A stretch of DNA of 64,000 bases from a virus. A model generated the notes under the pieces. The model made no database searches, was not told the origin of the DNA, and was given only the letters and a program-made list of their open reading frames with translations. The stretch spans positions 67,938 through 131,937 of IMG/VR virus record IMGVR_UViG_3300045988_114508; one strand, written 5' to 3'. Positions 1 to 64,000 of this stretch are shown here, piece after piece (within the stretch, counting starts at the first letter, position 1; each line of letters opens with the position of its first letter). Both the position numbers and the translations under genes were made by a program.

Positions 1-18
1 CCCATAAGTTCACAAGAT

Positions 19-3000
19 GTGATAGAAGCCTATGATACGCTTGTGGCTTTTGATGATTATTTTAATGTAAAATCAAGACAGGAAAAGAAGTTTACAGCCA
101 AAGACAAAGCCATGAGATCCTTGGTAAATGAATACCGAAGAAGTTTGATGGACTATAGGAATATGAATAACTTCTTGTCTAAGATGCTTGATAAAAGATT
201 CTTAGCTGAGGAAAACAGGGGGTTTTCAAAAGCGCTGTCTTCTCTATGGTCTACTCCTTATAAAGGGGATGACAAGGTTCCTGATTTTGCAGAGTCTAAT
301 AAAGTTGGTGAATATGACACTGATGAGGTAGTAGATCAAGCTGTGTCAGAAGGTAAGATTTCGGAAGACGAAGCTTGGACTATCAAGGCTTTTATGCATG
401 CTCTTGATAAAGTAAGGGAAGATAGGATGAAGGAAGCAGAAGATGATATAAAAGAGTCACCGCTTACGGAGTCTGTATCGGATGAAGATTATGAGGCTGC
501 TATGGATAATCCTATTATGGTTCCGGCCGTAAGGCAGTCTATAATTGATAAACTATATACAGGTAATGCCGATCTTCTTATTGCGAGAGAAAAAGATGTG
601 TATGATAAATACAAACAAGATTTTGATGATTATGTATCGTCTTTGGGTGACAGTCCCGTTAATCTCATAAAATCATTATCTGAAAAGGCTGATAGGCTTA
701 CAAGTCCGAGATCTGTGTATGAGGATAATAAAGCTATTATTGATATGGCTAAATCCAATTTGGAACCAGATCAAAGGAAGGAACTTGATGATGCTATTTC
801 TTCGTATGTTGATATAATGAACAGACGGGATAAAGGGGAGAAGGTTGACGAAGATAAGCTTGCCGATTCGGTATTTACCATAGAAGATCTTGGCCAGGTT
901 GGAAACATCACAGATCTCCTTTCTTATATCGAACAAAACAGGATTATTGATAAAGGTCGTATTTCCGAATCTACGTTAAGTAATTTTGGGGAGGATGATG
1001 CCAATATAGATTCTCTTGTAAATGAGTTAGATGAATCCGATAATACGCCTGGAGCCAATATAGATAGTGCCCAAAATCCAGAGACGTTGATGGTTAGAAG
1101 AATATCCAACGATGGCAACGAAAGGTATGAAATTGCGGGTCTTAGAGCCGATAAATTTATATCTTCTATAAAATCATTGGTTCCTATTCAAATAAGCTTT
1201 GAAACGAACGCTAATGGTACTAAAAGGTATTCTCTTAACATAGGTGGAGAAACGGCTACTATAATTGAACTGCCTTATCATGCGAGATGGTCTATAGACA
1301 AAGAATCGGCTCGTGTTCTTAACCGTTACACAGACGTGTCTATTCAGGACGTGGGTAATTCCTATTCTTTGGTTTATAAGCGTCTTGATTCAGATGAATT
1401 GGTTCCGTACAGAACAGGTGTCGGATTCGGAGAGAATGAGGTAGATAAAATAGATCAGGAAGCATTATCTTCTTTGAAAAAAGGAGATAAGGTTAATCTC
1501 GAAATAGATGTAAATGATACCTATAATCAGTCTCTTTTTGCCGAATACAATGATGCTGTTCAGTCCGGCGATAAAAAAAGAATAGAATCTGCTGAAAATA
1601 AACTGGTATCCAATATTGTTATCAAGGTCATGAGTGGAAACAGATTCGTTTCTGTTGTAAAAGCTGACACAGGGGGCATAGATGGTATAAGTAAAATAAG
1701 AAGAACGGCTTTTAACAAGTGGAAGAAGGACGCCGGACGGTCGGCTACCATCGGTGTCGGCACGCATGTTGTTGCCCAGACCCTTCCCGGGAGACCGGTG
1801 TTTAACATGAAGGTGAACGGTCAAGGATATGGCCAGGTAGAAAATCTCCCCATTACCGAAAAAGGTGCTGAAAAAGTATCTGATGTCGGATATGTATTAA
1901 ATGGCAAAGTCGTGCTTAAGAACGGATCTAAATACACAGGCTTCCCATTTGCTTATTCTATATTAAATGACAAGGGTAATAATTACAAAAATGTAAGAGT
2001 TCCGGTAGTCGTCATCAAAGGTAAAAACGGTCTTAATTATCTTTTCCCAGTTAGCCTACGTTCTGTAGAATCAGAGGAAGGGCAGAAATGGATGTCTTTT
2101 ATAGATATGCTGCTTGAATCTGGTGATTCTGAATTGCTACAGGTGGGTCAAGATGATATACAAGATCTTAATGCGTATCTAACCAAGTTAGGTCTTGATC
2201 CGGCTTCGTATCAAGTATCGTATTTGAATCCTATTTCAGGGCTTAGAAAAGCTCGTGAGGCTATAGAAAAATTATCTACGGTTCCTGATGTTGTTAAGTG
2301 GGTAGAAGATGAAAGCAGGAATGTGAAAGACATTGTGACGTCTGAAGTAGAATCTGGAATAGATTTCGAAGGTGAGATGTTTGTTGCTCCTAAGATCAGG
2401 ATTCAGTTTGGTAAATCATCTTCCAGACCTAAATCGCTTATAGAGGATGATCTTCCTTTCTCTGATGAGGGTAAGACCGTTACTTCTAAGGAAGACGTGG
2501 ATGTTTATGAAGAGGAAATGCCAGAGGAAGGGGCTGTCCGGGAGACTCAGCCGGCGCCATTAGCTCAGCCGGCTCCTGCGGCACAAGCTGCACAGTCTTT
2601 ACCTGGCAAGAAGCGTACCTCCAGGAAAAACTTCTCTCTTATGTTAAACGAAATAGAATCTCATATAGAAAAAGAAGGATTGCCGCCTTATGCTAATATT
2701 TTTGATTTTATAGCAAGGAAGATTGTAGGAGGTAATTTGAGGTTTCTTCGCGAGAGAGGCAATTCTAAAAGTCTTAAGGAGGAAATAGGATTAGAACCTA
2801 AAGGAACAGTAGGTGATAAAATATCCACTCCTTTCAGTAAAGGTGGTAAGACTTTAGAAGAATACGTTTCTTGGCTTCGTTCTCAAACAGATCAGGTAGT
2901 CGCGGATTATGTTGGGCCAAGATCTGACGAACAAATTATATCAGAGTTGAAAAACTTTTTGAAATATATTAATTTTGTTCCGAGCAAGGCTTTGAATTAT

Positions 3001-4266
3001 TCTCTTAGAGTCAATGGCATGGATACCCTAAAAGAATATGGCACAAAAGAGGAAGTAGAAAAAATGGAATCTGATATCAATAGTTTGGTTTCTAAAGTTT
3101 TGCCTACGGTGGATAACCAAACTGTAGAAGATGTTTCTACTGCAATAGGAACAAACAACTTGCCTGCCATATGGGAGCCAGTGGAAAGCCTTGATGTGAC
3201 AAACGAGGAAAAAATAGAGTTTTTGAATAATGTAGCAGATTTCCTTAGCGGCATTCCAGAGTATGATGCTGTTGTGGAATCTATAGAGTCAGAATCAGAT
3301 AATATTTTAAATAATGAGAAAGAAGGAAGCACAGGAGGTGGTACAGCACAGGCTAATGAAGAAGGCGGTGCAGTACGCACTGAGGAAGATGGCGATAAAA
3401 AGGGAGATGGAGAAGGCAAAGGACAATCCAGAACAAATGTCGAAGTTGAAGGAAATGTCGAATTACCTGGATCTCAAGAAGGAAAAGTAGATAACTATAG
3501 AAAGAACGGAGATAAGTTCTCTGATATTTCCGAAGTTACTTTATGGCTACTTAGAAGGGCTGCCGGCATAACTTCTATCCCGGAAGGAGAAGAGGTTTAT
3601 GTAGAGGGAGATGAGGTTAATAGTATTATGACCGATATGGAATCAAGGTACGGGATAGACACCATCAACCACTCGCATACGACTAAGGCTATAAGGGATC
3701 TTAACGGCGTGTCAGGTTATAAAGTAGAATACGGCTTAACCTTTTTGACACACGATCCTTTTATTAGAATATCCAATCTAAGGAAAGGATCTAAGGCTGC
3801 GAAAGACGAACCTCGTATATCCGAAGAGTCGCTTACTCACATATCAAGGGTGACAACCCCTTATTTCCTGTACGGCGGCGATGAAGCATATACATCTGTT
3901 CCGGCTAAGGTAGAACCTATACCGGAGAAGATAATGGGTCGTAATGGCATTAAATTTGGTATGAGTGTAGTCGAGTTAACCAAATTAGGGTACAAAAAAG
4001 CTGGTGGAAACTGGATATATAAATCCTATATGAACTCAGGTGTGTATGATTTGTATAATATCAGTACCGGTGAAGCGTTTAGGGCAAAACCGGATCTTGG
4101 AGTTAAGATAAGTTCCAGCGCATTCATCCGTTCTTTATCTCAATCTGGTAGAAAAATACAAAATATGATGAGTAACATGAGCCAGGAAGAGATAGATAGG
4201 AATAAGAATCTTGTAGAAGGTTCTGATAATTCGGATTCGATAAATGAGTTAAACAAGGAGTGTTGA
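19..4266 (+). CDS. giant protein, 5'-truncated at window edge (>=1415 aa); candidate virion-associated/ejected protein, function unknown
   Basis: uninterrupted 4.2-kb ORF open at the window start; Pro/Ala-rich linker PAPLAQPAPAAQAAQ; acidic Gly/Glu-rich segment (EGSTGGGTAQANEEGG...GDGEGKG); no catalytic motif recognised. Confidence 0.6.
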   Translation: MIEAYDTLVAFDDYFNVKSRQEKKFTAKDKAMRSLVNEYRRSLMDYRNMNNFLSKMLDKRFLAEENRGFSKALSSLWSTPYKGDDKVPDFAESNKVGEYDTDEVVDQAVSEGKISEDEAWTIKAFMHALDKVREDRMKEAEDDIKESPLTESVSDEDYEAAMDNPIMVPAVRQSIIDKLYTGNADLLIAREKDVYDKYKQDFDDYVSSLGDSPVNLIKSLSEKADRLTSPRSVYEDNKAIIDMAKSNLEPDQRKELDDAISSYVDIMNRRDKGEKVDEDKLADSVFTIEDLGQVGNITDLLSYIEQNRIIDKGRISESTLSNFGEDDANIDSLVNELDESDNTPGANIDSAQNPETLMVRRISNDGNERYEIAGLRADKFISSIKSLVPIQISFETNANGTKRYSLNIGGETATIIELPYHARWSIDKESARVLNRYTDVSIQDVGNSYSLVYKRLDSDELVPYRTGVGFGENEVDKIDQEALSSLKKGDKVNLEIDVNDTYNQSLFAEYNDAVQSGDKKRIESAENKLVSNIVIKVMSGNRFVSVVKADTGGIDGISKIRRTAFNKWKKDAGRSATIGVGTHVVAQTLPGRPVFNMKVNGQGYGQVENLPITEKGAEKVSDVGYVLNGKVVLKNGSKYTGFPFAYSILNDKGNNYKNVRVPVVVIKGKNGLNYLFPVSLRSVESEEGQKWMSFIDMLLESGDSELLQVGQDDIQDLNAYLTKLGLDPASYQVSYLNPISGLRKAREAIEKLSTVPDVVKWVEDESRNVKDIVTSEVESGIDFEGEMFVAPKIRIQFGKSSSRPKSLIEDDLPFSDEGKTVTSKEDVDVYEEEMPEEGAVRETQPAPLAQPAPAAQAAQSLPGKKRTSRKNFSLMLNEIESHIEKEGLPPYANIFDFIARKIVGGNLRFLRERGNSKSLKEEIGLEPKGTVGDKISTPFSKGGKTLEEYVSWLRSQTDQVVADYVGPRSDEQIISELKNFLKYINFVPSKALNYSLRVNGMDTLKEYGTKEEVEKMESDINSLVSKVLPTVDNQTVEDVSTAIGTNNLPAIWEPVESLDVTNEEKIEFLNNVADFLSGIPEYDAVVESIESESDNILNNEKEGSTGGGTAQANEEGGAVRTEEDGDKKGDGEGKGQSRTNVEVEGNVELPGSQEGKVDNYRKNGDKFSDISEVTLWLLRRAAGITSIPEGEEVYVEGDEVNSIMTDMESRYGIDTINHSHTTKAIRDLNGVSGYKVEYGLTFLTHDPFIRISNLRKGSKAAKDEPRISEESLTHISRVTTPYFLYGGDEAYTSVPAKVEPIPEKIMGRNGIKFGMSVVELTKLGYKKAGGNWIYKSYMNSGVYDLYNISTGEAFRAKPDLGVKISSSAFIRSLSQSGRKIQNMMSNMSQEEIDRNKNLVEGSDNSDSINELNKEC

Positions 4267-4268
4267 GT

Positions 4269-4799
4269 ATGAGAAGGAGATTTTTTAATGCTGCGGATAA
4301 TTTTGTGGGAGGATGTTATAATAAGTTATCCAATGAAGATATAAAAAGGCTTGGAGGAAAAAGACCTTATGTATGTCAGTTTAATAAAATTCATATACAT
4401 ATAGGGCCTGTATTAAAAGATCATGATTCCGATGTCAGTGATATAGTGTTTAATAGTGACTGGAATTATGGTAATTATGAATCTACGGTTTATCATCATA
4501 GCAATAATGGTATTTTTATATTAGGTGGAAATAAAATTGGTAATATAGAAGACCATATGCAAGATCTAACATATTGGTACGAATATGATCCGAGTCTTAA
4601 TGAAAATTATTGTTATTATTATTATGAAGCTGATAATAGTGGAAATGCTATTAAGTTGAATGGTGAGTTTAGTGATGTTAGCACTGTTTTTAATATTCCC
4701 AGTTTGAAAGTTACCACTCTTCGTGATGGCAGTTTGAGTTTTCCAGAGATTTATATAGAAGGAGTTTGGGATCCGTCATTGTATAAGTCGATTTTATAG
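4269..4799 (+). CDS. small N/Y/G-rich protein, MRRR(F/Y) N-terminus family (copy 1)
   Basis: ATG 4269 preceded by AAGGAG (4255-4260); track ORF starts at upstream GTG 4260; N-terminus MRRRFF shared with ORFs at 4886, 20603, 21224; a ~45-bp 5' cassette is duplicated at 4851-4895. Confidence 0.55.
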   Translation: MRRRFFNAADNFVGGCYNKLSNEDIKRLGGKRPYVCQFNKIHIHIGPVLKDHDSDVSDIVFNSDWNYGNYESTVYHHSNNGIFILGGNKIGNIEDHMQDLTYWYEYDPSLNENYCYYYYEADNSGNAIKLNGEFSDVSTVFNIPSLKVTTLRDGSLSFPEIYIEGVWDPSLYKSIL

Positions 4800-4885
4800 T
4801 TAATTTTGAAAAAAAGTTAATTATTATGGGTGTCAAATGTCAGATAGAAAAATTCGATAAATGAGTTAAATAAGGAGTGTTAAGT

Positions 4886-5464
4886 ATGAGAAGGAGATAC
4901 GAAGATGTTTCAAGTCTTGTTCAGTATCAGTTGAAGACCAATCAGCAGGGGAATATAGAGGTTTATGTTGATGACAGGTTTGTTGGAAACGTAAGTGAAG
5001 GAGTCTGTAATTGGAAGGATATTGAATACAAGAGTAAGGTTACTATATCTTTGAAAGGAGTCGAGGATAAGGCTAAAACTTCAAGTAAAAGAGTCGGTCC
5101 TTATTGTCACATTTATAGCATATTTGGAGGAAATGAATCTTATCATGCAGGTCCGGATAGTAATATAAAAAAGAGTCCGGTTACCACCTTTATAATGTAT
5201 TGTTATAAAAATGGGGATATTACAACTACCACTACTTATACTAAAAATTTATCTGGAACTCTTCAGATAGGTAAAACACAATTGACTATCAATTACAAAC
5301 AAAGTAAAAGTCAGTCTTTCTCCGGTGGTTCTGGAGATTATGTAACATCCGTATCTGATTTCCCTTTTGTTACTGGTCCAGGAAATGATAGCGTTGAGTT
5401 CGAAGGAGAGGGAAGATTGATAGTTGATACAGAGGCTTCGCATTATGAAATAGAAGTTTCATAA
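4886..5464 (+). CDS. small N/Y/G/T-rich protein, MRRR(F/Y) N-terminus family (copy 2)
   Basis: ATG 4886 preceded by duplicated AAGGAGTGTTAAGT cassette; begins MRRRYEDV; Thr run TTTTTYT. Confidence 0.55.
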   Translation: MRRRYEDVSSLVQYQLKTNQQGNIEVYVDDRFVGNVSEGVCNWKDIEYKSKVTISLKGVEDKAKTSSKRVGPYCHIYSIFGGNESYHAGPDSNIKKSPVTTFIMYCYKNGDITTTTTYTKNLSGTLQIGKTQLTINYKQSKSQSFSGGSGDYVTSVSDFPFVTGPGNDSVEFEGEGRLIVDTEASHYEIEVS

Positions 5465-5479
5465 TTTCTATTTTTATAC

Positions 5480-5487
5480 TATCTTTG
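5480..5487 (+). promoter_or_regulatory. Bacteroidetes-type -7 promoter box TATCTTTG (TAnnTTTG)
   Basis: exact match to the TAnnTTTG consensus, 19 nt upstream of ATG 5506. Confidence 0.4.
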
Positions 5488-5505
5488 TCTAAAATATTTA
5501 TCACT

Positions 5506-7764
5506 ATGGGTGTCAAATGTCAGATAGAAAAAAAGGAAAATGAAATAAAACGGGTTAAGGCTCCTAACGGGGAGCCTTCCGTTCTTTACGAAAGTGCTTT
5601 AAAAGTATTAGGAAACAGCGAGCGGGCTCTTCAGGTATGGGCTAAGGCTTACACTCCTGGTTTTTTGTCGTATTACGGTCATTGGAATAACCCGGCTCCA
5701 GGGGAGATGTTTAACACCGATCCCAATGGCGAACCTCTTTTAGAAGATGTGCTGTCGTATATGAAGCGTCAGACTTATTTTGCTGATCCTTTAACGGCTC
5801 AGGATGTTAAGGATGTAAGGGATTTCCTTTTGTCTACTCATTATTTTTTCAATGCGTCTTCATTGTCTAATGCTATCCTCTTCGATTTTTATGTAGATGG
5901 CAGTTTGATACTGAATGAGCAGAAATTAAGGAGATCCGGTTTGTATGATGAAACAGAAATAAGTCGTATTTTATCCGATCCTTCTGTTTTAAATGAGGTT
6001 TCGATTTCCATGAGAAAGTTAATAGATTGTTCTATTAACGAACATGATAGGGAAAAGGATAATTATTTTATGTCTATTGACTATCAGTATGGTCCTATTG
6101 TTTACAAGGAGGGAGTGTTTAACCAATTTGGTAAAAAAGTACCATATAATCCTTCTGAGCTTTATTATGCTATGCGTAAAACAGTAGCCGGCATAAAAAA
6201 CTTTTCTGAATTTTCATCTGCTTTTGAATCGTTGAGAAACTCATACCCTGAACTGGTTGATAAATTCGTTTATGATAAAGAATTTGCCGAATCTATGTTT
6301 GATGAGTTCTCATCTACGAATAAGATTCCGGTAATAAACATAGAAGGGGATGATGTGGTAGAAGGCAAGAGAAGATCCTTGTCTAAGCTACAAGATCTGT
6401 CTTATTACAATCCTGGCAAAATAGAGTTCCTAAGAGCTCGTATATCAGCTTATTTACATAGGGCTAATGCCGACACCGAATCCGATTTAAGAAGCATGAT
6501 ATGGGATATAGAAGAGGCTTGTACGTGGTTTGGCATAGATATAATAGGGACATCGGAAACTTATGATGGCACAGAAGAATCTTTGAATAAGATAGATAAT
6601 TTGATGCTGGATCTTGATATTTATGTGGCCAGGCATAATGATGTAAATTATGCTCCAACGCTGGCATCTTCTATAGATGATGTTCTTGGTGATAGCACAG
6701 ATTATTATTTTGGATTATTACCGGAGTATATGGATAATTTGAATATCGTTTATTCTGAATCCGATATAGACCCAGTAGAGGCATTTGAGAAACATTCATT
6801 GCTTAAGGTAGGAGATAATCTATATCAAAGGATCAGCAAAGATGATCTTAACGAGATGTATCAAATATCAACAGTATTAGCCAAGCACAACCTAACTCAT
6901 TTTTCTACTAAAATATATCCTGAATCTTGTTTTAAGAACGGCGTTTTGGATAAAGAGAAAGTACGGAACGTAGATAATAATACGCTCATGGATTCCATTA
7001 AAAAATACGTCAGATCGTTCATGGATTCTCAGAACACGGAGGACATGATAATGACCAGGATGGCGTTTGGTCACCCGGCGGTACTTGACGTTCCTTACGT
7101 GGATGTGGATCGGGAGTATAGTCGATACATGAACAAAAAACAAGATAGCGAAAACCCATTATCCTTATTCGATTTATACCAATCTTACCTTGACAACAAA
7201 CTCCATAAAACAAAATTATATGATAATGCCTATAAGTATCTTGACTTCAAACCTGGTCCATCTTTGGGTCTTATTTCTGATGATCCTGATATTTTGAAAT
7301 CAATAGAATTATCTTTATCTGGAAAAGATAGGCTGATGTTGTTTGATTATAGCATGACCAGCACCGACCCTTTTTTATCAGAATTGTTTTATTTGGAGAA
7401 GTATGACTCTTCGTATGCCGGGAATGATTTTGAACATTATTTTTACACCAGGCACCCGTATCTGTTAAAAGAAAAATCGGGTCCTAATATCGTAGAGCAA
7501 GATGGTGTTATAACAGCCGAAGGTATTTATGATAATTTTATAAGAGTAGGTAATAAGATATGGTCTAAAGTAAGCGAGAGTAGTTCCGGCTCTATCTACC
7601 AAAATCTGACAGGAACCGAATCAGAGGTGAAATACGATTCTACTCAGAAGGCTAAGACGGTAGAAACCGATTACGCTCCATACCAAAACAGATCTGGCCT
7701 GACGCAAGATATGATCGTAAGCAAGTCTGAATTGGATGATCTTAACAAATTAGAATGCAAATAA
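5506..7764 (+). CDS. large protein (~753 aa), function unknown; candidate virion/ejected protein
   Basis: 2.2-kb ORF; track start 5485 is TTG; first ATG at 5506 sits inside a 27-bp repeat also present at 4826-4852; no motif recognised. Confidence 0.6.
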   Translation: MGVKCQIEKKENEIKRVKAPNGEPSVLYESALKVLGNSERALQVWAKAYTPGFLSYYGHWNNPAPGEMFNTDPNGEPLLEDVLSYMKRQTYFADPLTAQDVKDVRDFLLSTHYFFNASSLSNAILFDFYVDGSLILNEQKLRRSGLYDETEISRILSDPSVLNEVSISMRKLIDCSINEHDREKDNYFMSIDYQYGPIVYKEGVFNQFGKKVPYNPSELYYAMRKTVAGIKNFSEFSSAFESLRNSYPELVDKFVYDKEFAESMFDEFSSTNKIPVINIEGDDVVEGKRRSLSKLQDLSYYNPGKIEFLRARISAYLHRANADTESDLRSMIWDIEEACTWFGIDIIGTSETYDGTEESLNKIDNLMLDLDIYVARHNDVNYAPTLASSIDDVLGDSTDYYFGLLPEYMDNLNIVYSESDIDPVEAFEKHSLLKVGDNLYQRISKDDLNEMYQISTVLAKHNLTHFSTKIYPESCFKNGVLDKEKVRNVDNNTLMDSIKKYVRSFMDSQNTEDMIMTRMAFGHPAVLDVPYVDVDREYSRYMNKKQDSENPLSLFDLYQSYLDNKLHKTKLYDNAYKYLDFKPGPSLGLISDDPDILKSIELSLSGKDRLMLFDYSMTSTDPFLSELFYLEKYDSSYAGNDFEHYFYTRHPYLLKEKSGPNIVEQDGVITAEGIYDNFIRVGNKIWSKVSESSSGSIYQNLTGTESEVKYDSTQKAKTVETDYAPYQNRSGLTQDMIVSKSELDDLNKLECK

Positions 7765-7809
7765 TTTTTGTATATATATAATATAGTTTTTTCATAGTTA
7801 TAATTTGGG

Positions 7810-7840
7810 AAGTGAGGCTTGTGAAAGTCTCACTTTTCTC
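7810..7840 (+). terminator. hairpin + T-rich tail downstream of the 753-aa gene
   Basis: AAGTGAG-N12-CTCACTT stem followed by TTTCTC. Confidence 0.35.
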
Positions 7841-8267
7841 ATATATGTACGTATATCAATAACATACAAGAAAAGTTAGATTTTCATTGTTTATGAATTA
7901 TTTTTATTAAGTTTGCAATATTAGTTTCAGGAAGGGATTATAGAAATAGGAAAAAGTAAGAACCGGACGTAACTAATAACAGTAGGAAATGAGAATCAGT
8001 ACCATCAAACGTAACAACAGCATTCATCTTATGTATAAAAACATTATGAATGATTTAGGTCAATTAAGAACTGTAGTTTCAAAATCCTATATTTATAATC
8101 TGATACGAAATCAAACCGGATTAAGTATCAGAACTATATCCCATGTCTTGAATCACACAAAAGAACAGGATACAGATTCTTTGTGAAAAGCGTACATTTT
8201 CATACATTTGTGTATTCTTTAGTTTTTAGATTTAAGTTTTTCATGGTATTAGTTTAGATTAGTGTAG

Positions 8268-8304
8268 ATCAGGGTTCGCAGTGATGCGGGCCCTGGTTTG
8301 ATTT
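8268..8304 (+). terminator. GC-rich hairpin + TTTGATTT
   Basis: CAGGGTTCGC...GCGGGCCCTG imperfect stem followed by a T-rich tract; local GC spike in an AT-rich spacer. Confidence 0.3.
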
Positions 8305-8343
8305 AAAAAGTATTAAAATATTTGCTATTTAAGATCCTGTTCC

Positions 8344-8351
8344 TATCTTTG
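8344..8351 (+). promoter_or_regulatory. Bacteroidetes-type -7 promoter box TATCTTTG
   Basis: exact TAnnTTTG match 51 nt (44 nt box-to-ATG spacer) upstream of ATG 8395. Confidence 0.35.
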
Positions 8352-8394
8352 TTTCAGAAACAATGAACAACGAGATCCCACCTCTGGTTGTTTG

Positions 8395-9126
8395 ATGTTG
8401 AAAGATATTTTTGGCTCATTAGGGTTTGTCATAGTGGGATCTGACATTCTCTTTTGGGCCTATTTTTTTATTATGGATAATACTTGTATTCCTTTTGTGT
8501 TAATAAACGACAGAAAAATGATTGACGCAAAACATGTTCATAAATTGTTAGAATGTAAGTATGATTTTAAACATTGGATTAAGGATGTAATATCATCTTT
8601 TAATTTTAAGGATGGAATAGATTATATATCATATAGATATGATAATAATGGAGAACAAATAATAGATAATAATAGTCATGTATTTAGGCATGACTATTAT
8701 TTATTCCCCAAATCGATTCTGTGTATCATCTATATGAAGTGTGATAGATCTTTATTTAAAGATTTTATTTATGATATATTTGATTGTTGTAATATTAAAA
8801 ATGACGATCGGGTATTAGATATAATACATAGATCTATCGATAGGTATAATAAAAAATGTATAAAATATTTTACATATATAATAAGAAATAATAATAATGG
8901 TTTTTATAAAATAGGTAAAAGCTCTGATGTAAAAAGAAGGCTATCTGGGTTGTCTATTGTAGAAGATAACTTAACATTAATAGCTTATGTGGATAAAGAT
9001 ATAGAGAGCGAGCTTCATGCAAGATTTGATATCAAAGGGATATACAGAGAATGGTTCAACTTATCAGATTGCGATTTGAATGATATAATTGATAAATATA
9101 AATTCAAGTTGTGTGACATGGCTTGA
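8395..9126 (+). CDS. T5orf172 / GIY-YIG-like (MUG113-type) domain protein with hydrophobic N-terminus
   Basis: C-terminal FYKIGKSSDVKRRLSGL ... ELHARFDIKGIYREWFNL matches the T5orf172/GIY-YIG-like signature (YKIG.T.....R...L ... lH..f....EWF); N-terminal hydrophobic segment; AT-rich, Ile/Asn/Lys-heavy composition typical of a cargo gene. Confidence 0.45.
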   Translation: MLKDIFGSLGFVIVGSDILFWAYFFIMDNTCIPFVLINDRKMIDAKHVHKLLECKYDFKHWIKDVISSFNFKDGIDYISYRYDNNGEQIIDNNSHVFRHDYYLFPKSILCIIYMKCDRSLFKDFIYDIFDCCNIKNDDRVLDIIHRSIDRYNKKCIKYFTYIIRNNNNGFYKIGKSSDVKRRLSGLSIVEDNLTLIAYVDKDIESELHARFDIKGIYREWFNLSDCDLNDIIDKYKFKLCDMA

Positions 9127-9308
9127 ATTTTATTACAATAAAAAGTGATTAAGAGATGAGTCTATGGTGATATTTACTCATCTTTTCTTATTTTTCTGAA
9201 AATACTTCTCTTCTATAGGAAATAAACACACCCATATTCCACCCTGCAATCATGATCTTTGTTACGTGCTTCATGCACGTATGTTTAACAATTAAATACT
9301 ATAAAATT

Positions 9309-10043
9309 ATGGGTGGTGATAAAATCGTCCTTTTAGATGGAGCCGGGGCTAACGGTGGTGGTGCAGCCACTAACGGTCTTCTTTCAATGATTCCCGGCAT
9401 GTTTGCTAATTTGATAGGTGGTAATAAAATGGATCCGAATCTGGTGGCGGCTTTGATGAACGGTCGTAACAACCAGGACGGTTTCGGTGGGGCTAACGGT
9501 TGGTGGCTCTGGATAATTGTTTTGTTCTGGCTGTGGGGTGGACGCGGCTTCGGTAACGGTTTTGGAAATGGCGGTGATTGTTGTGCCAATGGTTTGCCGG
9601 CTCAGTTGAATAACGATTACGGTCGTGAACTTTTGATGCAGGCAATTCAAGGTAATCGTAGCGCCATAGATCAGATTGCTTCTGCTTTGAACTGTTCTAC
9701 TACTCAACTTCAAAACGCTATCTGCAACGTACAGGGTGCCATTGATAAAGTAGCTGGTCAGGTAGGTATGACTTCTCAGGCTGTTATCAACGCAGTTCAA
9801 CAACAAGGTTGTGAAATAGGAAATCAAATCAGCTCTTGCTGCTGCAATCTGAGTTCATTGATCAATCAAAGCATTTGCCAGACTCAGGGAATGATTACTC
9901 AGCAAGGTTTTGAAAAGATATTTTTGAAAAGTGCGGAGCGAAGAAGCCGGATAAAGCGACATGGGGCGATGTCCAATATGTCTTTGCAATGTACTATTCG
10001 GATGGTTTTCCGAAGGTCTTCAAATGTGAGAACGAGTTGGTGA
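9309..10043 (+). CDS. glycine-rich single-pass membrane protein with Cys/Gln-rich C-terminal domain
   Basis: MGGDKIVLLDGAGANGGGAATNG...; Trp-rich TM segment GWWLWIIVLFWLWGG; GFGNGFGNGG repeats; C-terminal CC/CCC clusters and Q-rich tract; ATG 9309 is an internal start of the track ORF 9252. Confidence 0.45.
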   Translation: MGGDKIVLLDGAGANGGGAATNGLLSMIPGMFANLIGGNKMDPNLVAALMNGRNNQDGFGGANGWWLWIIVLFWLWGGRGFGNGFGNGGDCCANGLPAQLNNDYGRELLMQAIQGNRSAIDQIASALNCSTTQLQNAICNVQGAIDKVAGQVGMTSQAVINAVQQQGCEIGNQISSCCCNLSSLINQSICQTQGMITQQGFEKIFLKSAERRSRIKRHGAMSNMSLQCTIRMVFRRSSNVRTSW

Positions 10044-10601
10044 AAGCTACGTTAATGTATTTGGATGATCCGGATGCTCCCGAAGGAGTAGCCTTTATAA
10101 GATGGCTTGCCGTGCAAGATTACCTCGGCGAAAAAATAAACTGGAAGGATCTGACCTGAGATCCAGACCCAGGTCCTTCCGGTGGTGCGGGAGCCATAGT
10201 AAAAAATATGATTCCCGCATTCCCGTTTTTCCCGTTTGGAAAAAAAGAATAAAAATGTTATACCGGTCGGCGGGCAATAGAATACCCGTGGCCGGTTTGT
10301 TTCACATAACTTTTTTTTGACATGAATATAGCACACGAATCTAAATCGAATAAAACCCCATTGTATTTAATAGGAGAGTTGATTGGCGTACCGAATACAG
10401 TTATGGACTCAGCATTGCATGAACTGAAAGATAGAATAGACAAAGACCCTAAATATAAAGATGTTAAAAATTGGCTCGAATCTTTACCCAAGATCTGAAC
10501 CTATTTTTTTTCAATACCAGGCCCGATGCGATTTTAACGTATCGGGTTTTTATTTTAATTCATATTGTTTTATTTTAAATCTAATTAATTCATGAATGTC
10601 G

Positions 10602-10609
10602 TACTTTTG
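10602..10609 (+). promoter_or_regulatory. Bacteroidetes-type -7 promoter box TACTTTTG
   Basis: exact TAnnTTTG match 18 nt upstream of ATG 10627. Confidence 0.4.
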
Positions 10610-10626
10610 TTGAAAAAGTATTTTTT

Positions 10627-10854
10627 ATGGAAAATAAGGAAGATTACGTTGGTTACGAAGATCAAGAACTGTGTAACCGGTATTACAAAGAGGCTGAAGC
10701 CATGAGGCAAAAGCAGGACTGGTCTCGGCTTAGGGCCGTTCCTGCTCCGGCTAAGGGAACGCCATCGCCCGGCTGGGGTCAGCTTGGACGTGGAAATGAT
10801 GTCCGTGTTAAGTATGTTAGCATCAATTCAGGATTAGGAGGAGATAGGTTATGA
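10627..10854 (+). CDS. hypothetical protein (75 aa)
   Basis: ORF immediately after a -7 box; stop overlaps the next start (ATGA). Confidence 0.4.
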   Translation: MENKEDYVGYEDQELCNRYYKEAEAMRQKQDWSRLRAVPAPAKGTPSPGWGQLGRGNDVRVKYVSINSGLGGDRL

Positions 10855-11066
10855 CTGTAGAAGAATTGGCTAATAAAAGATACGGTGGCGAATTTGTTTT
10901 CATGTTTGGTCATCTTGAAGGTAGAACAAGATTCGTTTTTGAATGCTTTGATCCCAGACCTGATCACGAAGGTAAAAACACTTATATGGTTTCCTATTTT
11001 GATAAGGGACTTCGTAGAAGAGATGTGGTAGATATGCCGTGTTATATGAATATTTTGCCAAAATAA
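10851..11066 (+). CDS. hypothetical protein (71 aa)
   Basis: start overlaps the upstream stop; its stop overlaps the next ATG (TAATG). Confidence 0.4.
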   Translation: MTVEELANKRYGGEFVFMFGHLEGRTRFVFECFDPRPDHEGKNTYMVSYFDKGLRRRDVVDMPCYMNILPK

Positions 11067-11269
11067 TGGAAACATTAATCTTAGATGTACCTGTATTTTC
11101 CGGTAAGATTATTTCTCCTATCTGGATTAAAGCCGTAAGAGATTTTCAATCCAAATCGAAGACAGAAAGAGACTCGTATTGTTTGATTTGTGGATGTACA
11201 GGAGGGTGTAACTTGTGCGATGATATAAGTAAATATAGGATTTCAGAACAATTAAAATATTACAAATAA
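11066..11269 (+). CDS. small Cys-cluster protein (CLICGCTGGCNLCDD)
   Basis: ATG 11066 (METLILD...) inside track ORF 11039; CxxCxC...CxxC cluster. Confidence 0.35.
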   Translation: METLILDVPVFSGKIISPIWIKAVRDFQSKSKTERDSYCLICGCTGGCNLCDDISKYRISEQLKYYK

Positions 11270-11344
11270 TGGAATTAAAAGATTCAGTCAGGGTAATGAC
11301 TAAAGAAGAGTTCGAATCAGCAATCAACGAAGATATTAAATTCG

Positions 11345-12001
11345 TTGAAGGAATTAAGCATTTTTTTTAAACATGATGATGCTACGAGGGTAATGGAACA
11401 CGTAAAGTCCGTGTTAGAGGCATCAGTAGACTACCACTACCCGAATCATCCTGAACCTGAAGCAGAACCTGGAGACATGGGAGAGGTTTCTGATGGATAC
11501 CATACTTTCAATGAATTGTATCGGTACCGCATGTTGTATAACGCCGCCTTCTTTAATCTATTAGCCAGAAACGGACAGGTTGAAGTTTGCAAATCAAGGA
11601 GACACAGCGATGGAGAAAAATGCTTCGGTTCTGATGATTGGTTTATTGTGATGGCGATCCTACCTACCGGTCAGGTATCTAATCACTATGAAAGCAAATA
11701 CTGGGATTTGTTTGATGTTCCTGAAAGAGAAACCGCTTTCGAATACGATGGCCATACACCAAATGAAGCTGCCGACAGACTTAAAAAGTATCTCAAACTG
11801 CCTCGTCGTGGCATGACATTCGAACAGGCTTTAGAACGGCTTAAATTAGGTCGTAAGATAAAAAGAATTGATTGGGGTAAAAAGTATATCTGTATGTTTG
11901 ACGTAAATATATTGATGGTAGATACAGGTCAAAAAGTAGCATCAAATTGGAATCCAACCGAACATGATATTATGTCTAATGATTGGGAGATTGCAGGATG
12001 A
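11345..12001 (+). CDS. two-domain protein with C-terminal DUF2829 (Tad2-like) domain; N-terminus possibly extended from 11270 across a T8 run
   Basis: C-terminal MTFEQALERLKLGRKIKRIDWGKKYICMF resembles the DUF2829 N-terminal signature (M.F.eAlealK.Gkkv.R.gW.gk); ORF 11270-11368 (MELKDSVRVMTKEEFESAINEDIKFVEGIKHFF*) becomes in-frame with this ORF if the T8 run at 11359-11366 were T7. Confidence 0.45.
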   Translation: MKELSIFFKHDDATRVMEHVKSVLEASVDYHYPNHPEPEAEPGDMGEVSDGYHTFNELYRYRMLYNAAFFNLLARNGQVEVCKSRRHSDGEKCFGSDDWFIVMAILPTGQVSNHYESKYWDLFDVPERETAFEYDGHTPNEAADRLKKYLKLPRRGMTFEQALERLKLGRKIKRIDWGKKYICMFDVNILMVDTGQKVASNWNPTEHDIMSNDWEIAG

Positions 12002-12204
12002 GTTTGTTTGTTTGTTCAAAATGTGGCTGTATAGATAATACAGCCACATCATATTATTGGGCTCTTATAAGACCTTGTAAGAATCGTATTTACGATAAGT
12101 CGCTAAAGGGATATGAAGGCAAGCCTCTTTGTTCTGAATGTGCCGCTATTGAATATAGTAAGGGGGGGGGGAGAAGTGGTAGTTCCTGGAACGTGGCATG
12201 GTAA
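11998..12204 (+). CDS. Zn-ribbon protein (CSKCGC...CSEC) carrying an internal G10 homopolymer
   Basis: ATGA overlap with the upstream stop; four Cys in two CxxC pairs; G10 tract at 12165-12174; removing one G gives a longer, more protein-like C-terminus (…VVPGTWHGKFKKGMAY). Confidence 0.4.
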   Translation: MSLFVCSKCGCIDNTATSYYWALIRPCKNRIYDKSLKGYEGKPLCSECAAIEYSKGGGRSGSSWNVAW

Positions 12205-12278
12205 GTTCAAGAAAGGAATGGCCTACTGAAGAAGAAAAGAAGCATATTGGTAAAAACGGTATTTTAAATATGTAAATT

Positions 12279-12584
12279 ATGTGTGATAAGGAAATTGTTG
12301 TATGCGCAGCTATATGGGTTCAAGATCACAAGAACAAGCCTCACGGTCCAGTAAATATACCATCTGGAACCGTATTTTGTGGATTGAGACACTGTTCCAT
12401 AATATCGCAACTTGCGGCATACGGAATAGCCCATAAAAACCGCAGTGTTCAAGGATTTTTGACAAGCAAGAATCGGTTTCTAACAAGAGAGGAGGCATCT
12501 GCTCTTGTTAAGAGCAATAATCAGGAAATGGTAGTAGATAGGAGTGCCATTAGAGAACAATTGTATTCAGAAGATCTATATTAA
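12279..12584 (+). CDS. hypothetical protein (101 aa)
   Basis: ORF in a co-oriented small-gene array. Confidence 0.4.
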   Translation: MCDKEIVVCAAIWVQDHKNKPHGPVNIPSGTVFCGLRHCSIISQLAAYGIAHKNRSVQGFLTSKNRFLTREEASALVKSNNQEMVVDRSAIREQLYSEDLY

Positions 12585-12601
12585 CTAAAAAACAAAACAA
12601 C

Positions 12602-12955
12602 ATGGGGTTTAAAATCAAAAAGTCAATCACTTATGATATGATGGACGACAGTCGGGTAGAGTACGAATTTGATAATACCAATGATTTAAATCATATCATA
12701 TTTAAAGGTAATTGTAGAGAACCTTTTTCATTCAGCAGAGTACTTGTTGAAGAATTAATTAAGACATTTGAAACCATACGGGATAGATACTCTGATAATT
12801 ATGAACTTAAGGTCTATCTTTACAATTGTATAATTCAACTGAGCGTAAATCCAAAGGATCCCAGTGAATCCTTTTTTGGCGTATATGATAGAGATGAGAT
12901 GAAATTGATATACGGAATAAAGATCAGTATTCTGAAAGGAATGTTTGGCATATGA
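12602..12955 (+). CDS. hypothetical protein (117 aa)
   Basis: ORF; stop overlaps the next start (ATGA). Confidence 0.4.
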   Translation: MGFKIKKSITYDMMDDSRVEYEFDNTNDLNHIIFKGNCREPFSFSRVLVEELIKTFETIRDRYSDNYELKVYLYNCIIQLSVNPKDPSESFFGVYDRDEMKLIYGIKISILKGMFGI

Positions 12956-13269
12956 TGACTAAACAAGATATACAAGCAGCAGCATCGTATGTTTTCCGAA
13001 GCAGTTTTGTCTCGGAGGACCAGACAAGGAAAACAATGGTAAAAGCCGGCAATAACGCTACCAAGATCCTCGTCAAGACCTTTAGAGGCAAATTGTTCAA
13101 GAAAGCTTTTGAAAGAGCCCGTAGAGGAAAGGATATCAGTTCTTTTGAAAGACAGGAAAAAGAAAGTGGTTTCAATTTTCTTTACAATCCTAATAATGGT
13201 CGTATGCAAAGCGGTCATATTATAATAGATGGAATTGGTCTGTTTAAACAAATAATTCATGAAAGGTAA
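12952..13269 (+). CDS. hypothetical basic protein (105 aa)
   Basis: ORF; Lys/Arg-rich. Confidence 0.4.
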   Translation: MMTKQDIQAAASYVFRSSFVSEDQTRKTMVKAGNNATKILVKTFRGKLFKKAFERARRGKDISSFERQEKESGFNFLYNPNNGRMQSGHIIIDGIGLFKQIIHER

Positions 13270-13478
13270 AAAAGTTGATATTCGTTTAGGCAGAGGTCTG
13301 GCGAATCAGATTAAGATAAACAAAACCATCCCAGTGTCTCATAAACCAAAAGAAGAACGTCGAATGATGTTTGTTTGTGGTGATGATATTGCTTCTCTTA
13401 TAAAGCGGTTTGAAAATGAATCAAAGTAATATAAAGTCGGACATGTGTCTTGTCCGACTTTTTTTATATATTTGTGGC

Positions 13479-13802
13479 ATGGCAAGAGGTTATTATTGGA
13501 TACCACAAACAGATGAAACGTTAAATAGCAGAAGCTATTACGTGGCTAAGATAGTAGGAGATATCACGTTTGATACTAAACGAAAAAGAATAGTGTTTCA
13601 AACTACCAGGTATTTCCCAGTAGGCTCCGTATTCCATTTTACTCACAACTGCTTTAAATACGTCATAACCTGCCGGCTCCGTAAGCCGGGGCTGTGGTAT
13701 GAGGCAAGGAGGGAAGACTGCGGACCTATTGGACCGGATGATGTGGAAAGGTTCGAATCAGGAAGGTTTATTCATAGAAATGGGTACAAATATAATGCGT
13801 AA
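13479..13802 (+). CDS. hypothetical protein (~107 aa from ATG 13479; track ORF from 13410)
   Basis: ORF; start uncertain. Confidence 0.35.
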   Translation: MARGYYWIPQTDETLNSRSYYVAKIVGDITFDTKRKRIVFQTTRYFPVGSVFHFTHNCFKYVITCRLRKPGLWYEARREDCGPIGPDDVERFESGRFIHRNGYKYNA

Positions 13803-13856
13803 GCGTAACTTGACGATTTACGTCAGATTATAATTATTTTTTTCATATGTATATTA

Positions 13857-13892
13857 AGCCGTCAGACTGGGAAGTTAGACGGCTTTGTTTTT
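13857..13892 (+). terminator. rho-independent terminator
   Basis: AGCCGTC-N14-GACGGCT stem followed by TTGTTTTT. Confidence 0.55.
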
Positions 13893-13913
13893 ATCATGTG
13901 CCTGATTTTTAAT

Positions 13914-13921
13914 TACCTTTG
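13914..13921 (+). promoter_or_regulatory. Bacteroidetes-type -7 promoter box TACCTTTG
   Basis: exact TAnnTTTG match 22 nt upstream of ATG 13944 of the 2148-aa gene. Confidence 0.4.
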
Positions 13922-13943
13922 TGTCAAAACAAAATAAATTCTT

Positions 13944-16900
13944 ATGGCGTCAACGTGTATTATTAAAAGAGATAATAAAAAGAAAGTTGTTTCTGTCTCT
14001 ACCAGATCAGGGGACAGGTCTATGTTGTTTGATAAAATAGCATCTGTTCCCCTTATGGAGAATAGGGAACGGGCTACTACTGTTTTTAAAACCGTATTTT
14101 CTAATAAGTTCTTAAAGGCTTTTGGCGACTGGAGAAAGAGAGTGCCTATCAACAAACAGGCCTACAATAAGGTGAAATCCAACATCGATCTTATTCCGGA
14201 AGCCTATAGAGAAAGGGTACTGGATAAGGCTTCTAAGATGAGTAATCCTGTTCTTGTGTCAAAATCAGATGCACCTTATGAAATCCAAGAATCGGGCTTT
14301 GGATTTTACAGCCAAGATCTGGGTGATAATATTATGTTGGTGGATGCTATGGTCCCGTCAAGTATTTCCGTACCGGAAGGACCGGGAATAGACGCCGGGC
14401 AGTATCTACAAGATGCTATATCTTCGGACTTCACTCCCGTATCTATGGTACAGGATAAGGGTGTTAATTATATGGTTATAAAGGACGGTCTTAAGATATT
14501 TAGCCCAGAAGAGTTACCAGAAACAGATTCTAATCCTGTGGGTGTAACGTATCAGACCGGAGAGCCTCGTTTGTTTTTCATGAACGATCGTAGTCAATTA
14601 TTTGAAGATTACGGAGAAGCTCTTCGCTCTGGCGGTAATGATATTAGAATAGGATTCTTATCAGGCACCGTTCAAGAATCCACCGTGGATGGCGTGGCAG
14701 ACATTACTTACAAGGCTGGGAAGTATGTTCTTAATAATCCCAAGTCTTTTATACCGGTCATGACCGCTTCTGCTTCTACTTCTTTATCAACAAAAGGTGG
14801 TATAATTAACTACCTTATAAAGAAAGGTCTTTTGTCAGGATCTAAGATATTCGATCCTGAAACAAGAAGCTATTATCTTACAGGAGAAGGTCATACAGGA
14901 CAAATTAGACTTTTCAATTCAGCCTTATCATACACTGAGCTCCGTAATCATTTTGGTTCCGATGTTTCCATGAACGACCAGGGTATGATAACCATAAGCT
15001 CGTTGGATAACAGTAAGGTAACTATGAGACTTGCCACCGGAGGAACGGAAAGGGTTAGTAGGGAACAGATAAAGAACGATCTTAAGTCAGGAAGATACAA
15101 TGAATTGGACGCCAAGTACGATCATTTTGATGCGCTTGTAGTTTCATTCATATTAGAAGACAACGATCTTTATGCTGATACTAAAGCTAAGATCGTATCA
15201 GATTATAGCAGGCAGGAACGTGACCAACGAAATTCTATTGTCGAGATACTGAAAACTCTTGGCGTTAGCGTCATAGGTATGACCGATTATATAGAGAAGT
15301 ACCAAACCAAATACGGGCACGAGCCTTCTGCTAAGGCATTGGCGGATATTGCCAATAACGTAATAGCAGTTGGTGAAGATGCTACTTTATCTGATTTAGT
15401 AGAAGAAACAGCCCACTTCCTTGTAGAGGCATACAGAGATCAGAATGCTGTTGAGGCTGTTCTGCAAGATGTAGAAGGTACGGAAGAGTGGAACCAGTAT
15501 GCAGGTCAGTATTATAATACATACGGTAAAGTATATGAAGGAGCTGAGCTTGATAATGCCGTTAGGAGAGAAATTCTTGGAAAGATCCTTGCCAGGGAGA
15601 TGCAGACCGGCACAGCACAGGCTCCGGTAGAGCCCACCTCCTTCCTGGGGCGCGTCCGGCAGCTTTTCTATGGAATCGTAAGCTGGCTTAAATCAGCTTT
15701 ATCAACCCAAAGACAGGATTTGAATAACGTTATTAAAAACATTCGTGATCTTGCCATTACTGACATAGATAAAGGATTTGACACCTCTCTGTTAAAGGAT
15801 AATGACTTTACATTATACTCTCTTTCTTCTATGAACAAGAACAAGTTTCTTGAGTCCAAGATCAGATCACTAAGAAAAACATTAAGAGACTTACGTCAGA
15901 TAAGCTCTGATAGGGCTGTAACTACGTCTATGACCCTTGCTCAGCTTAAGATCATAGAAGATAAGATAAATAAGGTAGAGACCGAAATAGACAAGAATGA
16001 GATGGCGGCTGCCATGAACAGCATGATCTCCACAGCCGAAGCTCAGGTCAGATACTTAAGTAATGTGGTGAACACCATCCTTCATGGTGATACCAAAGAC
16101 GGCAAGCTTCACTTCAATACCAATGATCGAAAGAACGTAGATATTATCAACAATCAGGTTCTTCCGATCATGAACGATCTTCGAGGATATATCCGTAACA
16201 GAAGTACCGAATTTGATGAACGTGAAAAGCAGGATTATACAAATAGGATCAATACCGTCATTGCCGACATCAATGGTGTTCAGTCTGATATTAAATCAGT
16301 ACAAGACCTTGATGAAAGTACGTTGCTTGATAAGTTAATGAACGAACTTCATGTGCCGGCAGATAAGGTAAAGAGAGTAAAAGAATTTTTCGACAAGGTT
16401 CAACACGATGTTTCTTGGATAAGTAGGTGGTTTGGTATATTAGAGCATTCTTCCAGTCCGTTCAATAACGCTCTTGGAGCTATGATTGCCAAAGACAATT
16501 ACAATGCGATGGTGAATGCCCAGCCCGCCATATCCGACTTCCTGGCATATGCTAAAAAGCATGGTTTTAACAAATCTGAATTTGAAAAACTGCTTCAGAA
16601 AGTAGACGGCAAAACTTCTAATTACCTTCGTAGTGCTCTTGATATGGCTAAATACGATCGTAATAAGAAGCTGGCGCAGATGCGAGCGTTTGCGACTGCC
16701 ATGAACATAGAGATATCAGAAGAAGAAATCAATGATGTGGTTGACAATAACCGTAATTACGTATTTAAAAGAGAAGTAGTTGACAAGGATGGAAATACGG
16801 TTACTGAAAACGCTAAATTCAAACCATCGTCTGATAGAGTTAATACCGATATTTTTACCATCGAGCAGGAAAAGATCTATACGGAACAGATGGAAAAGTG

Positions 16901-19900
16901 GGATGCTGAAAATTCGGAACTGGAATTTAGCGAAAGTTATGCCACAAGAATGGAATCCATATACAAAAAGGCTGAAGAAGAATTAGGGCATCCAGTTTCT
17001 CAAACAACCAAAGAATATCTTAATGCTCTATCCCGGCAAAAACGGATATTGAGGCAGCCTTTTATTGATAGCGGTGGTAATTTTGATGAGGTTGCCTATT
17101 TTAAAAGCAGCAATTACGAAGAAGAAGGACTGCTTCGTAAACAACGTAAGGAAGCAGCTTCAGAATACATATATGTAGGAACCAGGAGAGTGGAAAAAAC
17201 CGGCGACCAACTTAAGATGGCCAAAGAAATACAAGCTATAAATGAAGTTTGGAGAAAGGAATCAAATAATGTCACTAATGCCGTATCAGAATCGTTTTTG
17301 CAAAAATTAAGAACGATTCAGAGCGAGTCAGGAGGAGAAGCTGCGCTGAAGACACTTATGTTGGGAGGTCACCTGTCATTTAATGATCGGTTTTGGAATG
17401 ATGTAGAATCGGAACAGTCGGCACGTACCGAATCAAATAACAAGGCTTCGTATCTTAAAATGGCGCATGATATCATTAGCTCTACGACAAGTGATAGAGA
17501 TGCGACTGACGTGGATTCTGTTGTGAAAGATATAGAAAAAAATAAGGCTATTATCAAGGAAATAATCGGAAACAATCGCGATGTGGCTGATATCGGAGAA
17601 ATTAATGAAGCGACATTTACCTTATCTGAAAGAGATGCTTTTAGGGCCGCATCTGAAGCTATTGAAGCCGATTACGCTATTTTGATAGATTATGCTAAGA
17701 TGGTGGGTCTTGAAGATATTGATAAGTACCTTACTAAAAGCAGTAAGGCTGAAAACGAAGTAAATCAGTCTTATTTAAATGCTCTTGCTGACTCCAAGGA
17801 AGTAGAATGGAAGTTCGTACAACGTCATACTACGGCGAAGAAAGCAAAAAGGATTCAGGCTTTAAGGGATAAGCTGTTTAAGGCTGCTGATAACCGATAT
17901 CTGTTTACCGTATCTGAAACCAACTACCTGTCAGAAAAGCTTGGTATAAGCAAAGAATTAGACGGTAGAGATTTTAGGAATGCTGTTAATGCTAAGATGG
18001 CCAGCTTATTTTTAAATAATACAAGGGAAGAGGGTATAGAAGCTGACATAAAAGCGGGCATAGAAGAAGCTAATGCTATTGTTAATGAATTTGCCAGGAG
18101 CCAGGTCTTTTCGTACTATAAACGCATGGCGCCTACCGGATATGCGGCTATGATCGACAAAATCGGTCGAGGTGAGATAGATGTAGCGCAGATGGTTAAG
18201 GACGTACAAAACGGTACATCCACCCAAGATTATGGCATGGACATATCATACCTGTCTTTCGATCCTGCAAGGGCATGGGTGGCTGAATCTGAAGCCGAAA
18301 ATAGCGGCCGTAATCCTGATTATGTAAAAGATCATGGGTATGGTCATCGCATGCCTAAGAAAAGCCTGTATCGTGATGAATCGTATTTCAATGACTTTGG
18401 TATCAAGTATGATGCTGACGGTAATGAAGTTGCTACTAAAAACGTAGAGCAGTGGAATATGATTCAAAAACTCAAGGAAATAAAAAGACAATCCCTTGAT
18501 CTATACAAAGAGCAGAGCCCGAACCTGTATGCTATTCCACAGATATCAAAACAAGATATAGAACGTATAGAAGGATTGGGTATTAACTTCAAAAATACGG
18601 TTCGTAATTTTGTATCAGATCTGTGCCTGGACAGAGTAGACGATTCTCTATACGGTAAAACCAGACAAGGGGAAGTGTATGATCCGGAAGACAGACTTAG
18701 GTCTATACCTAAATACTACATATATGAATTGGAGAACCAAGATGATGTATCTCACGATTTTGGCTACTCTTATTCGATGCTTATGATGCAGTCATCGTTA
18801 TACAACGAAAAGCAGAAGTCTATAGAGCTCGCTCAAGGACTGGAGCAGATGTTGCTGAACAAACAATTTGAAGGCGGTAAGAAGGCTGAAGCAACCCAAG
18901 CATATCAGATGTTCAGGGACTTCTTCAACGATCATTATTATGGCATTAGGATGAACACCAAAAAACTTACGGTGAACATCGGAGGATATACGGTAGACCT
19001 TACAAGAATTATGATGGCTGTTGAAAGATTTATGTCGGTCATGAACTTGGCACTGTCTCCGTTTGTGGCAGCTACCGGCGCCCTGACAGGTCATATCAAC
19101 CTCATCATGGAATCTGCCGTAGGACAGTATATAAGCAAAGACTCCCTTAAATACGCATCGGCTGAATTTTCACGCCTTGCTCCATCTTGTATAGCAGAAA
19201 CCGGAGACATAGATAGGAAAAGCAAATTATATGTCATAGGTGAGAGAATGGGGATATTCAATATCCGAAATCGTATGTATGGTGCCGGATACAATAGAGC
19301 GGCCAGGACCTTAATGCGTTCGCCTATGTATGCTTTTATGGAAATCCTGAACTACCCTCTTGATCCGCAGGTTATGATTGCTACTATGGACAATGTTCGT
19401 TATTACAAAGGTCGGTTCTACACGTTCCAAGATTTCAAGATGGAAAAAGAACGTAATAAAGAACAGAGTACCATAAAAAGAGAATGGAACGCATTAAAAG
19501 ATCGTACTTTATGGAGTATGGTAGACGTCGTGGATGGGAAGGTGGTTGTAAAGCCCGGATCAGGTGTTACTGTTGAGGAAGTTGAAACCCAGATGGCTAT
19601 AACCAGGAATCAAGTCCGTAGCTTGTCGCAGATATGTAACGGATCTTTGAATGAAGAAAACCGAACTGCCGCATCGCGCAACTGGATAGCCAGGTTCATG
19701 ACCGCCCACCGAGGATGGTTGGTGCTGGCGGCTCAACGTCTGTGGAAAAGACGTGGCTTCAATTTCCAGACAATGCAAGAAGAGGAAGGGTTGTCAATTA
19801 CGTTAAAGAATATGATAGCCAAAACATTTAGCCTGGCTTCCGAGTCTGGTATGAAAAACATCATAGATGTCTGGAATGAAAATAAAGACAATATGAATGA

Positions 19901-20390
19901 GGTAGAAAAAACCAATCTCAAACGTCTCAGTGTCTATGCCGGCACGTTCCTTATCATGCAGGCCGTATCTATGCTTCTTGCCGGATGGCGTGATGATGAT
20001 GAAAACGAAGAAAGTTGGCTTACTCAATTTGGATCCTATGTCGGATTCAGAACCATAAACGAAATAGCTTCACAGATGCCGTTTATTATGGAGCTTAACG
20101 TGGTAGATATCATTAACGATCCGTTTGTTATGGGGCGAAAACTGAAGGATCTTACCGATCTTAGGAATTATTCACTTGATAAAGTAACATCCGGTACATA
20201 CAAGGGAGAGTCTAAGTTATTTAGGCAACTCGCCAAACAGACGTTTATCAAACAATGGTATAATATCAAGACGCCGGAAGACGTAGCGCGCGCCTATAAT
20301 TGGTGGCAGCAGACGAACAACAAGTCAATGATGTTCTTCATCGGCGCCACTCCTGATTCGGAAGGTGATGAGGATACAAGCTACAAATAG
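13944..20390 (+). CDS. giant protein (2148 aa), function unknown; candidate virion-packaged/ejected protein, cf. the large cargo/RNAP proteins of crAss-like phages
   Basis: 6.4-kb uninterrupted ORF behind its own promoter and terminator; size class matches crAss-like virion RNAP/cargo proteins, but no DxDGD-type catalytic motif found (closest: DIDKGFD, YDADGNE); long alpha-helical/coiled-coil-like middle. Confidence 0.6.
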   Translation: MASTCIIKRDNKKKVVSVSTRSGDRSMLFDKIASVPLMENRERATTVFKTVFSNKFLKAFGDWRKRVPINKQAYNKVKSNIDLIPEAYRERVLDKASKMSNPVLVSKSDAPYEIQESGFGFYSQDLGDNIMLVDAMVPSSISVPEGPGIDAGQYLQDAISSDFTPVSMVQDKGVNYMVIKDGLKIFSPEELPETDSNPVGVTYQTGEPRLFFMNDRSQLFEDYGEALRSGGNDIRIGFLSGTVQESTVDGVADITYKAGKYVLNNPKSFIPVMTASASTSLSTKGGIINYLIKKGLLSGSKIFDPETRSYYLTGEGHTGQIRLFNSALSYTELRNHFGSDVSMNDQGMITISSLDNSKVTMRLATGGTERVSREQIKNDLKSGRYNELDAKYDHFDALVVSFILEDNDLYADTKAKIVSDYSRQERDQRNSIVEILKTLGVSVIGMTDYIEKYQTKYGHEPSAKALADIANNVIAVGEDATLSDLVEETAHFLVEAYRDQNAVEAVLQDVEGTEEWNQYAGQYYNTYGKVYEGAELDNAVRREILGKILAREMQTGTAQAPVEPTSFLGRVRQLFYGIVSWLKSALSTQRQDLNNVIKNIRDLAITDIDKGFDTSLLKDNDFTLYSLSSMNKNKFLESKIRSLRKTLRDLRQISSDRAVTTSMTLAQLKIIEDKINKVETEIDKNEMAAAMNSMISTAEAQVRYLSNVVNTILHGDTKDGKLHFNTNDRKNVDIINNQVLPIMNDLRGYIRNRSTEFDEREKQDYTNRINTVIADINGVQSDIKSVQDLDESTLLDKLMNELHVPADKVKRVKEFFDKVQHDVSWISRWFGILEHSSSPFNNALGAMIAKDNYNAMVNAQPAISDFLAYAKKHGFNKSEFEKLLQKVDGKTSNYLRSALDMAKYDRNKKLAQMRAFATAMNIEISEEEINDVVDNNRNYVFKREVVDKDGNTVTENAKFKPSSDRVNTDIFTIEQEKIYTEQMEKWDAENSELEFSESYATRMESIYKKAEEELGHPVSQTTKEYLNALSRQKRILRQPFIDSGGNFDEVAYFKSSNYEEEGLLRKQRKEAASEYIYVGTRRVEKTGDQLKMAKEIQAINEVWRKESNNVTNAVSESFLQKLRTIQSESGGEAALKTLMLGGHLSFNDRFWNDVESEQSARTESNNKASYLKMAHDIISSTTSDRDATDVDSVVKDIEKNKAIIKEIIGNNRDVADIGEINEATFTLSERDAFRAASEAIEADYAILIDYAKMVGLEDIDKYLTKSSKAENEVNQSYLNALADSKEVEWKFVQRHTTAKKAKRIQALRDKLFKAADNRYLFTVSETNYLSEKLGISKELDGRDFRNAVNAKMASLFLNNTREEGIEADIKAGIEEANAIVNEFARSQVFSYYKRMAPTGYAAMIDKIGRGEIDVAQMVKDVQNGTSTQDYGMDISYLSFDPARAWVAESEAENSGRNPDYVKDHGYGHRMPKKSLYRDESYFNDFGIKYDADGNEVATKNVEQWNMIQKLKEIKRQSLDLYKEQSPNLYAIPQISKQDIERIEGLGINFKNTVRNFVSDLCLDRVDDSLYGKTRQGEVYDPEDRLRSIPKYYIYELENQDDVSHDFGYSYSMLMMQSSLYNEKQKSIELAQGLEQMLLNKQFEGGKKAEATQAYQMFRDFFNDHYYGIRMNTKKLTVNIGGYTVDLTRIMMAVERFMSVMNLALSPFVAATGALTGHINLIMESAVGQYISKDSLKYASAEFSRLAPSCIAETGDIDRKSKLYVIGERMGIFNIRNRMYGAGYNRAARTLMRSPMYAFMEILNYPLDPQVMIATMDNVRYYKGRFYTFQDFKMEKERNKEQSTIKREWNALKDRTLWSMVDVVDGKVVVKPGSGVTVEEVETQMAITRNQVRSLSQICNGSLNEENRTAASRNWIARFMTAHRGWLVLAAQRLWKRRGFNFQTMQEEEGLSITLKNMIAKTFSLASESGMKNIIDVWNENKDNMNEVEKTNLKRLSVYAGTFLIMQAVSMLLAGWRDDDENEESWLTQFGSYVGFRTINEIASQMPFIMELNVVDIINDPFVMGRKLKDLTDLRNYSLDKVTSGTYKGESKLFRQLAKQTFIKQWYNIKTPEDVARAYNWWQQTNNKSMMFFIGATPDSEGDEDTSYK

Positions 20391-20602
20391 ACGAAGAATA
20401 TCGAGCTTACATTACTTTGATGTGAGCCAGATATGTTATCTTAGCATTGTCAAAGAGTAGACTATACGTTTTTTGTTCTTACTTTAAGGTTATGTAGGTT
20501 TAATTTTTTCTGAAATTGTTTTCTTACCGGTTCTCAGTCAGAGATGATAGGGAACCGGTTTCTTTTATGTTGTCAATTATTGCTATCTTGCAAACAAAAA
20601 TC

Positions 20603-21016
20603 ATGAGACGAAGATTTCAAATAGGGATGGGGGTAAATCCCTCGCTTATAATCAATAAAGGCATATACATCCAACATGTAGATGGAGGATTATATACAAA
20701 AGAAAATTGGTCTAATAAAGGATATTCCAATGATCTATGCAATGGAATAGCTCTTGTAGATAAAGTGTGTTTTGTTATAGCCACCGAATATATTGGCACA
20801 TCTCGTTGGGGTAAGGATGGAGAAATAGACAATATATTTGCACAAGATAGTTCTCATATTGGAACTATTAAAAAGGATTATTGGGGGCGTGAAAATCAGA
20901 ATGCGTATCTTGAATATGATACCAGTAATACAGATTACGCTTTTAATAAAGCTAATAGCTATTTATTTAAAAATGGTCAAAATGGATATGTAGGTGGCGC
21001 CGGAGAGTTTTTTTGA
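20603..21016 (+). CDS. small protein, MRRR(F/Y) N-terminus family (copy 3)
   Basis: ATG 20603 begins MRRRFQIG; N/Y/G-rich like the 4269 and 4886 genes. Confidence 0.45.
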   Translation: MRRRFQIGMGVNPSLIINKGIYIQHVDGGLYTKENWSNKGYSNDLCNGIALVDKVCFVIATEYIGTSRWGKDGEIDNIFAQDSSHIGTIKKDYWGRENQNAYLEYDTSNTDYAFNKANSYLFKNGQNGYVGGAGEFF

Positions 21017-21219
21017 TATCATTGTATGCTAATGAAATAAATGAATGCCTTTTAATGGTAGGAGGTACGATAATGAGTAATAGAATGTGGACATCCACTC
21101 GAAATACAAAATTTACCTATTCGTGGTATTATGATATAAACATCCAAGGAGATCATTTGGATACAGGTTCAAGGGGTAGTTCACATTATGTCCGCCCTTT
21201 TACTGAATTAATTTTATGA
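21013..21219 (+). CDS. hypothetical small protein (68 aa)
   Basis: ORF with ATGA overlap to the previous stop. Confidence 0.3.
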   Translation: MISLYANEINECLLMVGGTIMSNRMWTSTRNTKFTYSWYYDINIQGDHLDTGSRGSSHYVRPFTELIL

Positions 21220-21223
21220 AATT

Positions 21224-21673
21224 ATGAGAAGAAGATTTGAAAATATTAAGACAGTTGCCGGCGTCAAGATCCCTGTTTTTGCTTGTTCGATTTCGGCCCC
21301 TACAACCACATGGCGAAATCCTGTACCTATTCTTGGTTGTAGATACCGATCTAATGGAGCAACTATGGCGGCTTCCTATGTTTTAGATGAAATTAATAAT
21401 AGCAAGGTATGTACGATGGGCGGTAATCCTATAAATTGTACGATATCAAATTCTGGACAATATATCCAGGCTTACTTTAATGAAGGACAGGTAACAGGTG
21501 ATATTATATTACAGTTTACGATTGGAGACGTTTTTTATTATTTCTTTATTACAGAAGGGTCCAATCAAGTACCTCAACTGAAATTAAGTCCAAGTACTCA
21601 CCTTATTCATTCAATATATAAGATAAGTACAATTGGCAGCTTTGTTCCTATTGACACCTATGTAGAATTATAA
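21224..21673 (+). CDS. small protein, MRRR(F/Y) N-terminus family (copy 4)
   Basis: begins MRRRFENIK; Cys/Asn/Thr-rich. Confidence 0.5.
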   Translation: MRRRFENIKTVAGVKIPVFACSISAPTTTWRNPVPILGCRYRSNGATMAASYVLDEINNSKVCTMGGNPINCTISNSGQYIQAYFNEGQVTGDIILQFTIGDVFYYFFITEGSNQVPQLKLSPSTHLIHSIYKISTIGSFVPIDTYVEL

Positions 21674-21743
21674 TAAAAGATATAAAAATGGTACTAAAAT
21701 GTATTAGTATAAGATAAGACGGTTATTAATCATATATTACAAT

Positions 21744-21780
21744 AATCCCCAACCGTACACCTATTGTATGGCCGGGGATT
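21744..21780. terminator. hairpin at the convergent junction (bidirectional terminator candidate)
   Basis: AATCCCC-N23-GGGGATT between the convergent genes ending at 21673 (+) and 21788 (-). Confidence 0.35.
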
Positions 21781-21787
21781 ATTGTAG

Positions 21788-22045
21788 TTACCATCTTTTC
21801 TTGTAACAAGAATCCACTACCTTTACCTTTTCTTCTTTGTTCTTACCATAATTAAATTCATACGCATCTTCGAATGAATAAAAAACAGCATAACACGCCA
21901 TGCCAAACATATCGTATTTTATCCTGTTTTTCCATTTCCCAAAAATGTTTTGATATTGGCACCAATATTCTACCTCTCCATTAGTTAATTTCCTTTCAAC
22001 TATTCTAATAGAAATATGAAATAAGTTTCTAAGCATTAACTTCAT
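21788..22045 (-). CDS. hypothetical protein (85 aa)
   Basis: last gene of the long minus-strand array. Confidence 0.4.
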   Translation of the reverse strand: MKLMLRNLFHISIRIVERKLTNGEVEYWCQYQNIFGKWKNRIKYDMFGMACYAVFYSFEDAYEFNYGKNKEEKVKVVDSCYKKRW

Positions 22046-22517
22046 GACCTTCCCTATCTGTGAAAACTAAACCAATACCTTCTACAATATATCCTACTAC
22101 AGGAGCTTTGTCAAATTCCTCCTTCGTAGCCCAAGTAGCATTATCAGGCATAAGATCCTTGAATGCGTCCGAAACATCACCTTGACACCAGCAGTTATTT
22201 GATGTAACAATGCCTTTCCCTTCAATATTGATATACATTTTTCTTCCACCACATCCAAGGCTGTTCCATCCGCTCGGTACGTTTTCCACCATAGGCTTAA
22301 GCACCCAGCTTTCACCGTCTATCCTAACCCATCCCGGATCGTCTTTGTGTTTGTCGTACATATTTTGCCAAAAAGAGCATTCGTAGCACCACCCCCTGTC
22401 TTCCATGACAGTTCTTATCTCACACCTTTCAAATCCATCTGCATCCATCGTGTGCGGAGAATGAGGCTGGTGAGGGGTGCCACATTTTGGACATACGAGT
22501 TTTAAATTATTTTTCAT
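22029..22517 (-). CDS. Zn-ribbon-containing hypothetical protein (162 aa)
   Basis: N-terminal CPKCG...H..H; further Cys pairs. Confidence 0.45.
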   Translation of the reverse strand: MKNNLKLVCPKCGTPHQPHSPHTMDADGFERCEIRTVMEDRGWCYECSFWQNMYDKHKDDPGWVRIDGESWVLKPMVENVPSGWNSLGCGGRKMYINIEGKGIVTSNNCWCQGDVSDAFKDLMPDNATWATKEEFDKAPVVGYIVEGIGLVFTDREGHEVNA

Positions 22518-22518
22518 A

Positions 22519-22752
22519 TTATTTCACTTTTACGATTTTAATAGAATCTCCGATATTGTATTCTCCTTGGTATCCAACGAATTTTATAAGCCTATTATTA
22601 TAAAATATTGAAATTCTTTCGTCTTCACCATAATACATTATACATCCATCTTCTAAAGGACGTAGATCATATATAACCCATCCGTTATTAACCTGACTAT
22701 CATGCGAACATGATGATAACACAAGTGCCATCAATAAAATAAAATACTTCAT
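22519..22752 (-). CDS. small lipoprotein (77 aa)
   Basis: signal peptide with lipobox MKYFILLMALVLSSC. Confidence 0.5.
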   Translation of the reverse strand: MKYFILLMALVLSSCSHDSQVNNGWVIYDLRPLEDGCIMYYGEDERISIFYNNRLIKFVGYQGEYNIGDSIKIVKVK

Positions 22753-22759
22753 ATTATTT

Positions 22760-22951
22760 TCAGCATAAAAATTTGTAACCTGGTTTTACTGTCTCCGCTT
22801 CTTCTCTCGTATCAAACATTAAGGTAGTGACAGCTCCTATGCCTTCGCAAACGTAAGATACTTTCACCCACCACCTAAAAATCCCAGATCCGTAATCATC
22901 ATAGTACGGCTCAGAAAGAACTTCTTCTACATACCCATCCAAATAATTCAC
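22760..22951 (-). CDS. hypothetical protein (63 aa)
   Basis: ORF; overlap with the upstream stop. Confidence 0.35.
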   Translation of the reverse strand: MNYLDGYVEEVLSEPYYDDYGSGIFRWWVKVSYVCEGIGAVTTLMFDTREEAETVKPGYKFLC

Positions 22952-23661
22952 GATCGCTCCTCCTTATTTTTAGATTCAGCCTCTTCAAGTATGCTGATCA
23001 CCTTATCAACAATATCCGAATCAGACATTTTCTCAATAAAAATATCCATTGCCTTAGTTATGTCATTGGCTTCTTTTTCTTCAAGAGCTATTTCCCCACC
23101 GGTAATAGCATCAGATAATGATGTAGATAAGTGTCTTATCTTATCAATGCTCATAAACGTAAATGGATTACCACCTTGACCCCCACCCATTTCTTTCATG
23201 ATCTGATATCCACCTGAGATAAGTCTGCCTGATGTCGTGGCCAAGGAGGATACGATTAGGGACAGTACCGCCGCTTCCGTCCGCTCCTCGGACACACCCT
23301 TCGACCACACGGCTGCCCTTATAGCGCCGGCCAGATCGTCTATGTATGGCATGAGGCAATCTTCCATCGCTTGTGTTATATCAGCTATAACCTCACTACG
23401 CTCTTTATTTATGTAGTAGATAGAAGCATTGTACCTCTTTATCTCCTTATCCATATCATTCAAAAATCGTTTGACATTATGTTTGTACATAGGACCACCC
23501 TTAATCACTTCCTTTAGCTTAAGAATGTAATTATAAGCCTGGTCGTTTACGAACAACGTCATGGTTTCAACCGTTGAATGAAGCGTGTTGAGGCTGTTAA
23601 GAATCTTATCGAAATTGTTTATCAAATAAGCTTTTCTGGCTTTTGCCGCGTAATTAATCAT
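22948..23661 (-). CDS. hypothetical protein (237 aa)
   Basis: ORF in a packed array. Confidence 0.5.
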   Translation of the reverse strand: MINYAAKARKAYLINNFDKILNSLNTLHSTVETMTLFVNDQAYNYILKLKEVIKGGPMYKHNVKRFLNDMDKEIKRYNASIYYINKERSEVIADITQAMEDCLMPYIDDLAGAIRAAVWSKGVSEERTEAAVLSLIVSSLATTSGRLISGGYQIMKEMGGGQGGNPFTFMSIDKIRHLSTSLSDAITGGEIALEEKEANDITKAMDIFIEKMSDSDIVDKVISILEEAESKNKEERS

Positions 23662-24196
23662 CGTATTCGAATTTTAGATTTTCAAGTTCGTGTATTTGTA
23701 ACTTAAGAGACTTAATTAAATCCGTTCTCTGCTCCTCTGCATGTTTTAAAGCCTCTTCCTTGCTTTCAAAAGCACAATCCCCTATCTGATAAGGGGTGTA
23801 ACGACCAGGAGTGTCGGCTAATAAAAGACCACCACAATCTTCTATTCTGGCTTTTACCTTTCTTATTTTCCCATCTTTTAGACACATGTCCGTAACCCAT
23901 ACGAATTTACCATATAATTTATCATACTCTTCTAATCTCTCTTCTTGCAATTCATACCATTTAGGCTTAGGAAATCTTAATGTGAATTTAACCTCAGTAT
24001 CTTTTTCTAAGACATTAATATCGTATGCTTCCGGCCACAGCTCTTTTATGCTGTCTTCGTCTTCGGCATACGCTACAAGTATGAATGAATCATCGGATTC
24101 ACCACTGCACCAATATGGATATTTTATAGGCCATTTGACTGGACGGTAGTCGTTATCGCAGTCGGATTTTTTAATGTAAAATCTTGTTCTAATCAT
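23654..24196 (-). CDS. hypothetical protein (180 aa)
   Basis: ORF in a packed array; start overlaps the MTase stop. Confidence 0.5.
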   Translation of the reverse strand: MIRTRFYIKKSDCDNDYRPVKWPIKYPYWCSGESDDSFILVAYAEDEDSIKELWPEAYDINVLEKDTEVKFTLRFPKPKWYELQEERLEEYDKLYGKFVWVTDMCLKDGKIRKVKARIEDCGGLLLADTPGRYTPYQIGDCAFESKEEALKHAEEQRTDLIKSLKLQIHELENLKFEYDD

Positions 24197-25446
24197 GATT
24201 CTTTTATTCTTTTAAGTATATGTTCAATCACTTTAATAGTCCACCCGTTCCCCAACATCTTGTACTGTTGGGTTTCGCTGCATTCCCATTTATACCAATC
24301 TGGTACAGTCTGTAACCTGGAGCACTCTGTAGGGGTTAATCTTCTTATTCTGAAATCGCTATGTAATGCTCTCTGTATGATAAAATTGTTTCTATCATAT
24401 GAATTACAAGATAATGTTGGAGCCTTATCTTCATGAAATCCACCTTTGTTAAATCCTCTTGGTATTTGGAAAATAAGATTATTTTTCTGAACTGTTGTGA
24501 GACAATTGGATTTTCCATCGTTTTTAAATTCAATCATCTGAACTGTTTTAAGACCAGATTCTCTACATGTAGGTTTTTCTGGATTCCTACCTCTCATTGC
24601 TACACAAATAAGATCGTACATGTATTTACCCTTTACGGTAACAGTATTGGATTTCTCATCTTTTGTTTTAATATTAGCTCCATAACAATTTCCCTTGTCG
24701 TGATTTCTTTTCAAGTGAAAAGCTAAATTGTTTAAAACTTTTTCAGATAAGTAATATTTTTCATCTACTTCATATTCCGCTATATCACTTATGGTCAAAC
24801 CTTCGTCTTTAGGTTGAGGGATAATGCCGCCTTGAATATTAGTCCAATAAATACGTTTCCTGGTTTGAGCGGAAACAAGTGCTGAATTAATATGATTGCC
24901 TTTACACCCTATAGCATCATCAAATACCGGCTCCCATTTCTTTCCCATCTTAACGTTCTCAAGAAGAAACAATACATCAGGATTAGTTTTTCTTACATCA
25001 TTCAAAATACGAATAAACTCCCAGAATAAGTAAGACTGACCGACAAATTCAAATCCTTGTTTTTTTAATTCAAGATACTCATTAAGTGATTTGATTTCTA
25101 TTCCTTCTACGGTAGACAACCCTTTTCTTTTTCCAGAAAAGGACATATCCGTACATGGGCTGCCGGCTAAAATAAGATCTATGTGTCCAAGATCTTCTAC
25201 ATTCAAATCCCTTACATCTCCTACTTGTATAGTATTAGGGAAATTTAATTGCGTTTGTTTAATAGCAAACTTATCTATTTCTGATGCATAATATACTTCA
25301 GGTGTGATCCCTATTTCTTTTAACGCTATTTGACCACATGACATTCCGTCAAATAAACTTAACACTCTCATGGCATTATACACATTTTTCAATTTTAATT
25401 GATTTTGATGATAGATACATATTCCATATTCCTCTGCCTCTGTCAC
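24193..25446 (-). CDS. DNA (cytosine-5)-methyltransferase
   Basis: motif I LSLFDGMSCG (FxGxG), motif IV GSPCTDMSFSGKRKG (PC catalytic Cys), motif VI LLENVKM (ENV); no adjacent restriction endonuclease recognised. Confidence 0.8.
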   Translation of the reverse strand: MTEAEEYGICIYHQNQLKLKNVYNAMRVLSLFDGMSCGQIALKEIGITPEVYYASEIDKFAIKQTQLNFPNTIQVGDVRDLNVEDLGHIDLILAGSPCTDMSFSGKRKGLSTVEGIEIKSLNEYLELKKQGFEFVGQSYLFWEFIRILNDVRKTNPDVLFLLENVKMGKKWEPVFDDAIGCKGNHINSALVSAQTRKRIYWTNIQGGIIPQPKDEGLTISDIAEYEVDEKYYLSEKVLNNLAFHLKRNHDKGNCYGANIKTKDEKSNTVTVKGKYMYDLICVAMRGRNPEKPTCRESGLKTVQMIEFKNDGKSNCLTTVQKNNLIFQIPRGFNKGGFHEDKAPTLSCNSYDRNNFIIQRALHSDFRIRRLTPTECSRLQTVPDWYKWECSETQQYKMLGNGWTIKVIEHILKRIKES

Positions 25447-25684
25447 CTTTTTCGTTTTGTTTTTGGATTGTCAAGTACAGATCTCCGTCTTCACATACTT
25501 CAACTTTTTTCAAGAAGCCTATCATTTCATCTCCTGCTTCGTGTAAAATACGGATCTTATCTCCTTCTTTTAACCCATAATTGGAATCAAAATATTCTTT
25601 TTTGATTCTATCAATATTGTCTTTATGGTTTTTTATAGCATAAAGCTCTTTTCTTAATAAATAATTTAGTTGTTCTATTGTCAT
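25376..25684 (-). CDS. hypothetical protein (102 aa)
   Basis: ORF; 3' end overlaps the MTase start by ~70 nt. Confidence 0.4.
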   Translation of the reverse strand: MTIEQLNYLLRKELYAIKNHKDNIDRIKKEYFDSNYGLKEGDKIRILHEAGDEMIGFLKKVEVCEDGDLYLTIQKQNEKGDRGRGIWNMYLSSKSIKIEKCV

Positions 25685-26226
25685 TTCTTTTCCTCCTTAT
25701 TTAATGGTATCAACCCTTTTCCATGCTTGTCATACCACAGCATAGCTATGCAGTTCCATGCACATTGTGCAAGATGAAAACATCCTGTATCGGAATCCAC
25801 TCTTTCTCCTTTCATGTATTCCATCAGGTGTCGAAACATTGCAGCTCGATACCGTTCAAACCCATTGTCAAGGTTCTGCCATTTATTGGGTCCGTACTTC
25901 TTTGCACCAGCATGATAGACTCTTACAATATCCTCAATCTCTTCCATTGGAAGCAAATCCCATCGTAGTTTATCGTCAATGATGTCATTCTTTACCGACT
26001 TACTTTCTTTATTTTCAAAAAGAGTATTATCACTCTTAGATATATATTCAACTGGTACATCGAACTTCATACGACCTTCGTATGACAGTGTAACTTCTGT
26101 ATCTCCTTTTTTGATATCCTTTTCACATGCAACCTTAAGTCCTTTTCTGGCTACTGTTACTTCACGAACATTAAGATCTCTGTTAAGAACTACATCGGTT
26201 CCTTTTTTAATAATAATATCGTCCAT
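25681..26226 (-). CDS. putative nucleotide pyrophosphohydrolase-like all-alpha domain protein (DUF550 / dATP-dGTP diphosphohydrolase N-domain-like)
   Basis: W..L..E..ED..RVYHAGAKKYG...W....GFERYRAAMFRHL.....GE..DSDTGCFHLAQCAWNCIAMLW resembles the conserved core of phage DUF550-type proteins; assignment made from memory of the family signature. Confidence 0.35.
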   Translation of the reverse strand: MDDIIIKKGTDVVLNRDLNVREVTVARKGLKVACEKDIKKGDTEVTLSYEGRMKFDVPVEYISKSDNTLFENKESKSVKNDIIDDKLRWDLLPMEEIEDIVRVYHAGAKKYGPNKWQNLDNGFERYRAAMFRHLMEYMKGERVDSDTGCFHLAQCAWNCIAMLWYDKHGKGLIPLNKEEKK

Positions 26227-26271
26227 CTTTTATTTTGTTTTATCGTTATTTTAATTAACTGTCTAATAATA

Positions 26272-26616
26272 TCATCCATCATCTCCTACAAAGCGATCAA
26301 ATTCTTCTCCGCTCATGATAATGCGATTAATGATAATTATGCCGTTATTGCTATAACTATCATTTTTAACTCCCATGTCATCAAGCTCCTTCTTTAAATC
26401 TTCAAATGTAGGGCCTTTCTTGTCTTTAAAAAATAAAGTAGCATACACAACCCTTCCGTCGTTTTGTTTTATTCTTACGGTATAGACATACCCTTTTTCA
26501 TCTTCATCCTTTTTATTGATACCATCAAGGATGCTATTTATCATATCCTTGTCCTCACGTGATAGGTTGGATATGGCTATTCTGCCCTTTAATCTAAATA
26601 CTTCATTTTCGTTCAT
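26272..26616 (-). CDS. hypothetical protein (114 aa)
   Basis: ORF. Confidence 0.45.
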   Translation of the reverse strand: MNENEVFRLKGRIAISNLSREDKDMINSILDGINKKDEDEKGYVYTVRIKQNDGRVVYATLFFKDKKGPTFEDLKKELDDMGVKNDSYSNNGIIIINRIIMSGEEFDRFVGDDG

Positions 26617-26900
26617 GACTTTCTGTTTTTGTTGTTTTCAAAATATTGTCTTACGGATTCTATGGCTTTATCATCATCAAAAGCTTCTTCAAACTCCGTG
26701 TAGAACCTATCTCGCTCCATGCAGAATGTGTTTTTCCCTTCCGGTATAGGACGGAACACAACCACCTTCTCTTTGTCGTGATTGGTTCCTATTATGTTAT
26801 TGTCTAAGATAATAGAATACCTTCTTGAACTTTTGTTGATAACAACATCATGTTGAAGACCATACAATTTAAGTATTTCCCTTAATTCATTTGTTTCCAT
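26613..26900 (-). CDS. hypothetical protein (95 aa)
   Basis: ORF; overlaps both neighbours. Confidence 0.45.
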   Translation of the reverse strand: METNELREILKLYGLQHDVVINKSSRRYSIILDNNIIGTNHDKEKVVVFRPIPEGKNTFCMERDRFYTEFEEAFDDDKAIESVRQYFENNKNRKS

Positions 26901-27675
26901 TATTTGAAGATTTTATATTTTTAGAAGATACTGCTCCCGATCCCCACTTTTTCTTATATATAGCCCCCATCATGTTTATTAAATCGGAAAAAGAAGATAT
27001 GGTTCCCATTTCTATACAAAATGCAAGATTGGATTGAAGCATTTCAAGTTCTTTTAACTGCTCTTGAGTTGCTCTGTTTCTTATCATGCTCTCATGTTCG
27101 TTAAAAACGATCCAATTGAGGCCTTTAGCCATTCTCGTATAATCAGCATCAGGAAATCTTGATATGGCCCTTGATAGGACATTATATTTATCTCCTGCTT
27201 CTATCCTATTTAAAATAAGTTTGTCCGTCAACCATGTTACTACTTCAGCATACAGCATAGGGTTAAGCTCCATAGCTACAAGAACCCATATATAAGGATT
27301 GCACATCGTCCTCCTATTCTCTCCTCTTCCCATAGTTTTATAAGCTCCCATCTTTTTCATCACTTTTATAAGTGATTCTTTTTCAACAGATTGGATAAAA
27401 CCAGGAAATCCTGCTTCTATCGTATATCCCTGTTTTTCAAGGATATAGTATATTCGTTCAGCACTTTCTTTATTGGACAGAATGTTCTCTATTCTCTTTT
27501 CATTCCATCCCATTTCTATCCTTTTTCTCGTATAAGCCTCTTGTAGGTCTGTTAAGGACATAAATGATGTTTTGGTGTCTTGTTTAATTATAACACCAAA
27601 CAGTTCCCGATCTTTCGATACCATTGTAACATTTGTTTTCATGAAATATAACACTAAAAAAATATCATGATGCAA
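26887..27675 (-). CDS. putative KilA-N-like DNA-binding domain protein
   Basis: N-terminal ...RELFGVIIKQDTKTSFMSLTDLQEAY... resembles the KilA-N/APSES fold signature; weak. Confidence 0.35.
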   Translation of the reverse strand: MHHDIFLVLYFMKTNVTMVSKDRELFGVIIKQDTKTSFMSLTDLQEAYTRKRIEMGWNEKRIENILSNKESAERIYYILEKQGYTIEAGFPGFIQSVEKESLIKVMKKMGAYKTMGRGENRRTMCNPYIWVLVAMELNPMLYAEVVTWLTDKLILNRIEAGDKYNVLSRAISRFPDADYTRMAKGLNWIVFNEHESMIRNRATQEQLKELEMLQSNLAFCIEMGTISSFSDLINMMGAIYKKKWGSGAVSSKNIKSSNNGNK

Positions 27676-27743
27676 ATATATACATCATGATACATCAATA
27701 AAAAATTATAGTGTTAAATTTTACTTATAGTGTTTTTATGGAC

Positions 27744-28100
27744 TCACATTATTCCTACCAAATTTACTTTTATAGAACCATTTATGGTTTTAATGCTCCC
27801 ATCTATGGTCGAAATCACATCATCTATATCATTTATAATACTTTCCATGTCATCAACCACCTCCTCCATATCAGTTACAGCCTGATCTGATTCCCAATAT
27901 CTTTCTGAGTCTTGTAACGATTCCGGTATATTATCTCTCGCCTCAGTCTCTTCGTCTAAAATCATATCAACATCATCTTTGGCTGAATTTATGTTGTGCT
28001 TCAACTCCGACAACTTTGATTTGATGTATTCAAAATCTGTTTTATACTTATTTACATTGTTAATAACATCCGATATTTTTTTTCTTCTCTTGTTGTTCAT
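27744..28100 (-). CDS. hypothetical acidic protein (118 aa)
   Basis: ORF; Asp/Glu-rich C-terminus. Confidence 0.45.
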   Translation of the reverse strand: MNNKRRKKISDVINNVNKYKTDFEYIKSKLSELKHNINSAKDDVDMILDEETEARDNIPESLQDSERYWESDQAVTDMEEVVDDMESIINDIDDVISTIDGSIKTINGSIKVNLVGIM

Positions 28101-29518
28101 GCTTTTATCCTATTATAATATTCTATAACCTTTTCTTTTCTATCTCCTGGTTTTACTGCCATATTCTCAGCCAAGAACCTAAAATACGACACCGGTATGT
28201 CCTTGAATCTAATTCCTTCATATTTTCCAAACCACATTATTATACTGTCAAGATCGTCTTCTCTCCTACCATCTCCATTCACAGATTTAAGCGAGGCTGC
28301 CCGGCGAAGGATCTCGTCTTTGGTAATAATATCACCCATCCTTATATTGGACAGAAGTTGATCGCCGGCAAACATACACCAGCCCTTAGAAGGGAATTGT
28401 TCGATTGTCAGGTCTTCTATCCGACCGAAACGCCTCATGTTGTCGCAGCAATCAACTATCAGTGCCTCTTTCTTGTCAGGATGGATGCGTACGGCGCGGC
28501 CTAATATTTGGTAATATGTTGAATATGAGAACGTTGGGCGACCAAACATCACGCAATCAAGTTCAGGAAAATCAAATCCGGTAGCAAGCGTTGAATAATT
28601 AAAAACCACCTTCAACTTACCTTCTTTAAAATCTGATATGATTTGCTCTCTTTTCTTTTTGGTTGTTAGCGATGTTACGACACCGGTTATGGCTCCCATC
28701 CTGGCATTCATGAACTCTGATATTCTATTACATGATTCGATAGAATCCATGCAAACCAAAATGGCTTTACGTTCGTTCATAAGTTGAAGAAGGCGCTTGT
28801 AGATAGAGTTGTTTAAGCCATTTCGTACAATACTTTCTTTAATAGATTCGTTGGTGTATTCAGCTCCGGTACTGTTTAACATCAGAGCCGATTCATCAAA
28901 CGACCATCGTTCGTACTTAAGTGGACACCAAAACCCTTGAGAAGTTAGTTCTTGTATTTGAGTTACATGAACTATTTTCTTGAAGAAGTTATGCTCGTCT
29001 TTCGTCAGCATATTGAGCTTGCTGTAGTTTCCTTCCAGCATGGAACTGTAGGTTCGGAGGCGGCAGGGAGTGGCGGTGAAGCCCAGCACCTTCGCCTCTG
29101 GAAACCCGTTCATAAACTCCATAAATTCAGAACCTTCTTCAGGAGAATATCCTGAATGACATTCGTCTATCAATAAGGTATCTATCCCTATATCCTTCAA
29201 CCTCGCTACATCTTTCTTTATGCTCTTTAATGTTGCATAAGTCATAGCCGACAGCTCCTTTATACCACATGAAGCAGAATATATGGTAGGTTTAGAACCG
29301 AATGATACGGCCTTTGCATAATTCTGCTCCAGAATCTCTTTTGAGGGCTGTAATACTAATGTCGGTCTATTTATTTCATGTGCTATCTTGGATATCAGAA
29401 GGCTTTTTCCACATCCGCATGGGGCTACGATTATGCCAGGCTTCTTAGATCTTCCTGTAAGAAACTTAAGCCCGGCATCTACTGCTTCTTTTTGGTAAGG
29501 TCTAAGTTCAAAGCCCAT
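28097..29518 (-). CDS. superfamily-2 DEAH-box DNA helicase with DUF3820-like C-terminal tail
   Basis: motif I APCGCGKS, motif II LLIDECHSG (DECH), motif III TATPCR, motif VI QILGRAVR; C-terminal MWFGKYEGIRFKDIPVSYFRFL resembles the FGKYKG...IP..YL.WL DUF3820 motif. Confidence 0.75.
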   Translation of the reverse strand: MGFELRPYQKEAVDAGLKFLTGRSKKPGIIVAPCGCGKSLLISKIAHEINRPTLVLQPSKEILEQNYAKAVSFGSKPTIYSASCGIKELSAMTYATLKSIKKDVARLKDIGIDTLLIDECHSGYSPEEGSEFMEFMNGFPEAKVLGFTATPCRLRTYSSMLEGNYSKLNMLTKDEHNFFKKIVHVTQIQELTSQGFWCPLKYERWSFDESALMLNSTGAEYTNESIKESIVRNGLNNSIYKRLLQLMNERKAILVCMDSIESCNRISEFMNARMGAITGVVTSLTTKKKREQIISDFKEGKLKVVFNYSTLATGFDFPELDCVMFGRPTFSYSTYYQILGRAVRIHPDKKEALIVDCCDNMRRFGRIEDLTIEQFPSKGWCMFAGDQLLSNIRMGDIITKDEILRRAASLKSVNGDGRREDDLDSIIMWFGKYEGIRFKDIPVSYFRFLAENMAVKPGDRKEKVIEYYNRIKA

Positions 29519-29894
29519 CGCAATCTATTTTACTGTTTTTTGAAAGTTCTATTATCGCCTCTTTCAACATCTCCCTTGCCTTATTCTCATTATCTTCAAA
29601 CAGGCATACACTGCATGTAGCACCTTTGGAGGGGTAGTCTCTGTAGGCTTCTGCTCTTTCTACAACGTACTCACAACAATAGTCGTGACTCATGTCTTTT
29701 GCTATACTTATAAAATGATCTTCTCCATCCATCAACACGCAATATTCAGCATCGTTTTCACATGCAATAACACCTTTGTTTTTTAAAATGGATAGCACTT
29801 TATTTCCAAAAAGTCCAATATAGACCCATATATCTTTCCCTGCATTTTTGTAAAAAATATCCATCCCTTCTTTGATTGTGACTTTCTTTTCCAT
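29508..29894 (-). CDS. hypothetical protein (128 aa)
   Basis: ORF; Cys-containing. Confidence 0.45.
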   Translation of the reverse strand: MEKKVTIKEGMDIFYKNAGKDIWVYIGLFGNKVLSILKNKGVIACENDAEYCVLMDGEDHFISIAKDMSHDYCCEYVVERAEAYRDYPSKGATCSVCLFEDNENKAREMLKEAIIELSKNSKIDCDGL

Positions 29895-30126
29895 AACCCC
29901 TTATTTTATATCAGTAATTAAAACATATCTTTTAACAATATCTTCAAGACTCACAGAAGAACGTATATATAGTTTTTCTTCGTACTCATATAGAGCGTAC
30001 CCTTCTTTTATGATTATTTAACCAACAAAACCACCATACTTTAGAAGGTGGATGAATTGGTTTGATTAATTTTGAATCAAAATTACAGATAAAAAAATGA
30101 TTTCATACAAATACAACATCTATCAT

Positions 30127-30348
30127 TCAAAGAAAACGAAGTATCTTAATCACATGCTTGCCTCTTTCAAATGGATCCTCAAAGTAGCTCTTATGTTCGT
30201 ATCTTTGACCTACTTTGATTTTGTCAGTTTTCTTCTTCATCTTATAACGACCTACCGCTCTACCCGTTTTTATGAAAGCTGTCGTGAGTAAGTATAATAA
30301 AACTAAATACAAAAGGATCGCTACTCCACATATTAGATCTTCTTTCAT
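30127..30348 (-). CDS. small membrane protein (73 aa)
   Basis: one hydrophobic helix (GVAILLYLVLLYLLTTAFI) followed by a basic tail. Confidence 0.35.
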   Translation of the reverse strand: MKEDLICGVAILLYLVLLYLLTTAFIKTGRAVGRYKMKKKTDKIKVGQRYEHKSYFEDPFERGKHVIKILRFL

Positions 30349-30514
30349 TGGACTCCCTTTAAGTAGTTAAACCATATATCCTCCAGTCTTTCCTGAAGCT
30401 CAAATGCTTTCTTAAAATTCCCGCTTCTTACAGCAACGTCTCTCATGTATGTCAAGTTTATAACTTCCGGATCTTGCCGGTATTTTGTTCTTAACTTTTG
30501 AACATCCTCGTATT

Positions 30515-31534
30515 TCATCGTTTTATCTTTTTAGACGGATCCCAATCTGAAGAGAAAGGGCATTCGTTTTTGTTATGTAATCCAAAGTCACAATAATAAC
30601 ACAGTGCTGACGGGCAGGGTAGCTTGTTTTGCGGAACAGGCTGACTTAGGGTGGCGCGCCGCTTGCTATACCTGGCTCCTTCTGCTCCCTGGATGTACGC
30701 TTGAAATGTTTTTACACTATTATCTTCAAAATCATACATTTTGGATAAAGTGTCATTTAGCATCTCTATAGATTTTGTTTTACGTTCCTCATCTACCTTA
30801 ACCTTTTGGTACTGCCTGGTTCTGGTAAAGAAATAGATGTTCATATCTGGCAAAACTCCACCATATTTTCTATAGATGTAAAATGAATATATAGGATGCT
30901 GTAAATTCGTTTCCAATTTCTTAGAATCAAAAACCTTATTTCCTGATTTCCAATCTATGACATAATGGTGAACTACGTTCTTGCTTTTTATAGCCAGATG
31001 AAGGTCTACCGATCCTACTATGTACACATGTGTATGAACGTCACCATTTATATCAACAGGCTTAGGAAGACGATACGGCAGCACAAAATCTTCTTCGACT
31101 CCAACTATAGCGCCGTGTCTGATAAGTTTTTCACAGGGATTAAGATCACTATCAGCTATCATAAACCTATTGCCGTCTTTTTTGAACAGATCCACAATCC
31201 AAGCAAGAAGTTCCCCAGATTGCTTCATGGCCATCATCATATTTTCCGGTGATTGCCAAGGTATGTCTTCTTGGTAAGCATAGTAACTTATCGCTTCTCC
31301 AAGGTCTTTACCAGAAGGCTGTCTTCCGTTCTTAAAAAAGTATTCCAGTGTCTTATGGATAACCGTACCATAAGACGTAGCTTCTTGTTTTTCCGTAGAC
31401 CTTTTGCCCTCTACGTAAGTCTTATACCATTTCATTGGACAGGTAAGAAACGTATCTATCTGGGAATAAGATATGGCAAGACGTTTCACACCATTAAACT
31501 CCTTATATAGCAAATGCGTTTCCGGGACCATCAT
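30515..31534 (-). CDS. Cas4/RecB-like PD-(D/E)XK nuclease with Fe-S-type Cys cluster
   Basis: motif I GTVIHKTLE, motif II VGSVDLHLAIK, motif III VIDWKSGN, QxxxY motif LQHPIYSFY; N-terminal Cys (LTCPMKW) plus C-terminal CPSALCYYCDFGLHNKNECP. Confidence 0.6.
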   Translation of the reverse strand: MMVPETHLLYKEFNGVKRLAISYSQIDTFLTCPMKWYKTYVEGKRSTEKQEATSYGTVIHKTLEYFFKNGRQPSGKDLGEAISYYAYQEDIPWQSPENMMMAMKQSGELLAWIVDLFKKDGNRFMIADSDLNPCEKLIRHGAIVGVEEDFVLPYRLPKPVDINGDVHTHVYIVGSVDLHLAIKSKNVVHHYVIDWKSGNKVFDSKKLETNLQHPIYSFYIYRKYGGVLPDMNIYFFTRTRQYQKVKVDEERKTKSIEMLNDTLSKMYDFEDNSVKTFQAYIQGAEGARYSKRRATLSQPVPQNKLPCPSALCYYCDFGLHNKNECPFSSDWDPSKKIKR

Positions 31535-31890
31535 AAGTCATTGTCTTTAAATCCTTCCGGGTAATATACGACATACTTCTTACCGTCTTCTGGTGTCATG
31601 GCAAACTGCATGTAGTTATTACGATTACGATGCTTGCCATCTAATCCTCGCTTCCAATACAGGATGCCGTCTATATCCACATAAGACCGTCCGCGTTCGG
31701 CTCTAACTACGTCCGTGTGTAGCAGATACCCGTCGGAAGACACAATCCATACTTTATCCCCTTTGTTTAAATAAGATATTCTTTTTCTTACAACAACCTT
31801 TTTCTTATTATCCAATACAAATTCCTCATCAGTCATACTCTTCATCCTCCTCTTCTTCTGTTTCAAAATCAATTCCATAACACTGATCAT
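31531..31890 (-). CDS. hypothetical protein (119 aa)
   Basis: ORF overlapping the nuclease start. Confidence 0.45.
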   Translation of the reverse strand: MISVMELILKQKKRRMKSMTDEEFVLDNKKKVVVRKRISYLNKGDKVWIVSSDGYLLHTDVVRAERGRSYVDIDGILYWKRGLDGKHRNRNNYMQFAMTPEDGKKYVVYYPEGFKDNDL

Positions 31891-32053
31891 AATGCTTGGT
31901 CAGTTCTTCTGGTTCTAAATCTTGTCCAAAATCCATGTTAAAAATATCGTAATTAGTAAAGCACTTAAAATCACTATTCCTGCTGGCATGAAATCTATAA
32001 ATGCTGCTTTTGCTTCTTCAATTAGGCCCAAGTGTAACCTTGGGCCGTTGTAT

Positions 32054-33754
32054 TTATTTTTTGTCATCTCCTTTTAACTTCTTTAAAGTATCTGCAATCG
32101 GAAGCTGATCAATGACTCCCAATGCCGGAGCGACGGTCTTGACAACATTGTTAAGGAAATTACCGGTACTGTTCTGACCGCCGTCAAATACCGTGATATT
32201 TCCGAGGTTAATGTGCTCAAATGCCTTAACCTGTTCTCCGGCAATTTCTTTCCACTGATTAACCATCTTGTACTGGATGGCGATCTGAGGATTGGATTCT
32301 GCTGCTTCCACCATAGCCTTAAATCCGTCGGCTTCTGCCATCAACGATTTTTTCTTACCTTCGGCTTCTGCCTCCAGCTTCATCTGAATAGCTTTTGCCT
32401 CCGCCTCAGCTTTTGCCAAATGTGCTGCTGCCTCTGCCTCAGCCCGGCGTTTGATCTTCTCGGCCTCGGCATCAGCTTGCAAGATAGCCTCTTCCTTCTG
32501 GGTTTCAGCCGGCACAATCTTTTCAGCCTTAAGCGCAGCCTGAACTTTCTTAGCCTTAGCTTCTTCCACTTCTTTATCAGCAAGCTCTTTTGCTGTTTTT
32601 ACAGCCGCTTCCGATTTAACTTTTTCTTCTCCGGCCTTCTTCTCTGATTGAGCTTTGATAATCTGTAGTTCTGATACTGACACAGCAACCTCCTTCTGGG
32701 CATTGTTGTATCCTATAGACGCATTTTTTTCAGCCTCAGCCTTCTTAATCTGAGCTTCAGAGTCTTGTATTGCTATAGCTGCTTCCTTGTCAGCTTCAGC
32801 CTTATTCTTTCCGACTTCTTCCATCCTTTCAGCCTCGGCTTTATTTACTTCAAGTTCTGCCTTAGATCTTGCGATCGCTGATTCCTTATCAGCCAAAGTC
32901 TTTGCAATAACCGCAGCCCTATCTCTATCGGCTTGAGCTACACCGATCTGTTTTTCTTTATCGGTTAAAGCCAAAGCTACTTCTTTTTCTTTCTTTGTTT
33001 CAGCTACTACCGTTTCCTTTTCTTTTTCAGTATAGGCAATTTGAATCTCTTGCTCTTTTTGGGTATTAGCTACAGCCGTTTCTTTTTCCTTTTGCTGTAC
33101 AGCAATCTTAATAGCACCCAGCTTTTCCTGTTCTTCGATATTAGCCTGTGCTTCGTTCAGGGCCTTACTTTCAGCTTCTTTGCCAAGATTCATGATATAG
33201 CCGGCTTCGTCTCTGATGTCACTGATGTTGATATTTAGGAGGTAAAGGCCTAACTTATTAAGTTCGTTATCAATGTTTTTTCTTGCCTTATCCAAAAACT
33301 CATCCCTGTCAGAATTAAGTTTTTCAATCGTCATTTCAGCAATGATCAAACGCATTTGGCCATAAACGATATCCGTAATAAGATTTTCAGTAGATTCAGT
33401 ATCCATCCCCAAAAGCCTTTCTGCTGCATTCTGCATAATTTCAGGATTTGTGCTGATTGCTACTGTAATAGTAGTAGGTACATCCACTCTGATATTTTGA
33501 GACGACAAAGCACCGGTGAGCCTACAATCTATTTGCATAGGCTCCATAGACAAAATATCATAGCTTTGAATAATAGGCAAGACGAATGCCGCTCCACCAT
33601 GATATAATTTCGCCGATTTCTTTTCCCCACCTGTCTTACCATAAACGACCAAGACCTGATTAGGCTTACATCTACGATACCTTGATAAGACTCCGATGAT
33701 TGTCAAAATAATCACTACAGCTAAGATAGCTGACACGTACATGATTGTTGTCAT
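32054..33754 (-). CDS. flotillin-like SPFH (band-7) domain membrane protein
   Basis: N-terminal TM helix, then VLVVYGKTGG...SPFH core; flotillin-type segment ISDIRDEAGYIMNLGKEAESKALNEAQANIEEQEKLGA; ~250-aa Glu/Ala/Lys coiled-coil of EA-type repeats; C-terminal oligomerisation-type tail. Confidence 0.75.
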   Translation of the reverse strand: MTTIMYVSAILAVVIILTIIGVLSRYRRCKPNQVLVVYGKTGGEKKSAKLYHGGAAFVLPIIQSYDILSMEPMQIDCRLTGALSSQNIRVDVPTTITVAISTNPEIMQNAAERLLGMDTESTENLITDIVYGQMRLIIAEMTIEKLNSDRDEFLDKARKNIDNELNKLGLYLLNINISDIRDEAGYIMNLGKEAESKALNEAQANIEEQEKLGAIKIAVQQKEKETAVANTQKEQEIQIAYTEKEKETVVAETKKEKEVALALTDKEKQIGVAQADRDRAAVIAKTLADKESAIARSKAELEVNKAEAERMEEVGKNKAEADKEAAIAIQDSEAQIKKAEAEKNASIGYNNAQKEVAVSVSELQIIKAQSEKKAGEEKVKSEAAVKTAKELADKEVEEAKAKKVQAALKAEKIVPAETQKEEAILQADAEAEKIKRRAEAEAAAHLAKAEAEAKAIQMKLEAEAEGKKKSLMAEADGFKAMVEAAESNPQIAIQYKMVNQWKEIAGEQVKAFEHINLGNITVFDGGQNSTGNFLNNVVKTVAPALGVIDQLPIADTLKKLKGDDKK

Positions 33755-33785
33755 AACTTTTAAAATTTAATTGTTGATAAAAAAA

Positions 33786-34280
33786 TTAGATACTTAATTC
33801 TCCTTCTTCATATTTTATATTCACCTTGTCGCCGTTTTTGTAGGTTTTTCCAGACAAGCATTTTACTCTCATTTGCTCTTGTCTTCCATTTTTCGAAATA
33901 TTTACCATATAATGATTCTTCCCTGATCTAAATACTATCTCAACTTCTCTTCCGTTTAAATCTTCCGGACATTCGTACACCATTTCTTGCTTTAACTTAA
34001 GAAGTAACTTATATACGTAAAACAAAACGATAAAGAAAAACGACCCTATCACAACCCCTACTAAATGGGAACCCGAAAAGTAGGTAGTCCAGCTATATCC
34101 AAGAATAAAATGTGTTATGCCCTTGAATGATATGATGTCCGACAAAGACATGCTTAAATCAGAAGCACTGTCAATGTCAATATCCGTATCCAGATCAGAT
34201 CCTAATATCGACAACAAAAACTGTATAACAAAAGCAAATGATGCTATTAAAGCCATGCATAAAATTATATCACTTCCCAT
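33786..34280 (-). CDS. NfeD-like membrane protein (SPFH partner)
   Basis: two N-terminal TM helices plus C-terminal OB-like beta domain (GREVEIVFRSGKNHYMVNISKNGRQEQMRVKCLSGKTYKNGDKVNIKYEEGELSI); lies directly upstream of the SPFH gene as in yqiJK-type operons. Confidence 0.55.
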   Translation of the reverse strand: MGSDIILCMALIASFAFVIQFLLSILGSDLDTDIDIDSASDLSMSLSDIISFKGITHFILGYSWTTYFSGSHLVGVVIGSFFFIVLFYVYKLLLKLKQEMVYECPEDLNGREVEIVFRSGKNHYMVNISKNGRQEQMRVKCLSGKTYKNGDKVNIKYEEGELSI

Positions 34281-34521
34281 ACCCTTCTGTTATTATTTTG
34301 TAAACAAGATCAGTCATATCTTTGATGGTCTCCATATCATAATCAATAATAACAATATTGAATTTTTGTTCCACCATCACATCAAGCTCAATTCGATCAA
34401 CAGAATCTAATCCAAGTTCTTTAAACGTCACATCTTCTTCATGAACTATATCTATTTCCGAATTAAGAAACTGAGTAATAATTATATCCTCTATTATCTT
34501 TCTGATTCTTACTTTTTCCAT
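34270..34521 (-). CDS. acyl carrier protein-like (83 aa)
   Basis: ...FKELGLDSVDRIELDVMVEQKFNIVI... matches the ACP helix-II phosphopantetheine-attachment signature (LG.DSLD.VEL.M..E..F). Confidence 0.6.
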   Translation of the reverse strand: MEKVRIRKIIEDIIITQFLNSEIDIVHEEDVTFKELGLDSVDRIELDVMVEQKFNIVIIDYDMETIKDMTDLVYKIITEGYGK

Positions 34522-35222
34522 TGCTTTCTAATTTTGTTAAATAAATACGTTTTTATGTTTTTCAATCGCTCTTTGTCTGTTTCAGAACTTCCGGTAAACA
34601 AATAATCCGGATTGCCTTTAGCCGGCGGCGTAGGCAATTTAGATACGGCAAACAACCAATCCATTTCCTTATTCTTCTTAGACTCCAAATAAGGCTCGGT
34701 AGCGATCTTAAATTTTTCAGCTATTAAGTCAAAGAGCTTTGAATTTTTAAGGTTCATATGAACTGAAAAAGCCTGAGAAGGCGGTTTCCATATGAAGTTA
34801 CATAAGCTCATTGTGTAATCTCCTGACTCTGCTATATAAGATTCTGTTACCTGAAGTATGACCTCTTTCTTAAATGAGGTGTTACCCATAAACCAACACA
34901 ATCTGGATTCCGCTTCTTTTCTGCTGATACCTATGTCTTTTGAATATGATTCGTACATTCCTATCATAATCTTCAACGTTTCCAGAACCTCGTCCGTCAT
35001 TTCCGGTGTCTCTATATAATTCACAAAAGACGTTCCTTTGTTGGTTAATCTCATCACGCCTGATTTTAATTTCTCAACCAGGCCAAGCTCTATATACCTC
35101 CCAGCATCTTCTTCCGGCATGGCTTCGATCATAACCGAATCCTTCTGTCTTATGGCAAGAAGATTAGCGAGATCATTAGGAGTCATGTCTGATGCTGCAA
35201 GTTGTCTGAAATTGATGTACAT
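34509..35222 (-). CDS. hypothetical protein (237 aa)
   Basis: ORF. Confidence 0.5.
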   Translation of the reverse strand: MYINFRQLAASDMTPNDLANLLAIRQKDSVMIEAMPEEDAGRYIELGLVEKLKSGVMRLTNKGTSFVNYIETPEMTDEVLETLKIMIGMYESYSKDIGISRKEAESRLCWFMGNTSFKKEVILQVTESYIAESGDYTMSLCNFIWKPPSQAFSVHMNLKNSKLFDLIAEKFKIATEPYLESKKNKEMDWLFAVSKLPTPPAKGNPDYLFTGSSETDKERLKNIKTYLFNKIRKQWKK

Positions 35223-35224
35223 GC

Positions 35225-35431
35225 CTAATCAGCTTTAATAAAAATAACATCCTTGTTATCCTCCCTCTCCGCGTGATTACACGGACCTGCAACCACACCC
35301 ACTGCCCCGCATGTAAAGTAATTAAATATACATCCTTCACATCCTGCATCTGGTGCCGTAGGTTCCACGCATTTTAATCTCACAAGTCCGGCATCAAACA
35401 CTTCTCCTATTTTAAATTCCTTCTTTTCCAT
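35225..35431 (-). CDS. small Cys-rich protein (68 aa)
   Basis: CVEPTAPDAGCEGCIFNYFTCG...CNH. Confidence 0.4.
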   Translation of the reverse strand: MEKKEFKIGEVFDAGLVRLKCVEPTAPDAGCEGCIFNYFTCGAVGVVAGPCNHAEREDNKDVIFIKAD

Positions 35432-35446
35432 ATTTCCTCCTTGTTT

Positions 35447-36049
35447 TTAACTGTTGTACCCTTCTTTAATAATCGAATTTCTACCGGTAGATACCGACTG
35501 TCGAAGATCGTCATGTACAGAATCTACCGTAGAATACTTGTTTCTGGTTGTAAAAATCACTTCCAGCATCTCCTTGTAATCACCTAAAGCTACTTCGTAT
35601 CTCGGATCTACTTTGGCTTTTCTTTCAGCCTCGGCATTACTTTTAGCCAGCTCCCGGTCGAGGAGGTCTTCTTTGATTCGGTCAGCAATCATATCAAGTT
35701 CTTTTTTAATAACTTCTCCTGCTGCCCGAAGTTGACCTTCTACGTCACCAAGCTGGTCTTGGACGGTTCCTATTTCTTTCTTTAGGCGATCGTATTCGTT
35801 AATCATACCCATATCACCTGCATAGCCGGAAAAGTCCTTGATTATTCTGGTTCCTTCTTTAAGGAGCTCAATAACTCGTCTTTTACGTTCTCTGCTTATT
35901 AAAGACGGAAGACGATAATTCATATCCGCCACCGCCTTATCATGTATGGAGTTGATTAAAAACATCTCTCTTTCATCTCCTGCAAACTCAGTAAGAACCA
36001 AAAGGAACTTACTTATCAGGTATTCGTTTTCTTCTACTGTTAGTCTCAT
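35447..36049 (-). CDS. hypothetical protein (200 aa), predicted alpha-helical
   Basis: ORF immediately downstream of the DnaB-like gene; possible helicase accessory/loader, but no motif. Confidence 0.5.
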   Translation of the reverse strand: MRLTVEENEYLISKFLLVLTEFAGDEREMFLINSIHDKAVADMNYRLPSLISRERKRRVIELLKEGTRIIKDFSGYAGDMGMINEYDRLKKEIGTVQDQLGDVEGQLRAAGEVIKKELDMIADRIKEDLLDRELAKSNAEAERKAKVDPRYEVALGDYKEMLEVIFTTRNKYSTVDSVHDDLRQSVSTGRNSIIKEGYNS

Positions 36050-36064
36050 GGTTCTTATTTTTTT

Positions 36065-37198
36065 TTAATACAATGACTGTTCTTCTTTTGTCTCTTGTTC
36101 TTGTTCCTGATTGTCCGTAACGTCTTCCACAGTATAGAGCTTAGGCGACGTCGGCGGCTGGTTGGGGTTCACGAACTTCGTCCCTCCCTCCCCGTACATC
36201 CATCCATGCCCCGGCAGGATCTCTGGGTGGATTGTATTAGTAAGCTCTTCCATACTAACTTGCCTTACCTTCAGTATATGATGAAACACCAGTCCGGCTG
36301 TCCTGAATGATGTTTTGTTTTCAGTTTTAAACCGGTCAAGAGTCTGATACCAATCTTTTCCAAATATCATATACTTATCCAGCCCGTATCTGCGAGGATT
36401 ATGCAAGCCTATCATTAACGTACATAGTTGTCCCAACGTATCAGATTGGTAAAAATCAGAAAGACGCGGAGGCTGCTCTTGTGGGCTTTTTATCCTTCCT
36501 TCTATCTCTCTGTTGAATTGTGATATGATGAGGAAAAATATGTTTTTATATACTAATTTAGCTTCGTTCATAACCGCCACCAAATCATCTATAGCCGACT
36601 TAGGATCTAACCCCATTCTTTTTATCAAAGCAATATGATCGACTTTAAATATTATAAGACGTTTGTCTTTGTGTTTGGTAGCTATATGATACACAGCCGC
36701 CTCAAACTCTTTTACCGTACACGGAGCATCGATGTATATTATATTATTCCTGATTTCACCTTGAAGGATTTCAAACATCCTCATCTCTTCCACTGTATTA
36801 GAATCTTGCCTTCTTAGTATTTCAGGAGCCCGCTTTTTCATATCCTGGCTCATTCTACGAAGAAGAAGATCTTGAGGATTCATTTCGAACTCGCAATTAA
36901 CAAGAAAATAATCTTCTGCTTGCGGGTTGATCATCGGATTCATCACATTTTTCAATATCTTTTGGGCCACATACGATTTACCCACAGATGGCCGGGCTCC
37001 TATAGCAATAGCATGCTGAGGAAAAATACCTCCAAGCAAAGCCTCATCAATATAATCGTATCCGGTTTTAGCGGGGATAAGCTCTCCCCGCCTGTATTTC
37101 AAGATATTCTCATACGCCTCTTCCATGACCTGTTTAGAGGTCTTGAATATCCTTCTTATATCTATCCTATTTGCTATCTCCTCGTGCATTTTTGTCAC
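36065..37198 (-). CDS. DnaB-family replicative DNA helicase (RecA-like C-terminal domain; reduced N-terminal domain)
   Basis: Walker A IGARPSVGKS, Walker B LIIFKVDHIALI, H3 IISQFNREIEGR (SQLNR-type), H4 RLSDFYQSDTLGQ. Confidence 0.8.
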   Translation of the reverse strand: MTKMHEEIANRIDIRRIFKTSKQVMEEAYENILKYRRGELIPAKTGYDYIDEALLGGIFPQHAIAIGARPSVGKSYVAQKILKNVMNPMINPQAEDYFLVNCEFEMNPQDLLLRRMSQDMKKRAPEILRRQDSNTVEEMRMFEILQGEIRNNIIYIDAPCTVKEFEAAVYHIATKHKDKRLIIFKVDHIALIKRMGLDPKSAIDDLVAVMNEAKLVYKNIFFLIISQFNREIEGRIKSPQEQPPRLSDFYQSDTLGQLCTLMIGLHNPRRYGLDKYMIFGKDWYQTLDRFKTENKTSFRTAGLVFHHILKVRQVSMEELTNTIHPEILPGHGWMYGEGGTKFVNPNQPPTSPKLYTVEDVTDNQEQEQETKEEQSLY

Positions 37199-37490
37199 CT
37201 TTTGTATCCGATTTGGATCCCCTATTAGCTTTTACTGATTTATACCTAAGACCGTTCTTAGTATGAGAACAATCCTTGCCTTTCCTCCAGCCCTTACCCT
37301 TCTTCTTGTCCGTTTCGTAGTTTTTACGACCAAGCTCTCGGCGTTTGGCTTTCTGTTCTGGTCTGGCATTTATCTCCTTGTCCTTTTTAGCCTTTTTCTT
37401 CCTGGCTTCGGGATGAGTCCTGTAGTACTCTGTCGATCTACCCATGTGCTTATATTTTTTTTTGATGAATAATAGCACAAAGATAGGCAA
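37167..37490 (-). CDS. highly basic Lys/Arg-rich small protein (107 aa)
   Basis: ~40% K/R (KKKAKKDKEINARPEQKAKRRELGRK...); 3' end overlaps the dnaB-like start by 32 nt. Confidence 0.4.
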   Translation of the reverse strand: MPIFVLLFIKKKYKHMGRSTEYYRTHPEARKKKAKKDKEINARPEQKAKRRELGRKNYETDKKKGKGWRKGKDCSHTKNGLRYKSVKANRGSKSDTKGDKNARGDSK

Positions 37491-37498
37491 TTCGCGCC

Positions 37499-38065
37499 CT
37501 ATTTCAACCTGCCGTAGCTCATATCAGGATCACACCAGACATACCCGTCTTTCTCATCATGAAGATACTCAGGACATCCTCTACATGCGCTACTTCCTGA
37601 CACTATTTGATTGTTCTTATTAGGGCACTTATCTCCAGGCTTATGCCATTCTATTCTCGAACCTGATCGCTCTTTGTTTACATGACAGAATTGAAATACT
37701 TTTCCCATCGTCTTCTCGCCAAACATACCTATATGTGTGTATTCTTCCGGTATAGAGAGAAATTCAGATAAATCTTTATACATCCTTTCCCGTTCCTCCG
37801 GCGTAGACCATAGTCTGTCAAGTTCGGCATGGACTCTTATCTTAAGAGATCTCAGTGATGGCCCCGCAAGCCGGCCTTTAGCTTTTCCCTTATTCGGCCC
37901 TGATTCATGAACACCGACATAAGCGTTGCATGGTTTACACATCATAACCATCCCTAAGCCTTTTCTGCTATATATTTTATCGGCATTTACCAGCTCAGTC
38001 TCTCTTCCGCAATAAGGACAAATTTCGCCTCTTAAAACCCGTTGTTGGCGCTCATTAAGTTCCAT
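37499..38065 (-). CDS. Zn-ribbon protein (188 aa)
   Basis: CPYCG...CKPCN and CRGCPEY...C pairs. Confidence 0.5.
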   Translation of the reverse strand: MELNERQQRVLRGEICPYCGRETELVNADKIYSRKGLGMVMMCKPCNAYVGVHESGPNKGKAKGRLAGPSLRSLKIRVHAELDRLWSTPEERERMYKDLSEFLSIPEEYTHIGMFGEKTMGKVFQFCHVNKERSGSRIEWHKPGDKCPNKNNQIVSGSSACRGCPEYLHDEKDGYVWCDPDMSYGRLK

Positions 38066-38307
38066 ACCCTATTCTTTTGTTTTTCTTTAAACTTTTCATA
38101 CAAACTGCTTTCAGTTTCCATTTCCGAAACCTCTACCTCTACGTCCTCTCTTTTGAAAATTACTTTCTTGGCTGTCGGATACGCGCATTTAGAGATACGA
38201 ATAGCATTGCGAATAGCGTAAACAAAATACGTTTCTGGTGACGATTCGATCACCACTACCTCATTTAAAGTGTTTTTGTAATTTTCCATATTATCTACTT
38301 GCTTCAA
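38032..38307 (-). CDS. hypothetical protein (91 aa)
   Basis: ORF. Confidence 0.4.
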   Translation of the reverse strand: MKQVDNMENYKNTLNEVVVIESSPETYFVYAIRNAIRISKCAYPTAKKVIFKREDVEVEVSEMETESSLYEKFKEKQKNRVWNLMSANNGF

Positions 38308-38644
38308 TTATATAACCCGGATGATCTTCGCACGCCTCTTTATATTCGATAAGAAACTTAAGAAATGAATCATAAGACCCCCATCCATTTTCTGGCTCGT
38401 ATTTCAAAAGACTTTTTCTCTTGGAGATCATAATACATATACCTTTTGTAAGTACATTCTTCATCTCATTGGTATATATTTCTCTATACAATTCTTCTGG
38501 TCTCCAAACATAATCGTATAATGTTTCTTTGTTTTTCGATACGAATATTTTTTGTGCCATCTTGTTCATGTTGTGGGTGATGTTTGCAACCCATCTATAA
38601 TCCTCTTCTTTCTTCTTACTTTTAATATAAACGTCCAGGCTCAT
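38291..38644 (-). CDS. hypothetical protein (117 aa)
   Basis: ORF. Confidence 0.45.
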   Translation of the reverse strand: MSLDVYIKSKKKEEDYRWVANITHNMNKMAQKIFVSKNKETLYDYVWRPEELYREIYTNEMKNVLTKGICIMISKRKSLLKYEPENGWGSYDSFLKFLIEYKEACEDHPGYIIEASR

Positions 38645-39635
38645 ACTGTTTTTCTTTTACCTTATTACTAATTATCAAATCTGCCACATCATCTCCGTCT
38701 CCTACATTTTCAACATTTTGAAGATAGTCCGATACTTTTATCCTTGACTTCATCATCATCCCATCTATCTTTTTACTCCATGTGTCAAATGCTTGTCCTT
38801 TGTCCGGAAAAGCTACAGTCTTTCTATCTTTTAAAACATCTATAACTTCCGGTCTTAGATTCTGCAACCCACCGGTAGCCACAAATAACTCATCTGGTTT
38901 ATTCACAGCGCATATAATAGCCGTCTTTTCTGATTCCACCAAATTAACTACCTTATCTGGATACTGGCTTAGAAGATGTTCTCCAAACAGGCATTGTCTA
39001 AACAAGAAGTCTCTTGCATGTAACGAGTGATAAAACATAACATGAGGCCGCTCATTGTCACCGTCTTTTTCCTTCACTCTTTTTACATCAATCTCATTCC
39101 CCTGGCTGTCGGTCTTTATATAAAAGTCCATGATCTTTCCGGTTCTACATACAAAATCTTTGTCTATCTGCCAGAATACACAACATCCTTTCCATCCCCA
39201 TAAGTCCATTGTTCCGACATGATACCTTCTGAACACATCAGATACCCTTTCTTTTCCCCATAGAGACGATAAAAATCTAAATACAGTATTTCTATCATCT
39301 GGAACTACAGTCCTCTCAAACTCGCTAAAAGGTATGTAATTTACAACGTCAGGATTTACAGGAGGACGATAAGCTCTTATACACTTATTTCCCGAAATCC
39401 AAAGATCTTTGTCACCTACATCCTTGCCGGTAGGCCGTTTATCATAACCGCAAGTCCGTTCATGATCGCATCTCCCGAACTCATTTCCAACTACCTGACC
39501 TGTTGCCACATCAATATAAGGAGTGAGGCATCGGCTTTTCCCGCAAGCCGGGCAGGTTAGCTTCAGTCGGCTCCTGCCAGGTCTGCGGTCAAGTTGAAAC
39601 CGAGGTACGTTTTCGTATTTTCTAAAATCAAGCAT
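38622..39635 (-). CDS. DNA primase, DnaG-type Toprim with N-terminal Zn-finger
   Basis: Zn-binding CPACGKSRC...GRCDHERTCGY; Toprim VVNLVESEKTAIICAV (degenerate EGxxD), VATGGLQN, D-x-D segment VAFPDKGQAF. Confidence 0.65.
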   Translation of the reverse strand: MLDFRKYENVPRFQLDRRPGRSRLKLTCPACGKSRCLTPYIDVATGQVVGNEFGRCDHERTCGYDKRPTGKDVGDKDLWISGNKCIRAYRPPVNPDVVNYIPFSEFERTVVPDDRNTVFRFLSSLWGKERVSDVFRRYHVGTMDLWGWKGCCVFWQIDKDFVCRTGKIMDFYIKTDSQGNEIDVKRVKEKDGDNERPHVMFYHSLHARDFLFRQCLFGEHLLSQYPDKVVNLVESEKTAIICAVNKPDELFVATGGLQNLRPEVIDVLKDRKTVAFPDKGQAFDTWSKKIDGMMMKSRIKVSDYLQNVENVGDGDDVADLIISNKVKEKQYEPGRLY

Positions 39636-39978
39636 TTTTAACTCCTCTCATTGCCTCTATGATTCTATCTGCTATAGTTATAGACCATGACACCACATCT
39701 GGTACATATACTCCGCAATCTATTTCACCTTTTCTATTTTGTGCTTTAACAAACTCAATAGAATAAGCTTTAACAAGATCGAATCTACGTTGTTCCCAGT
39801 CTACATCTTTGTTTTCGTCATTTACAGGAAGGGTATCGAGATAAAAATTTAAACTCTCACTTATTACATTCCCATTATCACCATAGAACTGTATTCTGTC
39901 ATGGTCGCTTCTTGTAGTTGAGCTACTAAAGGTGATTACGTCTATTATCTCTCCTGTTCTTCTAATTTTTCTCTTCAT
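39628..39978 (-). CDS. hypothetical protein (116 aa)
   Basis: ORF. Confidence 0.45.
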   Translation of the reverse strand: MKRKIRRTGEIIDVITFSSSTTRSDHDRIQFYGDNGNVISESLNFYLDTLPVNDENKDVDWEQRRFDLVKAYSIEFVKAQNRKGEIDCGVYVPDVVSWSITIADRIIEAMRGVKNA

Positions 39979-40208
39979 ACTCTTCTTGTATTTCTGACCA
40001 GTATAGGCATTGTTACATTAACAGTCTTGCCATATTTCTCGTAAGATGTGAGTATGCATATTGCATACTTATCCCCTATTTTCAAATCTTTCGATAATCT
40101 TAATCTTGAACCCCTTTTGATGTTAATAAAATAATCACCAAAAGGATTGATACATATCGGTTTTACGATTTCCACGTAATCTCCTTTAGGAATAACAATA
40201 TCACTCAT
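39975..40208 (-). CDS. hypothetical protein (77 aa)
   Basis: ORF. Confidence 0.4.
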   Translation of the reverse strand: MSDIVIPKGDYVEIVKPICINPFGDYFINIKRGSRLRLSKDLKIGDKYAICILTSYEKYGKTVNVTMPILVRNTRRV

Positions 40209-41521
40209 ATTACGAATCTTTTAGACATTTCCTCAGCAATATCATATACAACAATATGATCCTCTTCATTGTACGGCTTATTAATATTCAGCACTCCTTT
40301 TCTAATTTTGAACTTCTTATCTTTTCTAAGGTGATTCAACATCCCTTGTTGGAATACGCAGTCCGCCTTTTCAAGTGCTATACTGTCTTCTGTCCATTCT
40401 TTCAGCGTATATCCTTTGCTGCTCGTGCTTTTTGGAGAAAAGTTCATAATACGTGCATCAATCCCATACCATGCTTTAACCATTCTTCTTTCAGCTTCTA
40501 ATTGAAATGCGTATGATTCCCATATTCCCCCTGATTTAAAGTCGAGAATAACCACTTCTTCCTTCTCCACTTCTCTTACCTCCTTCTTCGGATCACCTTT
40601 CTTAAACTGCCCTGTGGCCCTTTGATACACGGCTCCAAAATAACCTTCTTCTTTGTATTTGAATGTCATTTTCACCATAGCATCTATCGGCGTAGCTACC
40701 AAATAGTCCTCTAATGACAATATTCTTTCAATCATCATCGGCTTAACCTTATACTCCGAACAAAATTTGGCAAACTTCATAACTCTGACAATCATATCGT
40801 CAAGATCATCTATGCTGTTAAAAAATCGGTCAAGATTTTTCTTCGATATCTTCAGCTTACCTTCTTGTACGGTCTTAACTATAAAACTTCGATTTAAAAC
40901 CATATCTCTACCTGTTAGGTACAATCCGTATAAGTAGTGCATGATCGTTCCCTTATCAGCTTCATACTGCGCCACCTCTTCCGGATTGCGACCAAGCATC
41001 TTCATCTCTTGCTTCCATTCCTGAAGTGCGGTCTTATCATCTACATACCCATCTTTGATTAAAGTTGTTACTGAAGCATATATCTTGGCCGTCCCATCAT
41101 CCATCTTCCTTACATAAAAACGATTATCGTCTAATGTCAATCTTACGAATTTGGGAGTCTCAATCTTCTTTAACTCATCACAGATATAAAATGGTTCTAA
41201 CGTTTCCTGATTTTCTGTAAACGGATTCGAATCCTCTTCTCCAGGGTTAGGAGCCGCTTCCTTTGTCGGAGCTTCCGGTTCCTCTCCCTGGGCCTGCTCT
41301 GGCTCAGGCGCCGGCTCTTTAACTACTGGAACCTGTCCGCCTCTTTCTGCTATGTCTTTATTCTTTATCAAAGACATAACTTCCTTTTTCAATTGTTCTG
41401 GTGTTTGATTAGGATCTGATACCGACATCACAACATCGTTCATCCTAAACAACGTATTTCCTTCTCCTCCTACCATAGGCACAAACCCTAAATCTGTCAA
41501 TATTTTTATTTTCTCTTTCAT
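40205..41521 (-). CDS. PD-(D/E)XK-family nuclease (recombination exonuclease candidate) with acidic Pro/Glu-rich N-terminal linker
   Basis: C-terminal VVILDFKSGG (Cas4/RecB motif III (I/V)DYK(T/S)G-like) preceded by ATPIDAMVKM; N-terminal low-complexity PAPEPEQAQGEEPEAP. Confidence 0.5.
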   Translation of the reverse strand: MKEKIKILTDLGFVPMVGGEGNTLFRMNDVVMSVSDPNQTPEQLKKEVMSLIKNKDIAERGGQVPVVKEPAPEPEQAQGEEPEAPTKEAAPNPGEEDSNPFTENQETLEPFYICDELKKIETPKFVRLTLDDNRFYVRKMDDGTAKIYASVTTLIKDGYVDDKTALQEWKQEMKMLGRNPEEVAQYEADKGTIMHYLYGLYLTGRDMVLNRSFIVKTVQEGKLKISKKNLDRFFNSIDDLDDMIVRVMKFAKFCSEYKVKPMMIERILSLEDYLVATPIDAMVKMTFKYKEEGYFGAVYQRATGQFKKGDPKKEVREVEKEEVVILDFKSGGIWESYAFQLEAERRMVKAWYGIDARIMNFSPKSTSSKGYTLKEWTEDSIALEKADCVFQQGMLNHLRKDKKFKIRKGVLNINKPYNEEDHIVVYDIAEEMSKRFVI

Positions 41522-41703
41522 GATCTTCCTCTAATTAATTCTTCTTTAATACAATGTAACACCGTTTCCACTTCATCCTTATCTCTATCTTTCACTTCGA
41601 TAGCTATATCCTTACCATAACTCTCTCTTTGTATGTGAGCATAAAAGATAGTTTCATCGTCAGCTTCTATTCTTATTTTATAAAGTTTTCTCATATCTGT
41701 CAA
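41518..41703 (-). CDS. hypothetical protein (61 aa)
   Basis: ORF. Confidence 0.35.
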   Translation of the reverse strand: MTDMRKLYKIRIEADDETIFYAHIQRESYGKDIAIEVKDRDKDEVETVLHCIKEELIRGRS

Positions 41704-42193
41704 TTATTTCAATAATTAATCTACCTCTTTCTTTAATCATTCCCCTGCTTTCCATATCCAGCACCTTCTTTACCGCATACTTCCATACAAAAGGAAATTC
41801 TGTTTCAAGTTTATCAAATTCCATCCGGTCAAGATACATGTCGAATACCGTATGCTCCGATTCATGTAGGAAAACTATATTATCTCTGCAAGTGGCAACC
41901 GACTTATATATCCTTTTTGGAAGTATGTGACATACGTTACATACTGTAGGAAAATGAATAGCCCTACCAGTCATAGACATCCGAATACTATTCAGCTCTT
42001 CCAGCATAAGACGAAAAAACCCGGATAAATCCGGGCTCTCTAACTTTTTCTTCTTGTTGCTGTTTTTAATGGATGTAATTCTGTTTTTTTTCTTCGGAGT
42101 CAACTCTTTGCTCCTGCAAGCCTGGCATAAGCCATGACTTCTTATCATCACTTTTCGTCCGCATTTTTCGCAGACGTACAATTTCTTTTCCAC
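41678..42193 (-). CDS. Zn-finger / HNH-like putative endonuclease (NinG-like)
   Basis: N-terminal CEKCG...CQAC ribbon; CNVCHILPKRIY...NIVFLHESEH consistent with an HNH core. Confidence 0.4.
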   Translation of the reverse strand: MEKKLYVCEKCGRKVMIRSHGLCQACRSKELTPKKKNRITSIKNSNKKKKLESPDLSGFFRLMLEELNSIRMSMTGRAIHFPTVCNVCHILPKRIYKSVATCRDNIVFLHESEHTVFDMYLDRMEFDKLETEFPFVWKYAVKKVLDMESRGMIKERGRLIIEIIDRYEKTL

Positions 42194-42378
42194 TTTTTGT
42201 ATTTAGATACAAGCGATATAGTTGAAAAGGACAACGCCGTTAAAGACAACGTATATGGTAAGTTCATTAACCATCTTGGTACCTCTTCTGTCTTAATCAC
42301 TATCAGCAAAGTAGCACCTGCTACTACCAATAATACAATTGCTGTCGCAAGTGCTACACGGGAAACAACATCACTCAT
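42148..42378 (-). CDS. small membrane protein (76 aa)
   Basis: TM helix ALATAIVLLVVAGATLLIVI. Confidence 0.35.
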   Translation of the reverse strand: MSDVVSRVALATAIVLLVVAGATLLIVIKTEEVPRWLMNLPYTLSLTALSFSTISLVSKYKKWKRNCTSAKNADEK

Positions 42379-42841
42379 CAGTTTTCTTTTCTCCCAATTT
42401 TTCTACGCCTTTTTGCAGATCGTATTTAAATACTTCAATGATTTTCGTTTCTGCAATAGACTCACAATTCCAGTCTCCTAACGTGCCCTGCATACCTTTA
42501 GTTAACACAGCTTCGGCGTCTTTAGGATTGCCGGCCTGGACATACATATAGCATGGTGTTTTCTTTTCTTTGCCTTTCTTTTCATTCAGTGTAATGTAAT
42601 TCACCTTACACTTATACCAGTACTCAGCTTCTCCGTTGAAGAAGATTTCCGACACTTTAATAGGATTTATTTTAACAATGTCGAACACTTGAAATAAATC
42701 CTTGAAAATCTCTAAAGATCTTGATTCTGCCTCTGTATAAGATAAGGCATCTACCAAATACTTTTCAGTTACTTTCTTTTTTTTGCCGTTCTCGATATTA
42801 TCAATCTCGGCTTTTACCGTAATTTCAAACCAGCGATTCAT
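42371..42841 (-). CDS. hypothetical protein (156 aa)
   Basis: ORF. Confidence 0.5.
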   Translation of the reverse strand: MNRWFEITVKAEIDNIENGKKKKVTEKYLVDALSYTEAESRSLEIFKDLFQVFDIVKINPIKVSEIFFNGEAEYWYKCKVNYITLNEKKGKEKKTPCYMYVQAGNPKDAEAVLTKGMQGTLGDWNCESIAETKIIEVFKYDLQKGVEKLGEKKTDE

Positions 42842-42852
42842 TGTATTAATAT

Positions 42853-43107
42853 TTAATTAGTTGATTTCTTTCCTTTCTCTATACTATTTTTAAATCTTTC
42901 AGAACACCACTGCAAAACGTCCATCATCATCATTTCATTATTAGATAAGATGCCTTTTATAACTAACGCCAATTGATACTGTGACATTCTTTGGCTCATA
43001 TCAAATCTTCTTTCCTCTTCATTTACTATCGTAGCCACGAAATACTTACACCCCTCTAAGTGCGTCAGGGCTTCAATCATAGCTTCTTTTATCTCTTTTT
43101 CTTCCAT
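42853..43107 (-). CDS. hypothetical protein (84 aa)
   Basis: ORF. Confidence 0.4.
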   Translation of the reverse strand: MEEKEIKEAMIEALTHLEGCKYFVATIVNEEERRFDMSQRMSQYQLALVIKGILSNNEMMMMDVLQWCSERFKNSIEKGKKSTN

Positions 43108-43182
43108 TCTGTTTGTTTTTTTTTGGACAAAGATATGTCTTTTGATAATAAAAAAGATTCAAAATGATTTAATTTAGCTTAA

Positions 43183-43851
43183 TTACTGCTCTTTTGATTC
43201 GTCCGGTATAGGCATGTCAAACTTTTTTCTGATAAACGACTCTGTTTCTTCATTGAATGGATAGGCCTCCTTGATAAAATTCATAGCTACCTCCATGTCA
43301 CCGTCTGCTATATCTTTATACCTTTCAAAGATACCAACCAGGTCATTGTTGTATGAACGTTCTTGTTTTATGTTGTACACGTATTTCAATACCCTGTCTT
43401 TGATTTCATTGGCTTTTTTCACAGTATCATTGAAAGAATTTATACTTTCCAATTCTGGATCTTTGTTTTCCTTGTTTACCTTATCAAACTCTTCCTTGCT
43501 ATATCCCGCTTCTCCTGTAATGGCTGGGCAAACACTTCCATTTATGATCCAAAACTGCTCATACGATCCTATCAGAAACCTTGATTCTATTTTAAATGCA
43601 TTATATTTAACAAGCAAATTAGCCACCTCTGTTGCACCTTCTATGGTTCTAAAACCGATGCCGATATCTTTTAATATAAATACTGGAACTCCAGTTCTTG
43701 GATACACGACTTCTTTTTTGTTCTTTATATTCCAGTTTTTAGCTTCAATTGGAATACCTTTACCAGCAAGCTCTTTGTCTATATACAGATATATCTCTTT
43801 GCATGTCAATGACACAATCTCATCTCTGCTTAAATCAAAAACTGTTTTCAT
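43183..43851 (-). CDS. hypothetical protein (222 aa)
   Basis: ORF. Confidence 0.5.
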   Translation of the reverse strand: MKTVFDLSRDEIVSLTCKEIYLYIDKELAGKGIPIEAKNWNIKNKKEVVYPRTGVPVFILKDIGIGFRTIEGATEVANLLVKYNAFKIESRFLIGSYEQFWIINGSVCPAITGEAGYSKEEFDKVNKENKDPELESINSFNDTVKKANEIKDRVLKYVYNIKQERSYNNDLVGIFERYKDIADGDMEVAMNFIKEAYPFNEETESFIRKKFDMPIPDESKEQ

Positions 43852-44051
43852 TTCTTTTTATTTATTAAATTAAACAATCTACCTCTTTGTTCGGGCTCCG
43901 TATATTCAACCCATATATCGGCTGCCACATTTCTAAGAAATTCCATAAAGTCTTGATGATCCCTGTATTCAGCAGAATCAACTTTTCTCACAAAACTTAG
44001 AATTTCCTTTAACATCTTATTGTTTTCTTCAAGAAGTTCTCTGTCGGTCAT
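43848..44051 (-). CDS. hypothetical protein (67 aa)
   Basis: ORF. Confidence 0.4.
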   Translation of the reverse strand: MTDRELLEENNKMLKEILSFVRKVDSAEYRDHQDFMEFLRNVAADIWVEYTEPEQRGRLFNLINKKK

Positions 44052-44171
44052 AACCTTTCATATTTTCTTCTTAAGTCTTTACCTGCCCAGATATCATGAT
44101 CTTTTTCTTGTTCTTGATAAATCTTTGCTGCTTTTTCAATATCTTCTCTTTTCATAATTTTATACTTTAAT

Positions 44172-44420
44172 CTAACCTCCAATAAAATCATCGGGAGTTA
44201 TATATCCTACTGATTCCATACGGTCTATAATCTCATTCGCATTCATTTCTGAACCATTCCATTCAAGTATGATTTCATTTCCTGAAGCCATGCTCAAATT
44301 AGGCTCATTATCTCTAAATCCTGAGAAAGCAAGATGTTTCCAAATGGATTGCAGTGCAAGGTCCGCTTCGTTTTGTTTGTTTTCTGCTTTCTTTATGGCA
44401 TTTCTTAATTTTTTATTCAT
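44172..44420 (-). CDS. hypothetical protein (~82 aa from internal ATG; track ORF extends to 44507)
   Basis: internal Met start gives exact abutment with the upstream gene. Confidence 0.35.
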   Translation of the reverse strand: MNKKLRNAIKKAENKQNEADLALQSIWKHLAFSGFRDNEPNLSMASGNEIILEWNGSEMNANEIIDRMESVGYITPDDFIGG

Positions 44421-44422
44421 TA

Positions 44423-44683
44423 TCACCCCCTTTCTTCTTCGCATGGGAGCAAGTCCTCGATGTATGCCCAGCGCAAAATCTTGTTGTAATAGCAAGATTT
44501 TACCCATTCATATTCAGAACGCCAATCAATACAAATGCAGACATTTCCGTCTATATCCATGTGTTCAACCAAACAATCCTTTCCTGGTTCAGCTATGTCA
44601 CTCGGTTTGTGCCATACGCTGTTAATGCGCCACTCTGCACCAGCTTTAAAAAGAGGAACAGCATATTCTATATCTTGTTTCAT
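44423..44683 (-). CDS. hypothetical protein (86 aa)
   Basis: ORF. Confidence 0.4.
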   Translation of the reverse strand: MKQDIEYAVPLFKAGAEWRINSVWHKPSDIAEPGKDCLVEHMDIDGNVCICIDWRSEYEWVKSCYYNKILRWAYIEDLLPCEEERG

Positions 44684-44727
44684 GTCTTATTATTGTTTAA
44701 TTAATTTAAATATTTTTAGTTTTGAAA

Positions 44728-44973
44728 TTATTTAATATGCTTATCGGCTGGATTGATTATCAATCCATCGTCACATGAAGGGAATGATATGTTAGATTCT
44801 CCATTATCAAGATTAGTCAATTTAACCGTTCCAGCATATTCATCATCCACAAAAAACAATTGACCCGAAGAAACCACAAACCTGCATTGATATGCATTCA
44901 TCATTGTCCCAAGTTGTCTAATCTTAGTTTTAATCTCTAAAAGTTGAGCGTTGTTGATTATATTCTTATTCAT
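44728..44973 (-). CDS. hypothetical protein (81 aa)
   Basis: ORF. Confidence 0.4.
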   Translation of the reverse strand: MNKNIINNAQLLEIKTKIRQLGTMMNAYQCRFVVSSGQLFFVDDEYAGTVKLTNLDNGESNISFPSCDDGLIINPADKHIK

Positions 44974-44984
44974 ATTTTATTAAA

Positions 44985-45120
44985 GTTTATCTATTATTTT
45001 GTCACCCATTTCCTGCCATTCATCACTCACGCTTATAACCAATCCTATGACAGTGAATGATAATAACAACGTAAAAATAAGCCATAACAGAAAGCAGATA
45101 AAAACACATACATACCTCAT
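44985..45120 (-). CDS. small hydrophobic membrane peptide (~45 aa; below the 60-aa track cutoff)
   Basis: ATG at 45120 (minus strand); MRYVCVFICFLLWLIFTLLLSFTVIGLVISV... Confidence 0.25.
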
Positions 45121-45126
45121 GATTTT

Positions 45127-45873
45127 TTAGTTGTTAGATAAAAGCAAAATCGGTTCATTTGACTCCGCAATTGCTTTTATTTGTTCTGGATTGATAAAAC
45201 TCTTGACTTGTTCACTTATCTTACAAATAGATTTGATCATATCAACGAATAATTTCGAGGTACATTCGTTACATTCCACTTCCATTACCGGTTTATGTCT
45301 ATTGTATGATATACTTACTACACAATTCAGCCAGTGTGTATAAGTTCCTTTTTCTGTACTTAATCTATCGTATTCTACTTTTGTCTCTCCATTTCCATAT
45401 TCAATTACTCTTTTTAGAAATGGTTTTGCATAAATACTAAAACCGAAAGGTTGGGCATTTAAAGCATCTAAACGAGAAGTTCCCTCTCGCCATTCTCCGT
45501 TTTCACCACTCTCTGTCCATTCCTTAGAGGGGTTAGGGATAATATTTCCGTTTTTGTCATAGGAAAACATGCAATTCGTTTCCAGTTGATACTTAATAAC
45601 AGGCACTTCTTCTACTATTTTATAACTTAAACATCTCTTCAGAACTTCCCTGATTTGACTTTCCAAATCAGAAAGTGCTATACTATTGAAATATCCTTCG
45701 TTGCCTAATCTGTTTGTAGGTAATTTGATCCTATAAGAATGAATCTTATCCACATCTTCTTTTGACAATGTAGTGGTAAACACTCCTTCTTTGGTGACAT
45801 TCACTTTAATAGTTACAGACAAACTGTTATTAGCGTTCTTTTCCGTTATATTTAGTGTTGTTAATGCTGCCAT
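45127..45873 (-). CDS. hypothetical protein (248 aa)
   Basis: ORF. Confidence 0.5.
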   Translation of the reverse strand: MAALTTLNITEKNANNSLSVTIKVNVTKEGVFTTTLSKEDVDKIHSYRIKLPTNRLGNEGYFNSIALSDLESQIREVLKRCLSYKIVEEVPVIKYQLETNCMFSYDKNGNIIPNPSKEWTESGENGEWREGTSRLDALNAQPFGFSIYAKPFLKRVIEYGNGETKVEYDRLSTEKGTYTHWLNCVVSISYNRHKPVMEVECNECTSKLFVDMIKSICKISEQVKSFINPEQIKAIAESNEPILLLSNN

Positions 45874-45891
45874 AATCAGATCTTTTTAAAA

Positions 45892-46143
45892 TCAATTTGA
45901 ATAAATATAATGCATTCCTGCTTCATATACCTTATGTACATCAGGGTCATTCTTGTCTTCCGGTTCCAATTCACTCTCTTCACAAGTATAATCCCATTCA
46001 GAGTTGTAGTACATATCCTCGTCTGTTTTCTCCAAGGAACAATCTTTCATTAGATTCATATTTTCTCCCCATACTGCAACTTCTTGTCGTTGCTCTTCTT
46101 CCGTCATAAGGGATATTTTGTCTTTCAATTCTTTCCAGGTCAT
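45892..46143 (-). CDS. hypothetical acidic protein (83 aa)
   Basis: ORF. Confidence 0.4.
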   Translation of the reverse strand: MTWKELKDKISLMTEEEQRQEVAVWGENMNLMKDCSLEKTDEDMYYNSEWDYTCEESELEPEDKNDPDVHKVYEAGMHYIYSN

Positions 46144-46167
46144 GATTTTTAAAAGATGATTAATAGT

Positions 46168-46590
46168 TTATTCTACATCAAAAAGTTGATCTAACACCAA
46201 TAATTCGGCATCCATGTCTTCATCTTTCGGGAAACGAACTTTTATATTTCCAAACTTAGATGTCTTAAACAAGATGTAGGGGTTCATATCTTCGGCAGTC
46301 ACCGGCTTATACTCCTTAACTTCCGACATCTTGAGATACCAGTCACCTATTTTTACAAACCCAGAAAAGATAGAACACAGATGCGCTTTTACAGACTGTA
46401 TCTCCTTTTTATCTTTGAAAGGTATAATTTCGTCCTTTCCCCTTATCTTGATTGACAGAAAAGGACGAATGTTATCTGTTTCATTTTGGAACTTGAAGCC
46501 TGTTATAGCTTGCTTGGGGATTCTTCTTCCCATTAATATGAAATAAGCCATTGCGATAAGTTTATGTAAAATAGTATATAATTGTTTCAA
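46168..46590 (-). CDS. hypothetical protein (140 aa), contiguous downstream partner of the ABC-type ATPase
   Basis: start codon directly abuts the ATPase stop (46590/46591). Confidence 0.5.
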   Translation of the reverse strand: MKQLYTILHKLIAMAYFILMGRRIPKQAITGFKFQNETDNIRPFLSIKIRGKDEIIPFKDKKEIQSVKAHLCSIFSGFVKIGDWYLKMSEVKEYKPVTAEDMNPYILFKTSKFGNIKVRFPKDEDMDAELLVLDQLFDVE

Positions 46591-47388
46591 TTAAATAGAT
46601 GCAAATATGCGAATTTTGTTTAGATATCCTTCTGTCATCTCTATAAAATTCACACAATCTAATTTGCTTAACTTGTAAATCAACACTGGATTGTGTACTA
46701 TGGCTATAATTTGTGTTTGTGGTTTATGGAATGACAATACATTATAAATTTGCATTATGTTGTCAATGTCAAGATTTCTGTCTGGCTCATCCATGAGAAC
46801 CGTGTATTCAAAACTGCTTTTTGTTAATGTTATGCGGTTTCTTTTATAATACTTCAACAGGTTATCAATTCTTTTAATCCAAAACGCATTTGATTTTTTC
46901 TTGTATTCTACAAGATCTTGTATTGGAAACGTATAATCCTTTTGACCGAACATTAAATTGAAAAGTGATTCCAATGATAACACCACTTTCTCTCCATAAG
47001 ATCTTCTAATATTATTCACATACAAATCTAAATTGCTGATATTTTTCAATACGCTATCTCGATTCATCTCCGTAGATGGCAATAAACGGAATACTTTCCC
47101 TGCATAATCGGATAATATGTCAATCCCATCAAAAACCTTGTCATCATCATCAAATATAGATGGAAAATCCAGTGCCTCGATCGGCATTTCAGAGCACATA
47201 GACTTCTCGCATAACGCATACATTGATATGATATTAAGTAAGGTCGATTTTCCACTACCGTTTTCACCTATAATCACATTCACTCCTGGCTTGAAAATAA
47301 ATTCTCTGCCATTTTCAAACGCTTCTATGTCAGAAGCATATTCAAATGGAGTTTTTGTATTGTCTTTTATTTTTACCGATGTTATCAT
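46591..47388 (-). CDS. small ABC-type (AAA_21/SMC-like) ATPase
   Basis: Walker A IIGENGSGKSTLLNI; signature-like RSYGEKVVLSL (LSGGEK-type); Walker B VLMDEPDRNLD; H-loop IAIVHN. Confidence 0.65.
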   Translation of the reverse strand: MITSVKIKDNTKTPFEYASDIEAFENGREFIFKPGVNVIIGENGSGKSTLLNIISMYALCEKSMCSEMPIEALDFPSIFDDDDKVFDGIDILSDYAGKVFRLLPSTEMNRDSVLKNISNLDLYVNNIRRSYGEKVVLSLESLFNLMFGQKDYTFPIQDLVEYKKKSNAFWIKRIDNLLKYYKRNRITLTKSSFEYTVLMDEPDRNLDIDNIMQIYNVLSFHKPQTQIIAIVHNPVLIYKLSKLDCVNFIEMTEGYLNKIRIFASI

Positions 47389-47503
47389 ATGTAATCCTTT
47401 TTAAAAATCAATTACCGTCCGAACCATGTCTCCGATGTGCTTGTTGCCGGTGCCCGTGAGGCCACTGGAGAAGACCACGTACCACGCGACGGCCTGGCTG
47501 CTC

Positions 47504-48004
47504 TCAGTGCTGGACCAATACCACGTCGAGGGATTCTAATATGGTGTCTACAAACTCCGTTATTTTATCAACGGATTCTTTTGATAAGGTATATCTTCTC
47601 CAATCCCATCTAAAATGCGCTTTTGGGAGATTTTTAGTAGAATATTTTTCATTTCCGTCCTTGTTAGTCCATTCGTAATTATCCTCTGGATCCGCCACTT
47701 TTATCCCCGATTTAGGTCCGTTACGAAAGCTATATAGCATTCTTATAACCGATTCAAAATCCGAACCTATATCAAATAGCATATGATACACCTTGTTTAT
47801 TAAAGCCCTATCAGCTTGTTCCAAGTCTTCACCAAACAACTCTCTTACACTCCAATTTTTCATTTCTGAATAACGAATGAAATTAAGTTTCCCTTTTTCT
47901 ATATTAGGATTTTTTCTTGATAATACAAGCTCCAAATCTTTCACAAATGATTCTTTTAGCTTCTGTTGTCCTAACAAGGCGGTGTATTTGCTTACTATAT
48001 CCAT
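47504..48004 (-). CDS. hypothetical protein (166 aa)
   Basis: ORF. Confidence 0.5.
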   Translation of the reverse strand: MDIVSKYTALLGQQKLKESFVKDLELVLSRKNPNIEKGKLNFIRYSEMKNWSVRELFGEDLEQADRALINKVYHMLFDIGSDFESVIRMLYSFRNGPKSGIKVADPEDNYEWTNKDGNEKYSTKNLPKAHFRWDWRRYTLSKESVDKITEFVDTILESLDVVLVQH

Positions 48005-48228
48005 TATCCAAAGTTTTTTAATATTGCTTCAAACGAATCATATTTAATTCCTAATGTATCATGCGCCTTTTGGGATCCACATTCACATTCTCCTACCTTA
48101 TGTTCTGATCCACAATCGCATAAGTCGATCCCCAAATGGTTGACGCAGTGGTCGCAGCAGCAGGACTGGTGAAGCCATGTGGCATCACCAGCATCCAAAT
48201 CCAATTTTTCAAATGTTTCCCAAAACAT
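48004..48228 (-). CDS. Cys/His-rich metal-binding small protein (74 aa)
   Basis: CCCDHCVNHLGIDLCDCGSEHKVGECECGSQKAH. Confidence 0.4.
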   Translation of the reverse strand: MFWETFEKLDLDAGDATWLHQSCCCDHCVNHLGIDLCDCGSEHKVGECECGSQKAHDTLGIKYDSFEAILKNFG

Positions 48229-48298
48229 GCTATTCGAAGCTCCATTATCAAATCTGATAGTGACTGCACCGCATTTACATTTTGTATGTATTCTATTT

Positions 48299-48547
48299 TC
48301 ATATATGTTCCATTTTCAAAATTTCTGGGGACAGATATTCTTGTAACTCCAATTTGCGTATTGGAACAAGACAATCCAGATGTTTAGCATCCATTTCTTG
48401 CTTATCTTCATCTACCCACGTTAAAGTACCTTCACTGCTACATTCCGGGCATTTGTCAGCTCCACATGGAAGAAGCATTTGTGCTCCACATAAGACACAT
48501 CTTACCCAGTCTCCGTGCTGCACCCCTTCGTATGTTCTTGTTTTCAT
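48299..48547 (-). CDS. Zn-ribbon small protein (82 aa)
   Basis: CVLCG...CGADKCPEC. Confidence 0.4.
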   Translation of the reverse strand: MKTRTYEGVQHGDWVRCVLCGAQMLLPCGADKCPECSSEGTLTWVDEDKQEMDAKHLDCLVPIRKLELQEYLSPEILKMEHI

Positions 48548-48549
48548 AT

Positions 48550-48744
48550 TTATTGTTTATCATTTATAACATTTACTTCTTTACTCCACAAACGTCTCTT
48601 ATATATCGGAGTGATGCCGATCAGAATACCACTATCTTCGCCCCAATACTGAAGTATTTTGGACTCAATTTTATGATGCAATTCCTGTATTCCTCCTTTG
48701 TTTCTGTCATAAGGAGAAAAATCAGATAACTTTACCGTTTTCAT
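48550..48744 (-). CDS. hypothetical protein (64 aa)
   Basis: ORF. Confidence 0.35.
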   Translation of the reverse strand: MKTVKLSDFSPYDRNKGGIQELHHKIESKILQYWGEDSGILIGITPIYKRRLWSKEVNVINDKQ

Positions 48745-49475
48745 TTTTCTGGATTTTCAGCAGTTTCTAAAAGGCATTCATTGCCCTCAAAAGGAATGCA
48801 ACAGTCCCATAATGTTCCATTGGAACATTCATACTTATAAGACAATCCATCAGAATCGTCCACAATTTCCCTTGCAAACAAGCTGATATGCCATTCTTTA
48901 TCGTCCTCGTCTCTTACCAGCACTTTGTCAAACGGCTTAAAATCATATTTCGGCTTTTCTTCAATCCCGAAGAAGCGTTTCAGATATTCTTTTGCTTTAG
49001 GATTTTCGCTTTTCTTTAACGCTTTAATCATCTTCTGTTTTTCCGAATCTGTTGCAAGTCTATAACATTCTATGTGGTTTTCGTGTGCAGCCAAATTATC
49101 CGATATATTAAGACTTGTTCCCGCTGCAAGACTCGCATACAAAGATGTTAAATATTTCCCATGTGTATTTAAAATAAAAATATAACTTCCATCTTCGTTG
49201 CTTAACACATCTCCATCTTTAAACGTAGTATATTCTGGAACTTCAAGAAGGAGTCGATTTGCGCTGCTAAGTGCTTTTCCTGTAGCAGAAAACCAGTCTG
49301 CCGATACAGAAATCGAATGAATTACAACCAATAACGGACAATTTGACGAATTGTCTTCATATACGATTTCTGCTCTATTTTGTCCTTTCTCTGTCACAAT
49401 ACGACCTGCTATTTCCCCTATGTTTATTTTTTTCGCCGTATTTAAATCAAACGGAACAATAATTGAATTTTTCAT
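48741..49475 (-). CDS. hypothetical protein (244 aa)
   Basis: ORF. Confidence 0.5.
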   Translation of the reverse strand: MKNSIIVPFDLNTAKKINIGEIAGRIVTEKGQNRAEIVYEDNSSNCPLLVVIHSISVSADWFSATGKALSSANRLLLEVPEYTTFKDGDVLSNEDGSYIFILNTHGKYLTSLYASLAAGTSLNISDNLAAHENHIECYRLATDSEKQKMIKALKKSENPKAKEYLKRFFGIEEKPKYDFKPFDKVLVRDEDDKEWHISLFAREIVDDSDGLSYKYECSNGTLWDCCIPFEGNECLLETAENPEK

Positions 49476-49517
49476 ATTTTTCTTATTTTTTAGTTGTTAT
49501 GAAATAAGATGGGTTAC

Positions 49518-50579
49518 TTAAACCCATCCCAGTTGTTTTGCTATTCTCTCCATTTCGTCATATGCTATCCTATGACATCCAGCGGTTAGCAAATCGTTTT
49601 CGTACCGATTTAGACTCCACTGGTGACCGGTGACGTCCTCCACCAGACCGTGCCGAAACTCGGCGCCCCGGTGCATTGCCGACACAGCCCGCCACAGTTT
49701 TCTGGCTTCTGCTATTCCAATCTTTATCTGTTTACTTGTCTCAATAATATTTCCTTTTATACGGATCCAGGCGTTAGGTTTTTCACCAGGAATATAGAAA
49801 GGTGTATTCAAGAAATTGATTTCTCCTGACTTCCACTCTTCCAGTTTTTCATCAAAATCCTTGTAACGGGCTTCTTCTTCCTTTCTTAATCTCTCTAATT
49901 TTATTCTTTCTCTTTCTTCCTCACCCTTTCTCCATCTTTCAGATCTTTCTGAATACTTAATCCATGTACCTTCCCCGCAAACTTCATCAACAATCACATT
50001 TACGGTCCCTAACACTTTTAATCCTTGATGATCCAATAAAATTTGAAAGATGCGTTTTAATTCATGTACGTGCTTACGCTTGATACTATCTTCGCTCTTG
50101 GATAATTCATGATTGGTTCCAAGCCAATCATTAGCACTCTTTTTAAGGATACTCTTAGCAGTTCCCATGTTAAAGAACTGAATGTAATCCATCATATTCC
50201 CAAAAGCGCCCCAAATATCTGTATAAGATAATTCTGTTTTAGCTCTTTTGTATTTTTCAATAGACTTCTTAATTGATTCCAGTTTGCTGGCAACGAACCT
50301 CATATTACCAGTATCCGATATATTATCCCCTACACTGAAAACCATTGCCCAAGTTGGTATCGCATTACGAACATAGCATTGATGTTTGCTCGTGGTAGCA
50401 GAATAATAATCTTCATTTATCAGGTATGCTTTCTTCCCTTGTTTGTTTTTTACTATTCTTCCGACTTCAAAGTGATGCCCATAAGAATAAATACTTGTAC
50501 CTTCAAAGAAGAAATTGCTCCCTAATGCTGATTCTTCTTGTTCATGAGCCCACAAGTGAGCGACCATTGAATTGTTCAT
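49518..50579 (-). CDS. hypothetical protein (353 aa) with charged coiled-coil segment
   Basis: ORF; KGEEERERIKLERLRKEEEARYKDFDEKLEEW. Confidence 0.5.
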   Translation of the reverse strand: MNNSMVAHLWAHEQEESALGSNFFFEGTSIYSYGHHFEVGRIVKNKQGKKAYLINEDYYSATTSKHQCYVRNAIPTWAMVFSVGDNISDTGNMRFVASKLESIKKSIEKYKRAKTELSYTDIWGAFGNMMDYIQFFNMGTAKSILKKSANDWLGTNHELSKSEDSIKRKHVHELKRIFQILLDHQGLKVLGTVNVIVDEVCGEGTWIKYSERSERWRKGEEERERIKLERLRKEEEARYKDFDEKLEEWKSGEINFLNTPFYIPGEKPNAWIRIKGNIIETSKQIKIGIAEARKLWRAVSAMHRGAEFRHGLVEDVTGHQWSLNRYENDLLTAGCHRIAYDEMERIAKQLGWV

Positions 50580-50591
50580 ATAAATATCTTT

Positions 50592-50906
50592 TTAATTGTT
50601 TAACTTACCTTTATCATATGACATTCTCTTTTCGTATTTTTCAATACGTTCGGTTATCATATCGCAGAAGACTTGCCCCTCTTTTTCGGAACCTCTGAAG
50701 TAACTAATCATCTTCAGGATATTCCCGTTAAACTCATGGACAAACTTGTTATAATAATGTTCACCCATAACTTTCCCGTATTTTCCCATAAACAAATCCT
50801 TGTCTAACGACTCATCCTTGAAACAACGGTTGTAATCCCATCTTACAATACGAAACAATGTTTCAAAATCCAATCTTTCCATATCCTGTATTTTATTTAA
50901 GCTCAA
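50592..50906 (-). CDS. hypothetical protein (104 aa)
   Basis: ORF. Confidence 0.45.
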   Translation of the reverse strand: MSLNKIQDMERLDFETLFRIVRWDYNRCFKDESLDKDLFMGKYGKVMGEHYYNKFVHEFNGNILKMISYFRGSEKEGQVFCDMITERIEKYEKRMSYDKGKLNN

Positions 50907-51789
50907 ACTTAATACCTTCCGGCAACTGAGAGCGGTCTACCTTATTCACAAAATCATCAAACTCTTCCTGTGTGATTTTTTCTCCATAACCGTTCCAGTT
51001 GAAAGACAAAGTGTTCGTGTGAGAATAATATATAACATTATCGGTAGACAGCCCATAATCAAACACACAGAGCATTATCTTCTTTTCTGCTTCTGCTTGT
51101 CTGATTTTCTTATCGTATCGCTCACAAATTTCAGCACGCTTTTTCAACACCTTTGCCTTATGAGCCTCTTCCCTACGTTTTTCGATATTTTCTGCGGAAT
51201 AATACCCGGCTTTAATGCGCTCTTCAATAAGCAAACGTTCCTCGTCCGTTAATGTCAAAGTAAACCTTTCCTTTTCCGGCGTATACGGATTTACCCATTT
51301 CTTGCCACACAGATCTTCAAGTTCAACAAGAAGCTCGTCTGATTCACGTTTCCATCTATCCACAATTCCTAAATCGAAAAGCAGATACTTGAAATACATC
51401 TCATCGTCCACTGCTTCAGATAATTTGGAATATTCCTTGTCTGATATACGTAAATATTCAATAGCCACAGACTTATCGCTATTCTTTATGTGATACGTGC
51501 CATTTTCCACCGGATACATAGGAGCACCATAATGGTTACAAAGATGCAACGATATGAATTTTGCCAATTCCGGAAAATGTTTTGCGACTTCATTGTGACA
51601 GCAGCCTCCCATATACTCCTTGTATTGTCCACGTTGATTTTTCCATCTAATATCGGCTGTTACGCTCCAGTCACATATATTGTTATGACAATCATCATTT
51701 AAAGATACCGTGACTGTTATTCTGTATTCTTTTTTGTTTTCTGTAAAGAATTTTGTACTTAAATAAGTTAGTTTGTTTGTAGTTTCCAT
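50893..51789 (-). CDS. hypothetical protein (298 aa)
   Basis: ORF; GGCCHNEVAKH...HLCNH Cys/His cluster. Confidence 0.5.
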   Translation of the reverse strand: METTNKLTYLSTKFFTENKKEYRITVTVSLNDDCHNNICDWSVTADIRWKNQRGQYKEYMGGCCHNEVAKHFPELAKFISLHLCNHYGAPMYPVENGTYHIKNSDKSVAIEYLRISDKEYSKLSEAVDDEMYFKYLLFDLGIVDRWKRESDELLVELEDLCGKKWVNPYTPEKERFTLTLTDEERLLIEERIKAGYYSAENIEKRREEAHKAKVLKKRAEICERYDKKIRQAEAEKKIMLCVFDYGLSTDNVIYYSHTNTLSFNWNGYGEKITQEEFDDFVNKVDRSQLPEGIKFELK

Positions 51790-51800
51790 ATTGTTTCAAT

Positions 51801-52034
51801 TTAATCATTACACTTATGAAAAATAAAATCTGCACACTCTCCGGGAAGTGTTCCTGCGTCATTACAACGGTAAAACCCCTGCGTTCCCCAGTCTACATCT
51901 ACCGGATAACCTTCTGTTTTTTCCAAGAAGCGTTGGATTTCCTCACATTCTTCATCCGTTAATCCAGTGTAATCATCATTGATTAACGGGCAAGCCCAAT
52001 AAGAGGGCAGTCTGTATCTTATTACTTCTATCAT
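51801..52034 (-). CDS. hypothetical protein (77 aa)
   Basis: ORF. Confidence 0.4.
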   Translation of the reverse strand: MIEVIRYRLPSYWACPLINDDYTGLTDEECEEIQRFLEKTEGYPVDVDWGTQGFYRCNDAGTLPGECADFIFHKCND

Positions 52035-52423
52035 GGCTTTATCAGTTTACAATTTGCATCTTCAAATACTGGAATCATCCCTTGTTCTCTAAAATAGGCA
52101 GTGGCCACTTTAAAAGCATACAGCGGATTCACTTTCTTAATTTCTCGCTGTGATTTGTAAAAAGATAACGGCTGACATATATAGAAATTTTCATTGCCAA
52201 GACTCCCAAAAAGCCAATCCATACTACCTTCATCACAATTAGTGCCACCCAGTATTATTAAATCACATCCGGTCTTTCGGGTTCCAAGGATAAATATCTT
52301 ATTCTTGTTTTTCGGTTGCATAAATATCTCCCTGTCAATCCTAAACCAGTCACTCTGGCAACTCTCCACATCCCGGCGAACAATTTCGTCAATCTGGCTG
52401 GCATATTCCTCTTGTGTTTTCAT
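52031..52423 (-). CDS. hypothetical protein (130 aa), possible Rossmann-like fold
   Basis: IFILGTRKTGCDLIILGGTNCDEG pattern; weak. Confidence 0.45.
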   Translation of the reverse strand: MKTQEEYASQIDEIVRRDVESCQSDWFRIDREIFMQPKNKNKIFILGTRKTGCDLIILGGTNCDEGSMDWLFGSLGNENFYICQPLSFYKSQREIKKVNPLYAFKVATAYFREQGMIPVFEDANCKLIKP

Positions 52424-52459
52424 AAGACATGTTATTAAAATGATAATTAAATATGTTTC

Positions 52460-52747
52460 TTAAAAGAAACTCCAACAAGATGTTACGATAAATCTCCCCA
52501 TTCCGTATTCAGCAAGTTGCCTAAACGATTCTATCCCATTGCAATAACAAAAAACATCATCATTGTCATCATCGTTGATGTTCAATGATAGTTTTATTGT
52601 CGTTCTTTGTTCATCTCCTGTTTCTTTCCATACAATCTGACATTCTATGTATTCAGGCTCCTTCCCGCCCTTTCTATATACTACGAATCCTTTTTCTTTT
52701 AGGATCTTAACCACTTTATTTAATTTATTTTCTACGTTCATTTTCAT
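52460..52747 (-). CDS. hypothetical protein (95 aa)
   Basis: ORF. Confidence 0.4.
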   Translation of the reverse strand: MKMNVENKLNKVVKILKEKGFVVYRKGGKEPEYIECQIVWKETGDEQRTTIKLSLNINDDDNDDVFCYCNGIESFRQLAEYGMGRFIVTSCWSFF

Positions 52748-53198
52748 GCAAAAATTTAAAAACGACCTTCATTACATTTCCAAAGTTCTCCACCTTAACC
52801 CACTCGTGAGCTACTGCTCTAAGTACGGATGTTTCGTATGTCGGAATATCGTCTTCTTCAACCACCTTACAAGAAGCCAGAACTCCTTCAGTCGGCTTTA
52901 GTCCGAGGTCATGCAGCTCGCAGAGACCGCCCGGCTGGCGGAATGCGCACCACCCGTCTTTTTCTGTTGGCTGGATCATCGCTATTGGTTTTTCTTTCAC
53001 TGCAAGATACCCTACCATCCACATTGTTTCTTTTAACCTGTCAGCGTATCCGGCATCTATGATAGCCTCTATGTCTTTTGGCGTACCAATACAAGGAACT
53101 TTACACATGTTTTTACATTTATCACATGTACAAGGTTGCTCCCATCTGTTATGATCTATGCCTACCAACTTCTTTATCCGTTCTACTTCTTCTTTCAT
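52725..53198 (-). CDS. Cys-rich hypothetical protein (157 aa)
   Basis: CTCDKCKNMCKVPC cluster plus later Cys. Confidence 0.45.
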   Translation of the reverse strand: MKEEVERIKKLVGIDHNRWEQPCTCDKCKNMCKVPCIGTPKDIEAIIDAGYADRLKETMWMVGYLAVKEKPIAMIQPTEKDGWCAFRQPGGLCELHDLGLKPTEGVLASCKVVEEDDIPTYETSVLRAVAHEWVKVENFGNVMKVVFKFLHENERRK

Positions 53199-53199
53199 A

Positions 53200-53481
53200 T
53201 TATACTATCTCTGTTAGTTTTTCATAATACAACTTCATTTCCGGTGAAGCATATTCCATGAATGCTTCGAATAAGTAGGGTACCTCTATTATCATATTCA
53301 CATTACAACCTTCTGCCTGTGAAAGAGATTCAAGATCATTGCTGTATGAACACGTTACATGAGCTCCTACATTAAACACATGTAAATCTAATCTTACATA
53401 TTCCATACATAAATCTAACGCTTTAAACAAGTTTTCTACCTCAATCTCCTGAAATAGGTCTATAAACATCCTTAAATCCAT
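53200..53481 (-). CDS. hypothetical protein (93 aa)
   Basis: ORF. Confidence 0.4.
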   Translation of the reverse strand: MDLRMFIDLFQEIEVENLFKALDLCMEYVRLDLHVFNVGAHVTCSYSNDLESLSQAEGCNVNMIIEVPYLFEAFMEYASPEMKLYYEKLTEIV

Positions 53482-53864
53482 TATTTTACCACCCTTTCTA
53501 CATGTTTAATTAATACTACTGCTATTCCATTGCCGGTTTTTATCGCACATTCCGATCCCCTTATCCATTCTACACACCCTACATACTTTTCCGTAGCATG
53601 AAATCCGGGATTGTATTTTCCAGATGTACTGAACTCTACCGTATCCCCTACCTTCAAATCATCAAAAGCAATAGACCATGTGGTCCAAATTCTATCATGT
53701 CTCCCAGGCTGAATGGCTCCGATTACGCCTTTTTTACGACCGTTTTTTATCGCCCTTAGTATTATCTTCCTATCACCTTCGATAAGGCTGCAAAAGCGCC
53801 CGTAAAAGGTCAAATCAACCTGTTTTCCTCCTATTTCTTCTCTTATTTTTGTTATTCTGTTCAT
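53481..53864 (-). CDS. hypothetical protein (127 aa)
   Basis: ORF. Confidence 0.45.
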   Translation of the reverse strand: MNRITKIREEIGGKQVDLTFYGRFCSLIEGDRKIILRAIKNGRKKGVIGAIQPGRHDRIWTTWSIAFDDLKVGDTVEFSTSGKYNPGFHATEKYVGCVEWIRGSECAIKTGNGIAVVLIKHVERVVK

Positions 53865-54108
53865 TTTCTGATTTTGTTTTATTTTTTTCTTTGTTTTTTC
53901 TATCTTCTATAGAAGATGATAATAACATTATCTTTTCTATGTTACTTTTTGACTGTAAAAAAGAATCGCATTTCATTACTACTACCACCTTCTTAAGTTC
54001 CCCATTATCGTATAGCGATACACGCATCATGTTTTGCGCCTCGTCCACTATCAGACCTGGAGTAGTCTTAGCTATTTTACGTAGCTTGTTATACTCCGGT
54101 CTTTCCAT
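53815..54108 (-). CDS. hypothetical protein with basic C-terminal tail (97 aa)
   Basis: ORF; KNKEKNKTKSENEQNNKNKRRNRRK. Confidence 0.4.
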   Translation of the reverse strand: MERPEYNKLRKIAKTTPGLIVDEAQNMMRVSLYDNGELKKVVVVMKCDSFLQSKSNIEKIMLLSSSIEDRKNKEKNKTKSENEQNNKNKRRNRRKTG

Positions 54109-54373
54109 TTCCTCTGTTTATTACTCTATAGTATTTATCCTTATCCCCTTCTTTTAACTTCTCCAGATAGAAAATTCCATCATGTAAATGAGACAAACAA
54201 AATCTGTATCCGTATTTCTGTACTCTTCTTACATGATCCCGCAGTCTTATCTCTTCACTTTTGTCTTGTACTTTGATCTTAATACTGTCTCCTTCTTTGA
54301 TTGTGTATAAAATAGTTTGAATCTCTTCTTTTTTCATCTTATAAAATATTTTAACGGCAGCACCTATACTCAC
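54089..54373 (-). CDS. hypothetical protein (94 aa)
   Basis: ORF. Confidence 0.4.
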   Translation of the reverse strand: MSIGAAVKIFYKMKKEEIQTILYTIKEGDSIKIKVQDKSEEIRLRDHVRRVQKYGYRFCLSHLHDGIFYLEKLKEGDKDKYYRVINRGNGKTGV

Positions 54374-54400
54374 GCACCACTACTGCCTTATGTTTAACAA

Positions 54401-55210
54401 TTAAATACTTAACTCTTCAATGGTCAAGCCTTTTTCTTTTGCCCATTTTAACATTGCGCATAATTCTGTTTCTGACTTATATTTCGGATCACGCCACGCC
54501 CATCCGAATTTATCCAGGACATGATGATATAATTCGTCGGCCTTTGCCGTGTAAATGTCTTTGAATAAATGCTCCGAACCTTCTGGTATAAGCATCTCTG
54601 TTGTTGCAAAATCGGAATACGATAAACATCCGTAAGCATATTCTGTTATTTCACTCCATGCTTCTCCGGCTTTAAATCCAAATTCTTTTACAAAAGCCAA
54701 AGTTAGATACATATTTAATAATATTGTTACATCATATTCCGAATCCGACTTTCTTTCTATTATTTCCTTTTCAAATTCCTTTAAATCTTCAGGCCCTAAA
54801 AAGATGTATCCTGATACCGACCGGTAATTAGCCTCCGCATACTTCTTGCATTTATCATCATTGGCAATCTTACCAATGTTAGATAACATCTTTTGCCTCC
54901 ATTCATCACAAAACTCTACCCTTACATCCATCCAATCAGTACCATAATTGCGATCTTTTGGATGTCCGACCGATATTACCTTTATGTTATTCACACCATA
55001 TTCATAAAGGCGTTCGCCCACCTTATTCGCCCATTCCTGTACAAAAGGAATAAACTTATTGCAATAAGAATCAAAATCAAAATCTAATTCCTCCTCATAT
55101 TCCGGCATCTCTTCATAATCTTGTTCAAAGAAATAGCGAGGATCTGCTATTGTTTCATAGAAACTTACGTTAATGAAACAAAACTCGTTGGTTGTCGTTT
55201 TTAATATCAT
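54401..55210 (-). CDS. hypothetical protein (269 aa)
   Basis: ORF. Confidence 0.5.
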   Translation of the reverse strand: MILKTTTNEFCFINVSFYETIADPRYFFEQDYEEMPEYEEELDFDFDSYCNKFIPFVQEWANKVGERLYEYGVNNIKVISVGHPKDRNYGTDWMDVRVEFCDEWRQKMLSNIGKIANDDKCKKYAEANYRSVSGYIFLGPEDLKEFEKEIIERKSDSEYDVTILLNMYLTLAFVKEFGFKAGEAWSEITEYAYGCLSYSDFATTEMLIPEGSEHLFKDIYTAKADELYHHVLDKFGWAWRDPKYKSETELCAMLKWAKEKGLTIEELSI

Positions 55211-55461
55211 AGCTTTTTGTATTTACGTACATTTTTCTTGCCATAGAATCTACACATGGCACGAATCTGACTATAAAATACTTTTGTCCTCCTGGCCTCA
55301 AAGTATTTAAACATTTCTTCATTCTTTGTTTCCCACACGTAATCCGTTTGAGAACTCATGTGATTTTTGTCCTTGCGTGAATAATGGTAATATGATACCA
55401 CAACACGTTTCGCACCATTCTTTACAGGTACGATATTCACGTCTATGTTATTATCTGTCAT
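55207..55461 (-). CDS. hypothetical protein (84 aa)
   Basis: ORF. Confidence 0.4.
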   Translation of the reverse strand: MTDNNIDVNIVPVKNGAKRVVVSYYHYSRKDKNHMSSQTDYVWETKNEEMFKYFEARRTKVFYSQIRAMCRFYGKKNVRKYKKL

Positions 55462-55580
55462 ATTATTATCGTTTTATATATTATACAAATACAAAGAGCG
55501 CATACCTTCACAGGCCGGCGCTCTTTTCAATAAAAATGAAAAAACTAACATTACATAAACATATTGTTTTCTGCTCTTTA

Positions 55581-55814
55581 TTACAATACTTTTGTCCCAC
55601 AATTGTTATATCGTCCGTACTCTTTTTTCGTATCATTCAAGATTTCAAACACCATCTTCTTATGATCTTTGTTTGGTAACTTGTCTTTAACAGCCGATAT
55701 CACGCTCGCTATAGACGTAAAGCCTGAATCTGTTATTGAACACAACAACAAACCTCTGTCGTCGTCTGTGCTTATCGCTGACGCCTTTATAATATCATTT
55801 TTATATATTCTCAT
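55581..55814 (-). CDS. hypothetical protein (77 aa)
   Basis: ORF. Confidence 0.35.
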   Translation of the reverse strand: MRIYKNDIIKASAISTDDDRGLLLCSITDSGFTSIASVISAVKDKLPNKDHKKMVFEILNDTKKEYGRYNNCGTKVL

Positions 55815-55992
55815 AATCTTTCGTTTTATTATCTACAAACTTATCTATATCGTCTCTTATTCTCTTTAGCACTCCGGCTATAATTTCCGGCATCTCTCCT
55901 TCGGTACGGTTCAGAGTTTCTATCACCCCATCAATCCTACCAATTTGACGCCATAAGAAATTGGCGTCTTTCGCATTAAATTTCCCCATCAT
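55801..55992 (-). CDS. hypothetical protein (63 aa)
   Basis: ORF. Confidence 0.35.
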   Translation of the reverse strand: MMGKFNAKDANFLWRQIGRIDGVIETLNRTEGEMPEIIAGVLKRIRDDIDKFVDNKTKDYENI

Positions 55993-56224
55993 GTCTTATT
56001 TTACAGTAAACAACTTGCTTTTTTAAGCACCAGTCTTGCGATTCTGAGAGTGAACACCGTTCGGAGTTGTTAAAAAATATACAATCTTTGCAGAACATAA
56101 GAGGATCTTCGTCGTCACCAACTACTTTGACATCATACTCTATACCATACAATTTTAATCTAAATACATCTCCTGTTTTTTTAGAAGACAAATCCATGTT
56201 CGGACCGAATGTTATTACTTCCAT
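55976..56224 (-). CDS. hypothetical protein (~83 aa from internal ATG; track ORF runs into the tRNA-like element)
   Basis: MEVITFGPNMDL... start avoids overlap with the tRNA-like element. Confidence 0.4.
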   Translation of the reverse strand: MEVITFGPNMDLSSKKTGDVFRLKLYGIEYDVKVVGDDEDPLMFCKDCIFFNNSERCSLSESQDWCLKKQVVYCKIRHDGEI

Positions 56225-56245
56225 ATAATTATGTTTTAATGTTGT

Positions 56246-56312
56246 GTGAGATCGCCGGAATCGAACCAGCCTACCGCACCATGAATCCCATAAAGCAAAT
56301 GCTCCGATCTTC
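56246..56312 (-). other. tRNA-like element: canonical T-arm + acceptor-like 3' part (GCTGG-TTCGATT-CCGGC); no foldable D/anticodon arms
   Basis: minus strand reads ...GGCTGGTTCGATTCCGGCGATCTCAC; 5-bp T-stem, 7-nt TTCGATT loop, 5/7 acceptor pairing (GAAGATC/GATCTCA); ~67 nt, too short for a canonical tRNA. Confidence 0.35.
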
Positions 56313-56446
56313 GCAGATGGGAGCATTCTGTCTAAAGCATAAGAAAATTAATGAAGAAATTTTTCTCACTTACGCCATAGCATCTAAAATAGCTATCAGC
56401 ACTATTTCTATGACAAACATAATAGAAAATATCTTAAATGCCTTTT

Positions 56447-56770
56447 TCATATTATTTCCTCCTTCTTCTTTATGTTTATAGTTCTTCTATACAGTATCTC
56501 TCCGGTCGTAATATCCTGTGCGCTTACACTAATACGAACACAGTCCTTTAACCAACTCGGTCTGTGTTTAAGCAATTCTTTAGCACTCGTTCTTAATATC
56601 ATCTCTTTGGCATCTGATACCGGCATAGACCTGTTGCTTATTAGTCTACTACTTTTCGAACCTGTATAAGATATCCAATTTATCCAAATATAATGTATTG
56701 TTCTTTCCATCTTTTTTCTTTTTACGTTCCACAATAAACTGTCCCGGCTCTGCTCCGAACTACGTTCCAC
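56447..56770 (-). CDS. hypothetical protein (107 aa)
   Basis: ORF. Confidence 0.4.
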   Translation of the reverse strand: MERSSEQSRDSLLWNVKRKKMERTIHYIWINWISYTGSKSSRLISNRSMPVSDAKEMILRTSAKELLKHRPSWLKDCVRISVSAQDITTGEILYRRTINIKKKEEII

Positions 56771-56785
56771 CTACAACCGCAGGCC

Positions 56786-57064
56786 TTAGCCCAAGGCGCC
56801 GCCTACTCCCCCCTCTATGGCAGCCTGTTCGTACCTACAAAGCCAGTCTCCATCTACACAACTAACACTACGCGATAATAAACATTTATTCTTATAACAA
56901 TCATTAAAAATACACCCCTCACAACTGTAATCCTTAACTCCTTCACAGCTAACTACCTTAGCATATACTATACCATCACCGTCTTCTATTCCTTTTACCC
57001 CAAAAATAGAACCTTCTTCCTCCTTACTCAAATCTAAGTCAGGCGCAAAATCATATACGTTCAT
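56786..57064 (-). CDS. Cys-rich small protein (92 aa)
   Basis: CEGVKDYSCEGCIFNDCYKNKCLLSRSVSCVDGDWLC. Confidence 0.4.
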   Translation of the reverse strand: MNVYDFAPDLDLSKEEEGSIFGVKGIEDGDGIVYAKVVSCEGVKDYSCEGCIFNDCYKNKCLLSRSVSCVDGDWLCRYEQAAIEGGVGGALG

Positions 57065-57117
57065 GTTGTTTATATTTTAATTGTTAAACATTTCACTTAC
57101 TACCAGCCTATGGAATG

Positions 57118-57267
57118 ATGTTTTAAAACGCTATCATACTTTATTTTGTTGGAAAACCTACAGAATACTGTTTTAAAACGCTGATAGTCTTAATTTTGTT
57201 GGAAAACCTACAGAATACTGTTTTAAAACGCTGATAGTCTTAATTTTGTTGGAAAACCTACAGAATT
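57118..57267. repeat. 3 tandem direct repeats of a 50-bp unit (TGTTTTAAAACGCTGATAGTCTTAATTTTGTTGGAAAACCTACAGAATAC)
   Basis: copies start at 57118 (diverged), 57168 and 57218, period 50; immediately 5' of the minus-strand gene starting at 57064. Confidence 0.85.
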
Positions 57268-58000
57268 TTGTTGGTAGGGAGTGCCCTCCCTCTCCCCCTC
57301 TCCAACCCCGGCTAATCCTCTGTCTTTCCGCATAGAACCTGCGCTCTCGGCCTCACTACAGGCATACGGAGAGCGCTACTGAGCTATACTATGGCATGAA
57401 GTATGGGGTGTTTGGAGATAATATCATTCCATAGAGAGAATAGAAGCCTTCAGCCAACGCCCTACCGTCTGCTCCTCCTATCAAAATAGATATTTAAACC
57501 TATAATCAAAGCCAATAAAGAAAAGCAAAAGACCATTACAATATTATACTGATCCGGTCCGTACTCCAACATAGAGCGAATACCAACTGACAGAAAATAC
57601 AAGTCAGCTACTAATAAAAACCACCACATAAAATAAAAAATTTACAATAAGTATATCCGAAAATACGGGAATTACAAAACCTAACTAATTGATAATCAAG
57701 AATACCTCATTTTTAAGAAAAATACAATAAGCCTAATTTTCAATCCATAGAGACGAAAAAGGCGGCATCCGACGCCCTATTTTGGGTCAGAAAACCGCCT
57801 CCAGTTTCGTTTTATACCAATTTTAACGACATGGCATAGACAAAATACCGGCATTATATCCGAATACTCATATTTTAGTTTCATTTTAGACCAATATCGT
57901 TCACGTCCGCCGTTCACTCTCAGAATATCTTACCCATAAATAGAAAGAGTAGGATACGAAAATAGGGCTGCTCCGACATTCGGAACAACCCTACTCCTGT

Positions 58001-58207
58001 TTAAATACTGTTTATGTTTTCCTTCACGTATGTTCGTGATGTATGGACTTTGCGTTTGCATTTGTCCTTTCCCGTATCGGAATGATACGCTTCTTTGAGA
58101 TCACGATACAACATAAATTCACGATACGCTCTTTTCCTCTTTTCTTTAGCTTCTTTCCTGGACAGACCGCGAACATCTACCATGTAAGATTTAAATTTCC
58201 TTTCCAT
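58001..58207 (-). CDS. small basic protein (68 aa)
   Basis: ORF; Lys/Arg-rich. Confidence 0.4.
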   Translation of the reverse strand: MERKFKSYMVDVRGLSRKEAKEKRKRAYREFMLYRDLKEAYHSDTGKDKCKRKVHTSRTYVKENINSI

Positions 58208-58229
58208 TTTCTTTATGCTTTAATTATGA

Positions 58230-58400
58230 TTAACCCCAGCGGTTAAGTGCTTCAATATAGAAACCCTCCGCCTCTTTGTACTCACTTTCGCTTAATGTTT
58301 CCACCGTCTCGATATAGTTACGCAATGTTATTTTTACGCAACTGTTTTTAGATTTATTGAACGCTTCAATTAAAGCGTTGATCATTGCTTTCTTTTCCAT
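58230..58400 (-). CDS. small hypothetical protein (~56 aa; below the track cutoff)
   Basis: ATG at 58400 (minus); MEKKAMINALIEAFNKSKNSCVKITLRNYIETVETLSESEYKEAEGFYIEALNRWG. Confidence 0.3.
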   Translation of the reverse strand: MEKKAMINALIEAFNKSKNSCVKITLRNYIETVETLSESEYKEAEGFYIEALNRWG

Positions 58401-58423
58401 GCTATTATATTATTTATAATTTA

Positions 58424-58487
58424 GAGGTTGCTCCGGAATCGAACCGGACACGCATTCCTATCCTATAGAGATTTTATGCTACAACCA
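58424..58487 (-). other. second tRNA-like element (TCCGG-TTCGATT-CCGGA T-arm + acceptor-like pairing)
   Basis: minus strand reads TGGTTGT...GTGTCCGGTTCGATTCCGGAGCAACCT; shares the 13-nt core CCGGAATCGAACC with the element at 56246-56312; ~64 nt, no canonical cloverleaf. Confidence 0.35.
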
Positions 58488-58980
58488 ACAGCCCGTAATT
58501 AGTACGTAGTTCTTGCGTACAGGCTCGTACTATGTTGTTATTATATTTTTCGTCTGCTACACTATTTCGCCACACATAACGGCATAGTGTCCTTGCGTTT
58601 TGATATATCACGCTCCCATATGGTAGGCTACATGCTTGTACCCTGTAATTTAATCTACAGCCTTGTTCTATTTTTCGTGTAAGCAAGTAAGACACGTTTC
58701 GATCTGGAGATAAACCTCGTACAACGGCATGTTTTCCAAACTGTAATCACATACCTAACATAAATCACGCCTATTCGGGTGATTCATGCAGTAATACCAG
58801 CCCTTTAATTGCCAACGGCAAGAGCAACGGTATATCTATCTCCAATATGTAAAATAACTCTCTGCTTGTCAGCTTCAGTCTAAAGCATACGCGGGGCGTG
58901 CACCCACTGACAATGGCGTACAGGCGCGTTAAGGTACGCGCCGAACCTTTGGAGAGCTTAACGGCGCTCTCCGTGCCTTG

Positions 58981-59520
58981 TTACTGTTGTGTACTCTCGT
59001 GTGCGAGGTATTCACTTACACACTTTGCCACAGTGCGAATAGAATAAGATTTGATCTTAATAGCCACATAAGTAGCTTTGTACTCGTCGGTTTCTTTTAT
59101 TAACCATTTAGTGCTTTTTTGGGTCTCCAATGATTCAGCAGTAGCAAAGCCAAATGATTTATATTCGCTACCGTAAACAACATTCTCAGTGCACCAATCA
59201 GCCGTTTTAGCCTCGACTCCTTTCTCCTTGTCTACCTTGTTATCCTTATATACTTTAGAGTATAGAGAAAATTTAACAAAGGTATCACCCACTTTAGGCA
59301 ACATTTGGCTACACACGGCAACCAGCCGTTTTTTGTCCTTTGCGAGTGCTGCAACCTTTACAGCATATTCGGCTGGTATTTCCAACGTCTTACAAATTGC
59401 TTTCAGGTCAGCACCATTTGCAAATAAAGCATTATACAACTTTACAGCACCCACCAGGTTAGAGGCCATCTCTTTAATAACAGCGTTCTGTAGCTTGTTA
59501 ACATTTTTCTTTGTAATCAT
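58981..59520 (-). CDS. hypothetical protein (179 aa)
   Basis: ORF flanked on both sides by long non-coding regions. Confidence 0.5.
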   Translation of the reverse strand: MITKKNVNKLQNAVIKEMASNLVGAVKLYNALFANGADLKAICKTLEIPAEYAVKVAALAKDKKRLVAVCSQMLPKVGDTFVKFSLYSKVYKDNKVDKEKGVEAKTADWCTENVVYGSEYKSFGFATAESLETQKSTKWLIKETDEYKATYVAIKIKSYSIRTVAKCVSEYLAHESTQQ

Positions 59521-60006
59521 ATCAATATGTATTTATTTGTTAAACAATATCACCTCAATATATCACCTCTTTACAACGCAAAGAGGCAAAAGGTATTGCC
59601 ATACAATACACCCAACGGGAGTATATATATAGCTTCATTATGTAACACCAATATTCTCGCTTGAATACGGTGCAAATATACAACCTTTTTCGGTATTACA
59701 AATATATATACTATCTTTTTTTTGTTAACTTGTATTAATTTCGATTCTATTATCTGATTATCAGCAAGTTGCAAAACACACAAGAGCAGTACTATACGCG
59801 TACATTAATATGTAGGATATATGTTTATTTAAGTGGCTTATAATCAATATGTTATAATAATACATTGATTATCAATAATTTAAATAAACTGTTGATAATC
59901 AGCGAGTTTGTAGGTTTGAGATAAAAACGCGTTTCCGGTTTTCCAGCGAAGGGGGTGTGGGGGAGAAAACGCGTTTCGGGGGCGGGAGGTTCGTGATAGG
60001 TACCCC

Positions 60007-60150
60007 CTCTCTCCCATCACATAAACATTTTTAATCTCTCTCCCATCACATAAACATTTTTAATCTCTCTCCCATCACATAAACATTTTTAATCTCTCTC
60101 CCATCACATAAACATTTTTAATCTCTCTCCCGTAACATAAACATTTTCAC
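60007..60150. repeat. tandem direct repeats: ~4.5 copies of a 29-bp unit (CTCTCTCCCATCACATAAACATTTTTAAT), no spacers
   Basis: units begin at 60007, 60036, 60065 and 60094, with a degenerate copy at 60123. Confidence 0.9.
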
Positions 60151-60168
60151 CTTTCTTCCTCATCACAT

Positions 60169-60205
60169 AAAAAAAAGCAGGGAAGCCTATTTAGGACCTC
60201 CCTGC
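60169..60205 (-). terminator. rho-independent terminator for the minus-strand operon ending at 60237
   Basis: minus strand reads GCAGGGAGGTCCTAAATAGGCTTCCCTGC followed by T8. Confidence 0.65.
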
Positions 60206-60236
60206 TTACTACAACCAACAATATTTTAAAATTACC

Positions 60237-60629
60237 TCACTTACTTTCCCATATTAATTTATCTCGTACTTTTCCTTTCTTTACTTCTTCACACTTTCCT
60301 GCCACCCATCCAACGAGGTAGCAGAAAGGTTCTGATTTCATTACTTTTTCTCCTAAGAAATCAAATGCATTGAGAGACACATGGGCTGCCTCGTGTGAGA
60401 CTGTGTTAAAATCAATAACGTTCTTATTAATAAACCATATCAAAAATCCTGTGCAAGGATCTGATTTGCATCCTCCATATGGTACGGTTATGGTTGCGCC
60501 CATACTATTATCTATGTAACTAAAATCGTTATTGAAACACTCTACCATACCAGAAACATCTTTACCTACATATATCCACAGATTAAAGGGATAGACTTCT
60601 GGGGTAAATTGATACAGTTCGCACTTCAT
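60237..60629 (-). CDS. small HExxH-motif protein (putative zincin-like metallopeptidase domain)
   Basis: TVSHEAAHVSL contains HEAAH. Confidence 0.35.
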   Translation of the reverse strand: MKCELYQFTPEVYPFNLWIYVGKDVSGMVECFNNDFSYIDNSMGATITVPYGGCKSDPCTGFLIWFINKNVIDFNTVSHEAAHVSLNAFDFLGEKVMKSEPFCYLVGWVAGKCEEVKKGKVRDKLIWESK

Positions 60630-61582
60630 TGTGATATAAGTTTATGTTTTTCTATAAATTCCCTGAATCTGATATCCGTGACATCAAGCACAAACCCAGC
60701 AGCACCGGCATGTCCTCCACCACCGAATCTCTTACTTACCTCACAGCAATCCGCGCTGTCTTCTACGCATTCATAAAGAGAGAACCGGACTTTACCACCT
60801 GGCATGATACAAAATGGCATCAAGGCTTTAATTTTTCTACCATCTAACCAGTCTCGTGTAAGAGAATCAAATACCTTAGAACTAAATTCGGTGGTATTCA
60901 TCGCCACTACCTTCACCTCATCAACATACGCTTCGAACGAGCACGCACTTACCTCTTGTTCGTTTTTACCAGCCATGTAGTTAATTATAGCACGTCCTTC
61001 TTTAGCGAGATCATAAAAAATAAGATCAACCTCATTGTCCTTCATATTTTCTTTAAAGTGATCATACAAATACGACAATGCTATTAATACATTGAGTCTT
61101 ATTTTTGATCTCAAGGCATACTGGATAGCTACTACCGTATCCCATCCTAATTCAGAATCTTTATTCCACACATCGTAGTCTGACAGGCACCGGACGATCG
61201 CCGGCACCTTCCCCATCAGCAGGTCGGCAGCAAGTGCGCACGCACCAGTACCGACTCTCCTAAGCCCTGGAACAGTGAACCCCCATGTCTTACTATCTTC
61301 TATAATTCCCTTGTGATGATCTATCCACATCAGGCTCTTTCCTTCATCAAGCCACTTTTTGAAAACCGTTTTAGAATCGGCTCCGAAAGACACGTCAAGA
61401 ACATAAACAACATCTAAGTCACGCACTTGGTCAACAACTTTCTTAACATCATCTTCATACGAATACGGGATATAAACAACATCCTTGTTTTTACTGTGTT
61501 CATACATAGTTGCGATGGCTGCCGACACAACGCCATCTAAATCCGATTTATGATAAACTATCGCTGTTTTCTTTACTTTCAT
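60626..61582 (-). CDS. DHH-DHHA1 family phosphoesterase (NrnA-like nanoRNase / pAp phosphatase type)
   Basis: motif I YHKSDLDGVVSAA, DHH motif MWIDHHKG, DHHA1 GGGH motif FGGGGHAGAAG. Confidence 0.7.
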   Translation of the reverse strand: MKVKKTAIVYHKSDLDGVVSAAIATMYEHSKNKDVVYIPYSYEDDVKKVVDQVRDLDVVYVLDVSFGADSKTVFKKWLDEGKSLMWIDHHKGIIEDSKTWGFTVPGLRRVGTGACALAADLLMGKVPAIVRCLSDYDVWNKDSELGWDTVVAIQYALRSKIRLNVLIALSYLYDHFKENMKDNEVDLIFYDLAKEGRAIINYMAGKNEQEVSACSFEAYVDEVKVVAMNTTEFSSKVFDSLTRDWLDGRKIKALMPFCIMPGGKVRFSLYECVEDSADCCEVSKRFGGGGHAGAAGFVLDVTDIRFREFIEKHKLISQ

Positions 61583-62426
61583 GATACAAACTTGTATATT
61601 TGATACTACCGTCTTTTAATGTTTCTATTTTTATAACATCACTATATAAATTGAAATTCTGATCTTTATCAATCCTTATATTCAGCACATCATCTACGGT
61701 TGCAGTTTTTCCATCATCGGTTTCAATCTTATAAAAATCTTTTAAAGTGATTTTTATATTAAGACCAACACCATATGGATTTTCAAGGATATATATATGA
61801 TCGTTGTTGAGAATAACTATTCCTTCACTTGTATGTTCTTTGGACAATACATACTCTAAATCAAGATCTTTACCAAGAAACTGAATAACGTCCATATAGT
61901 CAACGCCGGCCTTCTCAGCGCATACCTTATCCGAATCAGAGAACTGCCCTGGAAGACCACTGGCGTCCCCGACCATCAACGAACATCCCTTAAGTTGACT
62001 AAAGTTCATACCACGCATTACCGTGTCTTTACACTTCATAAGAATATCATCAATCATGCCAGTGTTAGGCTTCCTCATCGGATCTTGTTCGTCATTTGAA
62101 TAACACAACCTTTTTTCATATAGGACGCCTCTTATGCCTCTCTTTACCGCCAGATCATGTACGGACCTCAGTACGTATTCTATCTTAGCTTCAATATCAG
62201 CTCCAGAAACAAACCCAGCTTCTACTCCTCCTTGATTGCTTACGATAGCAAATACCTTAACACCGTTCTCCTGCATGAGGTCAAGAGCCTTATTCACCAC
62301 ATCCATCTTAATCCTCATATCTGTCAAGTCTGTAGCGAACGTATTCCCAGAAGCGGTTTCTATAAGCGTCCCGTCAAAATCAAATAGCAGTATTCTTTTG
62401 TTTTTAATATCTATATCGTTCATCAT
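61548..62426 (-). CDS. HAD-IIIA-type phosphatase (GmhB/PNK-3'-phosphatase-like) with C-terminal beta-rich extension
   Basis: motif I LLFDFDGTL, motif II IVSNQGG, motif III RKPNTGM, motif IV MVGDASG; no P-loop kinase motif. Confidence 0.65.
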   Translation of the reverse strand: MMNDIDIKNKRILLFDFDGTLIETASGNTFATDLTDMRIKMDVVNKALDLMQENGVKVFAIVSNQGGVEAGFVSGADIEAKIEYVLRSVHDLAVKRGIRGVLYEKRLCYSNDEQDPMRKPNTGMIDDILMKCKDTVMRGMNFSQLKGCSLMVGDASGLPGQFSDSDKVCAEKAGVDYMDVIQFLGKDLDLEYVLSKEHTSEGIVILNNDHIYILENPYGVGLNIKITLKDFYKIETDDGKTATVDDVLNIRIDKDQNFNLYSDVIKIETLKDGSIKYTSLYHESKENSDSLS

Positions 62427-62833
62427 TTTTCACTCCTACTCTTTTTTATTACCCTAAGCTGAAGACGGAATAGATTACTGTCTTCTTTTATAATATCATA
62501 CACAGCATAAGAATTTTCTCCTATATCCCATCCAAGATAATCGAGCAGGTCTTTTAAGTAAATTCTCTTGTATTTTACACCAAGGTTATTTACCTTAAAC
62601 GATCTCTCGTCTTCAACATCAGAAGCAGCCAGATAAAAAACCGTATTTTCAACTCCTTCAAATATCTTCCCTTCTTCTAAGCCGATAACAACCGCATCCG
62701 TTACCCCCATCCAATTCAAATTATCGACAGAGATAGTCATTATCTTACTTTTGCTGATTGACAACTTCCGGATCTTGCTTTCTTTAGTTTTAGATCCTAA
62801 AAAATCCTTACTGTTAAAAAAATCTACTTTCAT
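62423..62833 (-). CDS. hypothetical protein (136 aa)
   Basis: ORF overlapping the HAD gene start. Confidence 0.45.
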   Translation of the reverse strand: MKVDFFNSKDFLGSKTKESKIRKLSISKSKIMTISVDNLNWMGVTDAVVIGLEEGKIFEGVENTVFYLAASDVEDERSFKVNNLGVKYKRIYLKDLLDYLGWDIGENSYAVYDIIKEDSNLFRLQLRVIKKSRSEK

Positions 62834-62913
62834 GGTTATAATATTTTATATTGATGTTGCAAACATACATAATAATATCAACAATACTATTTAAAAACAG
62901 TTAAAATATGATA

Positions 62914-64000
62914 TTATAATGCTGGTAATTTTTTAAACTGCTCAGGACTTACTTCGGATATGGTCCCACGGAAAGCAAGACGCGAACCGTAGGTCAAATC
63001 CTGGCTCGACGCATATTTACCAGCACCCGAATACGCCACGCCGCCATACTCATTCGAATTAAAATAGGAGCGAGCCAAAACAAGGGAATTGTCCGATGCC
63101 TGATAATAACGATCTGAATAATATTTTAAATTGCTACCGCCAACTCTTGTAGGCACCACATCAAAAAACGGACCATTTTCGGCTGCTATATTTTTTATCC
63201 AACCGCTGACAGTCCCGGCGTTCACGTTGCGAATCGAACCGTCAGGATCGGTTATTTTCCAAACTCGGTTATTTATTTCTACACCTTCAACAAATTCACA
63301 GATACCACCAAATACGCCTTCAAGTCCTAAGCCACAAACGTACTTTGAATATTCGTTTTCGGTATCCGCACCACCGGTTGCGTTGCTGCTTCCCGTTGTT
63401 GTAGCCGGATCACAGGTTGCGCCACCGGGTCCTAATACGCCTTGCAGGTTACGTGTTTTGTATTTAGCATACAACATCATAGCAATCACGCAATGTTGTT
63501 GGAAATCTATCACCTGGTATCCGGTACCACGTGCTTTTGCGTAACTTCTGAAATCAGATAATGATACGTTAGTCGTAGGAGTAACATCACTCCAGCTATA
63601 TAATCTATTCAAAGATACATATCCTTTATATGCTCCAACAAGAGATTTCGGGACATGGATGTAAGTGCCGTCAATATCATGATCAGCAAAATGATAAAGA
63701 AATCTATTATCATCCACCTTATACCATTTATACCAAAATTCTAAGAAAACGACCATCACATCACCTTCTGGTCCGGTAAGATTAGCCGGACTACCATCAA
63801 GATAGAAGTTACTGTCGTTATCATCTAATCTACATACAAAAACCTCTCCTCCTCCCATAGCGCTCTTGCAAAGAACTCTATAGAAGCCATTGGTAATCAA
63901 CCTATATAAAAAATCACTGTCTTCGCTTATTGTTATATTAGCCGGATCTGATACAGATTTATCAAAAACTATAAAATTATCAGTAGGGAGACCGCCCCCC
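62914..64000 (-). CDS. hypothetical Gly/Thr/Ser-rich protein, N-terminally truncated by the window end (>=362 aa); possible structural/fibre-like protein
   Basis: frame stays open through 64000; track start at 63900 is a TTG; GGATCDPATTTGSSNATGGADTENEY low-complexity segment. Confidence 0.5.
   Translation of the reverse strand, partial: GGGLPTDNFIVFDKSVSDPANITISEDSDFLYRLITNGFYRVLCKSAMGGGEVFVCRLDDNDSNFYLDGSPANLTGPEGDVMVVFLEFWYKWYKVDDNRFLYHFADHDIDGTYIHVPKSLVGAYKGYVSLNRLYSWSDVTPTTNVSLSDFRSYAKARGTGYQVIDFQQHCVIAMMLYAKYKTRNLQGVLGPGGATCDPATTTGSSNATGGADTENEYSKYVCGLGLEGVFGGICEFVEGVEINNRVWKITDPDGSIRNVNAGTVSGWIKNIAAENGPFFDVVPTRVGGSNLKYYSDRYYQASDNSLVLARSYFNSNEYGGVAYSGAGKYASSQDLTYGSRLAFRGTISEVSPEQFKKLPAL

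Follow-up and report, generated by a model that had tools for sequence, protein, structure and literature searches.

The window, a 64,000-nt stretch of viral DNA, comes from a gut crAss-like phage that is near kin of phage csAssE-Sib; both enzymes described here are already named in the GenBank annotation of that phage. It contains a unit of four minus-strand genes, transcribed in the order orf136, HAD phosphatase, DHH phosphoesterase and HExxH protein and closed by a strong terminator. The features of the unit are as follows.

62860..62867, minus strand: candidate Bacteroidota-type -7 element TATGTTTG (TAnnTTTG), read by eye
62423..62833, minus strand: orf136, an ORF of 136 aa and the first gene of the unit
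62426..61548, minus strand: HAD phosphatase ORF, 292 aa
61857..62426, minus strand: HAD-IIIA core (aa 1-190), predicted PNKP/DNA-3'-phosphatase type, from PF08645, TIGR01662 and motifs
61548..61856, minus strand: optional C-terminal extension of the HAD protein (aa 191-292), delimited by tblastn limits and by presence or absence among lineage loci
60626..61582, minus strand: predicted DHH/DHHA1 phosphoesterase, NrnB-like (COG2404-type), 318 aa, with all catalytic motifs intact
60237..60629, minus strand: HExxH mini-protein, 130 aa, a small stand-alone zincin-like putative metallopeptidase
60175..60207, minus strand: intrinsic terminator closing the unit, a 13-bp stem followed by a T-run

A previous sequence-only reading described three overlapping minus-strand ORFs before one terminator, and their coordinates, the overlaps of 35 nt (HAD/DHH) and 4 nt (DHH/HExxH, ATGA) and the terminator itself are all seen. 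The proposed three-gene unit led by the DHH gene, however, has to be redrawn: the order is HAD, DHH, HExxH, and a fourth gene, orf136, precedes HAD. The stop codon of orf136 overlaps the HAD start codon (ATGA), and the gene is part of the unit. The terminator (60207..60175) lies 30 nt beyond the last stop codon and consists of a 13-bp stem with 7 GC pairs and a 7-nt loop, followed by TTTTTTTATG. Upstream of orf136, TATGTTTG is located 27 nt before the ATG, inside an 80-nt AT-rich spacer. Since a stricter Bacteroidota -33/-7 pattern with 19-nt spacing had no match upstream of orf136, TATGTTTG is a lead only and a weak candidate for the -7 promoter element of the unit. An Rfam search of the window returned nothing, a tRNA scan found no tRNA genes, and neither the DHH nor the HAD gene has a paralogue elsewhere in the window.

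The two outer genes differ in how widely they occur. orf136 had no match in Pfam, PHROG, NCBIfam or PADLOC; just 24 protein clusters out of 5.8e9 contain homologues, none of them below 59% identity, and by this search the gene appears to be confined to this phage lineage. Of 77 lineage loci, 75 have orf136, which comes in two alleles of ~99% and ~62% identity. An intact HExxH gene is found in 30 of 71 lineage members, and the gene also occurs alone in unrelated phages. Its 130-aa product carries the HEAAH motif, as first read, with H79, E80 and H83 invariant and E100 nearly invariant, and its helices are as expected for a zincin. Comparison with Pfam and PDB families gave nothing significant, although Pfam gives a weak SprT-like signal for three members of the family, and the structural neighbours in BFVD are mostly unnamed, a few being named PolyVal MPTase or SprT-like. 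Like these small phage zincin-like metallopeptidases, the protein places its HExxH on a long helix that follows a small beta-sheet, with a conserved Glu downstream on the next helix. The HExxH gene is an independent optional cassette, unrelated to HAD and DHH, and its family of small zincin-like proteins is spread across phages. HAD, DHH and HExxH do not form a conserved module, given this patchy retention and the restriction of HAD-DHH adjacency to the csAssE-Sib lineage.

The HAD protein contains the full set of class motifs (I, FDFDGTL; II, SNQ within SNQGG; III, RKP; IV, GDASG...FSDSDK), including all those quoted previously. It matches the Pfam PNK3P family (PF08645) with E=1.5e-20 and 73.9 bits, far over the cutoff of 22, and the HAD-IIIA model TIGR01662 with 50.9 bits (cutoff 44.6), the DxDGT, (S/T)NQ, K and GD motifs of that model being in place. 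Against TIGR01664, the DNA-3'-phosphatase equivalog domain, it scores 70.5 bits, below the cutoff of 107.65, and it counts as a relative and not as a certified equivalog. Among solved structures, the closest is the phosphatase domain of mammalian PNKP (1yj5, 4e-6), and alignment with the mouse PNKP phosphatase domain covers aa 11-88. A GmhB identity was rejected (TIGR00213, 17.9 versus 149.6 bits; NF006506, 24.2 versus 178 bits), as was a T4-type bifunctional Pnkp: the protein has no P-loop and reaches 13.5 bits against a cutoff of 27.6 for HAD_PNKP (PF25109). Together, the profile scores identify it as a predicted HAD-IIIA enzyme of the PNKP/DNA-3'-phosphatase type and not a GmhB-like one, so that only the PNK half of the former GmhB/PNK assignment stands. 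No Walker-A motif or kinase domain is found in the protein, which agrees with the earlier remark that it lacks a kinase P-loop. With PNKP/Tpp1-type DNA 3'-phosphatases it shares the DxDGT nucleophile motif, (S/T)NQ, RKP and GDxxG...FSxxD; unlike them, it stands alone without a kinase or FHA domain, remains under the TIGR01664 cutoff and has an optional 100-aa C-terminal extension.

This extension shows an alternating hydrophobic pattern consistent with beta strands. It is present, in several alleles, in 47 lineage loci and missing from 30, and short HAD forms of 191 or 213 aa are abundant. No homologues of the extension are detectable outside the lineage, where tblastn matches end near aa 186. 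The motif IV Asp is replaced by Ser, Asn or Gly in ~19 of 75 copies, which raises doubt whether phosphatase activity is always kept.

The DHH protein displays the motifs WIDHHKG (DHH) and GGGGHAGAAG (DHHA1), both as previously quoted. Among 47 homologues, H11, D14, D16, D63, D88, H89, H90, D137 and GGGH288-291 are invariant, and these motifs (I, DxD; II, D; III, DHH; IV, D; and GGGH) place the protein in the DHH/DHHA1 superfamily. It matches PHROG 4771 'DHH phosphoesterase' at 8e-28, and an AF2 model (pLDDT 94) retrieved DHH/DHHA1 structures in Foldseek with probability 1.0, with 6mtz at the top. The Pfam HMMs suggested earlier as a check come just under their cutoffs (PF01368, 25.3 versus 28.1 bits; PF02272, 20.6 versus 25.9 bits). 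Direct phmmer comparison with the PDB gave marginal matches only, so a profile search was used instead; its best match, at 1.5e-10 and spanning both domains, was the same H. pylori G27 protein 6mtz, which we take to be H. pylori NrnB. NrnA/Rv2837c entries matched at 7e-7 and over the DHHA1 end only, and the NrnA identity was rejected. Likewise, RecJ was rejected, with TIGR00644 at 17.8 versus 396.9 bits and a 318-aa two-domain model that lacks an OB fold. A homologue with 31% identity (P0096, E=7.6e-27) carries the JGI name NrnB/COG2404. The earlier DHH/DHHA1 assignment is thereby upheld, while its NrnA-like label is not: the protein appears nearer to NrnB/COG2404.

Members of the NrnB group (COG2404; B. 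subtilis YngD and the NrnB proteins of H. pylori and C. jejuni) resemble the phage protein in their two-domain DHH and DHHA1 architecture of ~300 aa and in the DxD, D, DHH, D and GGGH motifs. As in the short-substrate clades B and C, the phage protein is without the long C-terminal extension of clade A (PMC12709177). The NrnB enzymes characterised so far are 3'-5' exonucleases whose substrates include 2-5-mers as well as longer RNA; a DNA 5-mer is degraded at roughly the same rate as RNA, and c-di-AMP and pAp are left intact (PMC10570053, PMC12709177). The phage clade differs from them in being phage-borne, in its ~15% identity to 6mtz and in a near-invariant Tyr (Y270, in SLY(E/x)), which replaces the S-x-R arginine found ahead of GGGH in 6mtz and in NrnA-type enzymes. 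This substitution means that specificity may differ. The c-di-AMP- or cOA-degrading enzymes GdpP, DhhP/Pde2, Rv2837c and Sulfolobus MAD share the fold and catalytic motifs, with similar Foldseek E-values, but their profile match is weaker than that of 6mtz, and the phage protein has none of their membrane, PAS or GGDEF parts. The clade is found in more than 555 viral contigs of IMG/VR, versus 23 distant matches in 185,579 species genomes. A literature search yielded nothing useful on csAssE-Sib, 6MTZ or DHH proteins in crAss-like phages.

The genomic contexts of the two enzymes point to nucleic-acid metabolism. HAD and DHH are adjacent in the csAssE-Sib lineage only, where they have been brought together and are linked across divergent alleles. 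In the sister lineage, DHH directly follows an SF2 helicase gene in 75 of 80 loci; a PD-(D/E)XK nuclease gene lies upstream of them, and a gene resembling dATP/dGTP diphosphohydrolase comes after. HAD and DHH occur together on at least 19 sister-lineage contigs, on the same strand and ~9-12 kb apart, which places both in the ancestral early/replication gene set. Further afield, one DHH homologue closes an ERF and YqaJ recombination block, and a cellular one sits amid Ham1, IMPDH and SAICAR-synthase genes. HAD homologues lie among ThyX, dNMP kinase, kDNA-ligase-like and dUTPase genes in crAssphage ctbg_1, and among PolA, ThyX and dNMP kinase genes in MT835492. The csAssE-Sib genome also encodes a thymidylate synthase and a dUTPase. 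An IscB-like element separates HAD from DHH in 7 of 69 loci, indicating that tight coupling of the two is not required, and natural deletion variants mark the genes as accessory.

We tentatively favour a role in which 3'-end unblocking is coupled to oligonucleotide degradation in phage nucleic-acid metabolism, and give this reading of the families and contexts a somewhat less than even chance. Gene structure, family membership, intact active sites and genomic surroundings are shown by the data; which substrates are used, in which direction the exonuclease works, that the two activities are coupled and what they do for the phage is what we infer here. HAD would remove 3'-phosphates from DNA or RNA fragments; such ends, left by metal-independent nucleases or by damage, would block 3'-5' exonucleases, polymerases and ligases. 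Once unblocked, short single-stranded oligonucleotides would be digested by DHH, starting at the 3' end and yielding 5'-mononucleotides. Short oligonucleotides would in this way be cleared, and (d)NMPs returned to the pool for the phage thymidylate synthase, dUTPase and polymerase. HAD and DHH would form a lineage-specific co-transcribed pair, flanked by orf136 and the unrelated HExxH cassette.

A precedent for such a pair of activities is phage T4, which encodes the oligonucleotide exonuclease DexA and the 3'-phosphatase PseT, both conditionally dispensable. In view of these enzymes, the earlier argument that phages hardly need a nanoRNase carries little weight. T4 resembles the present phage as a large lytic phage with a 3'-5' oligonucleotide exonuclease and a HAD 3'-phosphatase. 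It differs in that DexA belongs to the DEDD family and not to the DHH family, in that its Pnkp (PseT) is kinase-fused and works with RNA ligase, and in that the two T4 genes are not adjacent.

A second possibility, which we consider unlikely but worth weighing, is DNA-end processing, in which HAD restores 3'-OH groups at breaks and DHH serves as a RecJ-like single-stranded DNA exonuclease together with a helicase and a nuclease. The HAD protein is closest to DNA 3'-phosphatase models (TIGR01664; PNKP 1yj5), and the helicase-adjacent position of DHH after a PD-(D/E)XK nuclease in the 75 sister loci, its place at the end of an ERF/YqaJ block and the proximity of HAD homologues to a ligase-like gene and PolA all fit this role. 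A weak N-terminal RecJ match, and the presence of archaeal RecJ2 and RecJ-Cdc45 among the profile and fold matches, point the same way. On the other hand, the DHH protein consists of DHH and DHHA1 alone, whereas RecJ has an OB fold and additional domains; the profile search matched bacterial RecJ only poorly (E=0.35), and the nearest relatives act on short oligonucleotides. Moreover, DHH has left the helicase position in the csAssE-Sib lineage. Because replication, recombination and nucleotide-metabolism genes are interleaved in these phages, context cannot separate salvage from DNA repair.

The sequence-only reading had proposed a counter-defence function. On this view DHH would degrade cOA, cGAMP or further messengers of CBASS, Pycsar or Thoeris, or the linear products of such signals, and HAD would strip terminal phosphates. 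We regard this as improbable. In its broader form, an NrnB-like DHH enzyme with HAD might destroy immune signals, their linear or 3'-phosphorylated products, or the oligonucleotides made by defence RNases, for which we likewise see a slim chance; if so, selection for coupled unblocking and digestion would explain why DHH came to lie beside HAD in the csAssE-Sib lineage. Several observations are compatible with such a function. Some DHH/DHHA1 enzymes hydrolyse c-di-AMP (GdpP, DhhP and Rv2837c, all among the fold matches), and an archaeal membrane DHH-DHHA1 nuclease degrades cA4, according to work cited in PMC7824862. The clade belongs almost entirely to phages, the genes are accessory within a mosaic locus, and two contigs have Acb2/Tad1-like and Tad2-like genes at a distance of 2-6 kb from DHH homologues. 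An anti-signalling role for phage DHH enzymes is already in print as speculation, having been suggested for jumbo-phage members by Iyer et al. 2021 (PMC7824862); as a conjecture, defence evasion is not new here.

Against this function, the unit proteins have no homology to the validated anti-signalling proteins Acb1, Apyc1, AcrIII-1, Acb2 and Tad1/Tad2; a Pfam scan of all four returned only PNK3P/HAD and DHH/DHHA1 matches, with a model set that includes Acb2_Tad1 and Tad2-like models, both of which match neighbouring genes in other contigs, and a PADLOC scan of the four gave zero matches. c-di-AMP is not cleaved by the NrnB proteins, which are the nearest relatives with known biochemistry. In related phages DHH is kept after the helicase in a replication block and not in an anti-defence island, HAD is of the DNA-3'-phosphatase type and elsewhere accompanies nucleotide-metabolism genes, and the three-gene module is not conserved. 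A literature search on phage DHH proteins and anti-defence returned only a false match ('DHHS' in an acknowledgement). The functional claim gains no support, and no observation made here links these genes to immune evasion.

Healing of tRNA or other RNA 3' ends, with HAD clearing a nuclease-left 3'-phosphate and DHH trimming the end before re-synthesis or ligation, is very improbable. PNKP-type HAD phosphatases do serve phage RNA repair (PMC7824862), and csAssE-Sib has tRNA genes as well as genes for a Ro60-like protein and for an annotated polyA polymerase/CCA-adding enzyme. However, the annotation of the whole csAssE-Sib genome, near-identical to the present one, lists neither a polynucleotide kinase nor an RNA ligase, which bears out the earlier remark that no such partner is visible, HAD falls below the T4-type HAD_PNKP cutoff (13.5 versus 27.6 bits), and the window has neither tRNA genes nor that nucleotidyltransferase gene. 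A link to the latter gene was rejected for this window because the gene is missing from it. Like counter-defence, RNA repair is disfavoured by context and has previously been published as speculation.

As it stands, the locus encodes an ordinary accessory nucleic-acid-metabolism pair, present in GenBank annotation already. The DHH clade is abundant in human-gut crAss-like phages, with thousands of member sequences, and essentially absent from cellular genomes. Settling whether it serves in recycling, as a helicase aid or in signal removal would better annotate a very common group of gut phages.

Three apparent HAD-DHH fusion proteins occur among the homologues. P0009 was set aside as Rosetta-stone evidence, being a single-member cluster whose fusion needs one codon change: without the extension, the two ORFs are in frame and four codons apart, so a single stop-to-Tyr change produces it. 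P0015 and P0019 are deletion fusions in which DHH motifs I-III have been removed.

Four closely packed ORFs and, after them, a single strong terminator occupy minus-strand positions 62833 to 60175:

62833..62423, minus: orf136, function unassigned, ORF of 136 aa
62426..61548, minus: HAD protein, a PNKP-type HAD-IIIA phosphatase, ORF of 292 aa
61582..60626, minus: DHH protein, an NrnB-like DHH/DHHA1 phosphoesterase, ORF of 318 aa
60629..60237, minus: HExxH protein, small and zincin-like, ORF of 130 aa
60207..60175, minus: terminator, 13-bp stem and T-run

ATGA overlaps join orf136 to HAD and DHH to HExxH; HAD and DHH share 35 nt. The sequence-only reading had described HAD, DHH, HExxH and the terminator, all of which are present with every motif it quoted, but it missed orf136 and its gene order was not that of transcription. 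An 80-nt AT-rich spacer 5′ of orf136 contains a TAnnTTTG-like candidate promoter element; it counts as no more than a lead, since no match to a stricter promoter pattern was found in the spacer. The ~650 nt 3′ of the terminator (59521–60174) contain no coding-strand ORF >70 aa and no match in Rfam and tRNA scans; a 55-aa protein is the sole annotation in the matching region of phage csAssE-Sib.

csAssE-Sib (OR575929.1; 151 kb), a human gut phage with structural genes annotated in crAss-like terms, is collinear with the window at 86–95% nucleotide identity, the window running from position ~87.8 kb of its record, through the record end, to ~4.8 kb. Both enzymes belong to known kinds, already annotated in the public record: in OR575929.1, flanked by hypothetical proteins, HAD is a 'polynucleotide kinase, 3 phosphatase' and DHH a 'phosphodiesterase (NrnA)'.

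Pfam PNK3P (PF08645) matched HAD residues 12–178 far above its cutoff (1.5e-20), and NCBIfam TIGR01662, also above cutoff, gives the HAD-IIIA assignment. The best-scoring specific model was that of DNA 3′-phosphatases, TIGR01664 (70.5 bits against a cutoff of 107.65). GmhB and histidinol-phosphatase models scored far lower, and of the proposed GmhB/PNK subtype only the PNK part holds. Among solved structures, the top match was 1yj5, the mammalian PNKP phosphatase domain (4e-6), in an alignment covering motifs I and II. Unlike T4-type PNKP, the HAD protein has no detectable kinase domain, as previously noted, and fell short of the HAD_PNKP model in the Pfam scan. DGT, NQ, KPNxGM, GxASG and FSDxDK are invariant in an alignment with phage homologues (39–45% identity). 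The last 100 residues form an optional extension: matches outside the csAssE-Sib lineage, the window's close relatives, stop near residue 186, and within it 47 loci carry the extension, in several alleles, and 30 lack it.

HMM searches, suggested for DHH in the sequence-only reading, placed the Pfam DHH and DHHA1 models just under their cutoffs and matched PHROG 4771 'DHH phosphoesterase' at 8e-28. Across 47 homologues, down to ~30% identity, the catalytic positions H11, D14, D16, D63, D88-H89-H90, D137 and GGGH 288–291 are all invariant. The best match to a profile from this alignment was 6mtz, an uncharacterised DHH protein of H. pylori G27 (1.5e-10, both domains), followed by B. burgdorferi DhhP, TM1595, NrnA/Rv2837c (restricted to the DHHA1 end) and archaeal RecJ2 (restricted to the N-terminal domain); bacterial RecJ gave no significant match. 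With the AF2 model (pLDDT 94), 6mtz was again the top match, but scores were similar for every DHH family, so the predicted fold does not separate them. Because H. pylori apparently lacks any other nanoRNase according to the literature, 6mtz is probably its NrnB. The enzyme is of the DHH/DHHA1 type, as first read, but probably closer to NrnB than to NrnA; one homologue carries the JGI name COG2404 NrnB. NrnB enzymes of B. subtilis, B. licheniformis, B. thuringiensis and H. pylori are 3′–5′ exonucleases that all process 2–4-mers; short substrates are favoured by clades that have no long C-terminal extension, the B. subtilis enzyme degrades a DNA 5-mer at about the same rate as RNA, and c-di-AMP and pAp are not substrates (PMC10570053; PMC12709177). 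In place of the Arg of S-x-R that precedes GGGH in 6mtz and NrnA-type proteins, the phage clade carries a Tyr that is nearly invariant. Only 23 relatives, all distant (identity ≤30%), were found in 185,579 species genomes, and one cellular contig places DHH among purine and nucleotide housekeeping genes. This phage-specific clade, common in the human gut, is a reasonable target for enzymology.

We surveyed 80 IMG/VR loci of the lineage, all with DHH identity ≥89%. Of these, 78 keep the DHH motifs intact, orf136 is present in 75/77 and the full HAD core in 69/77, as two alleles (~97% and ~69% identity); HExxH is intact in 30 of 71 loci, partial in 5 and absent from 36. Deletion variants fusing or truncating the enzymes also occur. 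Seven of 69 loci carry a 1.5-kb insertion exactly between HAD and DHH (L013:8730-9975; also L026, L041, L043 and L050), encoding an IscB-like ~415-aa protein with RRXRR (PF14239, 2e-59) and HNH domains; decayed copies occur in L028, L042 and L065, and several copies have internal deletions or frameshifts. The Asp of GDASG in HAD motif IV is replaced in ~19/75 lineage copies (S in 10, N in 6, G in 2), which may mean that in roughly a quarter of the lineage the enzyme is altered or inactive as a phosphatase. Within L013–L092, the replacements fall in the ~69% allele and a few other copies, all of which keep FSDSDK downstream.

The HExxH protein belongs to PHROG 1365, a family without assigned function. 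An exhaustive search yielded 319 representative clusters, made up almost entirely of stand-alone proteins (115–140 aa), with H79, E80 and H83 invariant and E100 nearly so; in the AF2 model (pLDDT 94) a small sheet precedes two long helices bearing HExxH and E100. Homologues occur in settings unrelated to one another: in LoVEphage the gene precedes a helicase, in Porphyromonas phages it lies between portal and minor capsid genes, and in crAss-like cr4_1 its neighbours are small genes. HExxH is most sensibly regarded as an accessory gene of its own. Homology search still leaves orf136 without explanation.

Outside the lineage the genes have other neighbours. In a sister lineage (DHH 36–40% identical; 80 loci listed), DHH is directly 3′ of a 486-aa SF2 helicase in 75/80, flanked by a PD-(D/E)XK nuclease upstream and a dATP/dGTP-diphosphohydrolase-like gene downstream; other small genes fill the position after the helicase in the csAssE-Sib lineage. 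Within 10 kb of DHH, HAD was present in 2 of these 80 listed loci and HExxH in none. Searching from HAD, DHH was within 10 kb in 3/80 loci listed, while an HExxH-family gene (25–32% identical) lies ~8–9 kb downstream on the opposite strand in 76/80 (L177–L256), far from HAD and DHH alike. At least 19 contigs carry both DHH and HAD, with DHH ~9–12 kb 5′ on the same strand in the three calculated. HAD, DHH and HExxH have therefore long belonged to the gene content of this phage group and, among the loci surveyed, are neighbours in the csAssE-Sib lineage only. This dispersal, with HExxH intact in 30/71 lineage loci, argues against the three-gene module first proposed. Half of the sister loci listed (40/80) have a second small DxDGT (HAD-like) protein of 117 aa, with no Pfam match, immediately 5′ of the PNK3P-type HAD.

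HAD and DHH are part of these phages' replication, recombination and nucleotide-metabolism gene set. HAD sits among a kDNA-ligase-like gene, dNMP kinase, ThyX and dUTPase in crAssphage ctbg_1, and among PolA, a gp5.9-like gene, ThyX and dNMP kinase in MT835492; in another phage DHH ends an ERF/YqaJ block. The most economical mechanism, which we put forward tentatively, would be fragment clearance and salvage by a phosphatase–exonuclease pair. The phosphatase would turn 3′-phosphate ends into 3′-OH, and the NrnB-like enzyme would start at the 3′ end of short single-stranded oligonucleotides and reduce them to mononucleotides, clearing fragments and feeding the nucleotide pool. Since a 3′-phosphate stops a 3′–5′ exonuclease, the phosphatase would unblock it, and co-expression in the csAssE-Sib lineage may have been selected for this reason. 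T4 offers a precedent in DexA and the PseT 3′-phosphatase, a possible parallel to this pairing. DNA-end processing alongside helicase and nuclease is a less probable reading, although gene context fits it and salvage equally. The domains named in the sequence-only reading were correct; the roles it proposed were not supported. Counter-defence, already proposed for jumbo-phage DHH enzymes (Iyer et al. 2021, PMC7824862), lacks any specific support here and is unlikely. RNA repair is more improbable still: kinase and ligase partners are not annotated in csAssE-Sib, the tRNA scan found zero tRNA genes in the window, and the csAssE-Sib nucleotidyltransferase gene is missing from it. Comparing window 44000–50000 with that gene ('polyA polymerase / CCA-adding enzyme', OR575929.1 137063–137725) revealed no counterpart, tblastn giving a spurious 34-aa match alone.

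The early region is mosaic between the window phage and csAssE-Sib, which also encodes, beyond the part that the window covers, a Ro60-like protein and six tRNAs. Just upstream of the operon, on the early-gene strand, a 328-aa ORF (62914–63900, minus) matches tail proteins at their C-terminal end (phrog_14959, 5e-46; phrog_5302 'tail protein', 4e-27); it is found in about half of the lineage loci, and csAssE-Sib has a GH5 glycosyl hydrolase there on the other strand. In two contigs with DHH homologues (38–45% identity), the gene block that holds DHH also includes an Acb2/Tad1-hairpin gene ~5 kb downstream (L004:11779-12024) or a Tad2-like gene ~2 kb downstream (L005:9244-9783). The early block also encodes a 265-aa protein (46591–47388, minus) with an N-terminal SMC/RecF/ABC-type P-loop (SMC_N, AAA_21, AAA_23), and a similar AAA_15/AAA_23 gene lies directly 5′ of DHH on L004.
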